Part shown: positions 1 to 64,000 of the stretch, piece after piece
Position numbering within the stretch: position 1 is the stretch's first letter
How the letters are laid out: every line of letters starts with the position of its first letter
DNA from: Candidatus Heimdallarchaeum endolithica
GTDB lineage: Archaea > Asgardarchaeota > Heimdallarchaeia > Heimdallarchaeales > Heimdallarchaeaceae
Reading direction: 5' to 3'
Assembly: GCA_021513715.1 (NCBI GenBank)
Contig: CP084167.1
Location: forward strand, 2,240,001-2,304,000
DNA length: 64,000 bases
Program-made: the position numbers and the translations under genes
Notes under the pieces: model-generated
What the model was told of the DNA's origin: nothing
Database searches by the model: none
Seen by the model: the letters and a program-made list of their open reading frames with translations, nothing else

Positions 1-32
1 ATAGTTTTAGTATAGTACAGGAACATAAAATA

Positions 33-863
33 TTGGAAAAAATGAGAAAATGTTCTTTTACTGAAGAAGAAATTGAAAATATTATAAAAACGAATATAAA
101 AGAAGACATATCTCTTGAACAAAAAAATAGAACTATTAATTATTTACTAAATACTTTCAGTCCAAGTGTTTCTCGTTTTTATTATGAAGGTATTGATGAC
201 CGTTCTGGAATAGAAAGCAAGAAAATCAGAGAAATTGATTTTAGATTTAATTTCAATATATTTAAAAAACTAGAAACTAGTGTCATTAATTCACAAATTT
301 TTTTTGCAGGCGATATTAAAAACAATGATGAATATTTGTGGGTTTTTAGCAGTATAAAAGAGAATTTTGGTTTTTTTCCCATATACTTTGAAAATGCTGA
401 TAATGAACAATTATTGAAACATTTCCCCATCATATGGAATAAGAAACTTCCTCTTCCTTTTACTGTCGTAGAAAATATGATCCCACTACATAAAAATGGT
501 AAAAGAATAGCTAAAAAAGAAAAAAAGAAAGAACAACGGCCTAGAGATTTTTGTAATCAAGTAACAAGTGGAATAGACGGTTTGATACTTACCATTCAGC
601 GATATGCGAATATTGGAGGAATTAATACTAAAAATCTCATAGTTCCTCTGCTAATTTTATCTAATAAACCTATATTGATTTCTAAAATTCCTCCTAGAAA
701 AGAAGATGTTAAAGAAACTGAAGCTCTTATTTACCTTTTTCAACCAAATTTTACTCCAACAACGACTAGTAGATGGCTTATTCCTATTCTAGTTGTACAT
801 CAAGATAGTCTGTTAGATGTAATCAAAAAATTAACCGTTATCTTTACAATTGAACTAATATGA
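33..863 (+). CDS. hypothetical protein (276 aa, TTG start; may extend beyond the window edge)
   Basis: Long ORF with no recognised motif, in the accessory-looking left end. Confidence 0.6.
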   Translation: MEKMRKCSFTEEEIENIIKTNIKEDISLEQKNRTINYLLNTFSPSVSRFYYEGIDDRSGIESKKIREIDFRFNFNIFKKLETSVINSQIFFAGDIKNNDEYLWVFSSIKENFGFFPIYFENADNEQLLKHFPIIWNKKLPLPFTVVENMIPLHKNGKRIAKKEKKKEQRPRDFCNQVTSGIDGLILTIQRYANIGGINTKNLIVPLLILSNKPILISKIPPRKEDVKETEALIYLFQPNFTPTTTSRWLIPILVVHQDSLLDVIKKLTVIFTIELI

Positions 864-1055
864 AGAGAAAAGATTTTCTACTTTATATATTTATAAAATT
901 ATAACATTTCTGAAGGTTATATTTATGTTCAACCTTTTTATATTTCGCACGAATGTTTAACAACTTATTTTTTGTCTTTTTTTGTTTCGCCCAATCTTTT
1001 TCTTGCTTAATTATTTGAATTTCCTATGTTTTTATATTTATCAAATTTAATTTTT

Positions 1056-1973
1056 TTACTTCTGTTCTTGTTTAACCAGTATTTTTTTCCAGACAATTTC
1101 TTCATTTTTGGTAATTTTTTTATTTTTTCCAAAGATCTCATTTATGAAATCACACATTTTACATTTTTCTTTACAAAAAGCTTTTTTCATGATTTTACCA
1201 GGTAATTGTTTTTCCGATTTTACTCTCTCAACGATAGATACAATATTACTAATCCTCTTTAATTCTATGTCCTCCTTAGGAAGATCTAATATTCTTTTTT
1301 TCTTTTCATCATTATTTAAGTACCATAACTCTGGAATAATTTCGATATTAGGGTAGCTCTTTCTAATAATTTCAGAATAGGTAAGCACTTGCCTTTTATC
1401 TCTGAGAGATGATTTTCCTGTTTTTAGTTCTATCACTCTTACTGCTTTTCGATCTACTGTCCAAGCTAAAATGTCTATTCTGCCTGTTAAAATAAATTTC
1501 TCTGATAATTCATACTCAATTTTGTATTCAACTCCGATAACAAGAGAAAATAATCTATTATTATTCTCTTCAACTAAAGAAGAACAAAGCATAGCCAAGG
1601 AGCGTAAATTAAAGTAAAGCTCATCGTCATACTTTACTTCTTTCTCTCTCTCAATTATGCATTCAAAGTCCTTTATTCCATCAGGGAAGAAAAAACGTTC
1701 TGTCAACTCGTTTAAAGCAGCAAAAAAAGACTCTTCTATTGTAAGTTTTTCGTTATTGTAAAAATATTCTACAATGTCAAAATTGTTTGAAAAAACCGAT
1801 TGAAGAAGTAGATGATAAAAAGATCCAGCATTAAGGGCAAACGTAGATGGAGCATATTTTTTCAATCCTTTCATCTTCAGTAGAACAGCCGTATATGGTC
1901 TTCTTTCGCATTTATCTTCTTCAAGGACATCAGTAACGCAAATTCTAATTGGCCTTGCGAACATGATACTCAC
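1056..1973 (-). CDS. PD-(D/E)XK nuclease, Cas4/RecB-like (solo, no CRISPR array in window)
   Basis: GSFYH, 'VEYKI...LTGRIDIL...VIELKTG...QVLTY' motifs; N-terminal Cys (KCERR) and C-terminal CxxxCxxC. Confidence 0.8.
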   Translation of the reverse strand: MSIMFARPIRICVTDVLEEDKCERRPYTAVLLKMKGLKKYAPSTFALNAGSFYHLLLQSVFSNNFDIVEYFYNNEKLTIEESFFAALNELTERFFFPDGIKDFECIIEREKEVKYDDELYFNLRSLAMLCSSLVEENNNRLFSLVIGVEYKIEYELSEKFILTGRIDILAWTVDRKAVRVIELKTGKSSLRDKRQVLTYSEIIRKSYPNIEIIPELWYLNNDEKKKRILDLPKEDIELKRISNIVSIVERVKSEKQLPGKIMKKAFCKEKCKMCDFINEIFGKNKKITKNEEIVWKKILVKQEQK

Positions 1974-2218
1974 GCTAATCTATAATCTCTTAATTAATTT
2001 ATAAAAAAGGAAAAAGTGGATTATTAAAAAGTAAATAAAAAAATTAATTGAGTAAATAAACAAACATTGGATATGAACAAGTAAAAAAATCTTCTTGTAT
2101 CACTTGTAGCTAATTATGACTCAAAAATAGGACAAACAACTCATTGTGAGTGTTTAATAGAACTTTGTTTTTAATCTTCCTTTATTTCCCCTTAAATTTC
2201 ATAGTATGAACTTAACGT

Positions 2219-2275
2219 GTGTCGATAAAAAGTATAGACAAAAAATCTAAGTGTCGATAAAAAGTATAGACAAAA
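2219..2275. repeat. tandem 25-bp direct repeat GTGTCGATAAAAAGTATAGACAAAA x2 (2219-2243, 2251-2275), each an imperfect palindrome
   Basis: Exact duplication with a 32-bp period; internal TGTCgATA-N5-TATaGACA. Confidence 0.9.
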
Positions 2276-2327
2276 TAACAAAATCAAAAAAGAATAATGT
2301 TTTTTTTAACTTCAATAATAATATCAA

Positions 2328-3143
2328 TTATAATTGAATGGGCGGTTCATTTGGTTCTTTAGTATACGATAAAACATAATTGAAAATGTTACTGTATAAC
2401 ACGTAATCTTTTTCTGGATCTAAAAAAAATTCTTTTCCTGTTACCACATCGTTAAAATAAGTAGTAGAATGTTCTAAAATGATTATTTGATTAACAAAAG
2501 ATAGATTCAATATATCCATTATTTTTTGTTTTATTTCATTTGGTGTGGATGTGTTTTTGAAATTATTTATGATGATGTCCAAAGGTTTGATTTTAACATA
2601 CTCTGGGAAATGGGCTATTCTTTCCGCATTCGCTTTCAGCAAGAACAAGTTGGGACTTGCGACTAATATTGGTTTATCAGCTACAAATAGTGCATTTACG
2701 CTATAAATATTCAAAGTACTAGGGCAATCTATGATTATAAAGTCGTATTTTATTTTCATTTCTACAATCAAACCCATCAAAAAATCTAGGAATGTGTCTG
2801 CAGTGAGTGTAGTATATCTATTATTTATTTCATTGAGAGTCAAAACAGGTTCTACAATAGCAAAATCTATTCCTGTTTTGTGTTCTATTATACATTCATC
2901 GAAAGATTCATGTTCTGAAGAGTCTGAAACATTTCTTTTCAACAACCAATCGGTTAAATATTTTTCCTTTACCACTTTTCGATTCAGCAAATATTGATAG
3001 CTAGGATTAAAAATATCCAGTTCAACGACTAGTGTTTTCTTTTTTTCTCGCACAAACATTTTTCCCATATTGAGTGCGAGCATGGTTTTTCCTGTTCCCC
3101 CTTCAAATGAGAAGAGAGTAAGTAATTTACTTTTTCTTGTCAT
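2328..3143 (-). CDS. ParA/MinD-family P-loop ATPase
   Basis: EGGTGKT deviant Walker A, 'VVELD', 'YDFIIIDCPS', 'IIINN'. Confidence 0.85.
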   Translation of the reverse strand: MTRKSKLLTLFSFEGGTGKTMLALNMGKMFVREKKKTLVVELDIFNPSYQYLLNRKVVKEKYLTDWLLKRNVSDSSEHESFDECIIEHKTGIDFAIVEPVLTLNEINNRYTTLTADTFLDFLMGLIVEMKIKYDFIIIDCPSTLNIYSVNALFVADKPILVASPNLFLLKANAERIAHFPEYVKIKPLDIIINNFKNTSTPNEIKQKIMDILNLSFVNQIIILEHSTTYFNDVVTGKEFFLDPEKDYVLYSNIFNYVLSYTKEPNEPPIQL

Positions 3144-4263
3144 CTATTTTCACCAATGAAAAACAAGTTTTGCCATTGACTGCAGTAATCCTTCTTATTA
3201 TCCCCTTTTCCAATAAATACAATAGAGAATGCGTGATATATTCCTTATCACTGATATCATATTCCTTTTCCACATATTCTTCTATCTCATCTCTAGAAAT
3301 TGTATTATTAGTGTTCAGAGCAAGAATGGACTTGAGCACATAGGAAGAAGAATGATCCATTATCTCAAGCATAGTCCTAGTTGAAAAGTAGTTGTCTATC
3401 TCTTCCTCTTCTTTTCTTAACCTAGAACTGAAAGAGTCATAAACTATTTTTTCTACTTTTTTTTCTAATTCGTATAATTTATCTCTAACAGTATAAATAT
3501 TCAATTTTGAAGTAAGAAATCGCTCAAACTCTTTGACTATTTTTGATGCTAATAGGAATTTATACAACCCATGCGTGGTAATAACCATTAAACAAACGTA
3601 TACAGTAATTGGTTCTTGATTCTTAATTAATAAATAATAATCCACAGGATAGAAACTTTCCATTTGCTTAAACAAATTATACTTTTTCATTTTTATGAAA
3701 AAACGAGTAGCTGCATGATCATTATACATCTCAGTTTGTATTTTTATTCTCTCCATACATCTTCTTGTTTTTTCTGGGGTGAGTAGAGCATATGTATCTT
3801 CTATACTTTCTAGTTTCTTCAATTCTTCTTCTTTTTCGTATTCGCTAGCAATTAAACCTTTATTTTCTCCTATTTTATAAAGAAAAACAACTGACAATTT
3901 TTTTCCTAAAAAGTCTGTTAGCTCGTTTGGTTTTTCATTATAAAGGTTATTAGGAGTATAAAATTCTTCCGTAGTGCTAACAACTTTAACTTTTACTTTG
4001 TCTCCAACACTGAACAACTTCCTCAATCGATGAGAAAGATTGAATTCTAGCTTCCCACCTTTTGTTCGAATGATAGGTAAATCAACTCCTTGTTTGCCTA
4101 CTGTATCCTTACTCAAATTTTCCAAGTATATATGATACTCCTTTCCTCCTTCAATATCGCAGATAATCTCTTGTGGAAAACGAATTTTGAATCTGGTCAA
4201 TACAGTTGTAGTGAACTCTATAGGTGATTCATGCTGTATTGTTTTATTCTCTGTTACTGTCAT
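3127..4263 (-). CDS. hypothetical protein overlapping the ParA-like gene; possible AbrB-like N-terminus and C-terminal winged helix
   Basis: 'LSHRLRKLFSVGDKVKVKV' and 'ITHSLLYLLEKGIIRR' patterns; translational coupling. Confidence 0.6.
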   Translation of the reverse strand: MTVTENKTIQHESPIEFTTTVLTRFKIRFPQEIICDIEGGKEYHIYLENLSKDTVGKQGVDLPIIRTKGGKLEFNLSHRLRKLFSVGDKVKVKVVSTTEEFYTPNNLYNEKPNELTDFLGKKLSVVFLYKIGENKGLIASEYEKEEELKKLESIEDTYALLTPEKTRRCMERIKIQTEMYNDHAATRFFIKMKKYNLFKQMESFYPVDYYLLIKNQEPITVYVCLMVITTHGLYKFLLASKIVKEFERFLTSKLNIYTVRDKLYELEKKVEKIVYDSFSSRLRKEEEEIDNYFSTRTMLEIMDHSSSYVLKSILALNTNNTISRDEIEEYVEKEYDISDKEYITHSLLYLLEKGIIRRITAVNGKTCFSLVKIDDKKK

Positions 4264-4535
4264 TTCTTCTGCCCTCCATGTGCTGAACGAAAGATGAAAA
4301 AAATTCTTTCCAAAAATGTAATATGTAAAATGCTTTTTAAAGAAAGCAAAAAATCTCGGACGATATCAGAGAATCGAAAAGTAAAAGTACTCCCAGGACT
4401 AAATATGATTCTGTCCTTTATAAATTGTTTAAGAACTGAATTGTAAGTAAATTTTCCTTCTTCTTTTTTATCAGAAGCGACTAAATATAAATGAATAGAT
4501 GTTTTTTTTCCTTTTCCTTTTTCTTTTTTTCGCAT
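4260..4535 (-). CDS. small hypothetical protein, first gene of the ParA operon
   Basis: ATGA overlap with 3127..4263; GGAG upstream. Confidence 0.5.
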   Translation of the reverse strand: MRKKEKGKGKKTSIHLYLVASDKKEEGKFTYNSVLKQFIKDRIIFSPGSTFTFRFSDIVRDFLLSLKSILHITFLERIFFIFRSAHGGQKK

Positions 4536-4701
4536 TTTTTTCTCCTTGCATATTTTATCACTTCCGTCGCTCTGAGTATATATTATACTAAAGAATAAAT
4601 ACTCATTTAGTTTATTTACAACATATTATTTAAACTTTTGTTTTTATAAATACGGTAATTGAAAGGTCGAAGATATGTTTTATATATTCTAATGGTGTTA
4701 A

Positions 4702-5001
4702 ATGCGTATGAATGGCAAAAAAAACTATTCTCTCGAAGAATTAATCGCTACACTTGAACAAAAAGGAGCAATACATATACTCATTTATTTAGAGGAAAAG
4801 AAAAATGCTAATTTAACAAGTATTATGGAAAATACACCTAAAGTTGGACAAACAGCTATTTATACTGCTATTCGCAAACTGTTAGATCAGGAACTGATTA
4901 ATGAAAAGAAAGAACCCCCTTACAATCGCAGATTTTTTTCTCTAACCGATAGAGGAAAAAAAGTTGTTGAAATATTAAAAAAATTAAAAGAAATCACTTA
5001 A
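4702..5001 (+). CDS. winged-helix transcriptional regulator (HxlR/MarR-like)
   Basis: 'AIRKLLDQELI...RRFFSLTDRGKKV'. Confidence 0.8.
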   Translation: MRMNGKKNYSLEELIATLEQKGAIHILIYLEEKKNANLTSIMENTPKVGQTAIYTAIRKLLDQELINEKKEPPYNRRFFSLTDRGKKVVEILKKLKEIT

Positions 5002-5414
5002 TTTCCTAACTTTACTTTATACGTCCAATACATGATTTTTACAACTATTATTATGTTTAAGTCAAAAGTCCCTTCCTATTCTCTTTATTGCTTAGAATTA
5101 TTTTAATTATTGTTTTTTTATAATCTTAAACTCATTTTATCTCTTCTTTTTTTCCTCTAATTCTTTTATTTCTTCGAAAAAATAATGAAGAAAATAAGGT
5201 AAAAAGTCTAAATTAAACATATATTCTTTTTATTGATTTTATAGAGTTCCAACAATTTTCTTTTCTTTTATTTTCTTTACTTTCAATAGGATATATTTTA
5301 CTTTTTCTTTATTATTATTTGAAGCACTGACAGTTGTTAAAAACGTGAAAAGGTACCCAAGAGGAAATTTTAGATGAATGAAAAGAAGACAAGAAAAATT
5401 GAGAAAAAAAAAAG

Positions 5415-7177
<1,763 letters not shown>

Positions 7178-7445
7178 GGTGATGCTTTTTTTTGTTTGTT
7201 TGCAATTTTTTTGTTTTTGCATCGTTTTTAAATTATTCGTTCGTTGGCTTTTTCTTTTTTTTTTCTAACGCAACGAACGTTTCTTTGTTATTGCTTACTA
7301 ATATTATTATTTCTCGACAGCTATTAAAAATTGTTGTTTAGAGTCTTTTTAGATTGATAAATAAGTTCTTTTTCCTATCCTCTTACTTTTTATTTTAATA
7401 TCGAAGTCTTTTTAACTACCTATCTTCATCGTTGTTCGATAATTT

Positions 7446-8165
7446 ATGGTTAGTGATTCTGGTTCTTTAGTTTTACGTGATTTAATTCGTCTTGATGGTA
7501 GATCCAAGCATATTTATTCTCTTTATTCTTTTCTTGTTGTTATCCTTTTGACCTTTTTACTGTATATCATTCCTGACTACTATTTTCTTGAGGAAGTTAC
7601 TTACAGTACTGCTTTTTCTATTTTAAAGTTTTATCGCTTCAATGTTCGTTATGATGGTTTATTTGTTGACACTAGTTCTAGTGGTGATAGTTCTTTTCTT
7701 GTTTCTCTAATCGACTTTTTTTCTAAATTTGATTTTCATAACGGTCGTTCTCCTGTTATTAAGGCTCTTACTGTTAACAAGCGTTTTGCCATTGTTCGCG
7801 CTTGTACTGCTATGCAAGCCGGTGCTTTACTTATGGCTCTTATTATTGTTACTCCTGCTCGTCCCTGGGATAAGGTTAAAGCTACTAGTTTTACTATTAT
7901 GGTCCTCGTTCTTACTAATTTTTTGCGTATCGCTTTAATTGTTGGTATGACTGTCACCTTGATGGTTAATTATGGTACTACTTATGATGCTGCTTGGATG
8001 TGGTCTCATGACGTTTTAGGTAAACCTATCGGTTTTTTTGGTACTATTTTGTTTGCTTTTATAATTGAAGGTCAGAATGTTCCCATCCTAAACACTGTCT
8101 CTTTATGGATTGACAGTTTATTGGACCTCTTTTCCTCTAAAAAAGACTCTAAAAAAGACGATTAA
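7446..8165 (+). CDS. exosortase/archaeosortase family protein
   Basis: Multi-TM protein with catalytic Cys (VRACTAM), Arg (NFLRIA) and His (WSHD). Confidence 0.8.
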   Translation: MVSDSGSLVLRDLIRLDGRSKHIYSLYSFLVVILLTFLLYIIPDYYFLEEVTYSTAFSILKFYRFNVRYDGLFVDTSSSGDSSFLVSLIDFFSKFDFHNGRSPVIKALTVNKRFAIVRACTAMQAGALLMALIIVTPARPWDKVKATSFTIMVLVLTNFLRIALIVGMTVTLMVNYGTTYDAAWMWSHDVLGKPIGFFGTILFAFIIEGQNVPILNTVSLWIDSLLDLFSSKKDSKKDD

Positions 8166-8290
8166 ATAATCTCTTCTCTTTTTTTTCTTATTTCTTTCTT
8201 CTCCTTTATCTAAAATTCTATCCTGGGTCTCTTCTTCTTATTTCTTTTTCTTTTTCTTAGAATTCTTCTTGGATTTATTTTATCTAACTC

Positions 8291-8581
8291 TTATCCACCG
8301 TGTGAAATTGGAATTATTCTTATAGTTAAATCTCCCTCTATTTTACTTTCTAGTTTTCCTGTTGTCTTTAGTTCTATTTTGTTATTTAAGATTAAAAATC
8401 CTGGTCTTATTTTTTCGTTCTTTACTAAATAATTAAATGCTTCTTCGTTTTCCTTTAGTGTTTCAATTAGTGCTTGTCCTATCGTTAGACCCTTTTTCAC
8501 TCTTTTCTCCATTTTCTTTTGACTAATTGGAATTGAAGGGTGAAAAAGAATTTGTAGAGCGGCGTATTCTTTTATATTCAC
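8291..8581 (-). CDS. ubiquitin-like beta-grasp protein (Urm1/MoaD/SAMP family)
   Basis: 'IRPGFLILNN' and C-terminal ISHGG. Confidence 0.85.
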   Translation of the reverse strand: MNIKEYAALQILFHPSIPISQKKMEKRVKKGLTIGQALIETLKENEEAFNYLVKNEKIRPGFLILNNKIELKTTGKLESKIEGDLTIRIIPISHGG

Positions 8582-8629
8582 CCTATCACCCTGTCACTTT
8601 ATCTACTTCACTTTTAATTTGTTCTTTTT

Positions 8630-9580
8630 TTATCCTATGTCTATCTCAAACATACTTAAGATATCTTCAATATCTTGAGCTATTTTTTCGTCTTCCTCGC
8701 TTAATTCTGCTCCTTCCTCTGGTTTAAGGAATTCTATTGCTCTTACAATTCCGTTTTCACATATCATTCTTGGCACATGCGATCTAGAAAAGAATACTCC
8801 TTCTGGTGGTTCATCTAATTCTTCGAATGAACCATCATATGATTCTGTATATACGTTTGTTCCAATAATTATTAGGTCTCTATAAAATCCCTTTGGGACA
8901 CCTAAATCTTTTAAAATTTCAAAAGATTTTTTGAGCAAATCATCAGCTTGTTCTTGCATAGCTCTTTTTGTTGAGATCTCCACTTCCTTGCTTACTTGTT
9001 TTGTTTTTGGGATTGGTGGTCCTTGTTCGCCCTCTTCTTCTAGCGAATCAAGTGCTGATAATATCGATGGAGTAGGTCTGTTCCCTGGTGCTCCCATCTT
9101 GGCCATTTTTGCTGGCAATTGTGAAGTAGGCACTTGTCCTGGCCGATCTTTTATTCTTGCTACTTCTTCATCACTAATTGATGCAGTTAATTTATGTGGC
9201 TCTTCGTCAACTTCATCAAAAACGTTTATTCTGCTTTGTCTTTCCATTAGTTCTTTTGCTTTTCTCAGGACCTCACTACTTACTAGGTCTTCTTTTCCCA
9301 TTTTTTGTAACATGGCAACAAATTCTGCTGTTTCTTCTCCTTGGTCGCATGTTTGGGGTATATATGCAAATCCATATTCTTTTTTCCTTAGATCTGATAG
9401 TGCTCTACTTCCAATAAACTTCTTTCTTATTTGACAATTTTGGCCCTTCCATAACCACATCCTTTTATCTACTTCGTCTACTATAATAATAACGCTTTCT
9501 GGCTTTAATTGTAAATCAGGAAGTTCGGTTAATGAACCATCTTCATTCACTTCTAATACTTTCATGTATTTCACACTCAA
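8630..9580 (-). CDS. gelsolin-domain protein (single gelsolin repeat, low-complexity linker, C-terminal domain)
   Basis: 'IIIVDEVDKRMWLWKGQNCQIRKKFIG...QGEETAEF' gelsolin repeat signature. Confidence 0.75.
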   Translation of the reverse strand: MSVKYMKVLEVNEDGSLTELPDLQLKPESVIIIVDEVDKRMWLWKGQNCQIRKKFIGSRALSDLRKKEYGFAYIPQTCDQGEETAEFVAMLQKMGKEDLVSSEVLRKAKELMERQSRINVFDEVDEEPHKLTASISDEEVARIKDRPGQVPTSQLPAKMAKMGAPGNRPTPSILSALDSLEEEGEQGPPIPKTKQVSKEVEISTKRAMQEQADDLLKKSFEILKDLGVPKGFYRDLIIIGTNVYTESYDGSFEELDEPPEGVFFSRSHVPRMICENGIVRAIEFLKPEEGAELSEEDEKIAQDIEDILSMFEIDIG

Positions 9581-9725
9581 CGAATTATCTCTATATTGTC
9601 CATATTTATATTTTATATATATTAATTTTGTTTCTAAAAAATCTCAAAAGTTTACTGACTATTATTTACTTGTCGACTTTTTTTATGTCTGTTTTTAAGT
9701 TTTTGAGACTTTTATTTATGTACTG

Positions 9726-9962
9726 ATGAACGAAATAATATTATTTACTTCCAATGAATGTTTGTATTGTTCAATTGCCAAAAAGAAATTAGAGGAAGTT
9801 ATCAATGAATATGGGGGCTTATTTGAATTGAAACTCAAAAACATTGAGCAAGAAAGCTCTGAGACACCAATAACTGTTTTACCTACTGTGATTATTGGGA
9901 AAAAGAAATTTGAAGGCGTTTTAGAAAAAGATCAAATCCATACTGCTCTTTTCTCTTCTTAA
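9726..9962 (+). CDS. thioredoxin/glutaredoxin-like protein
   Basis: CLYC motif and 'LPTVIIG'. Confidence 0.85.
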   Translation: MNEIILFTSNECLYCSIAKKKLEEVINEYGGLFELKLKNIEQESSETPITVLPTVIIGKKKFEGVLEKDQIHTALFSS

Positions 9963-9972
9963 AATCTTATTT

Positions 9973-10218
9973 TTATTTCTTGAAGAATCTCTCGTAGTCT
10001 ATTACTTCTTTTACCGTTTTTCCGACTGATTCATCTAAAATTGAAAGTTCTTTTAAGTATGCTTCCCATGATAATATTCCATATGCTCTAAGCCAGAGTT
10101 CGTATCCTTCTAAAAGTGACTTTTTGGCTTTTTCATGTATTTCGCAGAAAGTATCTTTTCCACTTTTTTCTTTTTTACAAATTGGGCAGTATTTCAAACT
10201 ATTTTCCATTTTTATCAC
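9973..10218 (-). CDS. small Zn-finger protein overlapping topA
   Basis: CPIC...CEIH. Confidence 0.65.
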   Translation of the reverse strand: MIKMENSLKYCPICKKEKSGKDTFCEIHEKAKKSLLEGYELWLRAYGILSWEAYLKELSILDESVGKTVKEVIDYERFFKK

Positions 10219-12301
10219 TCTTCTTTGAAGGACAATCCATTGATATGCAAGAAATTATTGTCTTTCTCTTATTTTCAATTTTTATCATTGGAAGGTTGTC
10301 ATATTCGCAAATTTCTTCTGTTGGATAAATATTACCATATTGAGGTAAAGGGAAAGTAGCCTTACATTGTATTTTTGGATCCTTAAACGCCGAACAAGCA
10401 ATAAAACGTTTTTTTGTTTTTTTATTTTTTACTATTATTAGTTCTCCCTTTTTGCATACAGGGCATTTTCCTAACACAATTAGTTGTTCATTATTGTTTG
10501 GCATTAAGTGGAGATCAGTTGCTAGTTCGTATCCTATTAATTCTTCTTTTTTATGGAATCCTTTCAATGTTTTTGTTAGTTCTTGTTGAATAGAAATTAA
10601 CTCTGTTTTTAGTTCTCTTTTTTCCTCTTGTATCTTGTCCATCTTTTCTTCTAAATCCCTTGTCATGGATGGTGTTATTATGAGCGGAAAATTTTTTGAC
10701 AAAACTCGTATGATTGATTCTCCAAGTAGAGTAGGTTTTATTTCAATTCCTTCGATGTATTCTCTGGTGTAAAGTGTTGTTATTATTTCTGCTCTTGTTG
10801 CTTTTGTTCCTAGTTTTTCGTCTTCCATTTTCTTTAATAGCGTTGATTCGTTAAACCTATTAGGCGGTTTTGTAAAATGTTTTTCATGTTTTATATAGTT
10901 AAAAATCACTTTATCATTTAATTTGACATCTGGTGTGTTTTTTTCTTCAAATGAAACATAGGGCTTATAATATCTCATCCACCCCTCTTCTATCAGCTCT
11001 TGTCCTTTAAAATAAAATATGTGTTTGTTTACGCTTATTTCTACTCTTTTCTCTATTTTTTTACCAGGCCCAGCAAAAACAGAGAGATATTTTTTTACTA
11101 TTAGATCATATAGGTTTTTTTCATCTTTCGTACTTTGATTATCTAGTGGTAATCCTGTTGGATGAATGGCTGGGTGTGCAGCATCTGTTTTTTTACCTTC
11201 AAATGGTTTGAATCTCTTTTTATCTAAAATTTCTTCTGCTAGATTCTTATATTTTGATATCTGGCTAAGTTTACTTAAGATGTTTTTGTGTCCAAGTGTC
11301 ATAGGAAGTTTTTGGCTATCCGTTCTTGGATAAGAAATAATACCTTTAAGGTATAGTTTTTCTGCAATTTTTAGTGTTTTACTTGGTGAAAATTTGAAAA
11401 ACCAGTATGCTTGTCTTTGTAATTCACTCAGATTAAAAGGTGGTTGGTTATATATGGGTTTTTCTTCACTTTTAATATCTGTTATAGTTCCCTCTAAAGA
11501 ACTACATTCAGAAGAGATTTTTTGTGCTTCTGCAAGAGTGTCAATTTTATCTTTAAAATATAATACACTAAAGTTATTTCCACCCATTTTAACTTCTGCA
11601 GCGATTTTCCAGTAAGGAATGGGAACAAACAAGTTGATTTTCTCTTCTCTTTCAACGATAAAAAAAAGTGTGGGACCTTGAACTCTCCCAATTGATAAGA
11701 GTTTAAATTTTCCTGTAATTCGTTTGTACGAACTAGAAAGGGCAGTTGTGAAATTTATTCCATATAACCAGTCAACATAATGTCTTAAAAGTCCGGCGTT
11801 TAAGAAACCTATGTCTAAGGATTCTTCCATTGCATCAAAAGCTTTGTTTATGTCACGTTTTGTTAGAGTTGAAAACTTCATTCTTTTTGCATTTTCCTTT
11901 TCAAAAACATATTTCAAAATTAAGTATCCGATTACTTCTCCTTCTCTGTCGTAGTCTGTCATTATAATTATATCTTTTGTTCCGCTTCGTAATGATTGGA
12001 AAACTTCAACATATTTTTTTGTTCTCTTACTTTTTCCTTCCTTGTATGTAGGTAACCATCGAAAATCTAAAGCTGGATATAACCAATTCTCTCCAATTTG
12101 GGACAATGTGAATAGATGCCCTATTGCTGGGACAATAATAATTTTTTTTCTATCTCTCTTACATAAATAAACAGAAACTCCCTTAATATCAACTTTTTCT
12201 GGCTTATTTTTTTCATCAATGGCCCAAGCTAGTCTATTAGCAGCTTGGGGTTTTTCTGCAATTCCTATTATATATGGTGGAGTTATTTTTGTTGTTGGCA
12301 T
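10199..12301 (-). CDS. topA: DNA topoisomerase I (type IA)
   Basis: AEKP, DYDREGE, SIGRVQGPTL, ISYPRTDS active site, C-terminal Zn ribbon. Confidence 0.95.
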   Translation of the reverse strand: MPTTKITPPYIIGIAEKPQAANRLAWAIDEKNKPEKVDIKGVSVYLCKRDRKKIIIVPAIGHLFTLSQIGENWLYPALDFRWLPTYKEGKSKRTKKYVEVFQSLRSGTKDIIIMTDYDREGEVIGYLILKYVFEKENAKRMKFSTLTKRDINKAFDAMEESLDIGFLNAGLLRHYVDWLYGINFTTALSSSYKRITGKFKLLSIGRVQGPTLFFIVEREEKINLFVPIPYWKIAAEVKMGGNNFSVLYFKDKIDTLAEAQKISSECSSLEGTITDIKSEEKPIYNQPPFNLSELQRQAYWFFKFSPSKTLKIAEKLYLKGIISYPRTDSQKLPMTLGHKNILSKLSQISKYKNLAEEILDKKRFKPFEGKKTDAAHPAIHPTGLPLDNQSTKDEKNLYDLIVKKYLSVFAGPGKKIEKRVEISVNKHIFYFKGQELIEEGWMRYYKPYVSFEEKNTPDVKLNDKVIFNYIKHEKHFTKPPNRFNESTLLKKMEDEKLGTKATRAEIITTLYTREYIEGIEIKPTLLGESIIRVLSKNFPLIITPSMTRDLEEKMDKIQEEKRELKTELISIQQELTKTLKGFHKKEELIGYELATDLHLMPNNNEQLIVLGKCPVCKKGELIIVKNKKTKKRFIACSAFKDPKIQCKATFPLPQYGNIYPTEEICEYDNLPMIKIENKRKTIISCISMDCPSKKSDKNGK

Positions 12302-12344
12302 TATTTAATCTCCAAGTGTTTACTTTCAAAGAAAAAGCACTGAA

Positions 12345-12430
12345 TGGAGCCAGGACGGGGATTTGAACCCCGGATCTCAGAGAGAACTGATTTTCAAGAC
12401 CAGCGCCGTAGTCCGCTTGGCTATCCTGGC
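12345..12430 (-). tRNA. tRNA-Ser(TGA), CCA encoded
   Basis: GCCAGGA/TCCTGGC acceptor, anticodon loop CTTGAAA, long variable arm, GTTCAAATC. Confidence 0.92.
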
Positions 12431-12544
12431 TCGTGTTTCTATAACTTCTATTATATCATTAAATATTCTTCTGCACTTATAATTGAAAAAACGATGGCTA
12501 ATAAAAATTTATCTTTACCCGATAGAGTGATTGTGATACTTATT

Positions 12545-13843
12545 TTAATCAGAGATAATTCTGTTGTATTCATTTTCATTTCTATTTTCTTTTTTTGTAG
12601 CATCAATGATTACCTTAATACTTGTATCATCATTTTTATTTCGAGAAGGATCTAAAGATGAACCTCTTATATTATCTATTATAATAATATCTCCGGAACC
12701 TGCTCTTGTTATTGTTGCCCATTCCACGCTTGAGGGATTATTTACATCAATATCTTCATTGACTACTGTGCACCATTTTAATGATGGATGAGCTGCAAAA
12801 GCAGCTAAAGCTACATTTTTTGCGTCTCCTGTTTTTCTTTGTGTAATAGAAATAACTGCATGTAACCATCCGCATCCTCCTGATGTTAAAACTAAATCAT
12901 GAACTTCTGGGACTATCTTCTTAACATATGAGTATATAGCAGCTTCTTTTGGGAACCCCATCAGAAGATAATGTTCTTCATGAGCTGGTAATATTGTTTG
13001 AAAAACCGCATTTTTTCTGTGATATAGCTTTTTGAATCTTATTACAGGTTGAATTCTTTTTGTATCTAAAGTTCCTGTAATATCTACAAAAGGTCCTTCT
13101 TCCTCTGTTTCATCTGCAATTATCTCTCCTTCAATTACAAACTCAACATCTACAGGAACATCAATTCCAAAAATTGGTGTTCTGATAACCTTTATTCCGT
13201 TTTCTAATAAAGTATTTGCAACAGAAAGTTCACTTTCTCCATATTTAAGAGGTGTTGATGCTGCTAGAGCAATTAATGGATGATAACCAATAATTAGTGC
13301 AATTGGTGTATTTCTCCCATTTTTACGATTTGAATGAAATATTTGATACAAATCACGTGGTACCAAGCGAATAATTCCTTCATTTTTTGATAAAATCATG
13401 ATTCTATGTATACTAGCATTGACTTTGCCTGTCTCTGGGTTTTTTGCGATAACAATGGCAGAGGTTAAATACCTTCCACCATCTTTCGGAAAAAATTTAG
13501 GGATAGGTAGCTGGTTAAAGTCGACTTCAGTTTCAACTTCAAAACTTGTTGAAAAGTCAGTTTCTTCGGGATATTTTGCTTTTGTAGACGCATTATTGAG
13601 TTTTTCATACATTTCCTTTTTATTTGATTTTAATAATAGATTAAACCAGCTTCTTGATTGTAATAAATTTCCAATTAATGGGTATTTTGTATTTTTCACT
13701 TTTTTAAAAAGAATTGCGCTATTACTATACTCCTTCATGAGTTTGGCAATTTCTAAATTTGAATCAACAGTATCATCAATTATGGTTAAAAGTTTTCTTT
13801 TTTCTAATTCATTGATATATCCTCTAAGACTCACTTTAAACAC
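12545..13843 (-). CDS. UbiD-family decarboxylase
   Basis: 'DGGRYLT', 'NASIHR', 'EGPFVD.TG', 'GSSLDPS'. Confidence 0.92.
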   Translation of the reverse strand: MFKVSLRGYINELEKRKLLTIIDDTVDSNLEIAKLMKEYSNSAILFKKVKNTKYPLIGNLLQSRSWFNLLLKSNKKEMYEKLNNASTKAKYPEETDFSTSFEVETEVDFNQLPIPKFFPKDGGRYLTSAIVIAKNPETGKVNASIHRIMILSKNEGIIRLVPRDLYQIFHSNRKNGRNTPIALIIGYHPLIALAASTPLKYGESELSVANTLLENGIKVIRTPIFGIDVPVDVEFVIEGEIIADETEEEGPFVDITGTLDTKRIQPVIRFKKLYHRKNAVFQTILPAHEEHYLLMGFPKEAAIYSYVKKIVPEVHDLVLTSGGCGWLHAVISITQRKTGDAKNVALAAFAAHPSLKWCTVVNEDIDVNNPSSVEWATITRAGSGDIIIIDNIRGSSLDPSRNKNDDTSIKVIIDATKKENRNENEYNRIISD

Positions 13844-14059
13844 TCATTTTGTTTTAATAAAAGATGTAAATAAACCTTTTAATTGTTCCTTATTATTCCT
13901 TGATTTTTTTTCTATTTATAATGATTTCATTTAATGTTGATAGTATATCGTCAAAAATATAAATATTTTCAATGTTTAAGGAAACAAGAACCATTTTCCC
14001 AGTTATTTTGGAAAATCTCTCTCCTATGATTCTTACAAATTGTTCGTTTTTCATTCCAT

Positions 14060-15845
14060 AATTTACTTTTTGCGTAATTTTGCGAACATTAGGATAGAGA
14101 GTATGGATGAAAAAGAAAAAAAGGAAAAGAAGAGGAAAAAAGATGGAGAAGATAGTCAAAACTTTGAAAGTAAAAATAAAAAATGAAGTTTTGACGAGGA
14201 GAAAAAAGGAAAGATTAAGAAGAATAACAGGGAGAGACACAAGGATAATAGAAAATATGTAAAAATTATTCATCACAACAGAAGAAGACTGTGTATGAAA
14301 ACAAAGAAAGGAGAAATAAGAGTACATAGAGGAAAACTAGATGAACTAACATTGACAACATCAAGGCTAAAAAAAGTAGAAGAGAGACTGTTCCTCATGA
14401 CCTTAAAAAGATGTTCCCTTACTGTTCTCACGATGAGTTTCAAGAGTGTAGAGACATAGCAGTACAACTGTACGAGCAAGGATATAGACCTGAAGCCACT
14501 CGTCCTCCAAAAAAGAGACCCAGAAGACAACTAATCAATAAGAATAGGTTTATTCTTACTAATTTGCCAAAAGAGAAAAACAACTCCATTTCTCGTTGGT
14601 GGGTAGGAATAAGAGACTCATTAGACACGTGGAAAAGAAAGACAAGGTATCATCAACGATTATGGTTGCCTTTAGAGATGAGCACTTTTCATCAAAAAGA
14701 ATTGAAAAAAGGACAAATAAAAAGTTTAGAACTGAGATATAAACGTTCTACAAGTGAGTGGTGGGTGTATTTTCAATTAGAAGTTCTTCCTCCTTCTTCT
14801 TTTCCTTGTCCAGTTGATAATTCTTCTTCTCTTCCTCCAGCTGTACTGGGGATAGATCTAGGGATAAACATTCCTGCTGCAGGAGTGTTATTAACGCCCA
14901 AAAGGAAATTAACTATTAAAGAGATAAAATTCTGGCATACCAAACAGTGGAATAGAATCAATCATAGATATAAACTCAAGCTTTCCCGTCTTCAGAGGAA
15001 AGGGGCTTTAAATGACCAGTCGGGTAAAAAACACCAAATTTATCGTTTTCTTGGATATCTTCGTCGGAGATATAGAAACGTTAAACGGTCCTATATTCAC
15101 CAATTTGTAAGAGATGTTGTGCAGACGATAGAGACCTATGCTCAAATGTATGACTTTTTCGTCGTCGTAGGTTACCCCAAAAATGTTAGAAAAGGAAAAG
15201 GAAAAGAAAAAGGGAAAGAAAAAAGTACTCGTTATTTTCGTAGAAAACTTCACCAGTGGAATTATGCTCTTGTTCTTTCTCTTCTCCGTCGAGCACTTAT
15301 ACTTCGAGGTTTTGCTCCTCATCGTATTCTTATAATAGACGAAAGAGGAACATCTTCTCATTGTTCCCGTTGTGGAAAAGAAGTTTCTCGTCCCGTTAGA
15401 GGATTAGTACACTGTCCCTTTTGTAACTATACTTACCACTCTGATTTAACAGGGGCTAGAAATATTGCTCGTAAGTTCCTTAGTCATCTTTTTCGTCCCC
15501 GTGCTACAACTATTGCTGATTACTTTACTGGTCAAAAATTCAGTCTTACTCATTACACTGTTTGCCGAGGACTCAGCCATTGGTTGTAGTCCCAGTAGAC
15601 AAAAAGAAATAATTACTCTTATATTCAAGGGCTAGTTATTCTTTCATTTTTGTCTCTCGTGGAGTGAAGAAAAGAGCTTACAACTCTTTTTTTCTTTATG
15701 ATTCCCCCGATTCGTGTATGACGTCTGTCTTAATCTCCTTCTTCTTTCATTGTATGTTAGGATTAAGTTCTCAAGAAACTGACAATTATCTCTTATTGTT
15801 TTTTTCTTGAAAGACTGAGTTCGACAAACTTCGCAAAAAGTAAAT
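14060..15845 (+). mobile_element. TnpB-carrying element with terminal inverted repeats, CAT at both junctions, target CATG; no transposase
   Basis: ATTTACTTTTTGCG (14061-14074) is the reverse complement of 15832-15845, with imperfect extension to ~27 bp; CAT at 14057-59 and 15846-48. Confidence 0.9.
14107..15589 (+). CDS. tnpB: TnpB-family RNA-guided nuclease with rearranged RuvC-II; 5' part has two -1 frameshifts (~14255, ~14370); intact ORF 14411..15589
   Basis: GIDLG (RuvC-I), VVVGYP, IIDERGTSSHCSRCG, CPFC, HSDLTGARNI; upstream frames read MEKIVKTLKVKIK... Confidence 0.88.
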
Positions 15846-15848
15846 CAT
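15590..15848 (+). ncRNA. putative omegaRNA scaffold of the TnpB element
   Basis: Stacked hairpins (AGACAAAAA/TTTTTGTCT, AAAAGAG/CTCTTTT, CTTAATC/GATTAAG, TCAAGAAA/TTTCTTGA) between the tnpB stop and the right end; homologous to 27898-28081. Confidence 0.7.
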
Positions 15849-16017
15849 GTAAAAGGCTAGTTGAAGAAGAAAAATCGATTGGAGGGTATGATAAGCCTAT
15901 AGTACCTAATTTCGGTGATTTTTCTGATATAAAAATAGATATTCCATTATCAAAAAAAATTACTGAAAGAAAAAATAAATTATCTTTTATTTCAACATCT
16001 TTGTTTACTATTTCTAG

Positions 16018-17030
16018 AAGCATGTCCAAAAATTAATTTTTATTGATATGGGGGTTTATGTCGGAATTATCACACATTTCCAGATTTTAGACTCCCACAA
16101 AGTAAGAAAATTCACAGTCATTAATGGACCTTTCCTTAAGAAACTGGTGAAAGTGGAACCGAGAGAAAGTAAGAGAGGGAGAAAGAGAATAGCAGAAAGG
16201 TGGGTAATATTAGCAATAGCAATCATTGCTAGAATAGAAGGGATAGCTTGGAGGAAGTTAGAAGAAAAGTTGTCTCTATGCGCTTTTTTGATAGAAGAGG
16301 GGTGGATGAGGAAGATTCCTTCTAAATCCACTTTTCATGCTGTGTGGAGAGCGACAGAAAGTAAAATCTTAGAGCAGTGGATAATAGAGTTGGGGAGAGA
16401 AATAGTGAGAAAAAAAGGGTTGAAAGCTATGTCGGTGGGCAGTTCAGGTTTTAAAATTCGTCAAGCTTCTGTTTTGCGTTTTCTCAAATGGTCAAGAGAG
16501 ACACTAAAGAAAACCTCCCAACTAAACTTTTCTGGAAGATACACCTTATAGTTGGTTTACCCTCCAGAGCTATAGTCTCTCTAGCTCATTCTGCTAGTAA
16601 CACTCACGATAGTAAAGTCTTCGGTTTGCTATGGCAGAAACTTCCTTCTGTACTCTTGAGACCTTTCTTGAGATTCTATGGTGACTGTGCCTACTGGATA
16701 GAAAATATCGTCGGTCTTCTTAGACAACATTCCTTTTTTCCCTGTTATTTGTTATTCCCCCAAAAAGTAATGTTCGTTATCCCTCTCCTCCTCTCTGACC
16801 AATAGTTCAAGCTCATCTTCTCTACCCTTGTCTCTATCGCCATAATCATCACCCCGAGTATCGTAGTACTATTGAACACGTCTTTGGTCTCCTCAAACTC
16901 TCTCTTCTCCCATCCTTGATCGTTTACCCTCCACCATCCTCTCTACTCTTTTTAGTTTTCTCCTCTGTTACAACTACCTTTTACTCCTTCGTACCGTTTA
17001 GTAGGCGAAAAAGAATTTTTGGACATGCTT
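16018..17030 (+). mobile_element. IS4/IS5-superfamily (DDE_Tnp_1-like) insertion sequence, degenerate copy
   Basis: 17-bp TIR AAGCATGTCCAAAAATT; 7-bp TSD TTTCTAG (16011-17, 17031-37). Confidence 0.92.
16048..17001 (+). pseudogene. frameshifted DDE transposase
   Basis: Fragments 16048..16551 and 16488..16805 match 47448..48392; first catalytic D changed to G (SVGSSG). Confidence 0.9.
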
Positions 17031-17180
17031 TTTCTAGTTTTATAATCAAAATTTTTTTTCTATCATTGTAAATTTTTTTATTATTTGAAGTTCTCTTGAG
17101 TCTATTTTCTCTAAAATTTTGATATTTCTCGTAATTAAAAGTAAAAGTTTTTTAATGTTAAGAAGTTCGCTAATGCAAGA

Positions 17181-18101
17181 TTGACAACTTCAAAGTATAC
17201 TGCTAATTTTCTTGTTGCATTAACTGCTCTTATTTGGGGAACCAGTTTTGTTGTTATTCGTTTTGGATTGAATTATTTTGATCCAATATCTTTTGTCTTT
17301 TTGAGGTTTCTATTTTCTCTTTTTTTGTTTCTTCCTGTGATTATAATTAAAAAAATAAACGTCAAAAAAGTTCTTTTTGATAAAAAAATAATAGGAATTG
17401 GTTTTTTTAATTTTATTGCATTTTTCTTTCAATATCTTGGCCAAAATTTGACTACAGCCGGGAATTCTGCTCTTTTTGTTAACTTTTATGTTGTAATTGT
17501 TCCTATCTTTTCACATTTTTTTCTGAGTGAAAAGATTAGTATTAAGACCTATATCAGTGCAGTTATTGGTTTTATTGGAGTCTTTTTTGTAAGCACTAAT
17601 CTAAATTTTCACGAATTAATGTCTGGAACCTTTCTCGGAAATGTATTAACATTTGGTGCAAGTTTGGGTTGGACTGGATATATAATAATATCAAAGAAAT
17701 CACTTAACGAAACTAATAATGAGTTAGAAACTTTTTTTGGCTCTATTTTTTGGACTACTGTCTTTTTGCTCCCAGAGTTTCTTTATTTTTTAGTGATAAA
17801 GAAAAATGCAACTATAGGTTTTTCTTTAATTTCTATTCTATCTTTACTCTATTTGGTTGTTTTCTGTACGGTTGGAGCATTTAGTCTTTATTTGTTTGCT
17901 TTAAAGTTTGCTAACGTGGGTCAAAGTTCGATCTTTCTTTTACTAGAAATTGTAGTAGCTTTCAGTCTAGAAATTCTTTTATCTATTTTTTATTCTTCAC
18001 TGTTTCCTCATTCTACTCCTGGTTTTTGGTCTCTTTTTGGAATTTTTCTCATAATTTTATCAATGTTTCTCGTTTCAATTAAGTTTAACAGAAAAAAGTG
18101 A
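17181..18101 (+). CDS. DMT/EamA family transporter
   Basis: 'LIWGTSF', ~10 TM helices, duplicated EamA pattern. Confidence 0.9.
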   Translation: MTTSKYTANFLVALTALIWGTSFVVIRFGLNYFDPISFVFLRFLFSLFLFLPVIIIKKINVKKVLFDKKIIGIGFFNFIAFFFQYLGQNLTTAGNSALFVNFYVVIVPIFSHFFLSEKISIKTYISAVIGFIGVFFVSTNLNFHELMSGTFLGNVLTFGASLGWTGYIIISKKSLNETNNELETFFGSIFWTTVFLLPEFLYFLVIKKNATIGFSLISILSLLYLVVFCTVGAFSLYLFALKFANVGQSSIFLLLEIVVAFSLEILLSIFYSSLFPHSTPGFWSLFGIFLIILSMFLVSIKFNRKK

Positions 18102-18435
18102 AATCATATTCTAATTGATTTTTTTCAAAAATTGTGGTCTATTTATAGTTAATTGTTATTACATTATTAATGCTATTAGTAAATTCTATCTCTTTTGTTA
18201 TTTATTTGATGGATTTATTTTCTAGAATCTGTTTATTTCTTGGAGTAGAATTTTTTATATTTCAAACAACAAAACGGATTTTTTTGAAAAAGAAAATATA
18301 CTTTGTTTGGTGGAAAAGAATAATCATATTGTTGATACTTTATGTCATCTGCCAAATAATTGTAAAAATTTTAAGTGGATATTAACCTGATTGCAGAGAG
18401 CAATGCTAGAAGTAAGAAAAAAAGAAGTAAAGTTG

Positions 18436-18984
18436 TTATTTCTTTTTCATGTACTCTTTAACTAGTTCTTCACCCTTTCCGATCTTATATGTGCATGGTG
18501 TCGGAAAACGATCTGCTCCTCTTTTTAGAGCATCTAAGACAAGATTATAGTTTTTTGCTTCTGTTCGTACTGTAATTAATTCTTGTCCGACTTTTACCCT
18601 TGCAGCTCGATCTGTAGGCTTTCCAAATGATCTTCTCATCCCATCTTGGATACGATCTGCCCCTGCAACAGCCATCATTTTATTTTCTCTTAAAATATGG
18701 TGTGGGTGAATTCTGATTGTCATGTGATAATTTTTTGTTCCAAGATTTCTTGACAATATTCTGTTTACTGCAATACGTGCTGCTTCTAATGCAGTATGTC
18801 TTATTTGACATTTTTCTTTAGCTACTAAATGGATGTGAACAGGAAATTTACCTTTTCTATTTCCTGCATCATATGCTCTTATTCTTGGGTCTGGCACACC
18901 TCTAACAAATTTGTCTGTACGTGTGTTTGCTGGCCCACGTGTATATCTATAACAACTTGCTGGTCTCTTTCCCATATTTCTCAC
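18436..18984 (-). CDS. rpl10e: 50S ribosomal protein uL16 (L10e)
   Basis: 'MGKRPASCYR', 'ALEAARI', 'ADRIQDGMRRSFGKP'. Confidence 0.97.
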   Translation of the reverse strand: MRNMGKRPASCYRYTRGPANTRTDKFVRGVPDPRIRAYDAGNRKGKFPVHIHLVAKEKCQIRHTALEAARIAVNRILSRNLGTKNYHMTIRIHPHHILRENKMMAVAGADRIQDGMRRSFGKPTDRAARVKVGQELITVRTEAKNYNLVLDALKRGADRFPTPCTYKIGKGEELVKEYMKKK

Positions 18985-18985
18985 C

Positions 18986-19588
18986 TTATCTTGCTGATAG
19001 AGCTATTCTCTCTACTTCAGCTTTCTTCTTTACTGCTGCAGAATTAAGATCGTTGTTAGATGCTAATATTAACTCTTCTGCTACGATTTCGTCAACACTC
19101 TTGATGTTATTAAAAGACTTCTGTTTGATAGCTTCTGCTAAATATCTTAAAGCTAAGTCCACTCTTCTTTGTGGGGCAATGTCGACGCTTGAATGTTGAG
19201 CGACTCCTCCCCATGTGATTCTTGTTGTTTCTTCTCTTGGAGCAGAATATATTATTGCATCAACTAATACTTGAATTGGATTTTTATTTGTTCTTAAGTG
19301 AATTATTTCAAAAGCAGTTTTTACAATATTAATTATTCTCTGCTTTTTACCAGCATTACGACCTTTTCTCATAAGTTTATTAACAAAGCGTTCTACAATG
19401 TTCATCTCTGATTTTTTAAATCTCTGGTCTTGAAATCTTCCTCCACTATGAGGAATTATTACTGGACGTAAACTAATATATCTTTGTAAGCCTAAATCTG
19501 CAATTTCTACTTCATCAAAGCTCCATTTATTAAATAGGCGAATGTTACTTTCACTATTAGATTCTGCACTCATTACTCTCAGCATCAC
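18986..19588 (-). CDS. rps7: 30S ribosomal protein uS7
   Basis: 'NPIQVLVDAI...APREETTRI...VDIAPQRRVDLAL'. Confidence 0.97.
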   Translation of the reverse strand: MMLRVMSAESNSESNIRLFNKWSFDEVEIADLGLQRYISLRPVIIPHSGGRFQDQRFKKSEMNIVERFVNKLMRKGRNAGKKQRIINIVKTAFEIIHLRTNKNPIQVLVDAIIYSAPREETTRITWGGVAQHSSVDIAPQRRVDLALRYLAEAIKQKSFNNIKSVDEIVAEELILASNNDLNSAAVKKKAEVERIALSAR

Positions 19589-19707
19589 CCATCAATAATT
19601 TACTTAAAAATATACTGTTCAAAGACAAAGATTGTCTACTTGTATCTCTAATCTGAATAAAAATTCTTCCCAAAAAAATATATATCTCTCGTTTCATTTC
19701 GTATTCT

Positions 19708-20733
19708 ATGAAATTGAAACATTGGATTTCCTTATTTCTTCTATTATTGGGCTCTTCTTTAATTGTTGCAGCCCTTACAATTGTATATTCTACTTATCCT
19801 GTTAGAAATAATATTGATCAATCAATTACTAATTATTTTTATTCAAACAGAAATGATGCAATCTCCCTCATTTTTTACATTATTACTCATTTGGGAGAAG
19901 AGCTTGTATACATAGGAGTAATTACTATACTTTATTACACGTGGGATAAATCAAAAGCATATAAGATTATGGCGGTTGTTTTAAGTTCTGCTGTTGTAAA
20001 TGGGATTTTTAAATATTCATTTAAGCTAGAGCGACCTAGTCAAGAGTTTTGGTATAAAGGCGCAGAAGAAACTTCACCAGGTCTTCCAAGTGGACATACT
20101 CAAATAGCAACTTCATTTTGGGGAAGTTTTGCTTCAATAGTTAAAAAATGGTGGGTCTATGTACTATCTGTTTTATTGGTTCTGCTAATCGGACTGAGTA
20201 GAATTATTCTATCCGTACACTGGTTTACTGATGTAATAATGGGCCTTGGTCTTGGACTAATAATATTAGCACTTTTTGTTGAATTTGAAGATACGATAAC
20301 TAGTTATGTTAATTCATTAGCAACAAGATATAAGATAATGTTAAGTTTTTTAGTTTTCATATTCCTTATTATTCCAGTTGTTATTGTATTGCCTTCCAAT
20401 CTTATGGTTGGGGATAATCAAGTTTTTCCTCTTCTTGATATGTTAAAACTCGTTACATTATTTTCCACTGCAACTCTCTCTTATGCAGTAGAAAAAGACC
20501 TTATCAATTTCAATTCTAAACCTGATAAGTGGTGGAAATATATTATTCGCATAATAATCGGAGTAGTTATGCTTTTTTTGTTTTATTTTGGGCTTAAAGA
20601 GTTATTTAAGCTAATTATTCAATCTGTTACCTGGACTGGGATTAAACCTACTCTAGATCTTATTCGTTATGGATTATTAGGACCTGTTTTAATTCTTCTT
20701 TCTCCTTGGATAATGAAAAAGATTGGAGTATAA
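19708..20733 (+). CDS. PAP2-family membrane phosphatase
   Basis: KxxxxxxRP, PSGH, SRxxxxxHxxxD motifs. Confidence 0.92.
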   Translation: MKLKHWISLFLLLLGSSLIVAALTIVYSTYPVRNNIDQSITNYFYSNRNDAISLIFYIITHLGEELVYIGVITILYYTWDKSKAYKIMAVVLSSAVVNGIFKYSFKLERPSQEFWYKGAEETSPGLPSGHTQIATSFWGSFASIVKKWWVYVLSVLLVLLIGLSRIILSVHWFTDVIMGLGLGLIILALFVEFEDTITSYVNSLATRYKIMLSFLVFIFLIIPVVIVLPSNLMVGDNQVFPLLDMLKLVTLFSTATLSYAVEKDLINFNSKPDKWWKYIIRIIIGVVMLFLFYFGLKELFKLIIQSVTWTGIKPTLDLIRYGLLGPVLILLSPWIMKKIGV

Positions 20734-20761
20734 ATGTAGTTTCTCAATTTTTTATTTTTTT

Positions 20762-20956
20762 TTATTCTAGATCTTCGAGAAGTAAAATATTAATCGCTCT
20801 ATCGATAGATGTAGTGAAGATTTTTCTATCCGGCTGCTTGAAAATAATGACTTGATATATTCCAGGAGCTACTTGTAAAATCTCTCCTTTTTTTTGTGTA
20901 GCTCTGATGTCTTCGTTTTTCAAATTTTCTTTTGGAATTATCTTTTGGATGGACAT
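20762..20956 (-). CDS. small hypothetical protein
   Basis: Short ORF co-oriented with upstream genes; plausible composition. Confidence 0.45.
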   Translation of the reverse strand: MSIQKIIPKENLKNEDIRATQKKGEILQVAPGIYQVIIFKQPDRKIFTTSIDRAINILLLEDLE

Positions 20957-20993
20957 GCATATTATACTATTTTGTGATATTTAAACACAACAA

Positions 20994-22181
20994 TTATTTT
21001 TTCTGTAGTTTAGCAATAAAAAACCCAACAGTTTGATCAATTCCAGGAATAAACCTTTGTATTCCACATTGAATCTGACTCTGACTTAAGTAGGTGTTTC
21101 CAAATTGAAATTCTTGTTCCACTAGTTTTAAATCAGAGTTGTTAATTATATATTCAATAACCTCTTCATTTTCTTCTTTTGTTATTGTACATGTAGAATA
21201 AACTAATATGCCTTTAGTCTTAAGCATTTTACTGCAAGCTTTTAAAATCTTTTTTTGATATCTTGAACTTTCTTTGATAATTTTATGTGAAATGCTTATA
21301 TGAAGCCTAGGTCTTAATCCTAATGCTGTACAAGGAGGATCTACAAGAATTTTGTCGAATTTAACTTGCCAATTTTTACTCATTTCAACAATATTGCCCT
21401 TAAGGGTTGTAATATTACGTAATTTGAATTTTTCAATTCGTTCGTTTAGTTTCTGTAGTCTATTACTGGATCTATCCACTGCAAAAATTTTGCCTTTCCC
21501 ACCAGAGAGTTCATGAAGATGAATAGTTTTGTTTCCTGGAGCTGAGCAACAATCCAAAATTTTATCTTCAGACCCCGGGTCTACGTTTAAAGACGTCAAG
21601 TATGCTGGGAAACTTTGAAAGAACAGAGGTTCATTTTCCATTTGTAACTCAAGTAATGAAGGTACTTTATATGGTGATAGTATATTTTTCGCTGCGATTC
21701 CCCTTTTTTTAGATAAAATCTCATTATGACTCATTAGAGCTTCTGCTTTAGCAACAAGAATCTGTTCTAGACTAACAATTTTCACTTGATCGTTTTTTCT
21801 TACTTTGTTTGCTCTTTTAATTCCTGGTATGAAAACATCAGAGCCTTGATAGATCATCTCAGAAGCTCTGTTGTCCACTACAATCTCTTTTAAATCTTCT
21901 TCCACTATTAACTTAAAAGGTCCTTTGGGTTTTACTTCGATTAGATTCTGGAATCTTTTATTTATACGCGCTTTATATCCTAAATTCTGTAGATTTCTAA
22001 GTATTATATCTATTTTTTCATAATTTTTGAAAATATGAAGAGTGTATTCTTCCATTGGTGTAATTATTGATTTAAGATATTTTTTTCTTAGTTTTTTTCC
22101 AAGTAGATCATTTAAATACTTGGATAACTCTTCTGAAATAATCGGTAACTCTTGATGATATGTTTTTTGCATGGTTTTCAA
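20994..22181 (-). CDS. RsmB/NOP2 RNA m5C methyltransferase with PUA domain (NSUN6-like)
   Basis: PUA-like 'GSDVFIPGI', 'DCCSAPGNKT', 'DPPCT', 'YSTCT'. Confidence 0.92.
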   Translation of the reverse strand: MKTMQKTYHQELPIISEELSKYLNDLLGKKLRKKYLKSIITPMEEYTLHIFKNYEKIDIILRNLQNLGYKARINKRFQNLIEVKPKGPFKLIVEEDLKEIVVDNRASEMIYQGSDVFIPGIKRANKVRKNDQVKIVSLEQILVAKAEALMSHNEILSKKRGIAAKNILSPYKVPSLLELQMENEPLFFQSFPAYLTSLNVDPGSEDKILDCCSAPGNKTIHLHELSGGKGKIFAVDRSSNRLQKLNERIEKFKLRNITTLKGNIVEMSKNWQVKFDKILVDPPCTALGLRPRLHISISHKIIKESSRYQKKILKACSKMLKTKGILVYSTCTITKEENEEVIEYIINNSDLKLVEQEFQFGNTYLSQSQIQCGIQRFIPGIDQTVGFFIAKLQKK

Positions 22182-22187
22182 CTTTTG

Positions 22188-22697
22188 CTATCTGTATAAA
22201 TGAAAGAATTTTACTGAATTTGTTTTTGTATCTAAAATTGCAACAGATGGATCTCCATACAAATCATAAACTTCTCCAGGATTAATGGCTAATGTATTTT
22301 CTATTTTTTTTAGCACTTTTTTGTGTGAATGTCCATAGATTACATAATCAAATCTTTCTTTTCCATAAATTAAACTGTTTAGTACTTCTGTTTTTGTACC
22401 GTGATACAAAGCAAATTTCTTATTATCTATACTGAATTTACCTATTTCTTCGAAGAAATATCCTTTTTCTTCTATTTTTTTCTTGATCAACACTGTATCC
22501 CCTTTGTTATTTCCTGCGCACAAGTAAAATCTTCCCACATAATTGCTGAATAATTCTATACAAAAAGGAGAAATTAGGTCACCAGCATGAATAATAACTT
22601 CTACGCCATTTTTTTCAAAAATTTCTAATGCTCTTTTTATATTTTCTCTTTTATCGTGTGAATCACTCATTATTCCAATTTTCATTGAATCACTCAA
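22188..22697 (-). CDS. metallophosphoesterase (YfcE/MJ0936 family)
   Basis: SDSH, HAGD, GNN, YHG, GHSH, NPG. Confidence 0.92.
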   Translation of the reverse strand: MSDSMKIGIMSDSHDKRENIKRALEIFEKNGVEVIIHAGDLISPFCIELFSNYVGRFYLCAGNNKGDTVLIKKKIEEKGYFFEEIGKFSIDNKKFALYHGTKTEVLNSLIYGKERFDYVIYGHSHKKVLKKIENTLAINPGEVYDLYGDPSVAILDTKTNSVKFFHLYR

Positions 22698-22714
22698 AAT
22701 TCTATTTCTTCTCT

Positions 22715-22799
22715 TGGTGCGGGGAGGGAGATTTGAACTCCCGAATCACTAAGAATATGGGCCTGAACCATACGCCTTTGACCGCTTGGCTATCCCCGC
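22715..22799 (-). tRNA. tRNA-Leu(CAG), CCA encoded
   Basis: GCGGGGA/TCCCCGC acceptor; TATGG-TTCAGGC-CCATA anticodon arm. Confidence 0.93.
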
Positions 22800-22948
22800 T
22801 TAAATAATCATCATTACTTCTTTTAATTTTATTTTAAATCTTATTCTATTGGATAAAAATAACGACTATGTTTTGTACTTTAAATGTTAACTTTTTTTTA
22901 AAAAATATTTATTAATTAAAAAAATAGAAAAATATTGATTTTTGGGGA

Positions 22949-25900
22949 TTAAGCTATGTCTTCAAGTTCAATATGCGGTGCAATACCTAGGGACATTAAC
23001 TCTTGTAGCAATAATTTGAAGGCGTAACTTATTATTACTCTTGACACAGTTGTTTCTTCTTTACATACTGGACAATGATATCTGTCCTTATTTTTATCAT
23101 GCATTGCTAAAAATCCACATTTTGAGCAGATAAAAGCTTCAGTTTTGTCAGATTCATCTAGTAATCTTTCTTTCAAAAGGATTGATGTTCCATGTCCAAT
23201 TAAACAATCTCTCTCCATTTCTCCAAATCGTAGACCACCTTCTCTAGCTCTTCCTTCTGTAGGTTGTCTTGTTAGCATTTGTATTGGTCCTCTAGCTCTA
23301 GCATGTATTTTATCTTGTACTAGGTGATGTAATTTCTGATAAAATACTGAACCGAAAAATATTGTTCCCTCGAGTTTTTTACCGCTTTTTCCATCATACA
23401 TTACTTCTCTACCTAATGGATGTAACCCCATAGTTTCCAAAATATCTTCTAAATCTTTAATTGAAACTTCACTAAAAGCTGTTGCATAGATCTCTTTTCC
23501 TCTTTGTGCTGCAGCTTTTCCTGCTAAGAGCTCCATAAGCATTCCCACTGTCATTCTGCTTGGTACTGCATGAGGATTGATTATAATGTCTGGGACAATT
23601 CCATTCTCTGTGAAAGGCATATCTTCTTGTGGTATTATTAATCCAATTACTCCTTTTTGACCATGTCTTGAAGCAAATTTATCACCAATTTCAGGTATCC
23701 GATCTGAACGAACTCTAACCTTAACTAATTTATTACCTTCATTTGTATCTGTTAGAATAACCATGTCGCTTATTCCTTTCTCTCCATGTCTCATTGCTTT
23801 ACTTGTTTCTCTTCTGTTTTGTGGAGGTACATCGAATTCTGTGTATTCTTCTAAAAATCTTGGTGGGCTAGTTCTTCCAATCAATACTTCTCCTCGATTG
23901 CCATCTACTTCTATCTCTGGTTCTATTATTCCATCTTCTCCAAGATGAACATACTGTGAGACATCTTTATATCCTCTTACTGTATCATCTGGAACTTCAA
24001 ATGTATCCTCTTGTCCATTTGGATATTTTCGCTCTTCAGCTTCGTATGTTCTATAGAATGTACTTCTTCCTAATCCTCTTTCAATTGATGCTTTATTTAT
24101 TAGGAGGGCATCTTCCATATTATATCCTTCATAAGAGAGTACAGCTACTACGAAATTTTGTCCAGCTGGTCTATTGTCAAAATGTATTGCATCCATTCCA
24201 TGTGTTTTTACAAGAGGTTTTTGTGCATAATGAAGAATATGTGCTCTTGTGTCGACTCTGTATTTGAAGTTAGCTGCATATACTCCTAAAGCCTGCTTAG
24301 CCATACCAGCCTCATAGACATTACGATCTGAACGGTTGTGTTCTGGATATGGAATTAAGGAAGCACAGATTCCTAATATTGTACTTGTGGTAATTTCCAT
24401 GTGAGTTGTTTCTTTAGAAATACCTTTTTCATCTAGAGCAATAAGCAGATTTTCTTCTTCTTCAGCATCTACGTATTCAATAACACCCATTTGAATTAGT
24501 TCAGACCAAGTTATTTTTGCGACTTTGGATTCTGGTATTTTAGATGTTAAAGGAACACCATTTTCAACAACAATTAGTGGTCTTCTTACTCTCCCTGCAT
24601 CACAGTTGATAATTAATTCGTTAGTTTCTTCATAGAATGAAACATTAACTTCGTGGTGGAACTCTCCCTTTCGTCTATTTTCAATAAGTTTGTTTCTGAA
24701 ATCCCAACCGTCTTTTGCTATTCCAATAAATCTTCCATTAAGAAAAACTTTTGTGTTTTGTGGATCTTTTAATAGATCCATTCCTTGAGAATTAGGTGTT
24801 GTCATTTCTTCATAATTAATAGGCACTAAGTTTAGTAGTTTAATGAGTTTTTGTTCAACTACTTTTTCGTCAATTCCAACGCTTATATATGCTTGTAAAG
24901 CTAAATTCTTAACTAAACCACAATTGGGTCCTTCAGGCGTTTCATTGGGGCATATTTTTCCGTAATGTGTGGGGTGTAAATCTCTTGCCTCAAAGTGAGG
25001 TTGGCTTCTGCTTAATGGACTTACTACTCTTCTTAAATGACTTAAAGCTGACATATAGTTTGTTCTATCTAATAATTGGCTGACTCCAGATTTTCCTCCT
25101 GTCCAATTTCCTGTAGCGAGAGCATGTCTTAATCTTTCTGTAATTAAATCGGCCCTAACTGCTGTTTTTAAGTTTGGTTTTTTTCCTCTTACCGTAACTC
25201 TTTCTAATTGATATTTTATATCCCTACAGAGAGCATGAAAAGCAACTCTGTATAACATTAGTAGAAGATCTCCTGCTAGTTTCAACCTTTTGTTTGCATA
25301 ATGATCTTTATCATCTTTTGGACGAATTCCTGCTTCTAGTTCTAGCAATCTTTGTGCCATTCTTGCTAAGAAGAATGCTTTTCTTATTCTAGATTTTTCA
25401 TCACTACCTAAATGTGGTAGTAAATATTTATCTAAAACTTGTTGGGCTCTGTTTATTCTATATTCTTTGGTTTGTCCAACGGCTACTCTTTTTCCAATAT
25501 AGTCAAGAGCACTTTCTGTTGAATCAATATCTGAATCTTCTCTCATGAGAATTGACATTACACGTGATCTAAGTTTTGGAGTTGGGCTTATCGCCATAGC
25601 AATCATATCATCTCTTTCTATTCCAAGAGCTCTCATGAGAAGAATCAGCGATATTTTTCTTGGCATGCTTGGGAAACTTACTCTTAATTGTCCATCAGCT
25701 GTATGCTCAGCTGTAACTGGCGCTCTAAATCCATGAATTACACTAAATACCTTAGCTTCAGAGGTTATGTTTCCTTTACTTGATACATCTTCAATTAGGA
25801 TTCTATTGGGAGCTAAATCTTCTTGTGTGACAATTACTCTTTCGCTTCCATTAATTATAAAATAACCACCTGGATCGCTTGGATCTTCACCATTTCTAAT

Positions 25901-26353
25901 TAAACTTTCTTTTGATAGGTTGTATAAAGAACATTTTTTTGATTTTAGCATTATGGGTAAGTAACCAATAAATACTCTAGCTTGTTCCTTTGGAGTATCT
26001 ATCTCTCCTTCTGCTTCCCTTTTAATTGGAGTCATATATAAAAACATTCGAGATGCATAAGTCAAATTTCTGATTCTTGCTTCCATTGGATAAATTGTAC
26101 TTTGAGACCCATCTGCTTCACGAACAGTCGGTTCTTCAACTTCTATTTTATCTAATCGAATATAATAGTCACTGTCTTCAGGTTCAATGATTTTTATTTC
26201 TTCAAGAACTGATTGTAAACCGTGTTCAATAAAGGAATTGAAGCTATCGAGATGTTGCCTTACCAATCCAAGTTCGTCAAACATTCGATTTATGTAAACC
26301 CACCTATCATTGTTATTTTTTTGTGAGCTGCTATTCAATTTAGTTTTAGACAT
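22949..26353 (-). CDS. rpoB: DNA-directed RNA polymerase subunit B (Rpo2), unsplit
   Basis: GGYFIINGSE, ETPEG, GDKFASRHGQKG, GGLRFGEMERD, C-terminal Zn site. Confidence 0.98.
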   Translation of the reverse strand: MSKTKLNSSSQKNNNDRWVYINRMFDELGLVRQHLDSFNSFIEHGLQSVLEEIKIIEPEDSDYYIRLDKIEVEEPTVREADGSQSTIYPMEARIRNLTYASRMFLYMTPIKREAEGEIDTPKEQARVFIGYLPIMLKSKKCSLYNLSKESLIRNGEDPSDPGGYFIINGSERVIVTQEDLAPNRILIEDVSSKGNITSEAKVFSVIHGFRAPVTAEHTADGQLRVSFPSMPRKISLILLMRALGIERDDMIAMAISPTPKLRSRVMSILMREDSDIDSTESALDYIGKRVAVGQTKEYRINRAQQVLDKYLLPHLGSDEKSRIRKAFFLARMAQRLLELEAGIRPKDDKDHYANKRLKLAGDLLLMLYRVAFHALCRDIKYQLERVTVRGKKPNLKTAVRADLITERLRHALATGNWTGGKSGVSQLLDRTNYMSALSHLRRVVSPLSRSQPHFEARDLHPTHYGKICPNETPEGPNCGLVKNLALQAYISVGIDEKVVEQKLIKLLNLVPINYEEMTTPNSQGMDLLKDPQNTKVFLNGRFIGIAKDGWDFRNKLIENRRKGEFHHEVNVSFYEETNELIINCDAGRVRRPLIVVENGVPLTSKIPESKVAKITWSELIQMGVIEYVDAEEEENLLIALDEKGISKETTHMEITTSTILGICASLIPYPEHNRSDRNVYEAGMAKQALGVYAANFKYRVDTRAHILHYAQKPLVKTHGMDAIHFDNRPAGQNFVVAVLSYEGYNMEDALLINKASIERGLGRSTFYRTYEAEERKYPNGQEDTFEVPDDTVRGYKDVSQYVHLGEDGIIEPEIEVDGNRGEVLIGRTSPPRFLEEYTEFDVPPQNRRETSKAMRHGEKGISDMVILTDTNEGNKLVKVRVRSDRIPEIGDKFASRHGQKGVIGLIIPQEDMPFTENGIVPDIIINPHAVPSRMTVGMLMELLAGKAAAQRGKEIYATAFSEVSIKDLEDILETMGLHPLGREVMYDGKSGKKLEGTIFFGSVFYQKLHHLVQDKIHARARGPIQMLTRQPTEGRAREGGLRFGEMERDCLIGHGTSILLKERLLDESDKTEAFICSKCGFLAMHDKNKDRYHCPVCKEETTVSRVIISYAFKLLLQELMSLGIAPHIELEDIA

Positions 26354-26553
26354 TAAAACACCTATTTTATGAATTCATAAAAATTATTTCTCTTGTTTGT
26401 GAATTCTGTGTTGTAATAAAAAGCTGTTGTTTTTTGACATGTTTTGTAAAAAATATTTGAATACAAAGAATTAAAAAGCTATTGAAAAATATTCATAAAT
26501 ATAAAGCATATTGCACTAATTAAGTTACTTTGGTAATGCAAACTGATTTGTGA

Positions 26554-26997
26554 GTGAAAATGACTGGTAATGGAGTTAAACTTTCTATTGATGAAATGCA
26601 ATTTATTACAATTTATCAAGGCATTGTAAATATAAAGATAAGAGATTGTATAATAGAAGAGAGTGAAAATAAAGTTTTGTTTGTAGTTGAAGAAGGACAA
26701 GCTGGATTAGCTATAGGAAAAAGAGGAACAAATATAAACAAATTAAAGGAATTAATTGCTCGTGATGTGGAAATTATTGAATACTCAAGCAAACCATCCA
26801 TCTTCATAAAAAACTGTTTCCTTCCTATTATACCTAAAGACGTTTCTATTCAAAACAGAAAAAACGGTCGTGTAGCCGTTGTAACTGTAGATCAAAAGGA
26901 CATTGGCCTTGCAATAGGGCGTGATGGTCGTACAATAAAAAAGGTTAAGCAATTAGTTGCAAGACAGTTTGATATAGTTGATGTAGTAATAAAATAA
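26554..26997 (+). CDS. nusA: archaeal NusA (KH domains)
   Basis: Two 'GLAIGKRG / GLAIGRDG' KH motifs; 'VEIIEYS'. Confidence 0.93.
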   Translation: MKMTGNGVKLSIDEMQFITIYQGIVNIKIRDCIIEESENKVLFVVEEGQAGLAIGKRGTNINKLKELIARDVEIIEYSSKPSIFIKNCFLPIIPKDVSIQNRKNGRVAVVTVDQKDIGLAIGRDGRTIKKVKQLVARQFDIVDVVIK

Positions 26998-27018
26998 TAT
27001 TGGCGACTGAGTTTAAAA

Positions 27019-27426
27019 ATGATAGTTGATTTTGGGACAAGAAATAAAAAAATAAAAGCATTGTTCAAAATAATTAAAGAAGAAAAAATCTTTTCTGAAT
27101 CATTGGAAAATGAGGTAATAAGTTTATTTGGAGATCGAGGAGAAAAAGCAATAAAAATATTAAAAAATAAAAGATTGGTAAAACTAAAAATAAAATCTAA
27201 TCTCTGTTTTTGGATTGTAAAGGGAAAAAACAGTGATTATGTAATCATTGATACTCTCTATTGCGATTGTAGAGATTTCTATATGCGTATAATTAACAGG
27301 AATAATGATGAACCCTGTTACCATTTATTGGCTAAAATAATAGGTGAAAAATTAAACTTATATCAAGAACAAGAAATGGGTGAAATAGAATATAATTCAT
27401 TAATTTATGATCTTTATTATAAATAA
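27019..27426 (+). CDS. SWIM zinc-finger protein
   Basis: CDC...PCYH. Confidence 0.8.
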   Translation: MIVDFGTRNKKIKALFKIIKEEKIFSESLENEVISLFGDRGEKAIKILKNKRLVKLKIKSNLCFWIVKGKNSDYVIIDTLYCDCRDFYMRIINRNNDEPCYHLLAKIIGEKLNLYQEQEMGEIEYNSLIYDLYYK

Positions 27427-27631
27427 TAGAATTTTCTGGGTTAAATAAAAAAGTTGCCTTTATGCAATTTAAATGTTTTAAATGTTATAAACAGTCGGTT
27501 CTTATAATTAAGCTGCGTTTAATGTGTTTATGGCTTAAAATAAGCGTTCAAAATCAAGTCACTAATATTTTTGTATTATTTTAAAAATGGAAGTAGAATT
27601 GTTTTCTGACAAACCGCATTAACTTTTTTAT

Positions 27632-27748
27632 TGGTGGCTCGGGGGGGTTTCGATCCCCCGACCTCAAGATTTCTCCTCGCAAGCCTTAATCTAGCCCTTT
27701 AACATAAGATTATGAGTCTTGCGCTCTAGCCTGCTGAGCTACCGAGCC
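27632..27748 (-). tRNA. tRNA-Met(CAT), elongator type, 40-nt intron at 37/38 (27671-27710), CCA encoded
   Basis: GGCTCGG/CCGAGCC acceptor; CAAGA-CTCATA^A-TCTTG; Ile2 identity not excluded. Confidence 0.85.
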
Positions 27749-27897
27749 TATAGGTTTGTAATTTTCCTTTTTGTAATTTTTCATATTATTGTATATTTAT
27801 TTCTTTTGTTATGTTGGATTTTTTGTAAAAAGTGAAAGAAGATAGTTGTTTTTTATAACTTTAGAGATTTTTTGATATACACTATATTTTATGTGCT

Positions 27898-28081
27898 GTG
27901 GAGTGAAGGTGAAAAAAGGAGATTTTCTTTTTCTTCCTTCTTTATAATTCACACGATTCGTGTATAGAGTCTGTCTCATTTTCTTCTTTTATGTAGGTGT
28001 GGTTGAGATCTCAAGCACTAAACTTTTCTTTTCCCTCTTGAAAGACAGAATGTAAAAAACTTATGAGAAAAAGTAAATCAT
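27898..28081 (+). ncRNA. orphan omegaRNA-like / element right-end copy without tnpB
   Basis: Colinear blocks shared with 15659-15848: GTGGAGTGAAG, CGATTCGTGTAT, GTCTGTCT, TCTCAAG, TCTTGAAAGAC, AAAAAGTAAATCAT. Confidence 0.75.
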
Positions 28082-28119
28082 AAATAAAAAATAATATAAA
28101 GCATATTTTTTAATCCACT

Positions 28120-28320
28120 TTGAAAGCAATGAGTCGAAGACAAACTAAAAGAAAAAGTCGTGATACTAGTCCAATGCCTGCAACAGGAGCAGGATTAATG
28201 CGTTATTATGATGAGGACTTACCTGGTGTTAAAGTAGGACCTTGGTATGTAATCGCTTTTGCATTAATATTAATTGTAGCAGTTTTTATGGGTAACATCT
28301 TCACTCCAAATTTAAGTTAG
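28120..28320 (+). CDS. secG: preprotein translocase subunit Sec61beta
   Basis: 'GAGLMRYYDED..GVKVGP' plus a single C-terminal TM. Confidence 0.9.
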   Translation: MKAMSRRQTKRKSRDTSPMPATGAGLMRYYDEDLPGVKVGPWYVIAFALILIVAVFMGNIFTPNLS

Positions 28321-28436
28321 AGGTTATTAAACTCTCTTTTACATTTTAATTCAGTAAAGTATCTTATGAGGAAGATAAAAAAGGTTTTTTCATCAATAAG
28401 TTAAAAAATGGAGAGAATAATTGTTTACTAATCAAA

Positions 28437-28916
28437 ATGACAAAAGCGATAGTAAAAACTAATAAGGGAACATTTGAAATTGAATTTTATGATAAGCAGA
28501 CTCCAAATACTACCAAAAATTTTGTAATGCTAGCAAAAAAAGGATTTTATAATGGAGTTAAATTTCACAGGGTGATACCTGATTTTGTTGTCCAGGGTGG
28601 TGACCCTACAGGAACAGGTCGAGGGGGACCTGGTTACAAATTTGCTGATGAGTTAAATAATGATGTCCAACATCATGATTTAGGCGCTGTTTCTATGGCA
28701 AATGCGGGACCCAATACAAACGGTTCACAGTTTTTTATTGTTTTAAATCCAAAAAACTGTAAACATCTAGATGGTAAACATACTGTTTTTGGAAGAGTAA
28801 TAAAAGGAATTGATGTAGTAAATACAATAGTTCAAGGTGATACGATGCTAGAAGTTTCTATTGTTGAGGAGTCAGATATAATAAAAAACCATGAATTTCA
28901 GAAATTACCAATTTAA
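28437..28916 (+). CDS. cyclophilin-type peptidyl-prolyl isomerase
   Basis: [40 protein letters not shown]. Confidence 0.97.
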
Positions 28917-29039
28917 TTTTTGTTCAAAGCAATTGTAAGTTAATCTCGCTCTCAGGTAAGTTACTTCAATAGAATAAACAAGAGGAACTAACCATTCATT
29001 GAAGCAGAAGAGAGAGTTAACTACTTCTCCATTAACTTA

Positions 29040-29130
29040 ATTTATGAACTGTTTTAGAAGTGTGACCGCAATGAGAACAAGTCTAGCTATTTTCTGAGGG
29101 TCAACTGTTATAACTGGTTATGCTGGTGAG
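29040..29130 (-). pseudogene. decayed canonical IS200/IS605-type tnpB fragment
   Basis: PVITVDPQ /frameshift/ NS*TCSHCGH resembles the TnpB 'VDPxxTSxxCSxCG' motif. Confidence 0.5.
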
Positions 29131-29205
29131 ATAAGGAGATCAAGAACGAGAGGAAAAAGATGTAAGACCACTTATTTATTTCTTGTAATTGAAAAATTTT
29201 TTTGT

Positions 29206-30147
29206 TTAAAGAAGAATTACCTTATTAATACTGTCGATTAAATATTGTGTGTCATCAATAAATTCGCTTAATTTTCTAGTTATTTCCGACTTTAGAGAAA
29301 ATTTATTTAAAGCTATTTTCTCTTCTAACATTAAAAGATTGGTTTTAATGTTAGTAATCTCGGTATAAACTGTGATCAAATCATTTTCTCGAAGCGCATT
29401 TAATAGCGATTCTAAAATATCTAGGATATAATAAAGTTGTGTATTAATAGATCCAGATTCATCGAAATCTTCCATCATTAGATTAAATGATATCTCCTCG
29501 ACAACTGAGTAGATGTCTTCATAAGCTATTTCAAACATTGATAATACTAGTTCGTCTATTTCAAATTCTTGTTCATCATTCAAATCTTTTACATTAAGTT
29601 GTTTTTTTATGAGATTCAATTCTTCATCCAACCAATTGGTAAATGAAGGTGTAATTATGGGATTTGATTTTTGAAGTGAACTAGCAGGGATAAAATCTTT
29701 TAACGGTGGATATTTTTTATAATACTCTGTTTTAATTTCTGAATTTACTATAAACTCAGGATAGTTTTCATAGACATACTCAATTAACTGTCTAATGCTA
29801 TAGTTTTTGAAATCATAGCATAGATCTTGTATAACCTGTTCATAAATTTCCGGGATGTCATGTTCTAGTAAATATTCTTCTCCATATTCTGTTAATTGAT
29901 ATCTATGAATTACTTCTCCGTCTCCTCTGTCTTCCTCAATGTGGAAAATATAACCATATTCTATTAAATCCTCTAAATCTTCTTGCAGTGTTTGGCAGTA
30001 TGGTCCATATTTAAATGGGATAAAGGAGTATCCTGTATTTAAGTGATAATTATGCTCCAAAAGAAAAACGTACTTTTGAAACTGGATCCTTCCATGTATA
30101 TATCCTGCATGTTTAAGTAGCGTAAGAAGGATAAGATTACGAGACAT
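29206..30147 (-). CDS. SocA/Panacea (DUF4065-like) domain protein with acidic C-terminal extension
   Basis: 'GRIQFQKYVFLL...YSFIPFKYGPY...LIEYVYENYPE'. Confidence 0.7.
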   Translation of the reverse strand: MSRNLILLTLLKHAGYIHGRIQFQKYVFLLEHNYHLNTGYSFIPFKYGPYCQTLQEDLEDLIEYGYIFHIEEDRGDGEVIHRYQLTEYGEEYLLEHDIPEIYEQVIQDLCYDFKNYSIRQLIEYVYENYPEFIVNSEIKTEYYKKYPPLKDFIPASSLQKSNPIITPSFTNWLDEELNLIKKQLNVKDLNDEQEFEIDELVLSMFEIAYEDIYSVVEEISFNLMMEDFDESGSINTQLYYILDILESLLNALRENDLITVYTEITNIKTNLLMLEEKIALNKFSLKSEITRKLSEFIDDTQYLIDSINKVILL

Positions 30148-30389
30148 TCTACTAGTAAATATTAGAAAACACTATTTAAACTCAACTAAGAAATTTATCA
30201 ACCAAAGAATTTGGTATAGTAATTAAGAAATACTACGTCATCCTATCGTTTTTAACTATTTTGTTATTATAAACTATAATGGCCAGTTTGCTTAAAATTT
30301 CTGACCATTATTACTTTAATACTTTCAAAAAGTAAAAAAACGATAAGTTTAAATGAAATATGAATCTAAAGGGTGTAGAGTTAAAAAAC

Positions 30390-30467
30390 GGGGCAGTAGT
30401 TTAGCTCGGTCGATGATCGTGGACTGTCACTCCATGGACCCGGGTTCAAATCCCGGCTGCCTCGCCA
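30390..30467 (+). tRNA. tRNA-Asp(GTC), CCA encoded
   Basis: GGGGCAG/CTGCCTC acceptor; GTGGA-CTGTCAC-TCCAT. Confidence 0.93.
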
Positions 30468-30503
30468 CTCATTTCTTTAGTTTGTTGTTTTGTTAATGTG
30501 TGT

Positions 30504-30686
30504 TTATGAGAAGAAAAAGTCTTTAATATTTTCTTCAGCCCAATCTATCATACTTGATACTACTGTAAAAACTATAATAAAAATAAAAATGGCAATGCCT
30601 ATAAGTAATATTTCCTCTAAAATTGGTGAACCTTTTTTATTTTTTAGTATGAGTTTAAAATTTTTTATTATATTCTTCATTTTCAC
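30504..30686 (-). CDS. small type IV pilin-like protein (class III signal peptide)
   Basis: 'NKKG|SPILEEILLIGIAIFIF' followed by a hydrophobic helix; next to Tad-like genes. Confidence 0.75.
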   Translation of the reverse strand: MKMKNIIKNFKLILKNKKGSPILEEILLIGIAIFIFIIVFTVVSSMIDWAEENIKDFFFS

Positions 30687-30739
30687 TAGTTATTATGGTT
30701 AAAGAATTATATAAGCACCACATTTTTTATTTATAAAAA

Positions 30740-30824
30740 TGGTGAGGAGAGGGAGATTCGAACTCCCGAACCACTAAGGACTGGGTCCTCATCCCAGCGC
30801 CTTTGACCGCTCGGCAATCTCCTC
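30740..30824 (-). tRNA. tRNA-Leu(GAG), CCA encoded
   Basis: GAGGAGA/TCTCCTC acceptor; CTGGG-ATGAGGA-CCCAG. Confidence 0.92.
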
Positions 30825-30935
30825 TTCTCTTGTATTATGAGCCAAAAGGAGATTTTTAAGTTTGTCGGTACTTAATTAAGTTGTTTTAATTTTCAAAGTT
30901 GCAGTTTAATTAGATGAAACTTTTAAGTTAGTTTT

Positions 30936-31565
30936 TTAAAAAGTAACGACACCTCCAAAGAGTATTTTTATACTTAAAACAATTGCGACATGAACTATGG
31001 AGGTTATAATTAATTTTAAACTAATTCGGTTCTCTTTGCTAATGGATAATAAAAAATAATTATTCAGTAGATTAATTAGTAGGAAGGATATTGACATTGG
31101 AGAAAGTAGATTAAATGTATATTTTGAATATCCGTTTTTTAAAAAAGAATAAATTCCTGAGAAAAACGGGGCTATTCCCCCAATAATGGCAATAGTTACT
31201 AGAGTAATGATTCTAATGATTTTTAATCTTCGATTTAATATTTTTACTAGATTTTCCTTTTCTTTTATTGCTTCATTTCGTTTTTTTATAAGATTAGCTA
31301 CTGTTTTTATCCTAGTTACATTTTCCCTGTAATCAGCATTAGATGCTGAACCAAGTAAACTAATAATAACTGGATATTGAAACTCTACAAGTGACAGAGC
31401 TTCTATTGGATTAGACCCAAGTTGTATCTCTAATAATACATCTCTTGACATGTACGGAATCCCGAATATTGCTTGTTCAATATTATAACCCTCTTCTAAC
31501 AAAGTTGCTATATCGTTTAGAAAAGTATCATCAGAAATGTTCAGTTTTATCATTTTTTTCACCAA
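30936..31565 (-). CDS. TadB/TadC-like membrane platform protein
   Basis: TM pattern, 'LLEEGYNIEQA', operon with secretion ATPase. Confidence 0.6.
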   Translation of the reverse strand: MVKKMIKLNISDDTFLNDIATLLEEGYNIEQAIFGIPYMSRDVLLEIQLGSNPIEALSLVEFQYPVIISLLGSASNADYRENVTRIKTVANLIKKRNEAIKEKENLVKILNRRLKIIRIITLVTIAIIGGIAPFFSGIYSFLKNGYSKYTFNLLSPMSISFLLINLLNNYFLLSISKENRISLKLIITSIVHVAIVLSIKILFGGVVTF

Positions 31566-32382
31566 AATTATTAAATTGTATAAATTGTAGAATTAAGGAT
31601 CCTATTAAGGAATACAATAATGGAAATAGAAAAATAAGAAAAGAATCACTAGAAAGAACTATAGACACAATAAGGCTTAAAATTAAAGGTAGTAGTGAAG
31701 AAAAAGCGATGAATATTGATATATTATCTTCAATAGCATTCATCTCTCTTTTTATTTTATTCAGAAAATAAGGGTCTGATTCAATAAAAGATTCTTTTCT
31801 CGCTATTCTTGAAAATGCTTGTTGATATTCCTTATATTCAAAAAAGTTTTTTTCTTCTTCCAAGACATGTGTTTCACTTTCGTTTAAGTTTAATTGAAAC
31901 ATCAAGTTTTTTTGGAAATTTTTTAATTTCAAATTTTGAACATCAAAATCATTAATCATCTCAAGAGCAAAAGGTAATGACTGAATCGCTGTCATGCTCA
32001 TCGAAAGTGAGTTAATAAATAAAAATGTCTGTTCATCAAATTTGCTTTTTTGTCTTAAAATTGATGATATTGTTGACAATGCAGATATTTCTACAATTGT
32101 AATATATGTGATTATTGAGATGACTATTGTCAATAGAAGATTTACTTTAATAACTAGTAATTGAATTATCAAAATGGAGATTGAGGAAAAAAAAGCTATG
32201 TTGCTTCTTCTCACAAGTTTCTTAATGTGTTCTGGAAAAATAAACGCTTTTACTTTTTTGAATTGAATGTTAACTAATAAAGTTTCAACAACAATTTTTG
32301 ATATTATATTATAAAATTTCTCACTTTCAGAATTTTTAATTGTGTATTCCTTCAGTATCAACACCTCTTTTTTTTGCTTCAC
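31531..32382 (-). CDS. TadB/TadC-like membrane platform protein
   Basis: TM pattern; overlaps the ATPase stop. Confidence 0.6.
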   Translation of the reverse strand: MKQKKEVLILKEYTIKNSESEKFYNIISKIVVETLLVNIQFKKVKAFIFPEHIKKLVRRSNIAFFSSISILIIQLLVIKVNLLLTIVISIITYITIVEISALSTISSILRQKSKFDEQTFLFINSLSMSMTAIQSLPFALEMINDFDVQNLKLKNFQKNLMFQLNLNESETHVLEEEKNFFEYKEYQQAFSRIARKESFIESDPYFLNKIKREMNAIEDNISIFIAFSSLLPLILSLIVSIVLSSDSFLIFLFPLLYSLIGSLILQFIQFNNFGEKNDKTEHF

Positions 32383-33746
32383 TGTAATTCCCTTTCTTTC
32401 AATAAAATCTGTTCATATCTTTTTGATAATATTGAGTTGGTTCGTAAACTTTCACGAATTTGAGTCAATTTCCATGCTTTGTCGTATATTTTTTGATAAA
32501 AAGAGGAAGAGTTGTTACTGTTTTTATTATTTATCTCAAATATTTCTTTAATAACTCGTGATATTTTTCCATCATTAGTAATTTTTCTTTCCATTACTAT
32601 TATTACTTCTAATGAAAGAAAATCCTCCGCTGAGACACCATAGTTTGACCATCTTCTGATTAATTTTTCAAAAGAATCAGAGTGAGCTGTTTGAATCCCT
32701 TTTAATCCTGAATTTAGAGCTTCAAACATAGCTTTTGTATGCTCTCTTGTTTGTATCTCCCCTAGATATATCCAATCTGGAGATCTATGCAATAATTTTA
32801 GGATTTCTGAAGTTTTATTATAATTCGATTTATTTGAATCAAAAGAATCTACTTGTATTACTGTTTGTTTGTAACCTAATCCCTTTTGACTAATTGATTC
32901 TATTGCATCTTCAATCACAATTTTTCTCCAAAATTTTGGGGTGTATAAATCAATTGCATTAGCTAGCGTAGTTTTACCAGCATTAGGTTCCCCTATTATG
33001 GTTATGTTTTTTCTTTGATTGACAGTTTCAATGAGGTAAGCTCCAATTATTGGAGGAAATGATCCTAAATTAATTAAGTCCTTAAGTGTAAATGGATTTG
33101 CCTTTATTTTTCTTATATTTACTGTTGGACCGTTTGGTGATAGTGGTGGGAAATCAATTGCTACTCTTAAATGGAAGTATTGTGATAGTAATTCTACTTT
33201 TAATGAGGGATTTTTATATGATATTGAAATTGGGTGCTCTAGTTTTATTCTTGAAATTAAAGCTTGCATCTCTTCTTCTGACAAAAATATTGTTGTTTCA
33301 CAACGTCCAAAAAATTGATGATCAATATATATCGCTGTTTTTGCACTATCTATATAGATTTCATTAATTGTATTATCATAGAAAAGCGGCATTAGTTTAT
33401 AAAGTTTAATTAATTTATACGTAAATATTTCAACTATAATGTCTTTGTTATCTACAGTCGATTGTTCTTTTTCCAATCTACTAAGAATAATGGATGATAT
33501 TGTTTTTATTAACTCATCTAATTTTAAAATTTTGTTGCTTAAACGATCTTTCATATTATATAGCATATCTACTAATTCAGAAAATAAGAAGGTATATTCG
33601 TCAAAATCAAAAATTGTTTCAGGTAAATAATAGTGTTTACCGTTGGATCTAATTATTTTTACATTAAAACCTCTGATTTTGTAACTTGCTATGATTTTTT
33701 CATCACTATCCTCTTTATTTTTTTCTAACTCAGTTATTTGTCTCAT
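32379..33746 (-). CDS. type II/IV secretion ATPase (TadA/VirB11/FlaI family)
   Basis: GEPNAGKTT, IED..E, 'RSPDWIYLGEI', TAH. Confidence 0.92.
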   Translation of the reverse strand: MRQITELEKNKEDSDEKIIASYKIRGFNVKIIRSNGKHYYLPETIFDFDEYTFLFSELVDMLYNMKDRLSNKILKLDELIKTISSIILSRLEKEQSTVDNKDIIVEIFTYKLIKLYKLMPLFYDNTINEIYIDSAKTAIYIDHQFFGRCETTIFLSEEEMQALISRIKLEHPISISYKNPSLKVELLSQYFHLRVAIDFPPLSPNGPTVNIRKIKANPFTLKDLINLGSFPPIIGAYLIETVNQRKNITIIGEPNAGKTTLANAIDLYTPKFWRKIVIEDAIESISQKGLGYKQTVIQVDSFDSNKSNYNKTSEILKLLHRSPDWIYLGEIQTREHTKAMFEALNSGLKGIQTAHSDSFEKLIRRWSNYGVSAEDFLSLEVIIVMERKITNDGKISRVIKEIFEINNKNSNNSSSFYQKIYDKAWKLTQIRESLRTNSILSKRYEQILLKERELQ

Positions 33747-33857
33747 ATTCTCTTGTTATTATTAGATTAACATTTATCAACACCACAAAATTTTCTAACT
33801 ATTCATTTATGTGTTTCAACGTTAGATCTCAACAATTATTTAATAGAAAAATATTTA

Positions 33858-34898
33858 TCAAGAAAAGTTTGAATTTAATTTTCTTGATATTTCTTCAAAT
33901 ATATTTTCATGATTATATTTGAAAATTAACTCTGAATGTTCTCTTACAGTGAACTCTGCAACGTTTGTAGCTCTACCCACTAATTTTTGTGTAAACGCTG
34001 ATGATGTGTTCATTTCACGTGCAAATAATTTGTCTGCAGTATAAGCTGTTGCTGCAGCAAAGGGGTAGGGCCGTCTGCTCCCTCTATCCTTGTTTGGGAT
34101 TTTAGCAAGAATTTTGAAGCAAGCTAGTTGTAATATCTTTTCATATACGAATGATTCAATTTTATACTTTGCTTCAATTCTTTCTTTAATTTCGGGATGC
34201 GAACAAATTAAGTAACTTACTCTGGAAATATATTCCTCACTTCTTCTAATTTTTGAGGATGGTAATTTTATATTTAGCGTCTGCATTAAACTTATGATCT
34301 TTTTTCCTGAGACACGATGCCCCAGTTCACTATATGTTTGTACTATTTCTTTAAATTGCACTGGACATGTATTTTTTGATTCTCTTACCGCTAATAATAA
34401 TGATATAGCAGACAAAACGACATGATTGTTAATTTCCTTTCTAAATTCTCTTTTGTATTTTTTAAATAGGAATATAGCTCTATTATTTACTTGTTCTGGG
34501 ATATCTAGTATTTTACAAACCTTATTCATTATCGTGAGAGATCTATGCATAGTCTCTTTTCCTTTTACTGCACTAGCAACATGATATAGATTCTTGAATT
34601 TCCTAAATTGCTCCTGTTTCAATGGTGAAAGTGAGGTTCCATATGTGTCTTTAAAGTAATATTCTTTGATTGTACCTATCGAAGATCCGAGTGAACTTAC
34701 TGTTGCAAGCTGATTGTCAATTGCCGTATATTGTGTCTTTCTTCTTTTTAAAGGCTCTTCTATTATTCCTAGTTGATAATTGCTACTTTCATACACTGCT
34801 CCTAATTCTAGGCCACAATTAGGACAAACATATCTTCCTGTTTCTTCTATAATCCTTGAATTGCATTCATCACAATATAATTCTGCCATTTTTCCCAA
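33858..34898 (-). CDS. tfb: transcription initiation factor IIB family protein (divergent)
   Basis: N-terminal Zn ribbon CDEC..CPNCG, cyclin folds, 'TQKLVG...VAEFTVRE'. Confidence 0.8.
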   Translation of the reverse strand: MGKMAELYCDECNSRIIEETGRYVCPNCGLELGAVYESSNYQLGIIEEPLKRRKTQYTAIDNQLATVSSLGSSIGTIKEYYFKDTYGTSLSPLKQEQFRKFKNLYHVASAVKGKETMHRSLTIMNKVCKILDIPEQVNNRAIFLFKKYKREFRKEINNHVVLSAISLLLAVRESKNTCPVQFKEIVQTYSELGHRVSGKKIISLMQTLNIKLPSSKIRRSEEYISRVSYLICSHPEIKERIEAKYKIESFVYEKILQLACFKILAKIPNKDRGSRRPYPFAAATAYTADKLFAREMNTSSAFTQKLVGRATNVAEFTVREHSELIFKYNHENIFEEISRKLNSNFS

Positions 34899-35186
34899 GA
34901 GAACTACTAAAACAAAATTAATTAAACTATTTTTTATTATTCTAGAAGGTTTTTATTATATTTGACCGATTCAAATTAGCTTTCTTGTTCCTATAACTGA
35001 TAGTTTCGTCCATATGGGGGAGGTGACTGAAATTAATATCTGTTTAGTTAAATGTGTCTCTTAAAATGTTGTCGCGTTCTTTGCACATTTTCTAAAGAGT
35101 CTTGTTTTTATTCATTTCATCTTTCCAAGTAAAAGCAAGATTATCAACTAATATTAAATTAAATAATGTTAGAATCGTTGGAGTAT

Positions 35187-35618
35187 TTACTCATTTTTTT
35201 GATGATATAAAAACTGTTTAATTCTTTCTTCTATATCTTTATTTTCTTTTTCATTAAGAAAACAAACAAATTTTATGATGGCTTCACTTGATTGTTCTGA
35301 AATAATATGTTCAATTGCACATGCATCTTGTAAGGCGATTTCTTTATCAATTTGTAAAAATAGTAAAAAATCTTCTATTGCTTGATGTCTTTGTAAGAGT
35401 TGTTTGGCCACAGATAAACCTTTTTCTGTAATAACAACTCCCTTATATTTCTTATATTTGATTAATCCTTCCTCATGTAGTTTTTGAACCATTTCTGTAA
35501 CTGATGACAAACTTTGTAGTTTAAGTCTTTTTTTGATTTCACTCACTTTAGCTATCCCTTTTTCCGAACAGATATCATAAATAATTTCAATATATTCCTC
35601 TTTTCTTATTGTATTCAT
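35187..35618 (-). CDS. DtxR/MntR metal-dependent regulator
   Basis: 'EEYIEIIY', 'SVTEMVQKL', 'DACAIEH'. Confidence 0.92.
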   Translation of the reverse strand: MNTIRKEEYIEIIYDICSEKGIAKVSEIKKRLKLQSLSSVTEMVQKLHEEGLIKYKKYKGVVITEKGLSVAKQLLQRHQAIEDFLLFLQIDKEIALQDACAIEHIISEQSSEAIIKFVCFLNEKENKDIEERIKQFLYHQKNE

Positions 35619-35718
35619 TTTATTCGACTACTTATTTAGGTGAGTTTTTTTTATTAATATATTCTTTTTTATAATAAAAATTGCGTGGTTTATAAATGTT
35701 CATTTTCTTAGAAAATTA

Positions 35719-38631
35719 ATGAAATTAAAATCTAATCCACTTACTCATCCATTAGTAATTATAATTATTGTTATTATTATGTTCAATCAATTTGTTGCCT
35801 TTTCTGTACTCAATTTATTAAATGAACATTCAGAATCTATTTCTGTTTCTTCTAATCACACAAGAACAGTTATTCCTGAAACACAAACCACATATCTTGG
35901 AACAAATATCTCCCCAACGCAAACAGTTTCTTCTAATTCTTCAGTAGTTCACTTGAAAAATTCAGCATATCTTGATAAAACTACTAACATTGATTACAAT
36001 GAAACTACATCCAATTTTGCACCAGAAATTGGATTGAATGGTAGTTATAAAAGTGAAATAAAGCATTTGAATATATCGGAACAAGAAACAGGAATGACAC
36101 TCCCTGAAGAAGGAGACTATTTTCTTGTGGGTAATGTTTCAAATTTAAAAACTAATATAATTCAAAACTCTGGGGCAGAAACGACAGAGGACTTTTACGC
36201 AAATAACTCAGACCATACTGGGATTCAATTACAGCGCGCTCTTGCAAATAATAGTTTTTTTGGTAATTATTCGTGGAAGATCTATGCTAATAATACTACT
36301 TCTTTAAAGTATTCAACCTATATGAAGGATTTATTAGTTTTTGGTCGAAATATTATTCTTTCTTATGACTACAAATTTGATAGTAATTCTTCAATTCAAA
36401 ATGTCATAAACTCTACAGTTATTTTCGATTTTACTTTTGATACTTGTAGGGTGGCAATATATAACTGGGTTTATAGTAATGTAGGGTTGGAACAAGTGGG
36501 CCAAAATGATACTTCTGGTGATTATGATACTTTTAAATTTGTAAGAAATACAACGTGGGATGATAATTGGAATAGTTTATCCTTAAATCTATCTGCAATA
36601 TTATCAGATTTTTCCTCAAATATTCCTTCTCAGTTAGAAGGTTTTAGTGTTTTTGTGATCTCGCCAGAACAATCTGAAAGTTCATTTTTTTTTGATAATC
36701 TTAAAATAGAATCTCGACCCCTTGCTGAAGAGATTGAACTTAAATTAAATGAAACTTCGGTTAACAGTATTAATGATCTAGTAGGATCATTTTCAATTCA
36801 AGTACATGTAGAAGAGAAAACAAATGTTAATCTTACTATTTCATTGAATTCTTCGTACCCTATTGAAGGGGAGTTCAGTTTACAAGCTATTGGAAATATT
36901 ACATTGTCTTCCAAAAAACGACTATTACTTGTCCCACCTGAAAAAATTTTATTCAATATTTCAATAGATAATATTATTGCCGGAATTTTTGGTGTTATTG
37001 TTGTTGTTCCACTAAACTGGACTCTAGTGGATTATAATACACAGTATGTCACTTCCATCTTTGTCAATGAATTTGAAGATTCTAATCAATATAGACTGTT
37101 AATTTGTAATATAACTAGCTTAATAATGATATTTTCTATCCAAAATAACGTTAGAAGTGTCACTCTCTCGTCTTCTAGTATATTTGAAACCCTTGAAGTA
37201 GAATTTAACTTTACTTTCAATAGTCTTTTAATTGAATCAGATCTTTTTTGGATTGGGTCTGTAAGTGGGGGCGCTGTTGTAGATATTCAAAATAACACGC
37301 TTGAATATTGTTTTCCTTCTGTTATTCCAAGAGGAGAATATTCAATAACTTTTTTGAATCTTAACTCAACCATTTTTTATTATACATGTAATATCAATTT
37401 GACTCGTTATGCCTCAGATGTTACTATTGTGGATAACTTATCTCTACCGCAATATGGTAGTACACCCATTCATTTTTCTTATTATGGGTTGGAAAAGAAT
37501 ATCTCGATTGTGAATTCTTCAATTTATATATTTCTTGATGATACAAAAATCTATTCTTTCTCAAATGTAACAGAAACAGACTTTATTATATCAATGTTTT
37601 ATTCTAATTTAGGTGCTCATACCGTCAAAATTATAGCTTTTTCTGCATTTCATGCATCAGTCATTAAGACTGTTTCTATTATCTCATATGAAAATCCTCT
37701 TAACATTGATCTTGATTATTTTTCTTCTAATGATAGGTATTATTCAATAAATCTAAATGTCTCTTCTGATGGTTTTCCTGTTGCTTTTGCTCCTCTAAAA
37801 TATTATGTGGGCAATATATCTAGTTCTGGCTCTATTTTCTCTGGTATTACTAATGAAATGGGTTTTTTCCAAAATAAAATTTTAATTCCTCTTACTGTTT
37901 TGTCTATTAATATAACTCTAGAAATTATGCGCTATTCCTCGATCATTAAAACGAAAACATTTACAATAACTAATCAAATACTTCAAGTTAATGCAAATAA
38001 GACTGATGATGAACTATTACTTGGTAATAATGTTACATTTTCTTATTGGATCAAATATAGTACTCAAAACGATAGATGGTTTTTACCTAAAGTTAATGAT
38101 GTCCCTCTTATTCTCGATGCTTACATTAATACAGGATTGTTTATTATCCCTGTTACGTGGGATAATACATCTTTTTATTGGCAAATTAAAGCAAATAGTT
38201 CTATATATTCACATAAGCTGGTTATCATTTGTAAGGGACCTCAATTAAATGTTAAATCCTATATTAGCGATAATGAAATTCAATTTCAGTTAAATATTTA
38301 TGCTTCTTATTTATACAAAAACGCCTCTATTCTCTTATATTCAAATAGTAATGTTTCTCTTAATTCATTTAATTGGAAACTTACTAATTCAAATGGAGTA
38401 GAAATTACTGATAAATACGAAATAGTCATTTTTCATTCCTATGTTAAAATTAATGGGATTGAACTTGCTGAGGGGACCTATTTGCTGCTTAATCTAATTG
38501 GTGTTAATAATAGTTTTAATAATAGAGCCCTCTTAATATCTTTCGCTATTGGTTCTTTCGCTATCTCATCTATTAGCTTTGTTGGAATTAAATTTTACAA
38601 AAAGAGAAAAAGCTTAAGCATTGAACTATGA
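35719..38631 (+). CDS. large secreted/membrane-anchored glycoprotein (970 aa)
   Basis: N-terminal hydrophobic helix, many NxS/T sequons, C-terminal TM plus KKRK tail. Confidence 0.75.
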   Translation: MKLKSNPLTHPLVIIIIVIIMFNQFVAFSVLNLLNEHSESISVSSNHTRTVIPETQTTYLGTNISPTQTVSSNSSVVHLKNSAYLDKTTNIDYNETTSNFAPEIGLNGSYKSEIKHLNISEQETGMTLPEEGDYFLVGNVSNLKTNIIQNSGAETTEDFYANNSDHTGIQLQRALANNSFFGNYSWKIYANNTTSLKYSTYMKDLLVFGRNIILSYDYKFDSNSSIQNVINSTVIFDFTFDTCRVAIYNWVYSNVGLEQVGQNDTSGDYDTFKFVRNTTWDDNWNSLSLNLSAILSDFSSNIPSQLEGFSVFVISPEQSESSFFFDNLKIESRPLAEEIELKLNETSVNSINDLVGSFSIQVHVEEKTNVNLTISLNSSYPIEGEFSLQAIGNITLSSKKRLLLVPPEKILFNISIDNIIAGIFGVIVVVPLNWTLVDYNTQYVTSIFVNEFEDSNQYRLLICNITSLIMIFSIQNNVRSVTLSSSSIFETLEVEFNFTFNSLLIESDLFWIGSVSGGAVVDIQNNTLEYCFPSVIPRGEYSITFLNLNSTIFYYTCNINLTRYASDVTIVDNLSLPQYGSTPIHFSYYGLEKNISIVNSSIYIFLDDTKIYSFSNVTETDFIISMFYSNLGAHTVKIIAFSAFHASVIKTVSIISYENPLNIDLDYFSSNDRYYSINLNVSSDGFPVAFAPLKYYVGNISSSGSIFSGITNEMGFFQNKILIPLTVLSINITLEIMRYSSIIKTKTFTITNQILQVNANKTDDELLLGNNVTFSYWIKYSTQNDRWFLPKVNDVPLILDAYINTGLFIIPVTWDNTSFYWQIKANSSIYSHKLVIICKGPQLNVKSYISDNEIQFQLNIYASYLYKNASILLYSNSNVSLNSFNWKLTNSNGVEITDKYEIVIFHSYVKINGIELAEGTYLLLNLIGVNNSFNNRALLISFAIGSFAISSISFVGIKFYKKRKSLSIEL

Positions 38632-38637
38632 TCTTTC

Positions 38638-39084
38638 TTATATCTTGTTTTGATTAAATTTCTTAACTATGTCTTTTGCTTCATTTTCGTTTAATTGCTT
38701 CTGTGATGGAAAATCAAATAAACTGTCATTTGGATATCTTGGTACAATATGAAAATGAACATGGGGAACAATTTGCCCTGCCTCTCTTCCATTGTTTTGC
38801 CATATATTTATTCCTGTTGCATTTGTTATCTTTTTTATTTGTTTAACTATGTAAGGTAATTTTTTAAGGAAATCAATGTCTTCTTCTGGGACTTTGTCAA
38901 TTGTTTCGTAATGTTTTTTGGGTACAAATAGACTGTGACCAAAAGAAACTGGGTATGCATCCAAAAATACTATTACTTTCTCATCTTCAAATAATGTATA
39001 AGTGGGTATTTGTCCGCTAACTATTTTACAAAAAATACAGTCTTGACTCATATTAATCAAATTAATATATTTTTTTAGCTTCAA
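38638..39084 (-). CDS. HIT family hydrolase
   Basis: DCIFCKI, HVHFHIVPR. Confidence 0.95.
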   Translation of the reverse strand: MKLKKYINLINMSQDCIFCKIVSGQIPTYTLFEDEKVIVFLDAYPVSFGHSLFVPKKHYETIDKVPEEDIDFLKKLPYIVKQIKKITNATGINIWQNNGREAGQIVPHVHFHIVPRYPNDSLFDFPSQKQLNENEAKDIVKKFNQNKI

Positions 39085-39207
39085 ATATTTTCTCTCTTAT
39101 TATTTTTAATATTTTTTTTACTTTAGAAAATTATTACTTAATGTCTTTTATTTCTATTAAAGATATTTTTTGCGCTGAAGAATATTGATTTTTTCACTTT
39201 CAATAAG

Positions 39208-40503
39208 GTGTCCGTATCAACTATAAATACTATGTTCATATTTGTATTTATAGAAAGTAAAATGTACTCATCTGATGAAGATTATTTTAAATTATTAGCT
39301 GAAAAACCTTCCGTAATTAAAAATGAAGGTTATTTATCAATTTCCTTTATTCCTCCTTTACTTCCTCATCGTGAGGAAGAGTTAAGGCTATTGGCAAAGC
39401 AATATAAACATTTAACAAATAACTCCCTAAATTTTAGCCGTTACGCAACTATTACTGGTCCAACCGGTTCTGGTAAAACAACACTCGCAAAAAGGTTTGG
39501 TCAAATTTTGGAAAACGTAGTTAAAATTAAAGGGTTCCGTTTTATATACATAAATTGTCGTATTTATAAAAGCCCTTATTTAATATTTAATGTTCTTCTA
39601 CAAAAACTAAACAAAAATATACCTCAAAGAGGTTATTCTGTTGAAGAATTACAACATTTTTTTGTGAAACATTTACAACAGAATAAGTATAAATTATTAA
39701 TAGTTCTTGATGAAATTGATTACTTAGTCACACGAACTGGAACTGATATTTTGTATTCCTTGTTGAGGATCGGAGAAATATCAAAAGATCAATATGTTTC
39801 CTATATTTTTATAGCTAAAAATACCAATTTTTTGAAATTACTTGACACAAGTACACAAAGTAGTTTTCACTCTAATCACATATCATTAGATCGGTATTCT
39901 GAATCTGATTTAATTGATATTGTTAGATCAAGAGCCGAATTGGCTTTTTATAAAGAGACAGTTACTGATGATGCAATAAGGCTTATTGCAGATATTGCAA
40001 GTAAGACCGGAGATGCTCGATATGCTATTGAACTACTTTGGGGTGCTGGACACTGTTGTGATAATGATAACTCTCCTATTGTTTATCCTGATCATGTAAG
40101 AAAAGCAAAGTCGTTGATTCACCCAGAGTTACGTAAAGAAGTTGTGTTGACACTTTCTATCCATGAGAAACTAACATTATTGTCTATATTGAGAAAGCTT
40201 AAACATACAAAAAATGCATATATTTCAACAAGTGATGCAATAAGCACATATCGCTTGCTTTGCGAAGAGTATGGTGAACATCCTAGAAAACATACTCAGT
40301 TTTGGTCTTATTTGAATGAGCTTTCGAAGCAGGATATTATTAACTGTAAACTTTCTGGAAAAGGGATGAAAGGAAAAACAACGCTCATCAGTGTTCCTGA
40401 TGCTCCTTTAGCATTTATTGAAGATGTTATACTAAAGTCTTTAACGAAGAACAAGAACAAAGGTGAAATAAGTCAAAGAAAGGAGGTTGGTAAAAATAAA
40501 TAG
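39208..40503 (+). CDS. cdc6: Orc1/Cdc6 replication initiator (start probably ATG near 39262)
   Basis: LPHREEE, GPTGSGKT, YINC, LDEID, GDARYAI, C-terminal wHTH. Confidence 0.93.
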   Translation: MSVSTINTMFIFVFIESKMYSSDEDYFKLLAEKPSVIKNEGYLSISFIPPLLPHREEELRLLAKQYKHLTNNSLNFSRYATITGPTGSGKTTLAKRFGQILENVVKIKGFRFIYINCRIYKSPYLIFNVLLQKLNKNIPQRGYSVEELQHFFVKHLQQNKYKLLIVLDEIDYLVTRTGTDILYSLLRIGEISKDQYVSYIFIAKNTNFLKLLDTSTQSSFHSNHISLDRYSESDLIDIVRSRAELAFYKETVTDDAIRLIADIASKTGDARYAIELLWGAGHCCDNDNSPIVYPDHVRKAKSLIHPELRKEVVLTLSIHEKLTLLSILRKLKHTKNAYISTSDAISTYRLLCEEYGEHPRKHTQFWSYLNELSKQDIINCKLSGKGMKGKTTLISVPDAPLAFIEDVILKSLTKNKNKGEISQRKEVGKNK

Positions 40504-40795
40504 CCCGAGTATTAAGTCTTCAAATTCTCCCCCTATAGATGAGGTTTTGTCTTCTCGAGGGAGAGTAAAAATTCTAAAACTTTTAGCTGAAAAAGGAGAA
40601 ATTAACATATCCGCAATATCTAAACAAGTAAAGCTAAATCATGGAGTCGTAGTTAATCACTTAGAATATTTAGTAAAAATTGGTTTGGTGAAAGAAAAAA
40701 CTTTTGGGAGAATTCGAATATTTCAATATCAAGATCAGAATATTAGAGCTCATTCATTAAAACAATTGTTCAACATTTGGGATAACACTGCTTGA
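40487..40795 (+). CDS. ArsR-like winged-helix protein coupled to cdc6
   Basis: 'SRGRVKILKLL...HLEYLVKIGLV...FGRIRIF'. Confidence 0.8.
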   Translation: MVKINSPSIKSSNSPPIDEVLSSRGRVKILKLLAEKGEINISAISKQVKLNHGVVVNHLEYLVKIGLVKEKTFGRIRIFQYQDQNIRAHSLKQLFNIWDNTA

Positions 40796-40992
40796 TAATT
40801 GTATGTTATTATTAATTTACTCGTTTAAAATTTTGATACACACCAACTTAATTCTGTATGAAATAACTGTAAGCCAATTTTGCTTTCAAGGATGGTTTGG
40901 AGAAAAACTATGAAAAAAATTAATTGAATGAGTAAAAAAACATAAAAAGCTGTAAATATTAAAGAAGATAAGATGCAATAAAGGGTTCAAAA

Positions 40993-41556
40993 ATGACTCT
41001 AAATAAATCTCAGGGAAAAAAATACATATTTAAAATTGTCTTACTTGGAGATCCCGGAGTAGGCAAAAGTTCTTTAATTTCAAGATATGTTCATAATCGA
41101 TTTGAATCATCGTATATGATTACTATTGGAGTGGACATTTTAAGTAAGCAACTATTTGTGGGTGAGGATGAAGTATTATTTTTAATTTCAGATATTGGAG
41201 GACAAGAAAGGTTTTCTTCAGTTAGAGAAAAATTTTATCGTGGTTCAAAAGGATGCTTCCTTGTTTTTGATTTAACAAGACCTAACACTTTAGAATCTAT
41301 ACGTGAGTGGAAACGTGGATTAAATGGTGTAGAGGATGATGTAATATTTTTTGTTATTGGTAATAAAGCAGATTTAAAAGATCAAATTGCTGTTGATGAA
41401 GAGGAAGCACTGAATATAGTAAAAGAACTTGATTTACCTATTGACTCATTCTTTATAACTAGTGCTAAAACAGGAGAAAAAGTAGAAGAAGCATTTCAAA
41501 CTTTCGCTCGTGAATTAATAAAAGCAGTAGAAAAGAAACGTATTGAAGTGAGATAA
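40993..41556 (+). CDS. Rab-like small GTPase
   Basis: GDPGVGKS, TIGVD, DIGGQERF, GNKAD, TSAK. Confidence 0.93.
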   Translation: MTLNKSQGKKYIFKIVLLGDPGVGKSSLISRYVHNRFESSYMITIGVDILSKQLFVGEDEVLFLISDIGGQERFSSVREKFYRGSKGCFLVFDLTRPNTLESIREWKRGLNGVEDDVIFFVIGNKADLKDQIAVDEEEALNIVKELDLPIDSFFITSAKTGEKVEEAFQTFARELIKAVEKKRIEVR

Positions 41557-41570
41557 TAAAATTAATCACT

Positions 41571-41858
41571 TCACTTACATATGCAAGGGTTGTTTTTACA
41601 TCTTGGACATTTCATAGGGTATTTGTTTAATAAAGATGCTTCCATATCTATTTCTAATAAATTTGCAATGCTAAATATCCAAGCAACAATGTCGGCAATT
41701 TCGTTTTGAATTATTTCCTTATTTTTTGAGTTAAGACATTCAGCCAGCTCTCCTATTTCTTCAATTAAATGAATAAATGTTTTATTAAGCCCTTGTTTTT
41801 GATCTCTTTTTAGATAAATGTCCTTCATAAGTTGTTGAAATTCATTAATTTTTAACAT
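41571..41858 (-). CDS. MazG-like nucleotide pyrophosphohydrolase
   Basis: 'EEIGELAE...EIAD', C-terminal CPRC..PC.C. Confidence 0.88.
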   Translation of the reverse strand: MLKINEFQQLMKDIYLKRDQKQGLNKTFIHLIEEIGELAECLNSKNKEIIQNEIADIVAWIFSIANLLEIDMEASLLNKYPMKCPRCKNNPCICK

Positions 41859-41962
41859 TGTTTTTCTTTCATAATCTCGTTTTTAAAAGATTTCTAATTA
41901 AAGAAATTTCTTTTATAGTTTCTTGAGTATAGTTTAAATAAAATACATTTTCAAAGTACTTA

Positions 41963-43078
41963 ATGAAGGATAACATCTCTTCAACATTATATGGTATCAG
42001 TAGATTGATGAAAAAGAAACAAATTGCATCAAAGTATAATATTCCTCTAGATCAAATCATTGATCTTAGTGCTGGTGATAATTTATTTATACCTCCCAAA
42101 CTCATTCGGAATTTGGCAATAAATGAAATCAAAAGAGTAGATCCTCGTGATAGATATCCTATAGATTATTCTTCTTTTATTGAAGAAATAAGTCGTTTTA
42201 CAAATGTAGCTAAAAAATGTATTTATCCTGGTATATCACACATAACACTAATTGAAAAATTACTGCGCTTTTATACTGAGCAAAGAGATAAAGTAATAGT
42301 TCTTAATCCAGAAAAAGATATTTTCTCAAGAATTATAAAAAAACTTATGTTAAAACAAATTCCTGTATATTTGTTTGATGATTATAAATTAAATACTGAT
42401 GATATAATAGAAAAAGCTTCTTCAGAACAAGCTAAGGCAATTCTGATTTCTTCTCCCCATTATCCAACAGGAAACCAATTTTCTGAAGATCGTATGCTAT
42501 CTATGATTAATGAGTTAAATATTCCTATTATAGTTGATGAATCTTATGTGGAATTTGGAAAATATTCGCTCACCAATATAGTAAGTAACTACAATAATTT
42601 ACATGTCATCCGCAACTTTTCTAAAGCATGGGGAATTGGAGCTTTTTCTTTAGCTTATTTGGTTGCAAATGAAAATGTAATAACAAAAATGAAACAAGTA
42701 TATATGGTTGAAGAGATTCCTCCTATTCATATCCTCGTAGCCATAAATATATTTCGTAATCCCTACAAATTTGTAGAACTTATCCAACTTTTTTTGCAAG
42801 AAAGAAAACGGGTTTATGAATATTTAAAACTACTTAATGGAGTTAAAGTTTTTAAAACTGATTCTAATTTTATTTTTATGCAATTTGAACACAACACACA
42901 GCCAATTTTTGAATATTTGTGTAGTAAAGGGATATTAGTGCAAAACTTTGATAAATTACTTGATTTTAAGAATAAGGAAAAGTCTCTGTTAGTAACTTTG
43001 GGTACAAACACTATCAATGACAAATTTATTATTAATTTAGTAGAGGTGTTGGAAGCTATTTCACAATCATCAACTTGA
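41963..43078 (+). CDS. class I/II PLP aminotransferase (HisC/CobD-like)
   Basis: 'PHYPTG', 'VDESYVEF', 'RNFSKAWG'. Confidence 0.85.
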   Translation: MKDNISSTLYGISRLMKKKQIASKYNIPLDQIIDLSAGDNLFIPPKLIRNLAINEIKRVDPRDRYPIDYSSFIEEISRFTNVAKKCIYPGISHITLIEKLLRFYTEQRDKVIVLNPEKDIFSRIIKKLMLKQIPVYLFDDYKLNTDDIIEKASSEQAKAILISSPHYPTGNQFSEDRMLSMINELNIPIIVDESYVEFGKYSLTNIVSNYNNLHVIRNFSKAWGIGAFSLAYLVANENVITKMKQVYMVEEIPPIHILVAINIFRNPYKFVELIQLFLQERKRVYEYLKLLNGVKVFKTDSNFIFMQFEHNTQPIFEYLCSKGILVQNFDKLLDFKNKEKSLLVTLGTNTINDKFIINLVEVLEAISQSST

Positions 43079-43272
43079 TTTTGTATGGATTTTTTGAGAT
43101 AACAATCATTAGTTAGCTCTATTTACATTTTTTTTCCTGTTATCTCACATAATGATTAGTTGGTGTCATATTTAATGTCTCAGGAAGATTAGTGATGAAT
43201 AATAATCCTTTTTTTCTGATGAAAAGACACATAAATGTTGTTGTTCTAGTTAGAACGAATTAAGGTGTCTGA

Positions 43273-44178
43273 ATGGAAGAAAAAAGATTACATAAATATA
43301 CAGTAGAATTTCCTATTGATGTCTGGAAAATTTTACAAGAAAAAAGGGGAAGTGGATCAATAAAGGATTTCCTAGTTTATCTTATTGAAAAAGAGTTTTC
43401 ATTAAGAAAAGTGAAAGCTTTCATTCTCGCCGGAGGAGAAGGAGCTAGGTTAAAACCTCTAACTGAATCGATTCCTAAAGCCATGATACCTGTAGGATAT
43501 AAGCCCCTTCTAGAATATAATTTACACTTATTAATGAAAAATGGAATTACAGATGTAAACCTTCTTGTTGGAAAACTTGGAGATCGTATAATGCAGTATT
43601 TTGGCCAAAAATGGAATGATATTACTCTTAATTATGTTGTAGAACAATTGATGCTAGATACTGCAGGAGCTTTATATAACGCACGAAATTTGATTAATGA
43701 AACATTCTTGGTTATGAATGCTGATATTCTAACAAATATTAGAATAAGTGAGTTGATCGACTTTCATAAACAAAATAAGAAAGATTTCGTTGGTACAGTC
43801 GCTGGTATAAATTTGGTCGATTATCAACAAAAGATGAATAGTAAAACTAAGGATAAAGCCGTTTTTAACGATTTTGGGGTTTTTCAGATAAGTAACAATA
43901 AGCACACTAGAATTCTTAAGTATGAAGAAAGGCCTGCTAAAGGTATGCAAAATGGATATATTGACGCTGGTATATATATATTCGAACCAGAAATAATTGA
44001 TTATTTACATGAATCTGAAGGTAAATCATTATCGAAAGATATATTTCCTCAGCTGATAAAAGAGAATAAACTACAACTTTACCCCTGTAAACAGAATATT
44101 CACTGGATTGATGTAGCTCATCCTATTCGTTGGTCAATAGCTTGGGAGTTATTAATATCCGGTGCAATTGAAATATAA
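43273..44178 (+). CDS. sugar-phosphate nucleotidyltransferase with short N-terminal extension
   Basis: ILAGGEGARLKPLT..PK. Confidence 0.88.
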   Translation: MEEKRLHKYTVEFPIDVWKILQEKRGSGSIKDFLVYLIEKEFSLRKVKAFILAGGEGARLKPLTESIPKAMIPVGYKPLLEYNLHLLMKNGITDVNLLVGKLGDRIMQYFGQKWNDITLNYVVEQLMLDTAGALYNARNLINETFLVMNADILTNIRISELIDFHKQNKKDFVGTVAGINLVDYQQKMNSKTKDKAVFNDFGVFQISNNKHTRILKYEERPAKGMQNGYIDAGIYIFEPEIIDYLHESEGKSLSKDIFPQLIKENKLQLYPCKQNIHWIDVAHPIRWSIAWELLISGAIEI

Positions 44179-44332
44179 ATTAATTTTCTCAATTTACAAT
44201 GAATAAAGTTAAGGGAGAAATCGAAATCAACAAATAAAAATTGTGGTCTCTACGGAATAAAGTTTCAATCAATAACCAAGTATTATCCATTTATTAATCT
44301 CTAAATTTAAATAACCAAATCTTATTTTCTTA

Positions 44333-45307
44333 ATGGAGATAATGAAAGTAAGTTACAATATTATGTGGACAGAAAAATATAGACCAAGGTCATTAAACGA
44401 TCTTAGGGGACATCAAGATATAATTATAAGATTAAAAGGATTTGTAGAAAAAGGTAATCTGCCACACCTCTTATTTGCTGGACCACCAGGAACAGGAAAA
44501 ACAACAGCAGTTTTAGCTTTGGCACATGATTTATTTGGGCCCGATACTTATCATCATAATATTCTAGAATTAAATGCATCAGATGATAGGGGAATTGATA
44601 TTGTTAGAACACAAATAAAAGAATTTGCAAGAACTGCACCATATAATGCACCATTTAAAATTATTTGCTTAGATGAAGCTGATAATTTAACAAGTGCAGC
44701 ACAACATGCACTACGAAGAACAATGGAAAAATATGTTAGAACTAGCAGATTTGCTTTAATTTGTAACTACTCCAGTAAAATAATTGAACCAATACAATCA
44801 CGTTGTGCTATTTTTAGATTTAAACCCTTATCAGACGAAGAAATAAGAGAATATTTGATTTACATATCTGAAAAAGAAAATCTTGTTTATGACAAAGAAG
44901 GAATCGAGACTATTCTGTACATAGCTGAAGGAGACTTAAGAAAAGCAATAAACATTCTACAGTCAACAGCAGCATCAGGGCATTCTATTGAAGCATTGAC
45001 TGTAAGAAAAACTATTGGTCAAGCTGATCCTGAACAGATAAAAAACATGGTGTTACTCGCATTAAACGGAAAATTTCAACAGGCGAGAAGTCAGTTACAT
45101 GAGTTGATGTTAGAATATGGTTTATCAGGAACAGACGTAACATATCAAATATATAAAGAAATACCAAAACTTGATATTCCAGAAGTATCAAAGCTTGAGA
45201 TTACTCAATATTTAGCAGAAGTAGATTTCAGGATATCTGAAGGGGCATCAAGTAATATACAAATTGGGGCATTCCTAGCGAAACTGTCAAGAATAAAATA
45301 TGAATAG
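44333..45307 (+). CDS. rfcS: replication factor C small subunit
   Basis: WTEKYRP, GPPGTGKT, ELNASDDRG, DEAD, SRC. Confidence 0.96.
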   Translation: MEIMKVSYNIMWTEKYRPRSLNDLRGHQDIIIRLKGFVEKGNLPHLLFAGPPGTGKTTAVLALAHDLFGPDTYHHNILELNASDDRGIDIVRTQIKEFARTAPYNAPFKIICLDEADNLTSAAQHALRRTMEKYVRTSRFALICNYSSKIIEPIQSRCAIFRFKPLSDEEIREYLIYISEKENLVYDKEGIETILYIAEGDLRKAINILQSTAASGHSIEALTVRKTIGQADPEQIKNMVLLALNGKFQQARSQLHELMLEYGLSGTDVTYQIYKEIPKLDIPEVSKLEITQYLAEVDFRISEGASSNIQIGAFLAKLSRIKYE

Positions 45308-45318
45308 TGTTTTCCTAT

Positions 45319-46641
45319 TTAACTTTTTAAGTACTGTTTTGCCTTATCTTTTAACTTTTCAATGTCTATTGTATGGAAAACACCATCCTCATAAACAATT
45401 GTTCCATCTATCATAGTCAGTACAATATCTTTACCACTAGCAGAATAAACAATATGTGTTATTGGGTCGTATAATGGAATTGCATTTACGTCGCTTATAT
45501 CTAATAGAACTAAATCTGCTTTCTTACCTATTTCAATTGAACCAATTTCTTTTTCCATATGCAGAGTTTTAGCTCCTTCAATTGTTGCCATTCTCAAAAC
45601 ATTTTTAGCTGGTAACTTTTTTTCGTCTAGATATTTTAGTCGCTGAAGGAATGATGCAAGACGTATCTCTTTAAACATATCTAAGTTGTTATTACAAGGA
45701 GCACCATCTGTAGCTAATCCAACAATTACGCCAAGTTCTTGAAATTTTACAATATCCGCAATGCCAGAAGCTAATTTGCTATTACTACTTGGGTTATGAC
45801 TTATTTTTGTTCCAGATTCTTTAATCAGTTTGTACTCTTCTTCATCTAACCATATCGCATGAGCTAAAATTGTGTTCTTTCCTAAAACATTTAACTCATT
45901 TAAAGCACGGATGTATGACTTTCCAAATTGCTGCGTAACAAGTTTACTCTCATTTCTATTTTCGGAAGCGTGTGTATGGATTAGAATGTCATCATATTTT
46001 TGTTGCAATTTCACAACTTCTGCTATTAAATCAGTACTGTTGTTCAAAAGAAATCTTAAATTTAAGGAATATTTTATCCTACCTTTTTGTCTATTGTGAT
46101 ATTTTTTAATGTGGTCTGTGATTTCTGCAATTATATCAGATGTTTTTTCAAGTTTTTCTTTTTTATTGTTAATGTCAACATCCATCAGCATTTTTCCTAT
46201 TCTTGCCCTAATTCCAATATCAATTGCTGCCCTTATTCCTTCCTCAGAATGATGCACAGTCAGCATATCGTTGCATGTAGTTGTGCCTGTTCGTATCATC
46301 TCTGCAAAACCCAAAACACATGATGTATAAACATTATCTGCACTAAAACTTCTTTCGCCTGGTAAAATTACTTTTTGGAGCCAATCAATTAAACTTAGAT
46401 CTTCAGCTTTTCCTCTTAACAGCGTTTGTACAGAATGGGAATGTGTATTTACTAATCCTGGAAGCAGTATTTTATTCTTTCCGGAAATTATCCTTGATGA
46501 AGCGTAATAGTTAGCAATTGTATCTCTTTTACCAACAGCTTTTATTTTATTTTCTTCAACATATACAGCACCATCCTTAATTATTTCATCTGTTGAATTG
46601 CATGTTACAACGTAATCAGCTTCAATTATTATTCCTTTCAA
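45319..46641 (-). CDS. amidohydrolase (MTA/SAH deaminase-like)
   Basis: PGLVNTHSH, HTHASE, AHAIW, ATDG, GKKADL. Confidence 0.9.
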   Translation of the reverse strand: MKGIIIEADYVVTCNSTDEIIKDGAVYVEENKIKAVGKRDTIANYYASSRIISGKNKILLPGLVNTHSHSVQTLLRGKAEDLSLIDWLQKVILPGERSFSADNVYTSCVLGFAEMIRTGTTTCNDMLTVHHSEEGIRAAIDIGIRARIGKMLMDVDINNKKEKLEKTSDIIAEITDHIKKYHNRQKGRIKYSLNLRFLLNNSTDLIAEVVKLQQKYDDILIHTHASENRNESKLVTQQFGKSYIRALNELNVLGKNTILAHAIWLDEEEYKLIKESGTKISHNPSSNSKLASGIADIVKFQELGVIVGLATDGAPCNNNLDMFKEIRLASFLQRLKYLDEKKLPAKNVLRMATIEGAKTLHMEKEIGSIEIGKKADLVLLDISDVNAIPLYDPITHIVYSASGKDIVLTMIDGTIVYEDGVFHTIDIEKLKDKAKQYLKS

Positions 46642-47367
46642 TTGAGAGACCTCTCTTTAATGACTGTAAATATATTAATAAATCCTTTTTTTCTCTTAAA
46701 TTTAATGAAAATCTCAAATGATCTTGAAGACCTTACAAATAAGATAAAAAATTGTAAATTATGTTCTCTCTATAAAACAAGAAAAAACGTCGTTCCAGGG
46801 ATTTATGGTTCTAATAATGAACTGTGTTTTATCGGTGAAGCTCCAGGATATAATGAGGATAAAGAAGGCTACCCGTTTGTTGGAAAATCAGGAAAGCTCC
46901 TTGATGCGATGCTAAGAGAGATTGGATTAGAAAGAAAAGAAGTTAGTATTCTAAATGTGGTAAAGTGTAGACCAGTTACAGAAGATGGGAAGAATAGAAT
47001 CCCATCTCAAACTGAAATAAATATTTGTTCAAATACATGGCTAAAACATCAGTTAGAATACTTACAACCTAAATTAATTGTGACTCTTGGTTCCGTAGCA
47101 TTAAAATATTTTTTTCCTAAAGCAAAAGTTACAAAAGAAGTTGGGCTATTTAAAACAACAAATGAGGGTTTTACTGTTTTTTCAACATTCCATCCAGCTT
47201 ATATATTAAGAAATAACAGTGAATTTATGCGAGAAACATATAGAAATCACTTTAAACAAATTTATTTTTATATAAAAAGCAATAATGTTCTCAAAAAACC
47301 TCCAATTGATAAAGCATTATCTTCTACTAATGTAAAGCAGAGTAGATTAGACAATTTTTTCAGTTAA
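46642..47367 (+). CDS. family 4 uracil-DNA glycosylase (start likely ATG 46705)
   Basis: CxxC, GEAPG, PFVG, KCRP, HPAY; PIP-like C-terminus QSRLDNFF. Confidence 0.93.
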   Translation: MRDLSLMTVNILINPFFLLNLMKISNDLEDLTNKIKNCKLCSLYKTRKNVVPGIYGSNNELCFIGEAPGYNEDKEGYPFVGKSGKLLDAMLREIGLERKEVSILNVVKCRPVTEDGKNRIPSQTEINICSNTWLKHQLEYLQPKLIVTLGSVALKYFFPKAKVTKEVGLFKTTNEGFTVFSTFHPAYILRNNSEFMRETYRNHFKQIYFYIKSNNVLKKPPIDKALSSTNVKQSRLDNFFS

Positions 47368-47418
47368 TAAAAAAGATTAATCTTTCATTACAGTATTTAC
47401 AACTATATGATTTATAAT

Positions 47419-48422
47419 AAGCATGTCCAAAAATTCTTTTTCACCAACTAAACGGTCCGAAGGAGTAAAAGGTAGTTGTAACAGAGAAGAGAACTGTACA
47501 AGGTAGAGAGAATGGTGGAGGGTAAACGATCAAGGATTGGGGGAAGAGAGAGTTTAAGGAGACCAAAGACGTGTTCAATACTACTACGATACTCGGGATG
47601 ATGATTACGACGATACAGACCAGGGTAGAGACGATGAGCTTGAACTATTGGTCCGAGGGGAGGAGGAGAGGGATAACGAGCATTACTTTTTGGGGGAATA
47701 ACAGGGAAAAAGGAATGTTGGCTAAGAAGTCCAACGATATTTTCTGTCCAGTAGGCACAGTCTCCATAAAATCGCAAGAAAGGTCTCAAGAGTGCAGAAG
47801 GAAGTTTCTGCCAGAGTAAACCGAAGACTTTACTATCGTGAGTGTTACTAGCAGAATGAGCGAGAGAGACTATAGCTCGAGAGGGTAAACCAACTATAAG
47901 GTGTATCTTCCAGAAAAGTTTAGAGGTTTTCTTTAGTGTCCCTCTTGACCATTTGAGAAAACGCCAAACAGAAGCTTGACGGATTTTAAACCCTGAACTA
48001 TCCACTGCCATAGCTTTCAAGCCTTTTTTCCTCACTATTTCCCTACCTAAATCTATTATCCACTGCTCTAAGATTTTACTTTCTGTCGCTCTCCACACTG
48101 CATGAAAAGTAGATTTAGAAGGAATCTTCTTCATCCACCCCTCTTCTATCAAAAAATCGCATAAAGACAACTTTTCCTCTAACTTCCTCCAAGCTATCCC
48201 TTCTATTCTAGCAATGATTGCTAAAGCCAGTATCACCCATCTTTCTGCTATTCTCTTTCTCCCTCTCTTGCTTTCTCTCGGTTCCTCTTTCACCAGTTTC
48301 TTAAGGAAAGGTTCATTAATGATTATGAATTCTCTTGCTTTGTGGGGGTCTATGATCTGAAAGAAATTCATACTTCCGACATAAACCCCCACATTAATAA
48401 AAATTAATTTTTGGACATGCTT
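47419..48422 (-). mobile_element. IS4/IS5-superfamily insertion sequence, intact copy
   Basis: Same 17-bp TIR as 16018-17030; no matching TSD. Confidence 0.92.
47448..48392 (-). CDS. DDE transposase
   Basis: AVDSSG, HDS, YGDCAY, RSSIEHVFGLLK. Confidence 0.93.
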   Translation of the reverse strand: MGVYVGSMNFFQIIDPHKAREFIIINEPFLKKLVKEEPRESKRGRKRIAERWVILALAIIARIEGIAWRKLEEKLSLCDFLIEEGWMKKIPSKSTFHAVWRATESKILEQWIIDLGREIVRKKGLKAMAVDSSGFKIRQASVWRFLKWSRGTLKKTSKLFWKIHLIVGLPSRAIVSLAHSASNTHDSKVFGLLWQKLPSALLRPFLRFYGDCAYWTENIVGLLSQHSFFPVIPPKSNARYPSPPPLGPIVQAHRLYPGLYRRNHHPEYRSSIEHVFGLLKLSLPPILDRLPSTILSTLYSSLLCYNYLLLLRTV

Positions 48423-48451
48423 AAATTAATTAGATTGATTTTGTAACTTTA

Positions 48452-49873
48452 TTGGTTGAAATACACTCTATATGGATAAGATTAATATTTATCAAATTTG
48501 TTGTTTTAATAATGAGTTCGATAATAGAAAAGAGAATATACCAAATTACAACTTTAAAGCATAAAGATGATGTCAATCGCGTTCTTGTTGATGAACAATA
48601 CATCTATAGTGCTTCTTCTGATAAAACTGTAAAAGTTTGGGATAAATTTACATTTGATGAGGTTGCAATATTATCTCATAAAAAACAAGTAAATGACATC
48701 GCAATAGATGATAACTATATCTATAGTGCGACCAATGATGCTCGAGTTTCTATTTGGGAAAAAAATAGTTGGGAAAATGTGACCTCCCTTCCACATGATG
48801 GATTTGTAGAGAGAGTAGTTGTAGATGGCAACTTTGTCTATACTTCTTCTGATGATTTTTCTGTTAGAATTTGGGATAAAAAAAATTGGAAGGTAGTGTT
48901 AGGGTTAAGAGTATCAGGAGAAGTGAACACCCTTTTTGTAGACAAAGATTTTCTTTATACTGGAAAGGGAACAAAAGTAAAAATCTGGGCGAAAGATAAT
49001 TTTGATGTAGTCACAACGATAAAATTACCTATGTTTAGTGCTGTGCGCACGATATATGTAGATGAGGATTTCATTTATATCGGAGGAAGTGAAAAAAATG
49101 TTCGTGTATTTGATAAAAATTCAAAAAAACTTGTAGCTAAACTTCCTCATTCTGCTATTTCAATTGTTTATTCAATATACGGTGATGATCAATATATTCT
49201 TACAGGGTTAAGTGACAATAAAGTTGTAGTTTGGAAGAAAAGCGATTTCTCAAAAGTTACTTCTCTAAGTATTTCGGGGCAAGTGAAGTCAGTGTTCAGT
49301 GATGGAATAAGATTTTATTCTGGTAGTTCTGATAAAAAAGTTAGAGTTTTTGAACCAGCAATTTATGAAGAAAAAAGAAAGAAGCAAGAAGCAAAGAGAA
49401 AAGAACAAGAATTTAAAAAGAAAAAGGAACTAGAGGAGAAAAAAAGGAAAGACGAGGAGAAAAGAAAAAAAGAGGAGGAGAAGAAAAAAGAGAAACTTAG
49501 AAAAGAACAAATGAAAAAGGAGAAAGAAGAAGCCAAAGAAAGAGAGAAACAAGAGAAAAAGCGAGAAGAAAGAAAGAAAAAGGAAGAAGAAAAAGAGAAA
49601 AAGCGAGAAGAAAGAATAACAACAATAAGAAACATCTTGAAAAAAAGTGATTCAATAGAAATTAACTTGCTAATGGAAATTCTAGACTTTTCAACAAAAG
49701 CAGCGCTGTTGAAATTCTTATATAATTTACCAGAAGATTTCCCAATAATAATTAAAGATGATAAAGTGTTTTTCTCCACACCTAATAAAAAAGAAAAAGA
49801 AGTCCATAAAGCAATAGATGACTTGTTGAAAAAATATGAAGAATGGGAGCAGAGTGATGTTTCTAAGATATAA
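48452..49873 (+). CDS. WD40-repeat protein with charged coiled coil and C-terminal helical domain
   Basis: About 7 repeats of the 'YIYSASSDKTVKVWD' type, then an E/K/R-rich tract. Confidence 0.9.
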   Translation: MVEIHSIWIRLIFIKFVVLIMSSIIEKRIYQITTLKHKDDVNRVLVDEQYIYSASSDKTVKVWDKFTFDEVAILSHKKQVNDIAIDDNYIYSATNDARVSIWEKNSWENVTSLPHDGFVERVVVDGNFVYTSSDDFSVRIWDKKNWKVVLGLRVSGEVNTLFVDKDFLYTGKGTKVKIWAKDNFDVVTTIKLPMFSAVRTIYVDEDFIYIGGSEKNVRVFDKNSKKLVAKLPHSAISIVYSIYGDDQYILTGLSDNKVVVWKKSDFSKVTSLSISGQVKSVFSDGIRFYSGSSDKKVRVFEPAIYEEKRKKQEAKRKEQEFKKKKELEEKKRKDEEKRKKEEEKKKEKLRKEQMKKEKEEAKEREKQEKKREERKKKEEEKEKKREERITTIRNILKKSDSIEINLLMEILDFSTKAALLKFLYNLPEDFPIIIKDDKVFFSTPNKKEKEVHKAIDDLLKKYEEWEQSDVSKI

Positions 49874-49922
49874 TTTAAGTTAATTAATTATGCTATACTT
49901 TTTTTTAATTAAGAAAGAATCT

Positions 49923-51500
49923 TCACACACTCTCATAACCTCCTCCGCCAGGAGTTTCAATTATTACTATATCTCCTTTCTTAATTTTTCTAGTGGTCTT
50001 TGATGGAAGAATTGACTGTTTATCTGATGAAACAAGAATATTTTTGCCTTTTCTACCTGGCATTCCTCCAAATAAACCAAAAGGAGAATGATTTCTTCTC
50101 TCACTTTGAATAGAAAGAGTAGCTTCTTCAGCAAGCAATTTTATTGAACGTCTAATACCATTGCTGCCAGACCATTTCCCCTTTCCTCCAGTGGACTCCA
50201 AAATAGAATATTCAAGAACTTGGAGGGGATAATAAGTTTCCAAAACTTCGATAGGTGTATTGCGAGTATTAGTCATGTGGCTATGTTTTGCACTTGGGGG
50301 AGAATAATCCTTTCCTGCTCCAATACCTCCAGCAATAGTCTCATAGTAAGTAAATTGATGACCTTTATGTGTTCCTCCAATAATAATGTTATTCATTGTT
50401 CCACTACTTGCTGCAGGAATATCATCTGGAAAAATCTGGGAAAAAACACCTAACAAAACATCAACAATTCGTTGACTAGTCTCAACATTTCCTGCAGCTA
50501 CTCCTGCAGGAGGAAGAGGATCCACTAATGTTCCTTTTTTAGTGATTACCTTAAGAGGTTCATATAATCCATAATTTGTTGCGTAATCTCTAGGGACTAA
50601 AGCTCGAATAAGATAATAAGTAGCTGAAAGGGTTACAGCCAGTGGTGCGTTGATGTTACCTTCCACTTGTTTAGAACTTTTAGAATAATCAACAATAAGC
50701 TCCTCTCCACATCTTTTAACTTCGGCAGTAATAGGGATTGGTTCATCTGTAACTCCATCATTATCCATATAATCTGTGAAAGAGTAGGTATTTCCTTCAG
50801 GTATGCTTTGAATTAAGTGAAGAGAGGCAGAACGAGAACGGTTAATTAGAAATTCAATAACCTTTTGAACTCTAGGTAAGGAGTACTTGGCTAATAAAGA
50901 TTGAAATTTTTTTTCTCCAATCTTGGTTGAGGCAAGCTGTGCTTGAAGATCTCCTTTACGTTCGTAAGGAACCCTCACATTTTCAAGAAAAACATCTAAC
51001 CATTCTTCATTCAATTTTCCCTTTCTTTCGATAAGTGTTGGTTTAATAATAAAACCTTCTTCGTGGAGAAGATACTTTCCTCCAGGCATACTACCAGGTA
51101 CAACTCCTCCAACATCTGCGTGATGGCAACGATTAGCAATATATCCTACAAGTTTTTGTTCAAAAAAGATAGGTTTGACGATTGTTATATCCGGTAGGTG
51201 CGTACCTCCAGAATAAGGGTCATTGGAAATATATATGTCACCATCTTCTATATTATTTTCACCAAAATGTTTGATAATTGCTTTAACAGACTCGGGCATA
51301 GCTCCAAGATGAACAGGAATATGTTCTGCCTGAGCAAGAAGTCGACCTTGACTATCCATAATCGCACTGGAAAAATCTAATCTATCTCGAATGTTGGGGC
51401 TAAAAGCAGAACGTTGAAGAACTATGCCCGTCTCTATAGCAACGTTACGAAGAGCTTGGTTAATAACCTGAACTTCAATTAAATTAAATTGATCACTCAT
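49923..51500 (-). CDS. hyuB: hydantoinase B / 5-oxoprolinase beta subunit
   Basis: SPNIRDRLDFS, HIPVH, NDPYSGGTHLPD, TPGGGGY. Confidence 0.93.
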   Translation of the reverse strand: MSDQFNLIEVQVINQALRNVAIETGIVLQRSAFSPNIRDRLDFSSAIMDSQGRLLAQAEHIPVHLGAMPESVKAIIKHFGENNIEDGDIYISNDPYSGGTHLPDITIVKPIFFEQKLVGYIANRCHHADVGGVVPGSMPGGKYLLHEEGFIIKPTLIERKGKLNEEWLDVFLENVRVPYERKGDLQAQLASTKIGEKKFQSLLAKYSLPRVQKVIEFLINRSRSASLHLIQSIPEGNTYSFTDYMDNDGVTDEPIPITAEVKRCGEELIVDYSKSSKQVEGNINAPLAVTLSATYYLIRALVPRDYATNYGLYEPLKVITKKGTLVDPLPPAGVAAGNVETSQRIVDVLLGVFSQIFPDDIPAASSGTMNNIIIGGTHKGHQFTYYETIAGGIGAGKDYSPPSAKHSHMTNTRNTPIEVLETYYPLQVLEYSILESTGGKGKWSGSNGIRRSIKLLAEEATLSIQSERRNHSPFGLFGGMPGRKGKNILVSSDKQSILPSKTTRKIKKGDIVIIETPGGGGYESV

Positions 51501-60550: not shown

Positions 60551-63280
60551 TTATTCCTCTTTTTTTCTTAAAATATTCCTACACTTTCTAGTCAATTGGT
60601 CTAGTAGATTTATTGCTTCAATTGGCGTAATCTTGTTCACATTAATATTTGCAATGTCTTGGAGAAGTTTGTATTCTCTTTCTTGTAAAATACCTGATTT
60701 CTTAGTGAAAGTTTTTTTGTTTTCTATGGCAGATTGAAAAGCTGTTTCTCCTAACAGTGTAACTTGTACAGGAGTGAGTTTACCTTTCTTTACTCTTTCT
60801 TCTTGCTTTTCTTCTCTTTGTTCTTTGTTGTTCATTTGTGCATGAAGAACGTGTAAAACTTCATTTGCTCTTTCTATGACTCTCTGTGGAATACCAGCTA
60901 AAGAAGCTACATGTACCCCATAAGATTCATCTATTCCTCCTTCTTTTACCTTGTATAAGAAATGAACACTACCGTTCACGTTTTTTACTGCAACGTGGTA
61001 ATTCTTTACTCTCGGAAGAATATTTTCTAGTTCTATTAATTCATGATAATGTGTTGCCAATAATGTCCTTGGTCCTATCCTTCCAATATTGTTGTGTAGA
61101 TATTCAGCTATTGCCCAAGCTAAAGCTACTCCATCAAAAGTTGAAGTTCCTCTTCCTATTTCATCAAGTATTACTAGACTTCGTTCTGTTGCATTATTTA
61201 GGATATTGGCGCTTTCTATCATCTCTACCATAAATGTAGACCGATTTTCGATTAATACATCATGTGCTCCAATACGTGTGAAAATCCTATCCGTCAAACC
61301 TATACGGGACTTTGATGCAGGGACAAAACTACCTATATGAGCTAAAAGAACTATCAAAGCTGTTTGTCTGAGGAAAGTTGACTTTCCTGACATATTAGGT
61401 CCTGTTATAATTAGAAGTCTATTCTTTTTTTCTTCTATGATACAGTCATTAGGAATAAAGGTGGAATCTTTTAACAACTGCTCAACTACGGGGTGTCTTC
61501 CCTCCTTGATGTAGTAACTGTTTTCTTCTATTATTTCTGGCTTCGTATAATTGAAATTTACTGCATTCTGAGCAAAAGTGGATAAAACATCCAGTACAGC
61601 ACAATAATAAGCAGTCTCTTTTATTTGGTTGGTAAACTTTGAAATTTCATTTAATATCTCATTGTATAATCTCTCTTCTATCGCTATAATTTTCTCTTCT
61701 GCAGACAGTATTTTTATTTCATACTCTTTTAATTCTGGAGTGATGTATCGTTCTGCATTAGTCAAAGTTTGCTTTCGTTCATATTCTGCAGGTACTTGAT
61801 CAGAGTATGCTTTGCTTACCTCAATAAAGTAGCCAAATACTTTGTTGAACTTGACTTTTAATGTTTTAATGCCTGTACGTTGTTTTTCTCTCGCTTCAAG
61901 AGATTGTAAAAACTTTTTACTGTTTTTTCTAATATTTTTAAGTTCATCTAATTCCTTGTTATATCCCTCTTTTATTACTGTCCCGTCTCCTATTGATGCA
62001 CTTGCATTTTCAGAAATTGTCCTTTCAATGATATTTACTACCTCTTTTAGAGGATTAAGTTTTTCTCTTATTTCAATAAAATATGAGGATTGATACTTTG
62101 ACAAAAGTTTCTTTATTTCAGGTATAAGTTGTAACGTTTCTTTTAGAGCAAGAAGTTCTCGTGGTCTGGCTCTCCCTAACGCTACTCTACTTATGATTCT
62201 TTCAATATCACTCATATCTCCGAGTATTTCTCTAATATCTTCTCGTGTGATAATATCTTGAAATAATTCATCTACAGCATCTAATCTTTTCTCAATTATC
62301 GCTCTATCTAAACTCGGATGGAGTAACCATCTGGTAAGAAGCCTTGATCCAGGTCCAGTTTTTGTGTTATCCAGTATGTATCTTAATGTCCCAAATTCTG
62401 TTCTATCCCTTACATTACTTATTAGTTCTAGACTCATTATTGTTGTTGAGTCGAGAATCATAAACTCATCTGTTTTGATCTTAGAAATTTTTGTGATATT
62501 TGGAAAAGTCTCTCTAAATTGAGTTTCTCTAAGATAATTTATTATAGCTCCTGCAGCAGCAATATACACTCCATCTTCTTCTAATCCAAAACCATCCAGT
62601 GTAGCTAATTGAAAAAACTTGAGTAAATCTTGTCTTCCTTGTTCAACATCAAAATAATAACTTGGTTTAAATGTTAATACACACTGCTTTGTATTATATT
62701 GAAGATTTAATGTTTCCCAGAGTTCTTTTTCGATTATTATCTCAGCTGGAGATAAGCGTGTAAATTCTACATCTAAACTTGCTTCATCTGAAAAATCTGT
62801 AACATAGAAGTCCCCTGTAGACAAATCTAATGCAGCTAAACCATATTTATCATTTTCTTTTGATATTGCAATAAGAAAATTATTGCTTTTTTTGAGGGAC
62901 TCTGGAGCAAGAACTGTCCCTTTTGAGACTAATCTTACTACTCCTCTTTTGACTATTGTTTTTGCTTTACTTGGATCTTCAAGTTGTTCTACAATAGCAA
63001 CTTTGTATCCTTGCTCTACCATCCTAGCAAGGTAAGAGTCAACTGCGTGATAGGGTACACCTGCAAGAGGCCATTCTGTTTCTGCAGTTTTTCTAGATGT
63101 TAAAGTGATATTAAGGGCTTTAGATGTAATAATAGCATCTTCTTTAAATGTTTCATAAAAATCTCCCAAACGCCAAAATATTATATGTTCTGGGTATTGT
63201 TTTTTTACTTCTAACCACTGTTTTTGCATTGGGGTGAGTTTCTTTTTATGACTGTCATCAAATCTTTTCATCATACACAC
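60551..63280 (-). CDS. mutS: DNA mismatch repair protein MutS1
   Basis: GDFYE, TGPNMSGKST, STFMVEM, DEIGRGT, SYG. Confidence 0.97.
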   Translation of the reverse strand: MCMMKRFDDSHKKKLTPMQKQWLEVKKQYPEHIIFWRLGDFYETFKEDAIITSKALNITLTSRKTAETEWPLAGVPYHAVDSYLARMVEQGYKVAIVEQLEDPSKAKTIVKRGVVRLVSKGTVLAPESLKKSNNFLIAISKENDKYGLAALDLSTGDFYVTDFSDEASLDVEFTRLSPAEIIIEKELWETLNLQYNTKQCVLTFKPSYYFDVEQGRQDLLKFFQLATLDGFGLEEDGVYIAAAGAIINYLRETQFRETFPNITKISKIKTDEFMILDSTTIMSLELISNVRDRTEFGTLRYILDNTKTGPGSRLLTRWLLHPSLDRAIIEKRLDAVDELFQDIITREDIREILGDMSDIERIISRVALGRARPRELLALKETLQLIPEIKKLLSKYQSSYFIEIREKLNPLKEVVNIIERTISENASASIGDGTVIKEGYNKELDELKNIRKNSKKFLQSLEAREKQRTGIKTLKVKFNKVFGYFIEVSKAYSDQVPAEYERKQTLTNAERYITPELKEYEIKILSAEEKIIAIEERLYNEILNEISKFTNQIKETAYYCAVLDVLSTFAQNAVNFNYTKPEIIEENSYYIKEGRHPVVEQLLKDSTFIPNDCIIEEKKNRLLIITGPNMSGKSTFLRQTALIVLLAHIGSFVPASKSRIGLTDRIFTRIGAHDVLIENRSTFMVEMIESANILNNATERSLVILDEIGRGTSTFDGVALAWAIAEYLHNNIGRIGPRTLLATHYHELIELENILPRVKNYHVAVKNVNGSVHFLYKVKEGGIDESYGVHVASLAGIPQRVIERANEVLHVLHAQMNNKEQREEKQEERVKKGKLTPVQVTLLGETAFQSAIENKKTFTKKSGILQEREYKLLQDIANINVNKITPIEAINLLDQLTRKCRNILRKKEE

Positions 63281-63380
63281 TGTTTTAATTCATTTATTGT
63301 GTTGTTATTTGTTATAGTAAATATACCTGCAAGTAATGATTATTATTTTTACACTTTTAAATAATTATTGAAGTAAAAAA

Positions 63381-64000
63381 CTATTTTGTATCAAAGTGTT
63401 TTTCCTTTTTTTGAATGTAGTAGTCGTATACTTCTTTAGGTTGTTTTTTTGGGTCAGCAGCTCCCCAGGAGTATAATTCGTTATCGGGTATATTTTTATC
63501 CTCAAACCATGTTCCTTTTTCTAATTCGTCTTTAAGAGTTTTTATAATATTTATACTAGCGCTAGCACCAATCCTTGTTGCACCAGCATTTACTAGTAAA
63601 ACTGCTTTTTGAGCATCTCGTATTTCCCCAGCTGCTTTTATTCCAAGTTCATTTCCAACTGTCTGCTTCATCAAAGAAACATGATCATAATATGCACCCA
63701 TGGGCCCAAAACCAGTGCTTGTTTTTACGTAATGAGCTCCAGCTTGTTTAGATATATCACATGCTTTTACTATTTGTTCATCAGTAAGAAATCCTGTTTC
63801 CAGAATAACTTTCACTTTTGCTCCTCCTGCAGCAGAAACAACTTGTTGGATGTCATTTTTTATGAAATCATATTCTCCATCTCTAAAAAAGCCAACATTT
63901 AAAACCATATCTATTTCTTCTGCCCCTAATTCAATAGCTTTTTTAGTTTCAAAAGCTTTGGTTTCTGATGTACAAGCGCCTAATGGGAATCCAACTACCG
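63381..64000 (-). CDS. deoC: deoxyribose-phosphate aldolase (5' end beyond the window)
   Basis: VVGFPLG, GAEEIDMV, KVILETG, VKTSTGF, GATRIG. Confidence 0.93.
   Translation of the reverse strand, partial: VVGFPLGACTSETKAFETKKAIELGAEEIDMVLNVGFFRDGEYDFIKNDIQQVVSAAGGAKVKVILETGFLTDEQIVKACDISKQAGAHYVKTSTGFGPMGAYYDHVSLMKQTVGNELGIKAAGEIRDAQKAVLLVNAGATRIGASASINIIKTLKDELEKGTWFEDKNIPDNELYSWGAADPKKQPKEVYDYYIQKKEKHFDTK

Follow-up and report, generated by a model that had tools for sequence, protein, structure and literature searches.

The window analysed here, a stretch of 64,000 nucleotides from the single-contig genome (3.33 Mb) of Candidatus Heimdallarchaeum endolithica, contains a tnpB element of about 1.8 kb that spans positions 14060-15846, carries tnpB as its sole cargo gene and interrupts a small host open reading frame (ORF). 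Its features, numbered from the first letter of the window, are as follows.

13893..14059, - strand: 3' part of the interrupted small host ORF (GMKN...), whose frame is intact in the sister genome
14056..14059, + strand: host-derived left flank CC-AT, a predicted TAM (consensus V-C-A-T), with the AT at 14058-14059 as core
14060..14087, + strand: left end, an inverted arm whose T-tract keeps a fixed distance from the core, with two TTTTGCG units spaced by about 10-11 bp
14143..15589, + strand: tnpB pseudogene (intact homologue 485 aa)
15590..15848, + strand: predicted omega-RNA scaffold, which takes in the right end and the AT core
15819..15846, + strand: right end, an inverted arm terminating ...GTAAATC
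15847..15848, + strand: right AT core
15847..16008, - strand: 5' part of the interrupted small host ORF (...SLLH)
15849..15868, + strand: host right flank, the predicted guide (which may start one base later), matching the empty allele

We found the perfect 14-bp inverted pair at 14061-14074 and 15832-15845, with AT at 14058-14059 and 15847-15848, just as the original prediction, made from the letters of the window, had described it, and the inverted arms reach 34 nt at 82% identity. In DNA this rich in A and T, a perfect 14-mer inverted pair arose by chance in 99 of 300 shuffles of 3 kb; the pair by itself is thus not rare, and the proof of the element lies in 12 copies with the same boundaries in unrelated flanks and in an empty allele in the sister genome. 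That allele, which had been predicted together with its restored host frame, was found in the complete genome of a relative of the same genus, Ca. Heimdallarchaeum aukensis PM71 (3.08 Mb), where the site reads TTCC-AT-GTAAAAGG with one AT and an intact SLLH-GMKN frame, and where a 119-codon frame runs uninterrupted across it.

The tnpB gene of the window is decayed, with a 1-nt deletion near 14252, a 7-nt deletion near 14379 and a stop three codons early, leaving open only a 392-aa C-terminal ORF from 14411; this copy also has a 58-nt deletion in its 5' leader. Intact copies of the window family encode 485 aa with RuvC residues D241, the alternative E401 and D435, all three invariant across 14 homologues, and a C4 zinc finger. 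Their RuvC-I motif is DLG, combined with the alternative glutamate (the DΦG/Ealt kind), and a pro-Fanzor identity was ruled out because the Fanzor motif is DPG. The predicted scaffold folds better than its shuffles (z = -2.57) and is conserved among copies as far as the AT, diverging beyond it, and an Rfam search returned no match. A pseudoknot between the 3' end of the scaffold and an internal AUGA motif is plausible, with an alignment across groups that is not clean. The guide is predicted to start either with the G at 15849 or with the next base, the latter as in ISXfa1 (PMC10711439).

Other mobile DNA lies nearby. An IS5-like DDE element (16009-17031), itself frameshifted, directly adjoins the 5' part of the host ORF; it has about 33 copies, a 6-bp duplication, other ends, and a CATG within its own inverted repeat. 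A cluster of MinD/ParA-like genes at 2328-4365 has a second copy elsewhere in the genome and, with a giant ORF just ahead of the window start, fits the description of an aloposon (PMC8813620).

Shared ends and junctions

The window family comprises 14 tnpB-only elements in the genome, 12 full-length (79-97% identity) and two distant, all with the same boundaries in unrelated flanks. This bears out the original view of a real, non-autonomous mobile element unlike IS200/IS605. Inverted ends of the same AT-anchored kind flank about 40 elements of the genome. These represent three unrelated TnpB lineages, namely the window family, one with a 445-aa TnpB and one with a 414-aa TnpB, and two miniature elements (MITEs), of 360 bp (belonging to the 445-aa family) and 383 bp. 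Outside the archaeal family, a relative of the 414-aa lineage adjoins an IS607 TnpA, and the lineage mostly has other right ends there. We found no published description of this AT-core end system; it is not described in the literature found, in which solo TnpBs mobilised in trans and TIR-bounded TnpBs are known in general terms.

An alignment of 38 of the elements in the genome showed AT at both junctions throughout and a T-tract that is invariant at both ends, at positions 10-12 from the AT on the left and 9-11 on the right. The first seven inner bases are variable and, in one family, not inverted; the T2688/E5 ends start with G and finish with G, so that their tips are not inverted. A second end unit lies 10-11 bp further inward than the T-tract unit. 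Of the 38 elements, 37 have G as their first inner base, the exception being the A at 14060 of the window copy, and the right flank opens with a purine in all 38 (G in 35). Left and right ends co-vary by lineage, with a mean score of 17.0 within an element versus 13.1 across groups, and across the family the repeated end motif differs between lineages, both ends changing together. Target flanks have no T-tract, which indicates that only one of the two partner sites is recognised.

To define what is shared at the junctions, empty sites were compared in both directions between the two complete genomes; eleven two-ended H. aukensis copies were mapped back to the H. endolithica genome, giving six clean empty sites. 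At CATA targets the left junction is still CATG and the right one CATA, and left flanks ending in G or A before the AT also occur. Since the inner G on the left and the C on the right stay constant on varied targets, both are part of the element, and AT alone is shared. The reciprocal empty sites therefore exclude a duplication of 3 or 4 bp (CAT or CATG). They sustain the AT core of the original prediction, though not its insertion at CATG with CAT as the unit shared by both junctions: the left junction of the window copy is CATA, and "CATG" combines three things, the predicted TAM (VCAT), the AT core and a purine preference at +1. Read from sequence, a 2-nt crossover core and a 2-bp duplication are equivalent, giving identical filled and empty sites.

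Several less regular loci were also seen. About 15 right-end-only fragments of 56-700 bp in the genome retain part of the RNA scaffold and are possible orphan guides or decay products. An H. aukensis locus has a tandem partial duplication (locus positions 3340-3400), in which 23-26 nt of flank separate the right end from a second occurrence of the element's 3' half; the break sits where a TnpB cut is expected, and this single case may be a footprint of break repair. The only IS605 Y1 transposase gene of the H. endolithica genome is interrupted within its first codons by an AT-core MITE (925509-925883).

Left-flank motifs and predicted TAMs

The bases to the left of the AT followed the nuclease group. 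In the window family, all 31 CAT sites read VCAT, none being preceded by T versus 36% genome-wide (P ~9e-7), so that the predicted TAM ending in CAT stood and could be refined to VCAT, never TCAT (0/31). The 445-aa family and its MITE had TCAT at 16 of 16 sites (P ~9e-8), and the 414-aa lineage had WGAT in 11/11 of one group and TTAT in 6/6 of another. Independence of the sites is assumed in these P values and holds only in part for those from related genomes, and the automatic placement of the left end was out of register at a few sites in distant genomes; the pattern stands in spite of both. In the TnpB-less MITE, position -2 was unconstrained and +1 was G in 15/15.

On sequence evidence, then, the bases left of the AT track the nuclease group and not the ends. 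The right end of each group differs from its left motif at -1 or -2, reading TCAT, YGAT, YCAT and TCAT in the VCAT, TCAT, WGAT and TTAT groups, respectively. In the window element the last right-end bases and the core form TCAT, whose T is the sole -2 base unseen in target sites. A left motif unlike the element's own right end is what a TAM with self-protection would require. The same self/non-self arrangement is found in the IS607 IStron, with TGGG versus TCGG (bioRxiv 2023.11.20.567912).

Candidates for the mobilising enzyme

We found no gene but tnpB between AT-core ends in the genome, by either an end scan or a repeat catalogue, and hence no autonomous copy; a copy carrying a recombinase or transposase, which the original prediction had suggested looking for, did not turn up. 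No recombinase or transposase was found beside relatives either. H. aukensis, whose genome is complete and has insertions of its own, gave no match for Y1, tyrosine integrase, IS110, IS630 or a full IS607 TnpA; a full IS607 TnpA was found in neither complete genome and inside no copy. The H. endolithica genome has one viral integrase and a sole Y1 with canonical hairpin ends, split by the AT-core MITE. IS110, IS630, tyrosine integrase and Y1 were rejected as mobilisers, being absent or unusable in the complete genomes, and IS607 elements of related genera have other ends (ACCGT.../GGGG). A metagenome pattern scan found solo ends and one tnpB copy only, a viral scan found distant TnpBs only, and the assembled loci examined contained no circle junction.

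The elements are probably moved by a serine recombinase of IS607-like type, supplied in trans, that exchanges strands over the AT core. The sharing of AT alone at the junctions and the empty site is as in IS607, where no duplication accompanies the 2-nt core (PMC6188088; bioRxiv 2023.11.20.567912), and the right-flanking base is described as fixed in IS607 and variable in IS200/605 (PMC10711439). The combination of variable terminal bases with a fixed subterminal T-tract disfavours a DDE enzyme. Of the movers in trans proposed at the outset, the serine option is thus the favoured one, while a DDE transposase is disfavoured and its 3-bp duplication excluded. The element would be a non-autonomous dsDNA transposon whose only cargo is tnpB and a guide-RNA scaffold. 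A serine recombinase acting in trans would bind both inverted ends through the T-tract at its fixed distance from the core and the repeats phased at 10-11 bp, and exchange between the two AT dinucleotides would give an excised circle and a scarless site, with integration at another AT, favouring a purine at +1. The TnpB of intact copies, guided by the flank past the right end, would cut the emptied site beside its VCAT TAM, which would force restoration of the element, and the element's own right junction, TCAT, would be spared. We infer the serine chemistry, the circle, the activity of TnpB and its use of the TAM from these patterns.

A DDE cut-and-paste transposase that acts in trans and duplicates 2 bp of target (AT), on the model of TIR-bounded DDE-TnpB elements, is an unlikely alternative, in spite of the symmetrical, co-varying ends and the abundance of DDE families in the genome. 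The tips of DDE elements are expected to be conserved, unlike the variable first bases here, which are the least conserved part of the ends and in T2688/E5 are not even inverted. The resident DDE families have other ends and duplications of 6, 9 or 14-16 bp, and IS630 was not found in the five genomes searched. There is precedent for such a mode, in that published DDE-associated TnpBs have inverted ends and solo copies moved in trans (PMC10691335). Peel-and-paste transposition of the IS200/IS605 kind by an HUH (Y1) enzyme, in which the left motif would be the cleavage target, TCAT the right cleavage site and the AT match a coincidence, is very unlikely. The IS605 architecture would also account for a left motif that is one-sided and family-specific and for an empty site without a scar, and several IS605 TAMs end in AT. 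Against this, the left end mirrors the right one as an inverted copy and on inspection forms no strong hairpin, the complete sister genome gave no Y1, and the sole Y1 here is interrupted and has canonical hairpin ends. A purine at +1 in 38/38 elements and a target base degenerate in three ways also fit poorly with target choice by base pairing.

Mobilisation in trans by an Asgard Cas1-like integrase (aCas1) is the least likely of the readings weighed here. It draws on the nearest relatives of the window TnpB outside the family, which are about 32% identical, come from Thorarchaeota and other Heimdallarchaeia, lie beside genes for putative aCas1 proteins of 1500-1800 aa, and carry a GTTCACTCA motif, published in PMC10691335, that resembles the right ends seen here. 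The aCas1 label itself rests on one weak match, Pfam being empty for three other such large proteins. A profile of the large proteins found no match in the H. endolithica genome, whose three cas1 genes sit in CRISPR-Cas operons, and two unrelated TnpB lineages use the same ends. Cas1-type integrases, moreover, make long duplications. It is marginally less improbable than the HUH reading, and still doubtful, that no dedicated mobiliser acts now and that TnpB breaks and host repair spread the copies, the ends being relics of a lost transposase. That no partner was found, that right-end-only fragments are many, and that the break in the tandem partial duplication falls 23-26 nt beyond the AT, at the expected TnpB cut, are in line with such spread. 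But the precise two-ended insertions number dozens, at unrelated sites, many of them species-specific and up to 98-99% identical, and homing alone copies into allelic sites only.

Two further contexts were seen among relatives of the window TnpB. Thorarchaeota TnpBs beside putative aCas1 genes have GAGTGAAC shortly 5' of the start codon, an inverted version of the GTTCACTC motif downstream. The window TnpB family also occurs in another genus, often 3' of a HerA-like ATPase gene, in varied contexts and with ragged left boundaries, possibly as an insertion carried within a larger mobile element.

For the serine recombinase of the preferred reading, sequence points to candidate mobilisers on the chromosome. 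Each complete genome has two single-copy genes for serine recombinases about 240 aa long. Their catalytic motifs are intact, and they have the recombinase domain of large serine recombinases without the zinc ribbon, with Bxb1 as best fold match. These compact enzymes occur in 20 of 21 genomes of the family and in none of 180 other Asgard genomes searched, a range close to that of the AT-core ends, although the distribution is that of one clade and hence counts as one event. One genome of another family (85% complete) has an AT-core element and no compact recombinase detected. In such enzymes the recombinase domain touches about positions 9-12 of the half-site (PMC3783163), which is where the T-tract lies. 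Extra paralogues occur in island-like contexts, and none of the homologues checked had an adjacent tnpB or AT-core ends. The several subterminal motifs in one genome would be hard for two fixed enzymes and suit several IS607-type enzymes better, and we consider the compact recombinases about equally likely to be the enzyme as an IS607-type TnpA that was lost or resides on unsequenced DNA. In its fullest form, a possibility we put forward tentatively, the AT-core end system of the Heimdallarchaeaceae is moved by chromosomally fixed compact serine recombinases, and its ends have been taken up by two MITEs and by three or more unrelated TnpB lineages, each keeping its own TAM. Of these lineages one is related to aCas1 partners and one to IS607 partners, and the host enzyme would be their common transposase. 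Neither circular chromosome yielded a XerA-like tyrosine recombinase (only the viral integrase in H. endolithica), and the role of the two compact serine recombinases might instead be to resolve chromosome dimers.

Relation to known transposon systems

TnpB nucleases of different ancestry converge here on one end architecture, in an Asgard group that is phylogenetically close to eukaryotes. The genomes predict four TAMs (VCAT, TCAT, TGAT and TTAT) with self-protection, which are directly testable. If a chromosomal serine recombinase of 240 aa is the mobiliser, such an integrase would be very small and require no more than AT in its target, and the transposons would be operated by a host enzyme.

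Among known systems, IS607 elements (IS607, IS1535, ISC1926, ISXfa1 and the C. botulinum IStron; PMC6188088, PMC10711439, bioRxiv 2023.11.20.567912) have the same 2-nt core at both junctions and a single one in the empty site. They are also alike in the constrained +1 base, in a tnpB whose RNA scaffold lies at the right end, and in a TAM that overlaps the core with self-protection through one upstream base. IS607 elements form a circular dsDNA intermediate and have short direct repeats subterminally in place of terminal inverted repeats; the AT-core ends do contain short phased repeats, but are inverted. The IS607 core is usually GG rather than AT, and the IS607 ends are unrelated, with repeats at differing distances, whereas AT-core ends are inverted and at an equal, fixed distance from the core. 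IS607 carries tnpA (an N-terminal HTH and a serine recombinase), which no AT-core copy seen does, and unlike in IS607, the AT-core ends are common to unrelated TnpB lineages and MITEs. The window element thus works like IS607 yet falls outside it on tnpA, core sequence and end symmetry.

The DDE-1 to DDE-6 and solo TnpBs (Altae-Tran 2023, PMC10691335) likewise have tnpB between symmetrical ends and mobilisation in trans, but here there is no DDE partner with matching ends, the tips are unconserved and only 2 nt are shared at the junctions. The aCas1-TnpB loci (Cas1H-Asgard-1/2; PMC10691335) include the nearest TnpB relatives, with the same rearranged RuvC-II glutamate and a similar right-end motif; in contrast, our genome has no aCas1 match and its TnpBs lie in compact, multi-copy AT-core elements. 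IS200/IS605 and IS1341-type solo tnpB elements share tnpB with a right-end RNA, a left-flank TAM and a scarless empty site; the window family differs in lacking terminal hairpins (by inspection) and a usable Y1, and in having inverted ends and a constrained +1. The TIR-bounded Fanzor elements (SPu-1, SfAV; PMC3627910, PMC10711439) are alike in being nuclease-only, with inverted ends, a 2-nt junction and an alternative RuvC glutamate, although Fanzors carry the DPG fingerprint in RuvC-I and the window family DLG. The convergence of different TnpBs on the AT-core ends is a prokaryotic parallel to Fanzors moving between transposons.

Follow-up and report, generated by a model that had tools for sequence, protein, structure and literature searches.

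A tnpB pseudogene in AT-core inverted-repeat ends, and its intact relatives, in the Asgard archaeon Candidatus Heimdallarchaeum endolithica

The window analysed here is a stretch of 64,000 nucleotides from Candidatus Heimdallarchaeum endolithica (contig CP084167.1, positions 2,240,001 to 2,304,000), whose genome forms a single contig of 3,326,783 bases. At 14060-15848 it holds an element that carries a tnpB pseudogene (14143-15589; NF040570, PF07282), and all features of the element lie on the forward strand. The true start of the gene is the ATG at 14143. The TnpB protein matches PF07282 and also NF040570 (E=2.6e-24 and E=8.7e-24, the latter at 84.5 bits, which is under the 100-bit cut-off). 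The left terminal inverted repeat (14060-14091), recognized by its match to the right end, contains two tandem TTTTGCG.AA-like motifs 10 bp apart, and the right repeat (15815-15848) closes with a terminal TC and an AT core; the two ends agree as an inverted repeat at 23 of 32 positions. Directly to the left lies the host target CCAT (14056-14059), a predicted TAM whose final AT is the junction core common to the right end, and directly to the right lies host flank (15849-15868) that is the predicted guide. A predicted omegaRNA scaffold (15590-15848) spans the region between gene and right end. The initial annotation had already placed its feature at 14060-15848, which proves to be the exact extent of the element, and had suspected an Asgard host, as the homologue names confirm by pointing to Heimdallarchaeum: close homologues of the protein belong to Ca. 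Heimdallarchaeum aukensis and to Heimdallarchaeaceae.

Other repeats populate the window. An IS5-like DDE element (~33 copies, repeat AAGCATGTCCAAAAATT, ~8-9 bp duplication) occurs at 16018-17033 and 47388-48454; the first of these copies begins 170 bp downstream of the TnpB element, is frameshifted and is absent at the H. aukensis site. The segments at 1044-2044 and 2219-5089 are repeated as well: they comprise an IS-like family of three copies and a duplication of 2.9 kb.

All TnpB motifs are held by the frame 3 ORF at 14411-15589, where GIDLG, VVVGYP, a Glu 57 residues further on before the zinc finger, and HSDLTGARN are found as first described. RuvC-I GIDLG (14849-14863) provides D241 of the intact protein, and alignments place the Gly of VVVGYP (15161-15178) at the canonical RuvC-II position. 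IIDERG (15332-15349) contains the alternative catalytic Glu, E401, predicted from alignments and a structure model and located seven positions ahead of the first zinc-finger Cys. The C4 zinc finger and RuvC-III together occupy 15362-15463, with CSRC at 15362-15373, CPFC at 15413-15424 and HSDLTGARN at 15437-15463; here the family consensus is NADLNG, and in the Heimdallarchaeum copies Thr stands at the second residue past the Asp, where Asn is conserved. The spacing from Gly to Glu is 57 aa in this copy and 55 aa in intact copies (G346/E401). Across an alignment of 25 family members D241 never varies, and conservation is at least 90% at both E401 and D435. In the structure model (pLDDT 81), E401 sits at the end of the fifth RNase H strand (396-400), which is where it has been placed in rearranged TnpBs (PMC10691335), and the TnpB model fold matches Cas12f/TnpB structures at Z 16-18.

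The copy at 14060-15848 is a pseudogene. The two frameshifts noted at the outset stem from deletions of 1 bp near 14252 and of 7 bp near 14379, and pairwise alignments with two other copies locate at 14107-14112 a 58-bp deletion that has removed the TTTTTATAAG TATA-like box, a putative promoter upstream of tnpB in intact copies. Because the 1-bp deletion near 14252 is also present in the copy at 2707656, it was inherited and is not a one-off assembly error, and dead copies evidently spread. The genome contains 12 near full-length, dispersed copies that are 79-97% identical to one another, together with two more divergent ones at 52% amino-acid identity, besides fragments. In 8 near copies tnpB is intact and encodes 479-486 aa, close to the ~490 aa first estimated, with a dN/dS of 0.13-0.22 that denotes purifying selection; examples on the minus strand are 2639485-2641323 of subfamily 1 and 2031511-2033369 of subfamily 2. 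The copies are mosaics of one another. One of them (3321690-3323548) is chimeric, its left two-thirds belonging to subfamily 2 and its right third to subfamily 1, and its flank, GCAT, goes with the N-terminal part. An H. aukensis copy (L019:5001-7167) is 2.6 kb long and seems to have its 3′ part duplicated internally. Remnants with only a right end lie at 2097405, 2053091, 1816990, 2350548 and 2268081; they keep the omegaRNA scaffold partly or wholly and are possible stand-alone guide loci.

The pseudogene state of this copy and the slightly degenerate RuvC-III motif would suit a clade that is catalytically dead or regulatory, in which the Gly would signify that RuvC-II is lost and the Glu would have a structural role. 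We consider this improbable, given that the family conserves all three acidic residues and that the intact copies are under purifying selection. Moreover, Fanzor2 requires the alternative Glu, a TnpB of the same arrangement cuts DNA (PMC10530073), and the bias in flanking bases described below fits TAM-dependent retention. The intact copies are instead probably active members of a large Asgard TnpB clade with an alternative RuvC-II Glu, as judged from their sequences.

All copies are bounded by inverted repeats, and the two subfamilies differ at both ends together. At the H. aukensis empty site CCAT is joined straight to the right flank, which shows precise insertion, and several H. aukensis insertions have matching empty sites in the H. 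endolithica genome. AT is the sole sequence common to both junctions, and a duplication of CATG was rejected on this ground. Insertion is precise over the 2-bp AT core, with empty sites restored, and looks the same as a 2-bp duplication would. The preferred target is C-AT-G, with C in 44/45 and G in 37/45 matches, some of them spurious or counted twice. Related family-9 elements terminate in TTG-AT. Among the left ends several read AT-A, and some left flanks differ from CAT.

The junction can also be read as that of a solo TnpB of the ordinary IS200/IS605 kind (IS1341-type), moved by Y1, with NCAT as the left cleavage site and TCAT as the right end, and the genome does hold one Y1 tnpA. We give this reading little credence, since inspection revealed no sub-terminal hairpins, the ends covary as inverted repeats and members of one subfamily differ in the base at -4; in addition, the resident IS605 has hairpin ends of its own (TCAC) and has itself been hit by an AT-core MITE.

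The AT-core end type is not confined to this TnpB. It also occurs on a canonical-Glu TnpB in three copies (L005/L006/L007), on an unrelated 414-aa TnpB and on two MITE families without genes (19 and 7 copies), and the same element anatomy recurs in other genera of Heimdallarchaeaceae. Of the unrelated TnpBs in AT-core ends, the one at L004:1642-2886 (genome 597977-599492) has the Gly and the alternative Glu but lacks the zinc finger. The window itself contains, at 55243-55620, one of the 19 copies of a 380-bp MITE that combines AT-core ends with an omegaRNA-like scaffold; the flanks of this MITE (C, A, G and rarely T before CAT) would fit in-trans use of these TnpBs. A genome-wide scan for AT-core repeat pairs returned TnpB elements, MITEs and noise only, as did pattern searches of relatives and metagenomes.

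The 3′ region of the element folds better than shuffled sequences (z=-2.3), and the final six bases are complementary to a segment ~150-190 nt upstream. The arms of this predicted pseudoknot, 15698-15703 and 15843-15848, form a 6-bp pair that exists in three covarying versions: ATGATT/AATCAT in the copy at 14060-15848, ATGAGT/ACTCAT in relatives and in the 19-copy MITE, and ATAAGT/ACTTAT in the locus L034. No Rfam family matched the 3′ RNA region. Since the terminal six bases take part in the pseudoknot, the scaffold would take in the AT core and the guide would begin at 15849, and a comparable inclusion of the core and start of the guide are known from IS607 omegaRNAs (PMC10711439; 10.1101/2023.11.20.567912). 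The flank after the right end varies among copies, and we infer that this right-flank DNA supplies the guide.

The base that precedes the insertion tracks the type of TnpB. Elements ending in TCAT are preceded by TCAT in 1/30 cases and those ending in TGAT in 8/9 (Fisher p=1.3e-6), against a background of 34% T. At a finer level, the flank is CCAT in 6/6 copies of subfamily 1 and RCAT in 6/6 of subfamily 2. Retention of elements through TnpB cutting of empty sites would require a TAM in the flank and none at the element's own end, and IS607 offers a precedent for this combination of core dinucleotide, TAM and self-avoidance (10.1101/2023.11.20.567912). The bias in the flanks, like the purifying selection on intact copies, is indirect evidence that would fit TAM-dependent retention and RNA-guided cleavage; the bias could instead stem from end-specific targeting by the transposase.

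Searches of the H. endolithica and H. aukensis genomes for IS607 TnpA, IS630, DDE_Tnp_4 and aCas1 found none; specifically, the element has no IS607 TnpA (a serine recombinase with an N-terminal HTH), and neither genome has a match over the cut-off. The single resident Y1 TnpA was rejected as the mover because its IS605 has its own hairpin ends and a TCAC terminus, the IS5-like element because of its different repeats and longer duplication, and the resident Cas1 matches are ordinary CRISPR cas1 and not aCas1. That IS605 (L003, genome 923910-925960) is canonical, with Y1 tnpA and hairpin ends; its TnpB also has the Gly and the alternative Glu, and an AT-core MITE sits between the promoter and the tnpA start. 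Two small resident serine recombinases without an N-terminal HTH are single-copy and present in 28/30 genomes of the family. These paralogous proteins of 240-250 aa (L001:1729-2451 and L002:1849-2598) consist of a catalytic domain and a short C-terminal DNA-binding part, and at E<=1e-20 they occur in no other Asgard family; we regard them as candidate movers.

Dinucleotide symmetry, phased tandem end motifs and an IS607-linked sister branch favour a serine-type exchange. An IS607-like serine-recombinase exchange over the AT core is accordingly the most likely means of movement, with about an even chance of being correct. A DDE enzyme that duplicates AT is distinctly less likely, aCas1 somewhat less so again, and Y1 least of these. 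IS607 elements classically have GG ends without true terminal inverted repeats (PMC6188088), and those in related genomes have other ends. TnpB elements with inverted repeats, and solo copies moved in trans, have already been reported (PMC10691335).

The family matches 86/400 Asgard genomes at E<=1e-30, although the weakest of these matches may be other TnpBs. The matches fall mostly in the host family (16/30) and in one large Thorarchaeota-like family. In two members of the sister branch IS607 TnpA lies directly upstream of TnpB, and at 19/30 loci of the Thor-type branch TnpB stands head-to-head with a gene of 1,400-2,000 aa. This gene has no Pfam matches, and its N-terminal 300 aa are predicted to adopt the Cas1 catalytic-domain fold. 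In a fold search of 48,161 chains the top 12 were all Cas1 or casposase (Z 12.8-8.6; next fold 6.5), counting 2yzs (Aquifex, titled uncharacterized), which we take to be a Cas1. The domain aligns with 4n06 over 191 residues at an rmsd of 3.8, and E68, H191 and D201 are invariant. A Pfam Cas1 search near family TnpBs found none because aCas1 is too divergent for it; structure prediction revealed aCas1. Of 14 Thor-type loci, 11 carry GTTCACTCA, the published motif of aCas1-associated Asgard TnpBs (PMC10691335). The motif is restricted to the Thor-type branch, an aCas1 partner was found in 0/30 Heimdallarchaeaceae genomes, and no aCas1 gene adjoins the element or was found elsewhere in the H. endolithica genome.

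The Cas1-domain neighbour and GTTCACTCA make it most likely that the clade is already catalogued as Cas1H-Asgard, the published group having been compared by motif, clade and neighbour. The protein is a member of an Asgard clade that is linked elsewhere to aCas1 or to IS607 TnpA, and the proposal that it is undescribed is doubtful, as its sister branch matches the aCas1-associated Asgard TnpBs (PMC10691335). The giant genes of the Thorarchaeota-like genomes (L025:107-5740 on the minus strand; L412-L441) are multi-copy, lack the usual N-terminal beta domain of Cas1 and have a PD-(D/E)xK-like motif near residues 400-430, with >1,200 aa unexplained; their loci are candidates for large aCas1 transposons. 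In one genus (L026, L037, L042, L043, L045), family TnpBs repeatedly adjoin a gene for a HerA/DUF87-type ATPase.

The initial annotation saw in the Gly and relocated Glu a hallmark of Fanzors and of a minority of prokaryotic TnpBs, and in the protein a possible Fanzor-like clade. The Fanzor lineage is defined by DPG together with the alternative Glu, and the same paper derives Fanzors from cyanobacterial IS607 pro-Fanzors (PMC10711439). RuvC-II rearrangement as such extends over two major clades and eight large branches, several of them nearly archaeal-only (PMC10691335), and TvTnpB of Thermoplasma volcanium, an archaeal rearranged TnpB, is active in DNA cutting (PMC10530073). The swap is common, and it is also found in two unrelated TnpBs of the same genome. 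The case that the family is an archaeal relative or ancestor of Fanzors, sharing the alternative Glu through recent common ancestry and tracing eukaryotic RNA-guided nucleases back to Asgard archaea, draws on several likenesses. As in Fanzors and pro-Fanzors, the Glu stands six residues upstream of the zinc finger, and in the alignment E401 falls in exactly the column that contains the alternative Glu in DPG Fanzor2-type viral proteins. The host lineage is near eukaryotes, the elements have inverted repeats and a 2-bp core like Fanzor-bearing eukaryotic transposons, and the sister clade is IS607-linked, as is Fanzor2. Yet E401 aligns equally well with the alternative Glu of the Y1-linked TnpB family of the same genome. 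That family also gives the better profile match, at E 3e-25 and 28% identity, albeit across a longer alignment, compared with E 6e-20 and 15% identity for the DPG proteins. RuvC-I across the family alignment is DLG or similar and never DPG, and RuvC-III has the NADLNG consensus, of the NADxN type, as opposed to DRDxNG in the DPG proteins.

A quick RuvC tree (113 sequences, ~240 columns), with neighbours picked by likeness to the query, without Fanzor1 and with Fanzor2-type DPG rows recognized by motif alone, sets the family apart: it forms a clade (99, starred) among other DxG TnpBs, and the DPG proteins form a separate one (97, starred). Forcing a union with the Fanzor2-type proteins costs 42 log-likelihood units, with an AU p=0.078 by which that union is neither supported nor rejected. 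Among solved structures the relatives by sequence are Cas12f/TnpB; the PDB sequence matches include no Fanzor, and in the fold rankings a Fanzor2 structure comes 19th and 15th. These differences, and the published derivation of Fanzors from cyanobacterial IS607 pro-Fanzors (PMC10711439), leave kinship with Fanzors very unlikely. On the sequence comparisons the alternative Glu is a feature shared among TnpBs and not a sign of such kinship, and the catalytic swap holds nothing new on Fanzor origins.

Taken together, the locus is probably a decayed copy of a non-autonomous, TnpB-only element of Heimdallarchaeaceae whose intact copies would cut empty sites and whose mover would act in trans. Intact copies would make TnpB, with the triad D241/E401/D435, and an omegaRNA whose guide comes from the right flank. 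After scarless excision the TnpB complex would cut the empty site of NCAT plus flank, and repair from a filled copy would restore the element, which would itself be spared because its own end, TCAT, is not a TAM. The copy at 14060-15848, which makes no full protein, would still be movable by an enzyme acting in trans and could supply its guide to the TnpB of other copies. The unusual part is the symmetric ends without a cognate transposase; the catalytic swap is real but common. More tentatively, and with the balance against it, Heimdallarchaeia may possess an undescribed transposon system of AT-core symmetric ends, whose trans mover matches no known IS transposase (possibly the 240-250-aa serine recombinases), which has captured several unrelated TnpBs and in which the TAM decides which insertions persist. 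If this is true, the flanks are a natural read-out of TAMs. One end type with at least three unrelated TnpB clades and guide-only MITEs amounts in any case to a natural experiment, in which the flank base predicts the TAM of each (CCAT, RCAT, TCAT). A single nuclease clade also appears with IS607 TnpA, with aCas1 or with no partner, according to the Asgard lineage, and the enzyme that moves AT-core ends, once found, would define a new IS type.

Several known systems share parts of this arrangement. Like the IS607 family (IS607, IS1535, ISXfa1, CboIStron), the element inserts precisely over a shared dinucleotide, has its core within the omegaRNA scaffold and bears tandem phased end motifs, and sister-clade TnpBs follow IS607 TnpA; unlike that family, it has an AT core in place of GG, true inverted repeats and no tnpA in the element or genome. 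DDE-1 to -6 and solo TnpBs (PMC10691335) resemble it in having inverted ends and a solo TnpB moved in trans, but no DDE transposase with matching ends was found in H. endolithica. The aCas1-associated Asgard TnpBs (Cas1H-Asgard-1/2; Altae-Tran 2023, PMC10691335) probably belong to the same protein clade, as the Thor-type branch does in the tree, whereas the Heimdallarchaeaceae copies are without aCas1 and without the motif, alone in AT-core inverted-repeat elements. TnpB2/RIIr and TvTnpB (PMC10530073) have the Gly at the canonical site, the Glu before the zinc finger and a hydrophobic residue in the RuvC-I DxG in common with the family. In contrast to RuvC-II-rearranged TnpBs of this kind, the Heimdallarchaeum family lies outside Y1-type IS605 and has other ends, and it is ~80-100 aa longer than the two other rearranged TnpBs in the genome. 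Finally, Fanzor2 and pro-Fanzors (PMC10711439, PDB 9b0l) match it in the position of the alternative Glu, the zinc finger and a similar length, but theirs is a DPG and DRDxN arrangement, whereas the Heimdallarchaeum TnpB combines DLG with NADxN in a separate clade and a prokaryotic host.

What the first reader, a model, noticed from the sequence alone, without database searches (positions are those of the whole stretch)
27898..28101. Orphan omegaRNA-like copy 12 kb from tnpB, with a compensatory base change
Seen: six colinear blocks match 15659-15848, and homology stops right after AAAAAGTAAATCAT. Stems are kept while loops diverge: CTTAATC/GATTAAG becomes CTCATTT/GGTTGAG (T-A to C-G swap), TCAAG/CTTGA is conserved, and TCTGTCT/AGACAGA is perfect here. 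There is no tnpB; a weak left-end-like sequence sits at ~27760. Inference: a non-autonomous element or stand-alone guide-RNA gene that could load TnpB in trans with guide AAATAAAAAATAATATAAAG, which overlaps the likely sec61beta promoter region.
Basis: partly seen in the sequence, partly recalled or inferred. Interest (0 to 1): 0.8.

Follow-up and report, generated by a model that had tools for sequence, protein, structure and literature searches.

The report
Decayed right end of TnpB element
The 185-bp stretch in front of the sec61beta gene of an Asgard archaeon is the leftover tail of a common TnpB jumping element that has lost its gene, its left end and the first third of its guide RNA, so it is most likely an ordinary decaying remnant and not a working stand-alone guide-RNA gene.

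Summary
The homology is real, but this is one of 9 right-end remnants of a tnpB-only insertion family (12 full copies, 8 with intact ORFs) in a genome that is almost surely Ca. Heimdallarchaeum endolithica. H. aukensis has the empty site: the insert is only 27897-28081, and the '27760 left end' is host tRNA-promoter DNA. The omegaRNA scaffold is about 280 nt and starts inside tnpB; the orphan lacks its first ~90 nt and has no left end. The 'compensatory' C-G is the family majority (15/18), inherited rather than selected here. The orphan has a pseudoknot G-C break (this strain only), a damaged K-turn-like motif, 8-10 core G-C pairs against 13-17, and changes hit paired and unpaired invariant sites equally. 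The guide is simply flanking host DNA behind TCAT, probably not a TAM. Best reading: neutral remnant (0.8). The real guide-RNA-only mini-elements here are another family (18 copies; window 55243-55620) with both ends and a TATA box; the scan noted these before, here and in another Asgard genome, and they are a known kind (PATE-like).

The parts
27897..28081 (+). 5'-truncated right-end remnant of a family A tnpB element: last ~185 nt of a ~280-nt omegaRNA scaffold, ending in the AT core
   Evidence: empty site in H. aukensis; family profile hit to positions 67-257 of 257
27944..27949 (+). 5' strand of the predicted pseudoknot; ATAATT here, ATGATT in all 23 full copies and in five Guaymas contigs of this locus
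27963..27971 (+). K-turn-like bulge strand, damaged (ATGA changed to ATAGA); partner strand at 28044-28056 also changed (GAG to GAA, one C-G pair broken)
   Evidence: K-turn reading is inference from the motif
28068..28081 (+). right end, 3' strand of the pseudoknot (AATCAT) and AT core
28082..28101 (+). would-be guide = host DNA with the likely BRE/TATA of sec61beta
   Evidence: conserved in H. aukensis; no other close TAM-adjacent match in the genome
27635..27748 (-). host tRNA gene with CAT anticodon and intron; its upstream DNA (27749-27896) is what was read as a left end
   Evidence: Rfam
28129..28320 (+). host sec61beta gene
   Evidence: PF03911
14057..15848 (+). full-length family A tnpB-only element between CAT cores; tnpB frameshifted near 14251 and 14378; scaffold starts near 15569 inside the last codons
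55243..55620 (+). family M guide-RNA-only mini-element (left end, TATA at 55374, RNA from 55401, right end); the real stand-alone omegaRNA cassette, for comparison

Best explanation
A family A tnpB-only element inserted at a C-AT-R site just upstream of the sec61beta promoter (target rule shown from empty sites; the insertion event itself inferred). A later deletion removed the left core, left end, promoter, tnpB and the 5' domain of the omegaRNA (about 1.65 kb), leaving the last 185 bp (shown by comparison). Without a left end it cannot excise, so the TAM-plus-guide target that its RNA would defend never forms (inferred from the TnpB homing model). It is now fixed in H. endolithica strains and drifting: it loses G-C pairs, the K-turn-like motif and, in this strain, a pseudoknot pair. 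It probably makes no functional guide RNA.
For: Empty site with no left end. 13 right-end remnants in the two genomes with 5' breakpoints spread 86-715 nt from the end, five of them inside the RNA core; an orthologous remnant has lost half the scaffold in H. aukensis. True mini-elements of this clade all start at the 5' hairpin, 68-96 nt before the pseudoknot strand, about 20-25 nt after a TATA box; the orphan starts 47 nt before it, against 129 nt in family A. 15 of 103 invariant columns changed, paired 15% and unpaired 14%; core G-C pairs 8-10 against 13-17. Stem branch 0.42 against a median end branch of 0.02. One broken pseudoknot pair cuts ISXfa1 TnpB activity >10^4-fold (PMC10711439). 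No TAM-adjacent target in the genome.
Against: The remnant is present in every H. endolithica-like contig that covers the site, from two basins, and the Guaymas allele keeps the pseudoknot and first stem intact. Strain divergence in it (4/185) is as low as in the flanking intergenic DNA (2.4-2.7%) and lower than fourfold sites of nearby genes (11-24%, but 0/27 in the adjacent gene), so constraint is not excluded. The deletion begins within 3 nt of the insertion junction and ends at a domain boundary, and unlike several other remnants it does not start at an internal AT. A TATA-like run lies about 37-44 nt upstream. Part of the long branch may be loop misalignment or an unsampled parent subfamily.
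Confidence: 0.8

Rival explanations
1. A truncated but still usable trans-acting guide: transcribed from a host TATA-like box, loaded by one of the 8 intact family A TnpBs, and aimed at DNA like the sec61beta promoter.
For: Intact TnpBs with D, alternative E and D residues in the same genome; 3' two-thirds of the scaffold kept in order; Guaymas allele keeps the pseudoknot; stand-alone omegaRNAs work in trans in other OMEGA systems (PMC10691335).
Against: 5' domain absent although kept in every true mini-element; K-turn-like motif and closing stem damaged in both alleles; own site has TCAT, not VCAT; no other target.
Confidence: 0.1
2. Kept for a cis role unrelated to TnpB: the hairpins and U-runs act as a spacer, terminator or insulator between the divergent tRNA(CAT) and sec61beta promoters.
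For: Fixed in all strains seen, low strain divergence; sits directly upstream of the conserved sec61beta promoter.
Against: H. aukensis does without it; no terminator-like site found inside (bacterial-type scan only); fixation by drift or hitch-hiking suffices.
Confidence: 0.07
3. Direct RNA-templated insertion: a processed omegaRNA was copied into the cut site next to its guide, giving a clean insert of scaffold only.
For: Formally a clean 182-bp insert between TATGTGC and CAT with no duplication.
Against: The insert does not start at the RNA's 5' end; breakpoints of other remnants are scattered and reach into tnpB; many start at internal AT sites, and nearby inversions between CATG sites point to DNA recombination.
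Confidence: 0.03

Closest known systems
Stand-alone omegaRNAs and PATE-like protein-less IS200/IS605 derivatives (PMC10691335; Meers et al., 10.1101/2023.03.14.532601)
   Same: omegaRNA-type DNA with a right end and no nuclease, in a genome with intact TnpB.
   Different: Those keep both ends and are mobilised; the orphan has no left end, an incomplete scaffold and one fixed copy. Family M (55243-55620) is the true match to this kind.
IS607-family elements and their reRNA (ISXfa1, PMC10711439; CboIStron, 10.1101/2023.11.20.567912)
   Same: Dinucleotide core on both sides and once in the empty site; core is part of the scaffold and pseudoknot; self end differs from the inferred TAM at one position (TCAT against VCAT).
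   Different: Core is AT in CATG, not GG; ends are inverted repeats; no IS607 tnpA in either Heimdallarchaeum genome, and IS607 elements of relatives have unrelated ends.
IS1341-type tnpB-only elements
   Same: Parent family encodes TnpB alone and must be moved in trans.
   Different: Ends are not IS605-like hairpins; RuvC-II is rearranged (VVVGYP plus alternative E).
Cas1H-Asgard (aCas1-associated) TnpB groups (PMC10691335)
   Same: Thorarchaeal relatives of this TnpB (33-35% identical) carry the GTTCACTCA motif described for that group; Heimdall relatives end in AACTCAT or AAATCAT.
   Different: No aCas1 or other shared neighbour seen beside any of ~65 loci; only CRISPR-type Cas1 hits in this genome were checked for CATG ends, none.
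pro-Fanzor / Fanzor2* (PMC10711439)
   Same: Alternative RuvC-II glutamate six residues before the zinc finger; inverted ends with the duplicated core inside the scaffold.
   Different: RuvC-I is DLG, not DPG, so not a pro-Fanzor.

Membership tests
Stand-alone omegaRNA / PATE-like element (orphan 27897-28081) | Both element ends present | tested here: not met
   Only the right end; DNA upstream is shared with the empty site
Stand-alone omegaRNA / PATE-like element (orphan 27897-28081) | Complete, structurally intact scaffold | tested here: not met
   5' domain missing; 5-7 of 36 core pairs broken (up to 3 may be alignment artefacts) against 0-3 in full copies
Stand-alone omegaRNA / PATE-like element (orphan 27897-28081) | Evidence of mobilisation (copies with the same boundaries) | tested here: not met
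   No second copy with this 5' junction or sequence; other remnants 70-80% identical with other breakpoints
Stand-alone omegaRNA / PATE-like element (orphan 27897-28081) | Own promoter at the right distance | tested here: inconclusive
   Element promoter deleted; host TATA-like runs ~10 and ~40 nt upstream, not at the 20-27 nt spacing of true mini-elements
Stand-alone omegaRNA / PATE-like element (orphan 27897-28081) | Expressed and loaded by TnpB in trans | not testable with these tools
IS607 (parent family A) | Insertion by a dinucleotide core, single copy in the empty site | tested here: met
   C-AT-R at both ends, one CAT in empty sites
IS607 (parent family A) | Serine-recombinase TnpA with N-terminal HTH, in cis or with matching ends | tested here: not met
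   No NF033518 hit over cut-off in G000/G001; only two conserved host small serine recombinases; relatives' IS607 ends differ
IS200/IS605 (parent family A) | Y1 transposase, hairpin ends, no duplicated core | tested here: not met
   Inverted ends with AT core; the single Y1 gene belongs to an unrelated element and is absent from G001
TnpB with rearranged RuvC-II | Canonical E replaced, alternative E six residues before the zinc finger, both D kept | tested here: met
   GIDLG, VVVGYP, E-x6-CxxC, HSD
pro-Fanzor | DPG at RuvC-I | tested here: not met
   DLG
Cas1H-Asgard TnpB group | aCas1 gene next to tnpB | tested here: not met
   No shared neighbour in the loci examined, flanks 1.5-3.5 kb; a divergent aCas1 elsewhere was not excluded
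Stand-alone omegaRNA / PATE-like element (family M, 55243-55620) | Both ends, no ORF, full scaffold, many copies | tested here: met
   18 full copies in G000, at least 7 in G001; motifs match 3' ends of tnpB relatives

The most novel reading that the evidence does not exclude
The remnant was trimmed to a minimal, immobile omegaRNA that H. endolithica keeps as a host-promoter-driven trans guide (or TnpB decoy), letting family A TnpB bind near the sec61beta promoter without cutting; the pseudoknot break in strain PR6 would be a recent loss-of-function allele. This would be an early step of guide-RNA domestication in an Asgard archaeon.
Probability: 0.07. Interest if true: 0.65.

Novelty: new member of a known kind. 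Interest (0 to 1): 0.2.

Why it matters
As a decayed remnant it matters little. Its use is as a marker: together with empty sites in H. aukensis it fixes the target rule (C-AT-R, likely TAM VCAT), the pseudoknot and the true 5' end of the omegaRNA for an Asgard clade of rearranged-RuvC TnpBs, which makes that nuclease directly testable. The open question worth pursuing is not this locus but the family: three tnpB families and a gene-less guide-RNA family share CATG ends and move without any recognisable transposase in a closed genome.

Tried and rejected
Left end at ~27760: rejected, host DNA. The 15.6-kb element as parent or partner: rejected, other subfamily and frameshifted. The IS5-like element at 16020-17030 as mobiliser because its ends contain CATG: rejected, it has its own terminal repeats and 7-8 bp duplications. 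IS607 tnpA, Y1 tnpA and Cas1 as mobiliser: none with matching ends; the two host serine recombinases remain untested candidates. Rfam: no family covers the RNA. Viral copies of the element: none. No covariance model was built; structure was tested by pair counts, whose covariation cells mostly come from one subfamily of three sequences and so are weak by themselves. The aCas1 paper of Makarova et al. was not held.

Full report
Source. The window lies at 2,240,001-2,304,000 of a single 3,326,783-bp contig. Its sister genome G001 is Ca. Heimdallarchaeum aukensis PM71. The size and genus match Ca. H. endolithica PR6 (3.32 Mb, PMC8813620); I treat that identity as very likely.

Observation. 27897-28081 aligns with the non-coding 3' end of the tnpB element at 14057-15848 far above chance. 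But it is one of many. The family (called A here) has 12 full copies in this genome, 8 with intact 480-486 aa ORFs, and 9 right-end remnants; H. aukensis has 11 full copies and 4 remnants. The 12-kb neighbour is frameshifted near 14251 and 14378 and belongs to a different subfamily; the orphan falls nearest three H. aukensis copies, with weak support, on a stem of 0.42 changes per site against a median end branch of 0.02.

Boundaries. H. aukensis has both empty sites. For the 14-kb element the empty site has one CAT where the filled site has CAT on each side. All full copies read C-AT-[G...C]-AT-R with inverted ends; two other tnpB families and a 378-bp gene-less family share this AT core. For the orphan the empty site reads TATGTGC-CAC-AAATAAAA, the filled site TATGTGC-[182 bp]-CAT-AAATAAAA. 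So the insert has a right end and nothing else. The sequence at 27749-27896, including the supposed left end, is shared with the empty site and is the upstream region of a tRNA(CAT) gene on the minus strand.

The real omegaRNA. An alignment of 18 family A ends supports nine helices (97.7% of cells paired; covariation above all 500 shuffles, though mostly from one subfamily). That this is the RNA's 5' end is shown by natural mini-elements in related genera (G002, G006, G016, G042), where tnpB is deleted and a TATA box sits about 20-27 nt before the homologous hairpin. The family A scaffold is thus about 280 nt; the orphan lacks the first ~90 nt. A six-pair pseudoknot joins an internal strand to the very end, including the AT core. 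It is ATGATT/AATCAT in family A and ATGAGT/ACTCAT in family M and in relatives across the family, a change on both sides between clades. This parallels IS607 reRNAs, where the core is part of the scaffold and one broken pseudoknot pair lowers activity over 10^4-fold (PMC10711439). An ATGA/GAG motif between two stems looks like a K-turn (inference).

State of the orphan. In this strain the pseudoknot strand is ATAATT (G-C broken), the first stem has a G-A mismatch, the K-turn-like motif is changed on both strands, and CTCAACC has become CTCATTT. Core G-C pairs number 8, against 13-17 in full copies. Of columns invariant in 18 copies, 10/67 paired and 5/36 unpaired changed, so stems are not spared (a few of these are alignment artefacts in variable stems). 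It supports the structure of the family RNA, not selection on the orphan. One caution: five Guaymas contigs carry the same remnant with the pseudoknot G and the first stem intact, so those two lesions are recent. The missing 5' domain and the other lesions are shared. Strain divergence inside (4/185) equals that of flanking intergenic DNA, which neither shows nor excludes constraint.

How it arose. Thirteen right-end remnants have 5' breakpoints 86-715 nt from the end; five cut inside the RNA core, and an orthologous pair shows H. aukensis losing half a scaffold that this genome keeps. Several start at an internal CAT or AT, and inversions between CATG/AT sites occur next to family M copies, one in this window restoring a 262-aa ORF when undone. 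That points to a site-specific recombinase acting on AT cores, also within elements (inference). The orphan's junction has no AT, so an imprecise deletion starting at the left junction is the simplest reading. Whether the insertion is specific to H. endolithica or older, with clean excision and a CAT to CAC change in H. aukensis, cannot be told.

The guide. An omegaRNA guide is the right-flank DNA, so its overlap with the sec61beta promoter needs no explanation. The base before CAT at left junctions is never T in 14 full A/B elements (background 35%, p=0.002) and T once in 17 family M copies, while the right end reads TCAT. This suggests TAM VCAT with self-avoidance, as for CboTnpB; it could also be a recombinase preference. 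The orphan's guide then has no target: the only near matches behind CAT are itself and one four-mismatch A-rich site. With no left end the element cannot excise to create its target.

Comparison. The parent TnpB has a rearranged RuvC-II (VVVGYP, alternative E) with DLG, so it is not a pro-Fanzor. The clade is spread over Heimdallarchaeaceae and Thorarchaeota, always tnpB-only in the loci seen; the Thor relatives carry the GTTCACTCA motif of the aCas1-linked groups. It works like IS607 at the ends but fails membership for lack of tnpA. Stand-alone omegaRNAs and PATE-like elements are known. The orphan fails that test; family M passes it (18 full copies, one at 55243-55620). I was led to family M by an earlier scan note (e1-5512655), and earlier agents filed similar CATG mini-elements in another Asgard genome as PATE-like.

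Verdict. Real but ordinary: a truncated, eroding right end of a common element. Interest 0.2.

Noticed in passing
window 55243-55620: Family M: 378-bp gene-less element with CATG ends, TATA box and a 220-nt omegaRNA-type RNA; 18 full copies here, at least 7 in H. aukensis, more in Guaymas metagenomes. No tnpB of its own subfamily was found in this genome, so which TnpB uses it is open.
   Followed up: partly
window 54719-55870: Amidotransferase-like gene split by the family M copy and a 163-bp inversion between two CATG sites; undoing both gives a 262-aa ORF. L085 shows a similar inversion at an internal AT.
   Followed up: yes
L160, L178, L190-L192, L194 (genus g2), L176, L185, L196 (genus g4): Independent mini-elements made of left end, tnpB promoter and the full ~285-nt omegaRNA with tnpB cleanly deleted; five in G002 alone.
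   Followed up: partly
G000 316728-317450 and 405333-406082 (L055, L056): Two small (240, 249 aa) serine recombinases at orthologous sites in both species, with similar hits in most family genomes; untested candidates for the missing mobiliser.
   Followed up: partly
G000 2688067, 2833124, 3218224: A third tnpB family with the canonical RuvC-II glutamate shares the CATG left end and AT core but ends in GTTGAT and has T before CAT in 3 of 3 copies, the reverse of families A, B and M.
   Followed up: partly
window 16020-17030 and 47413-48422: IS5-like DDE element, about 26 or more copies in the genome, terminal repeats starting AAGCATG, 7-8 bp duplications; the 16-kb copy is frameshifted.
   Followed up: yes
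L237-L259 (Thorarchaeal tnpB loci): Upstream of tnpB a TATA box, a GAGTTCA...GAGTGAACTC unit and a second TATA box; downstream GTTCACTCA followed by variable DNA. Looks like a separately transcribed small RNA complementary to the downstream motif.
   Followed up: no
G000 698717-698838: A ~122-bp repeat with more than 25 copies; probably the end of another IS family.
   Followed up: no
L046 (H. aukensis 26307-28776): Tandem duplication of the last ~700 bp of a family A element including right end and guide.
   Followed up: no
window 26473-26512: 40-nt stretch 75% like 28068-28107, in the rpoB/nusA intergenic region; probably shared promoter elements, preceded by TCAT, so not a likely target.
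   Followed up: partly
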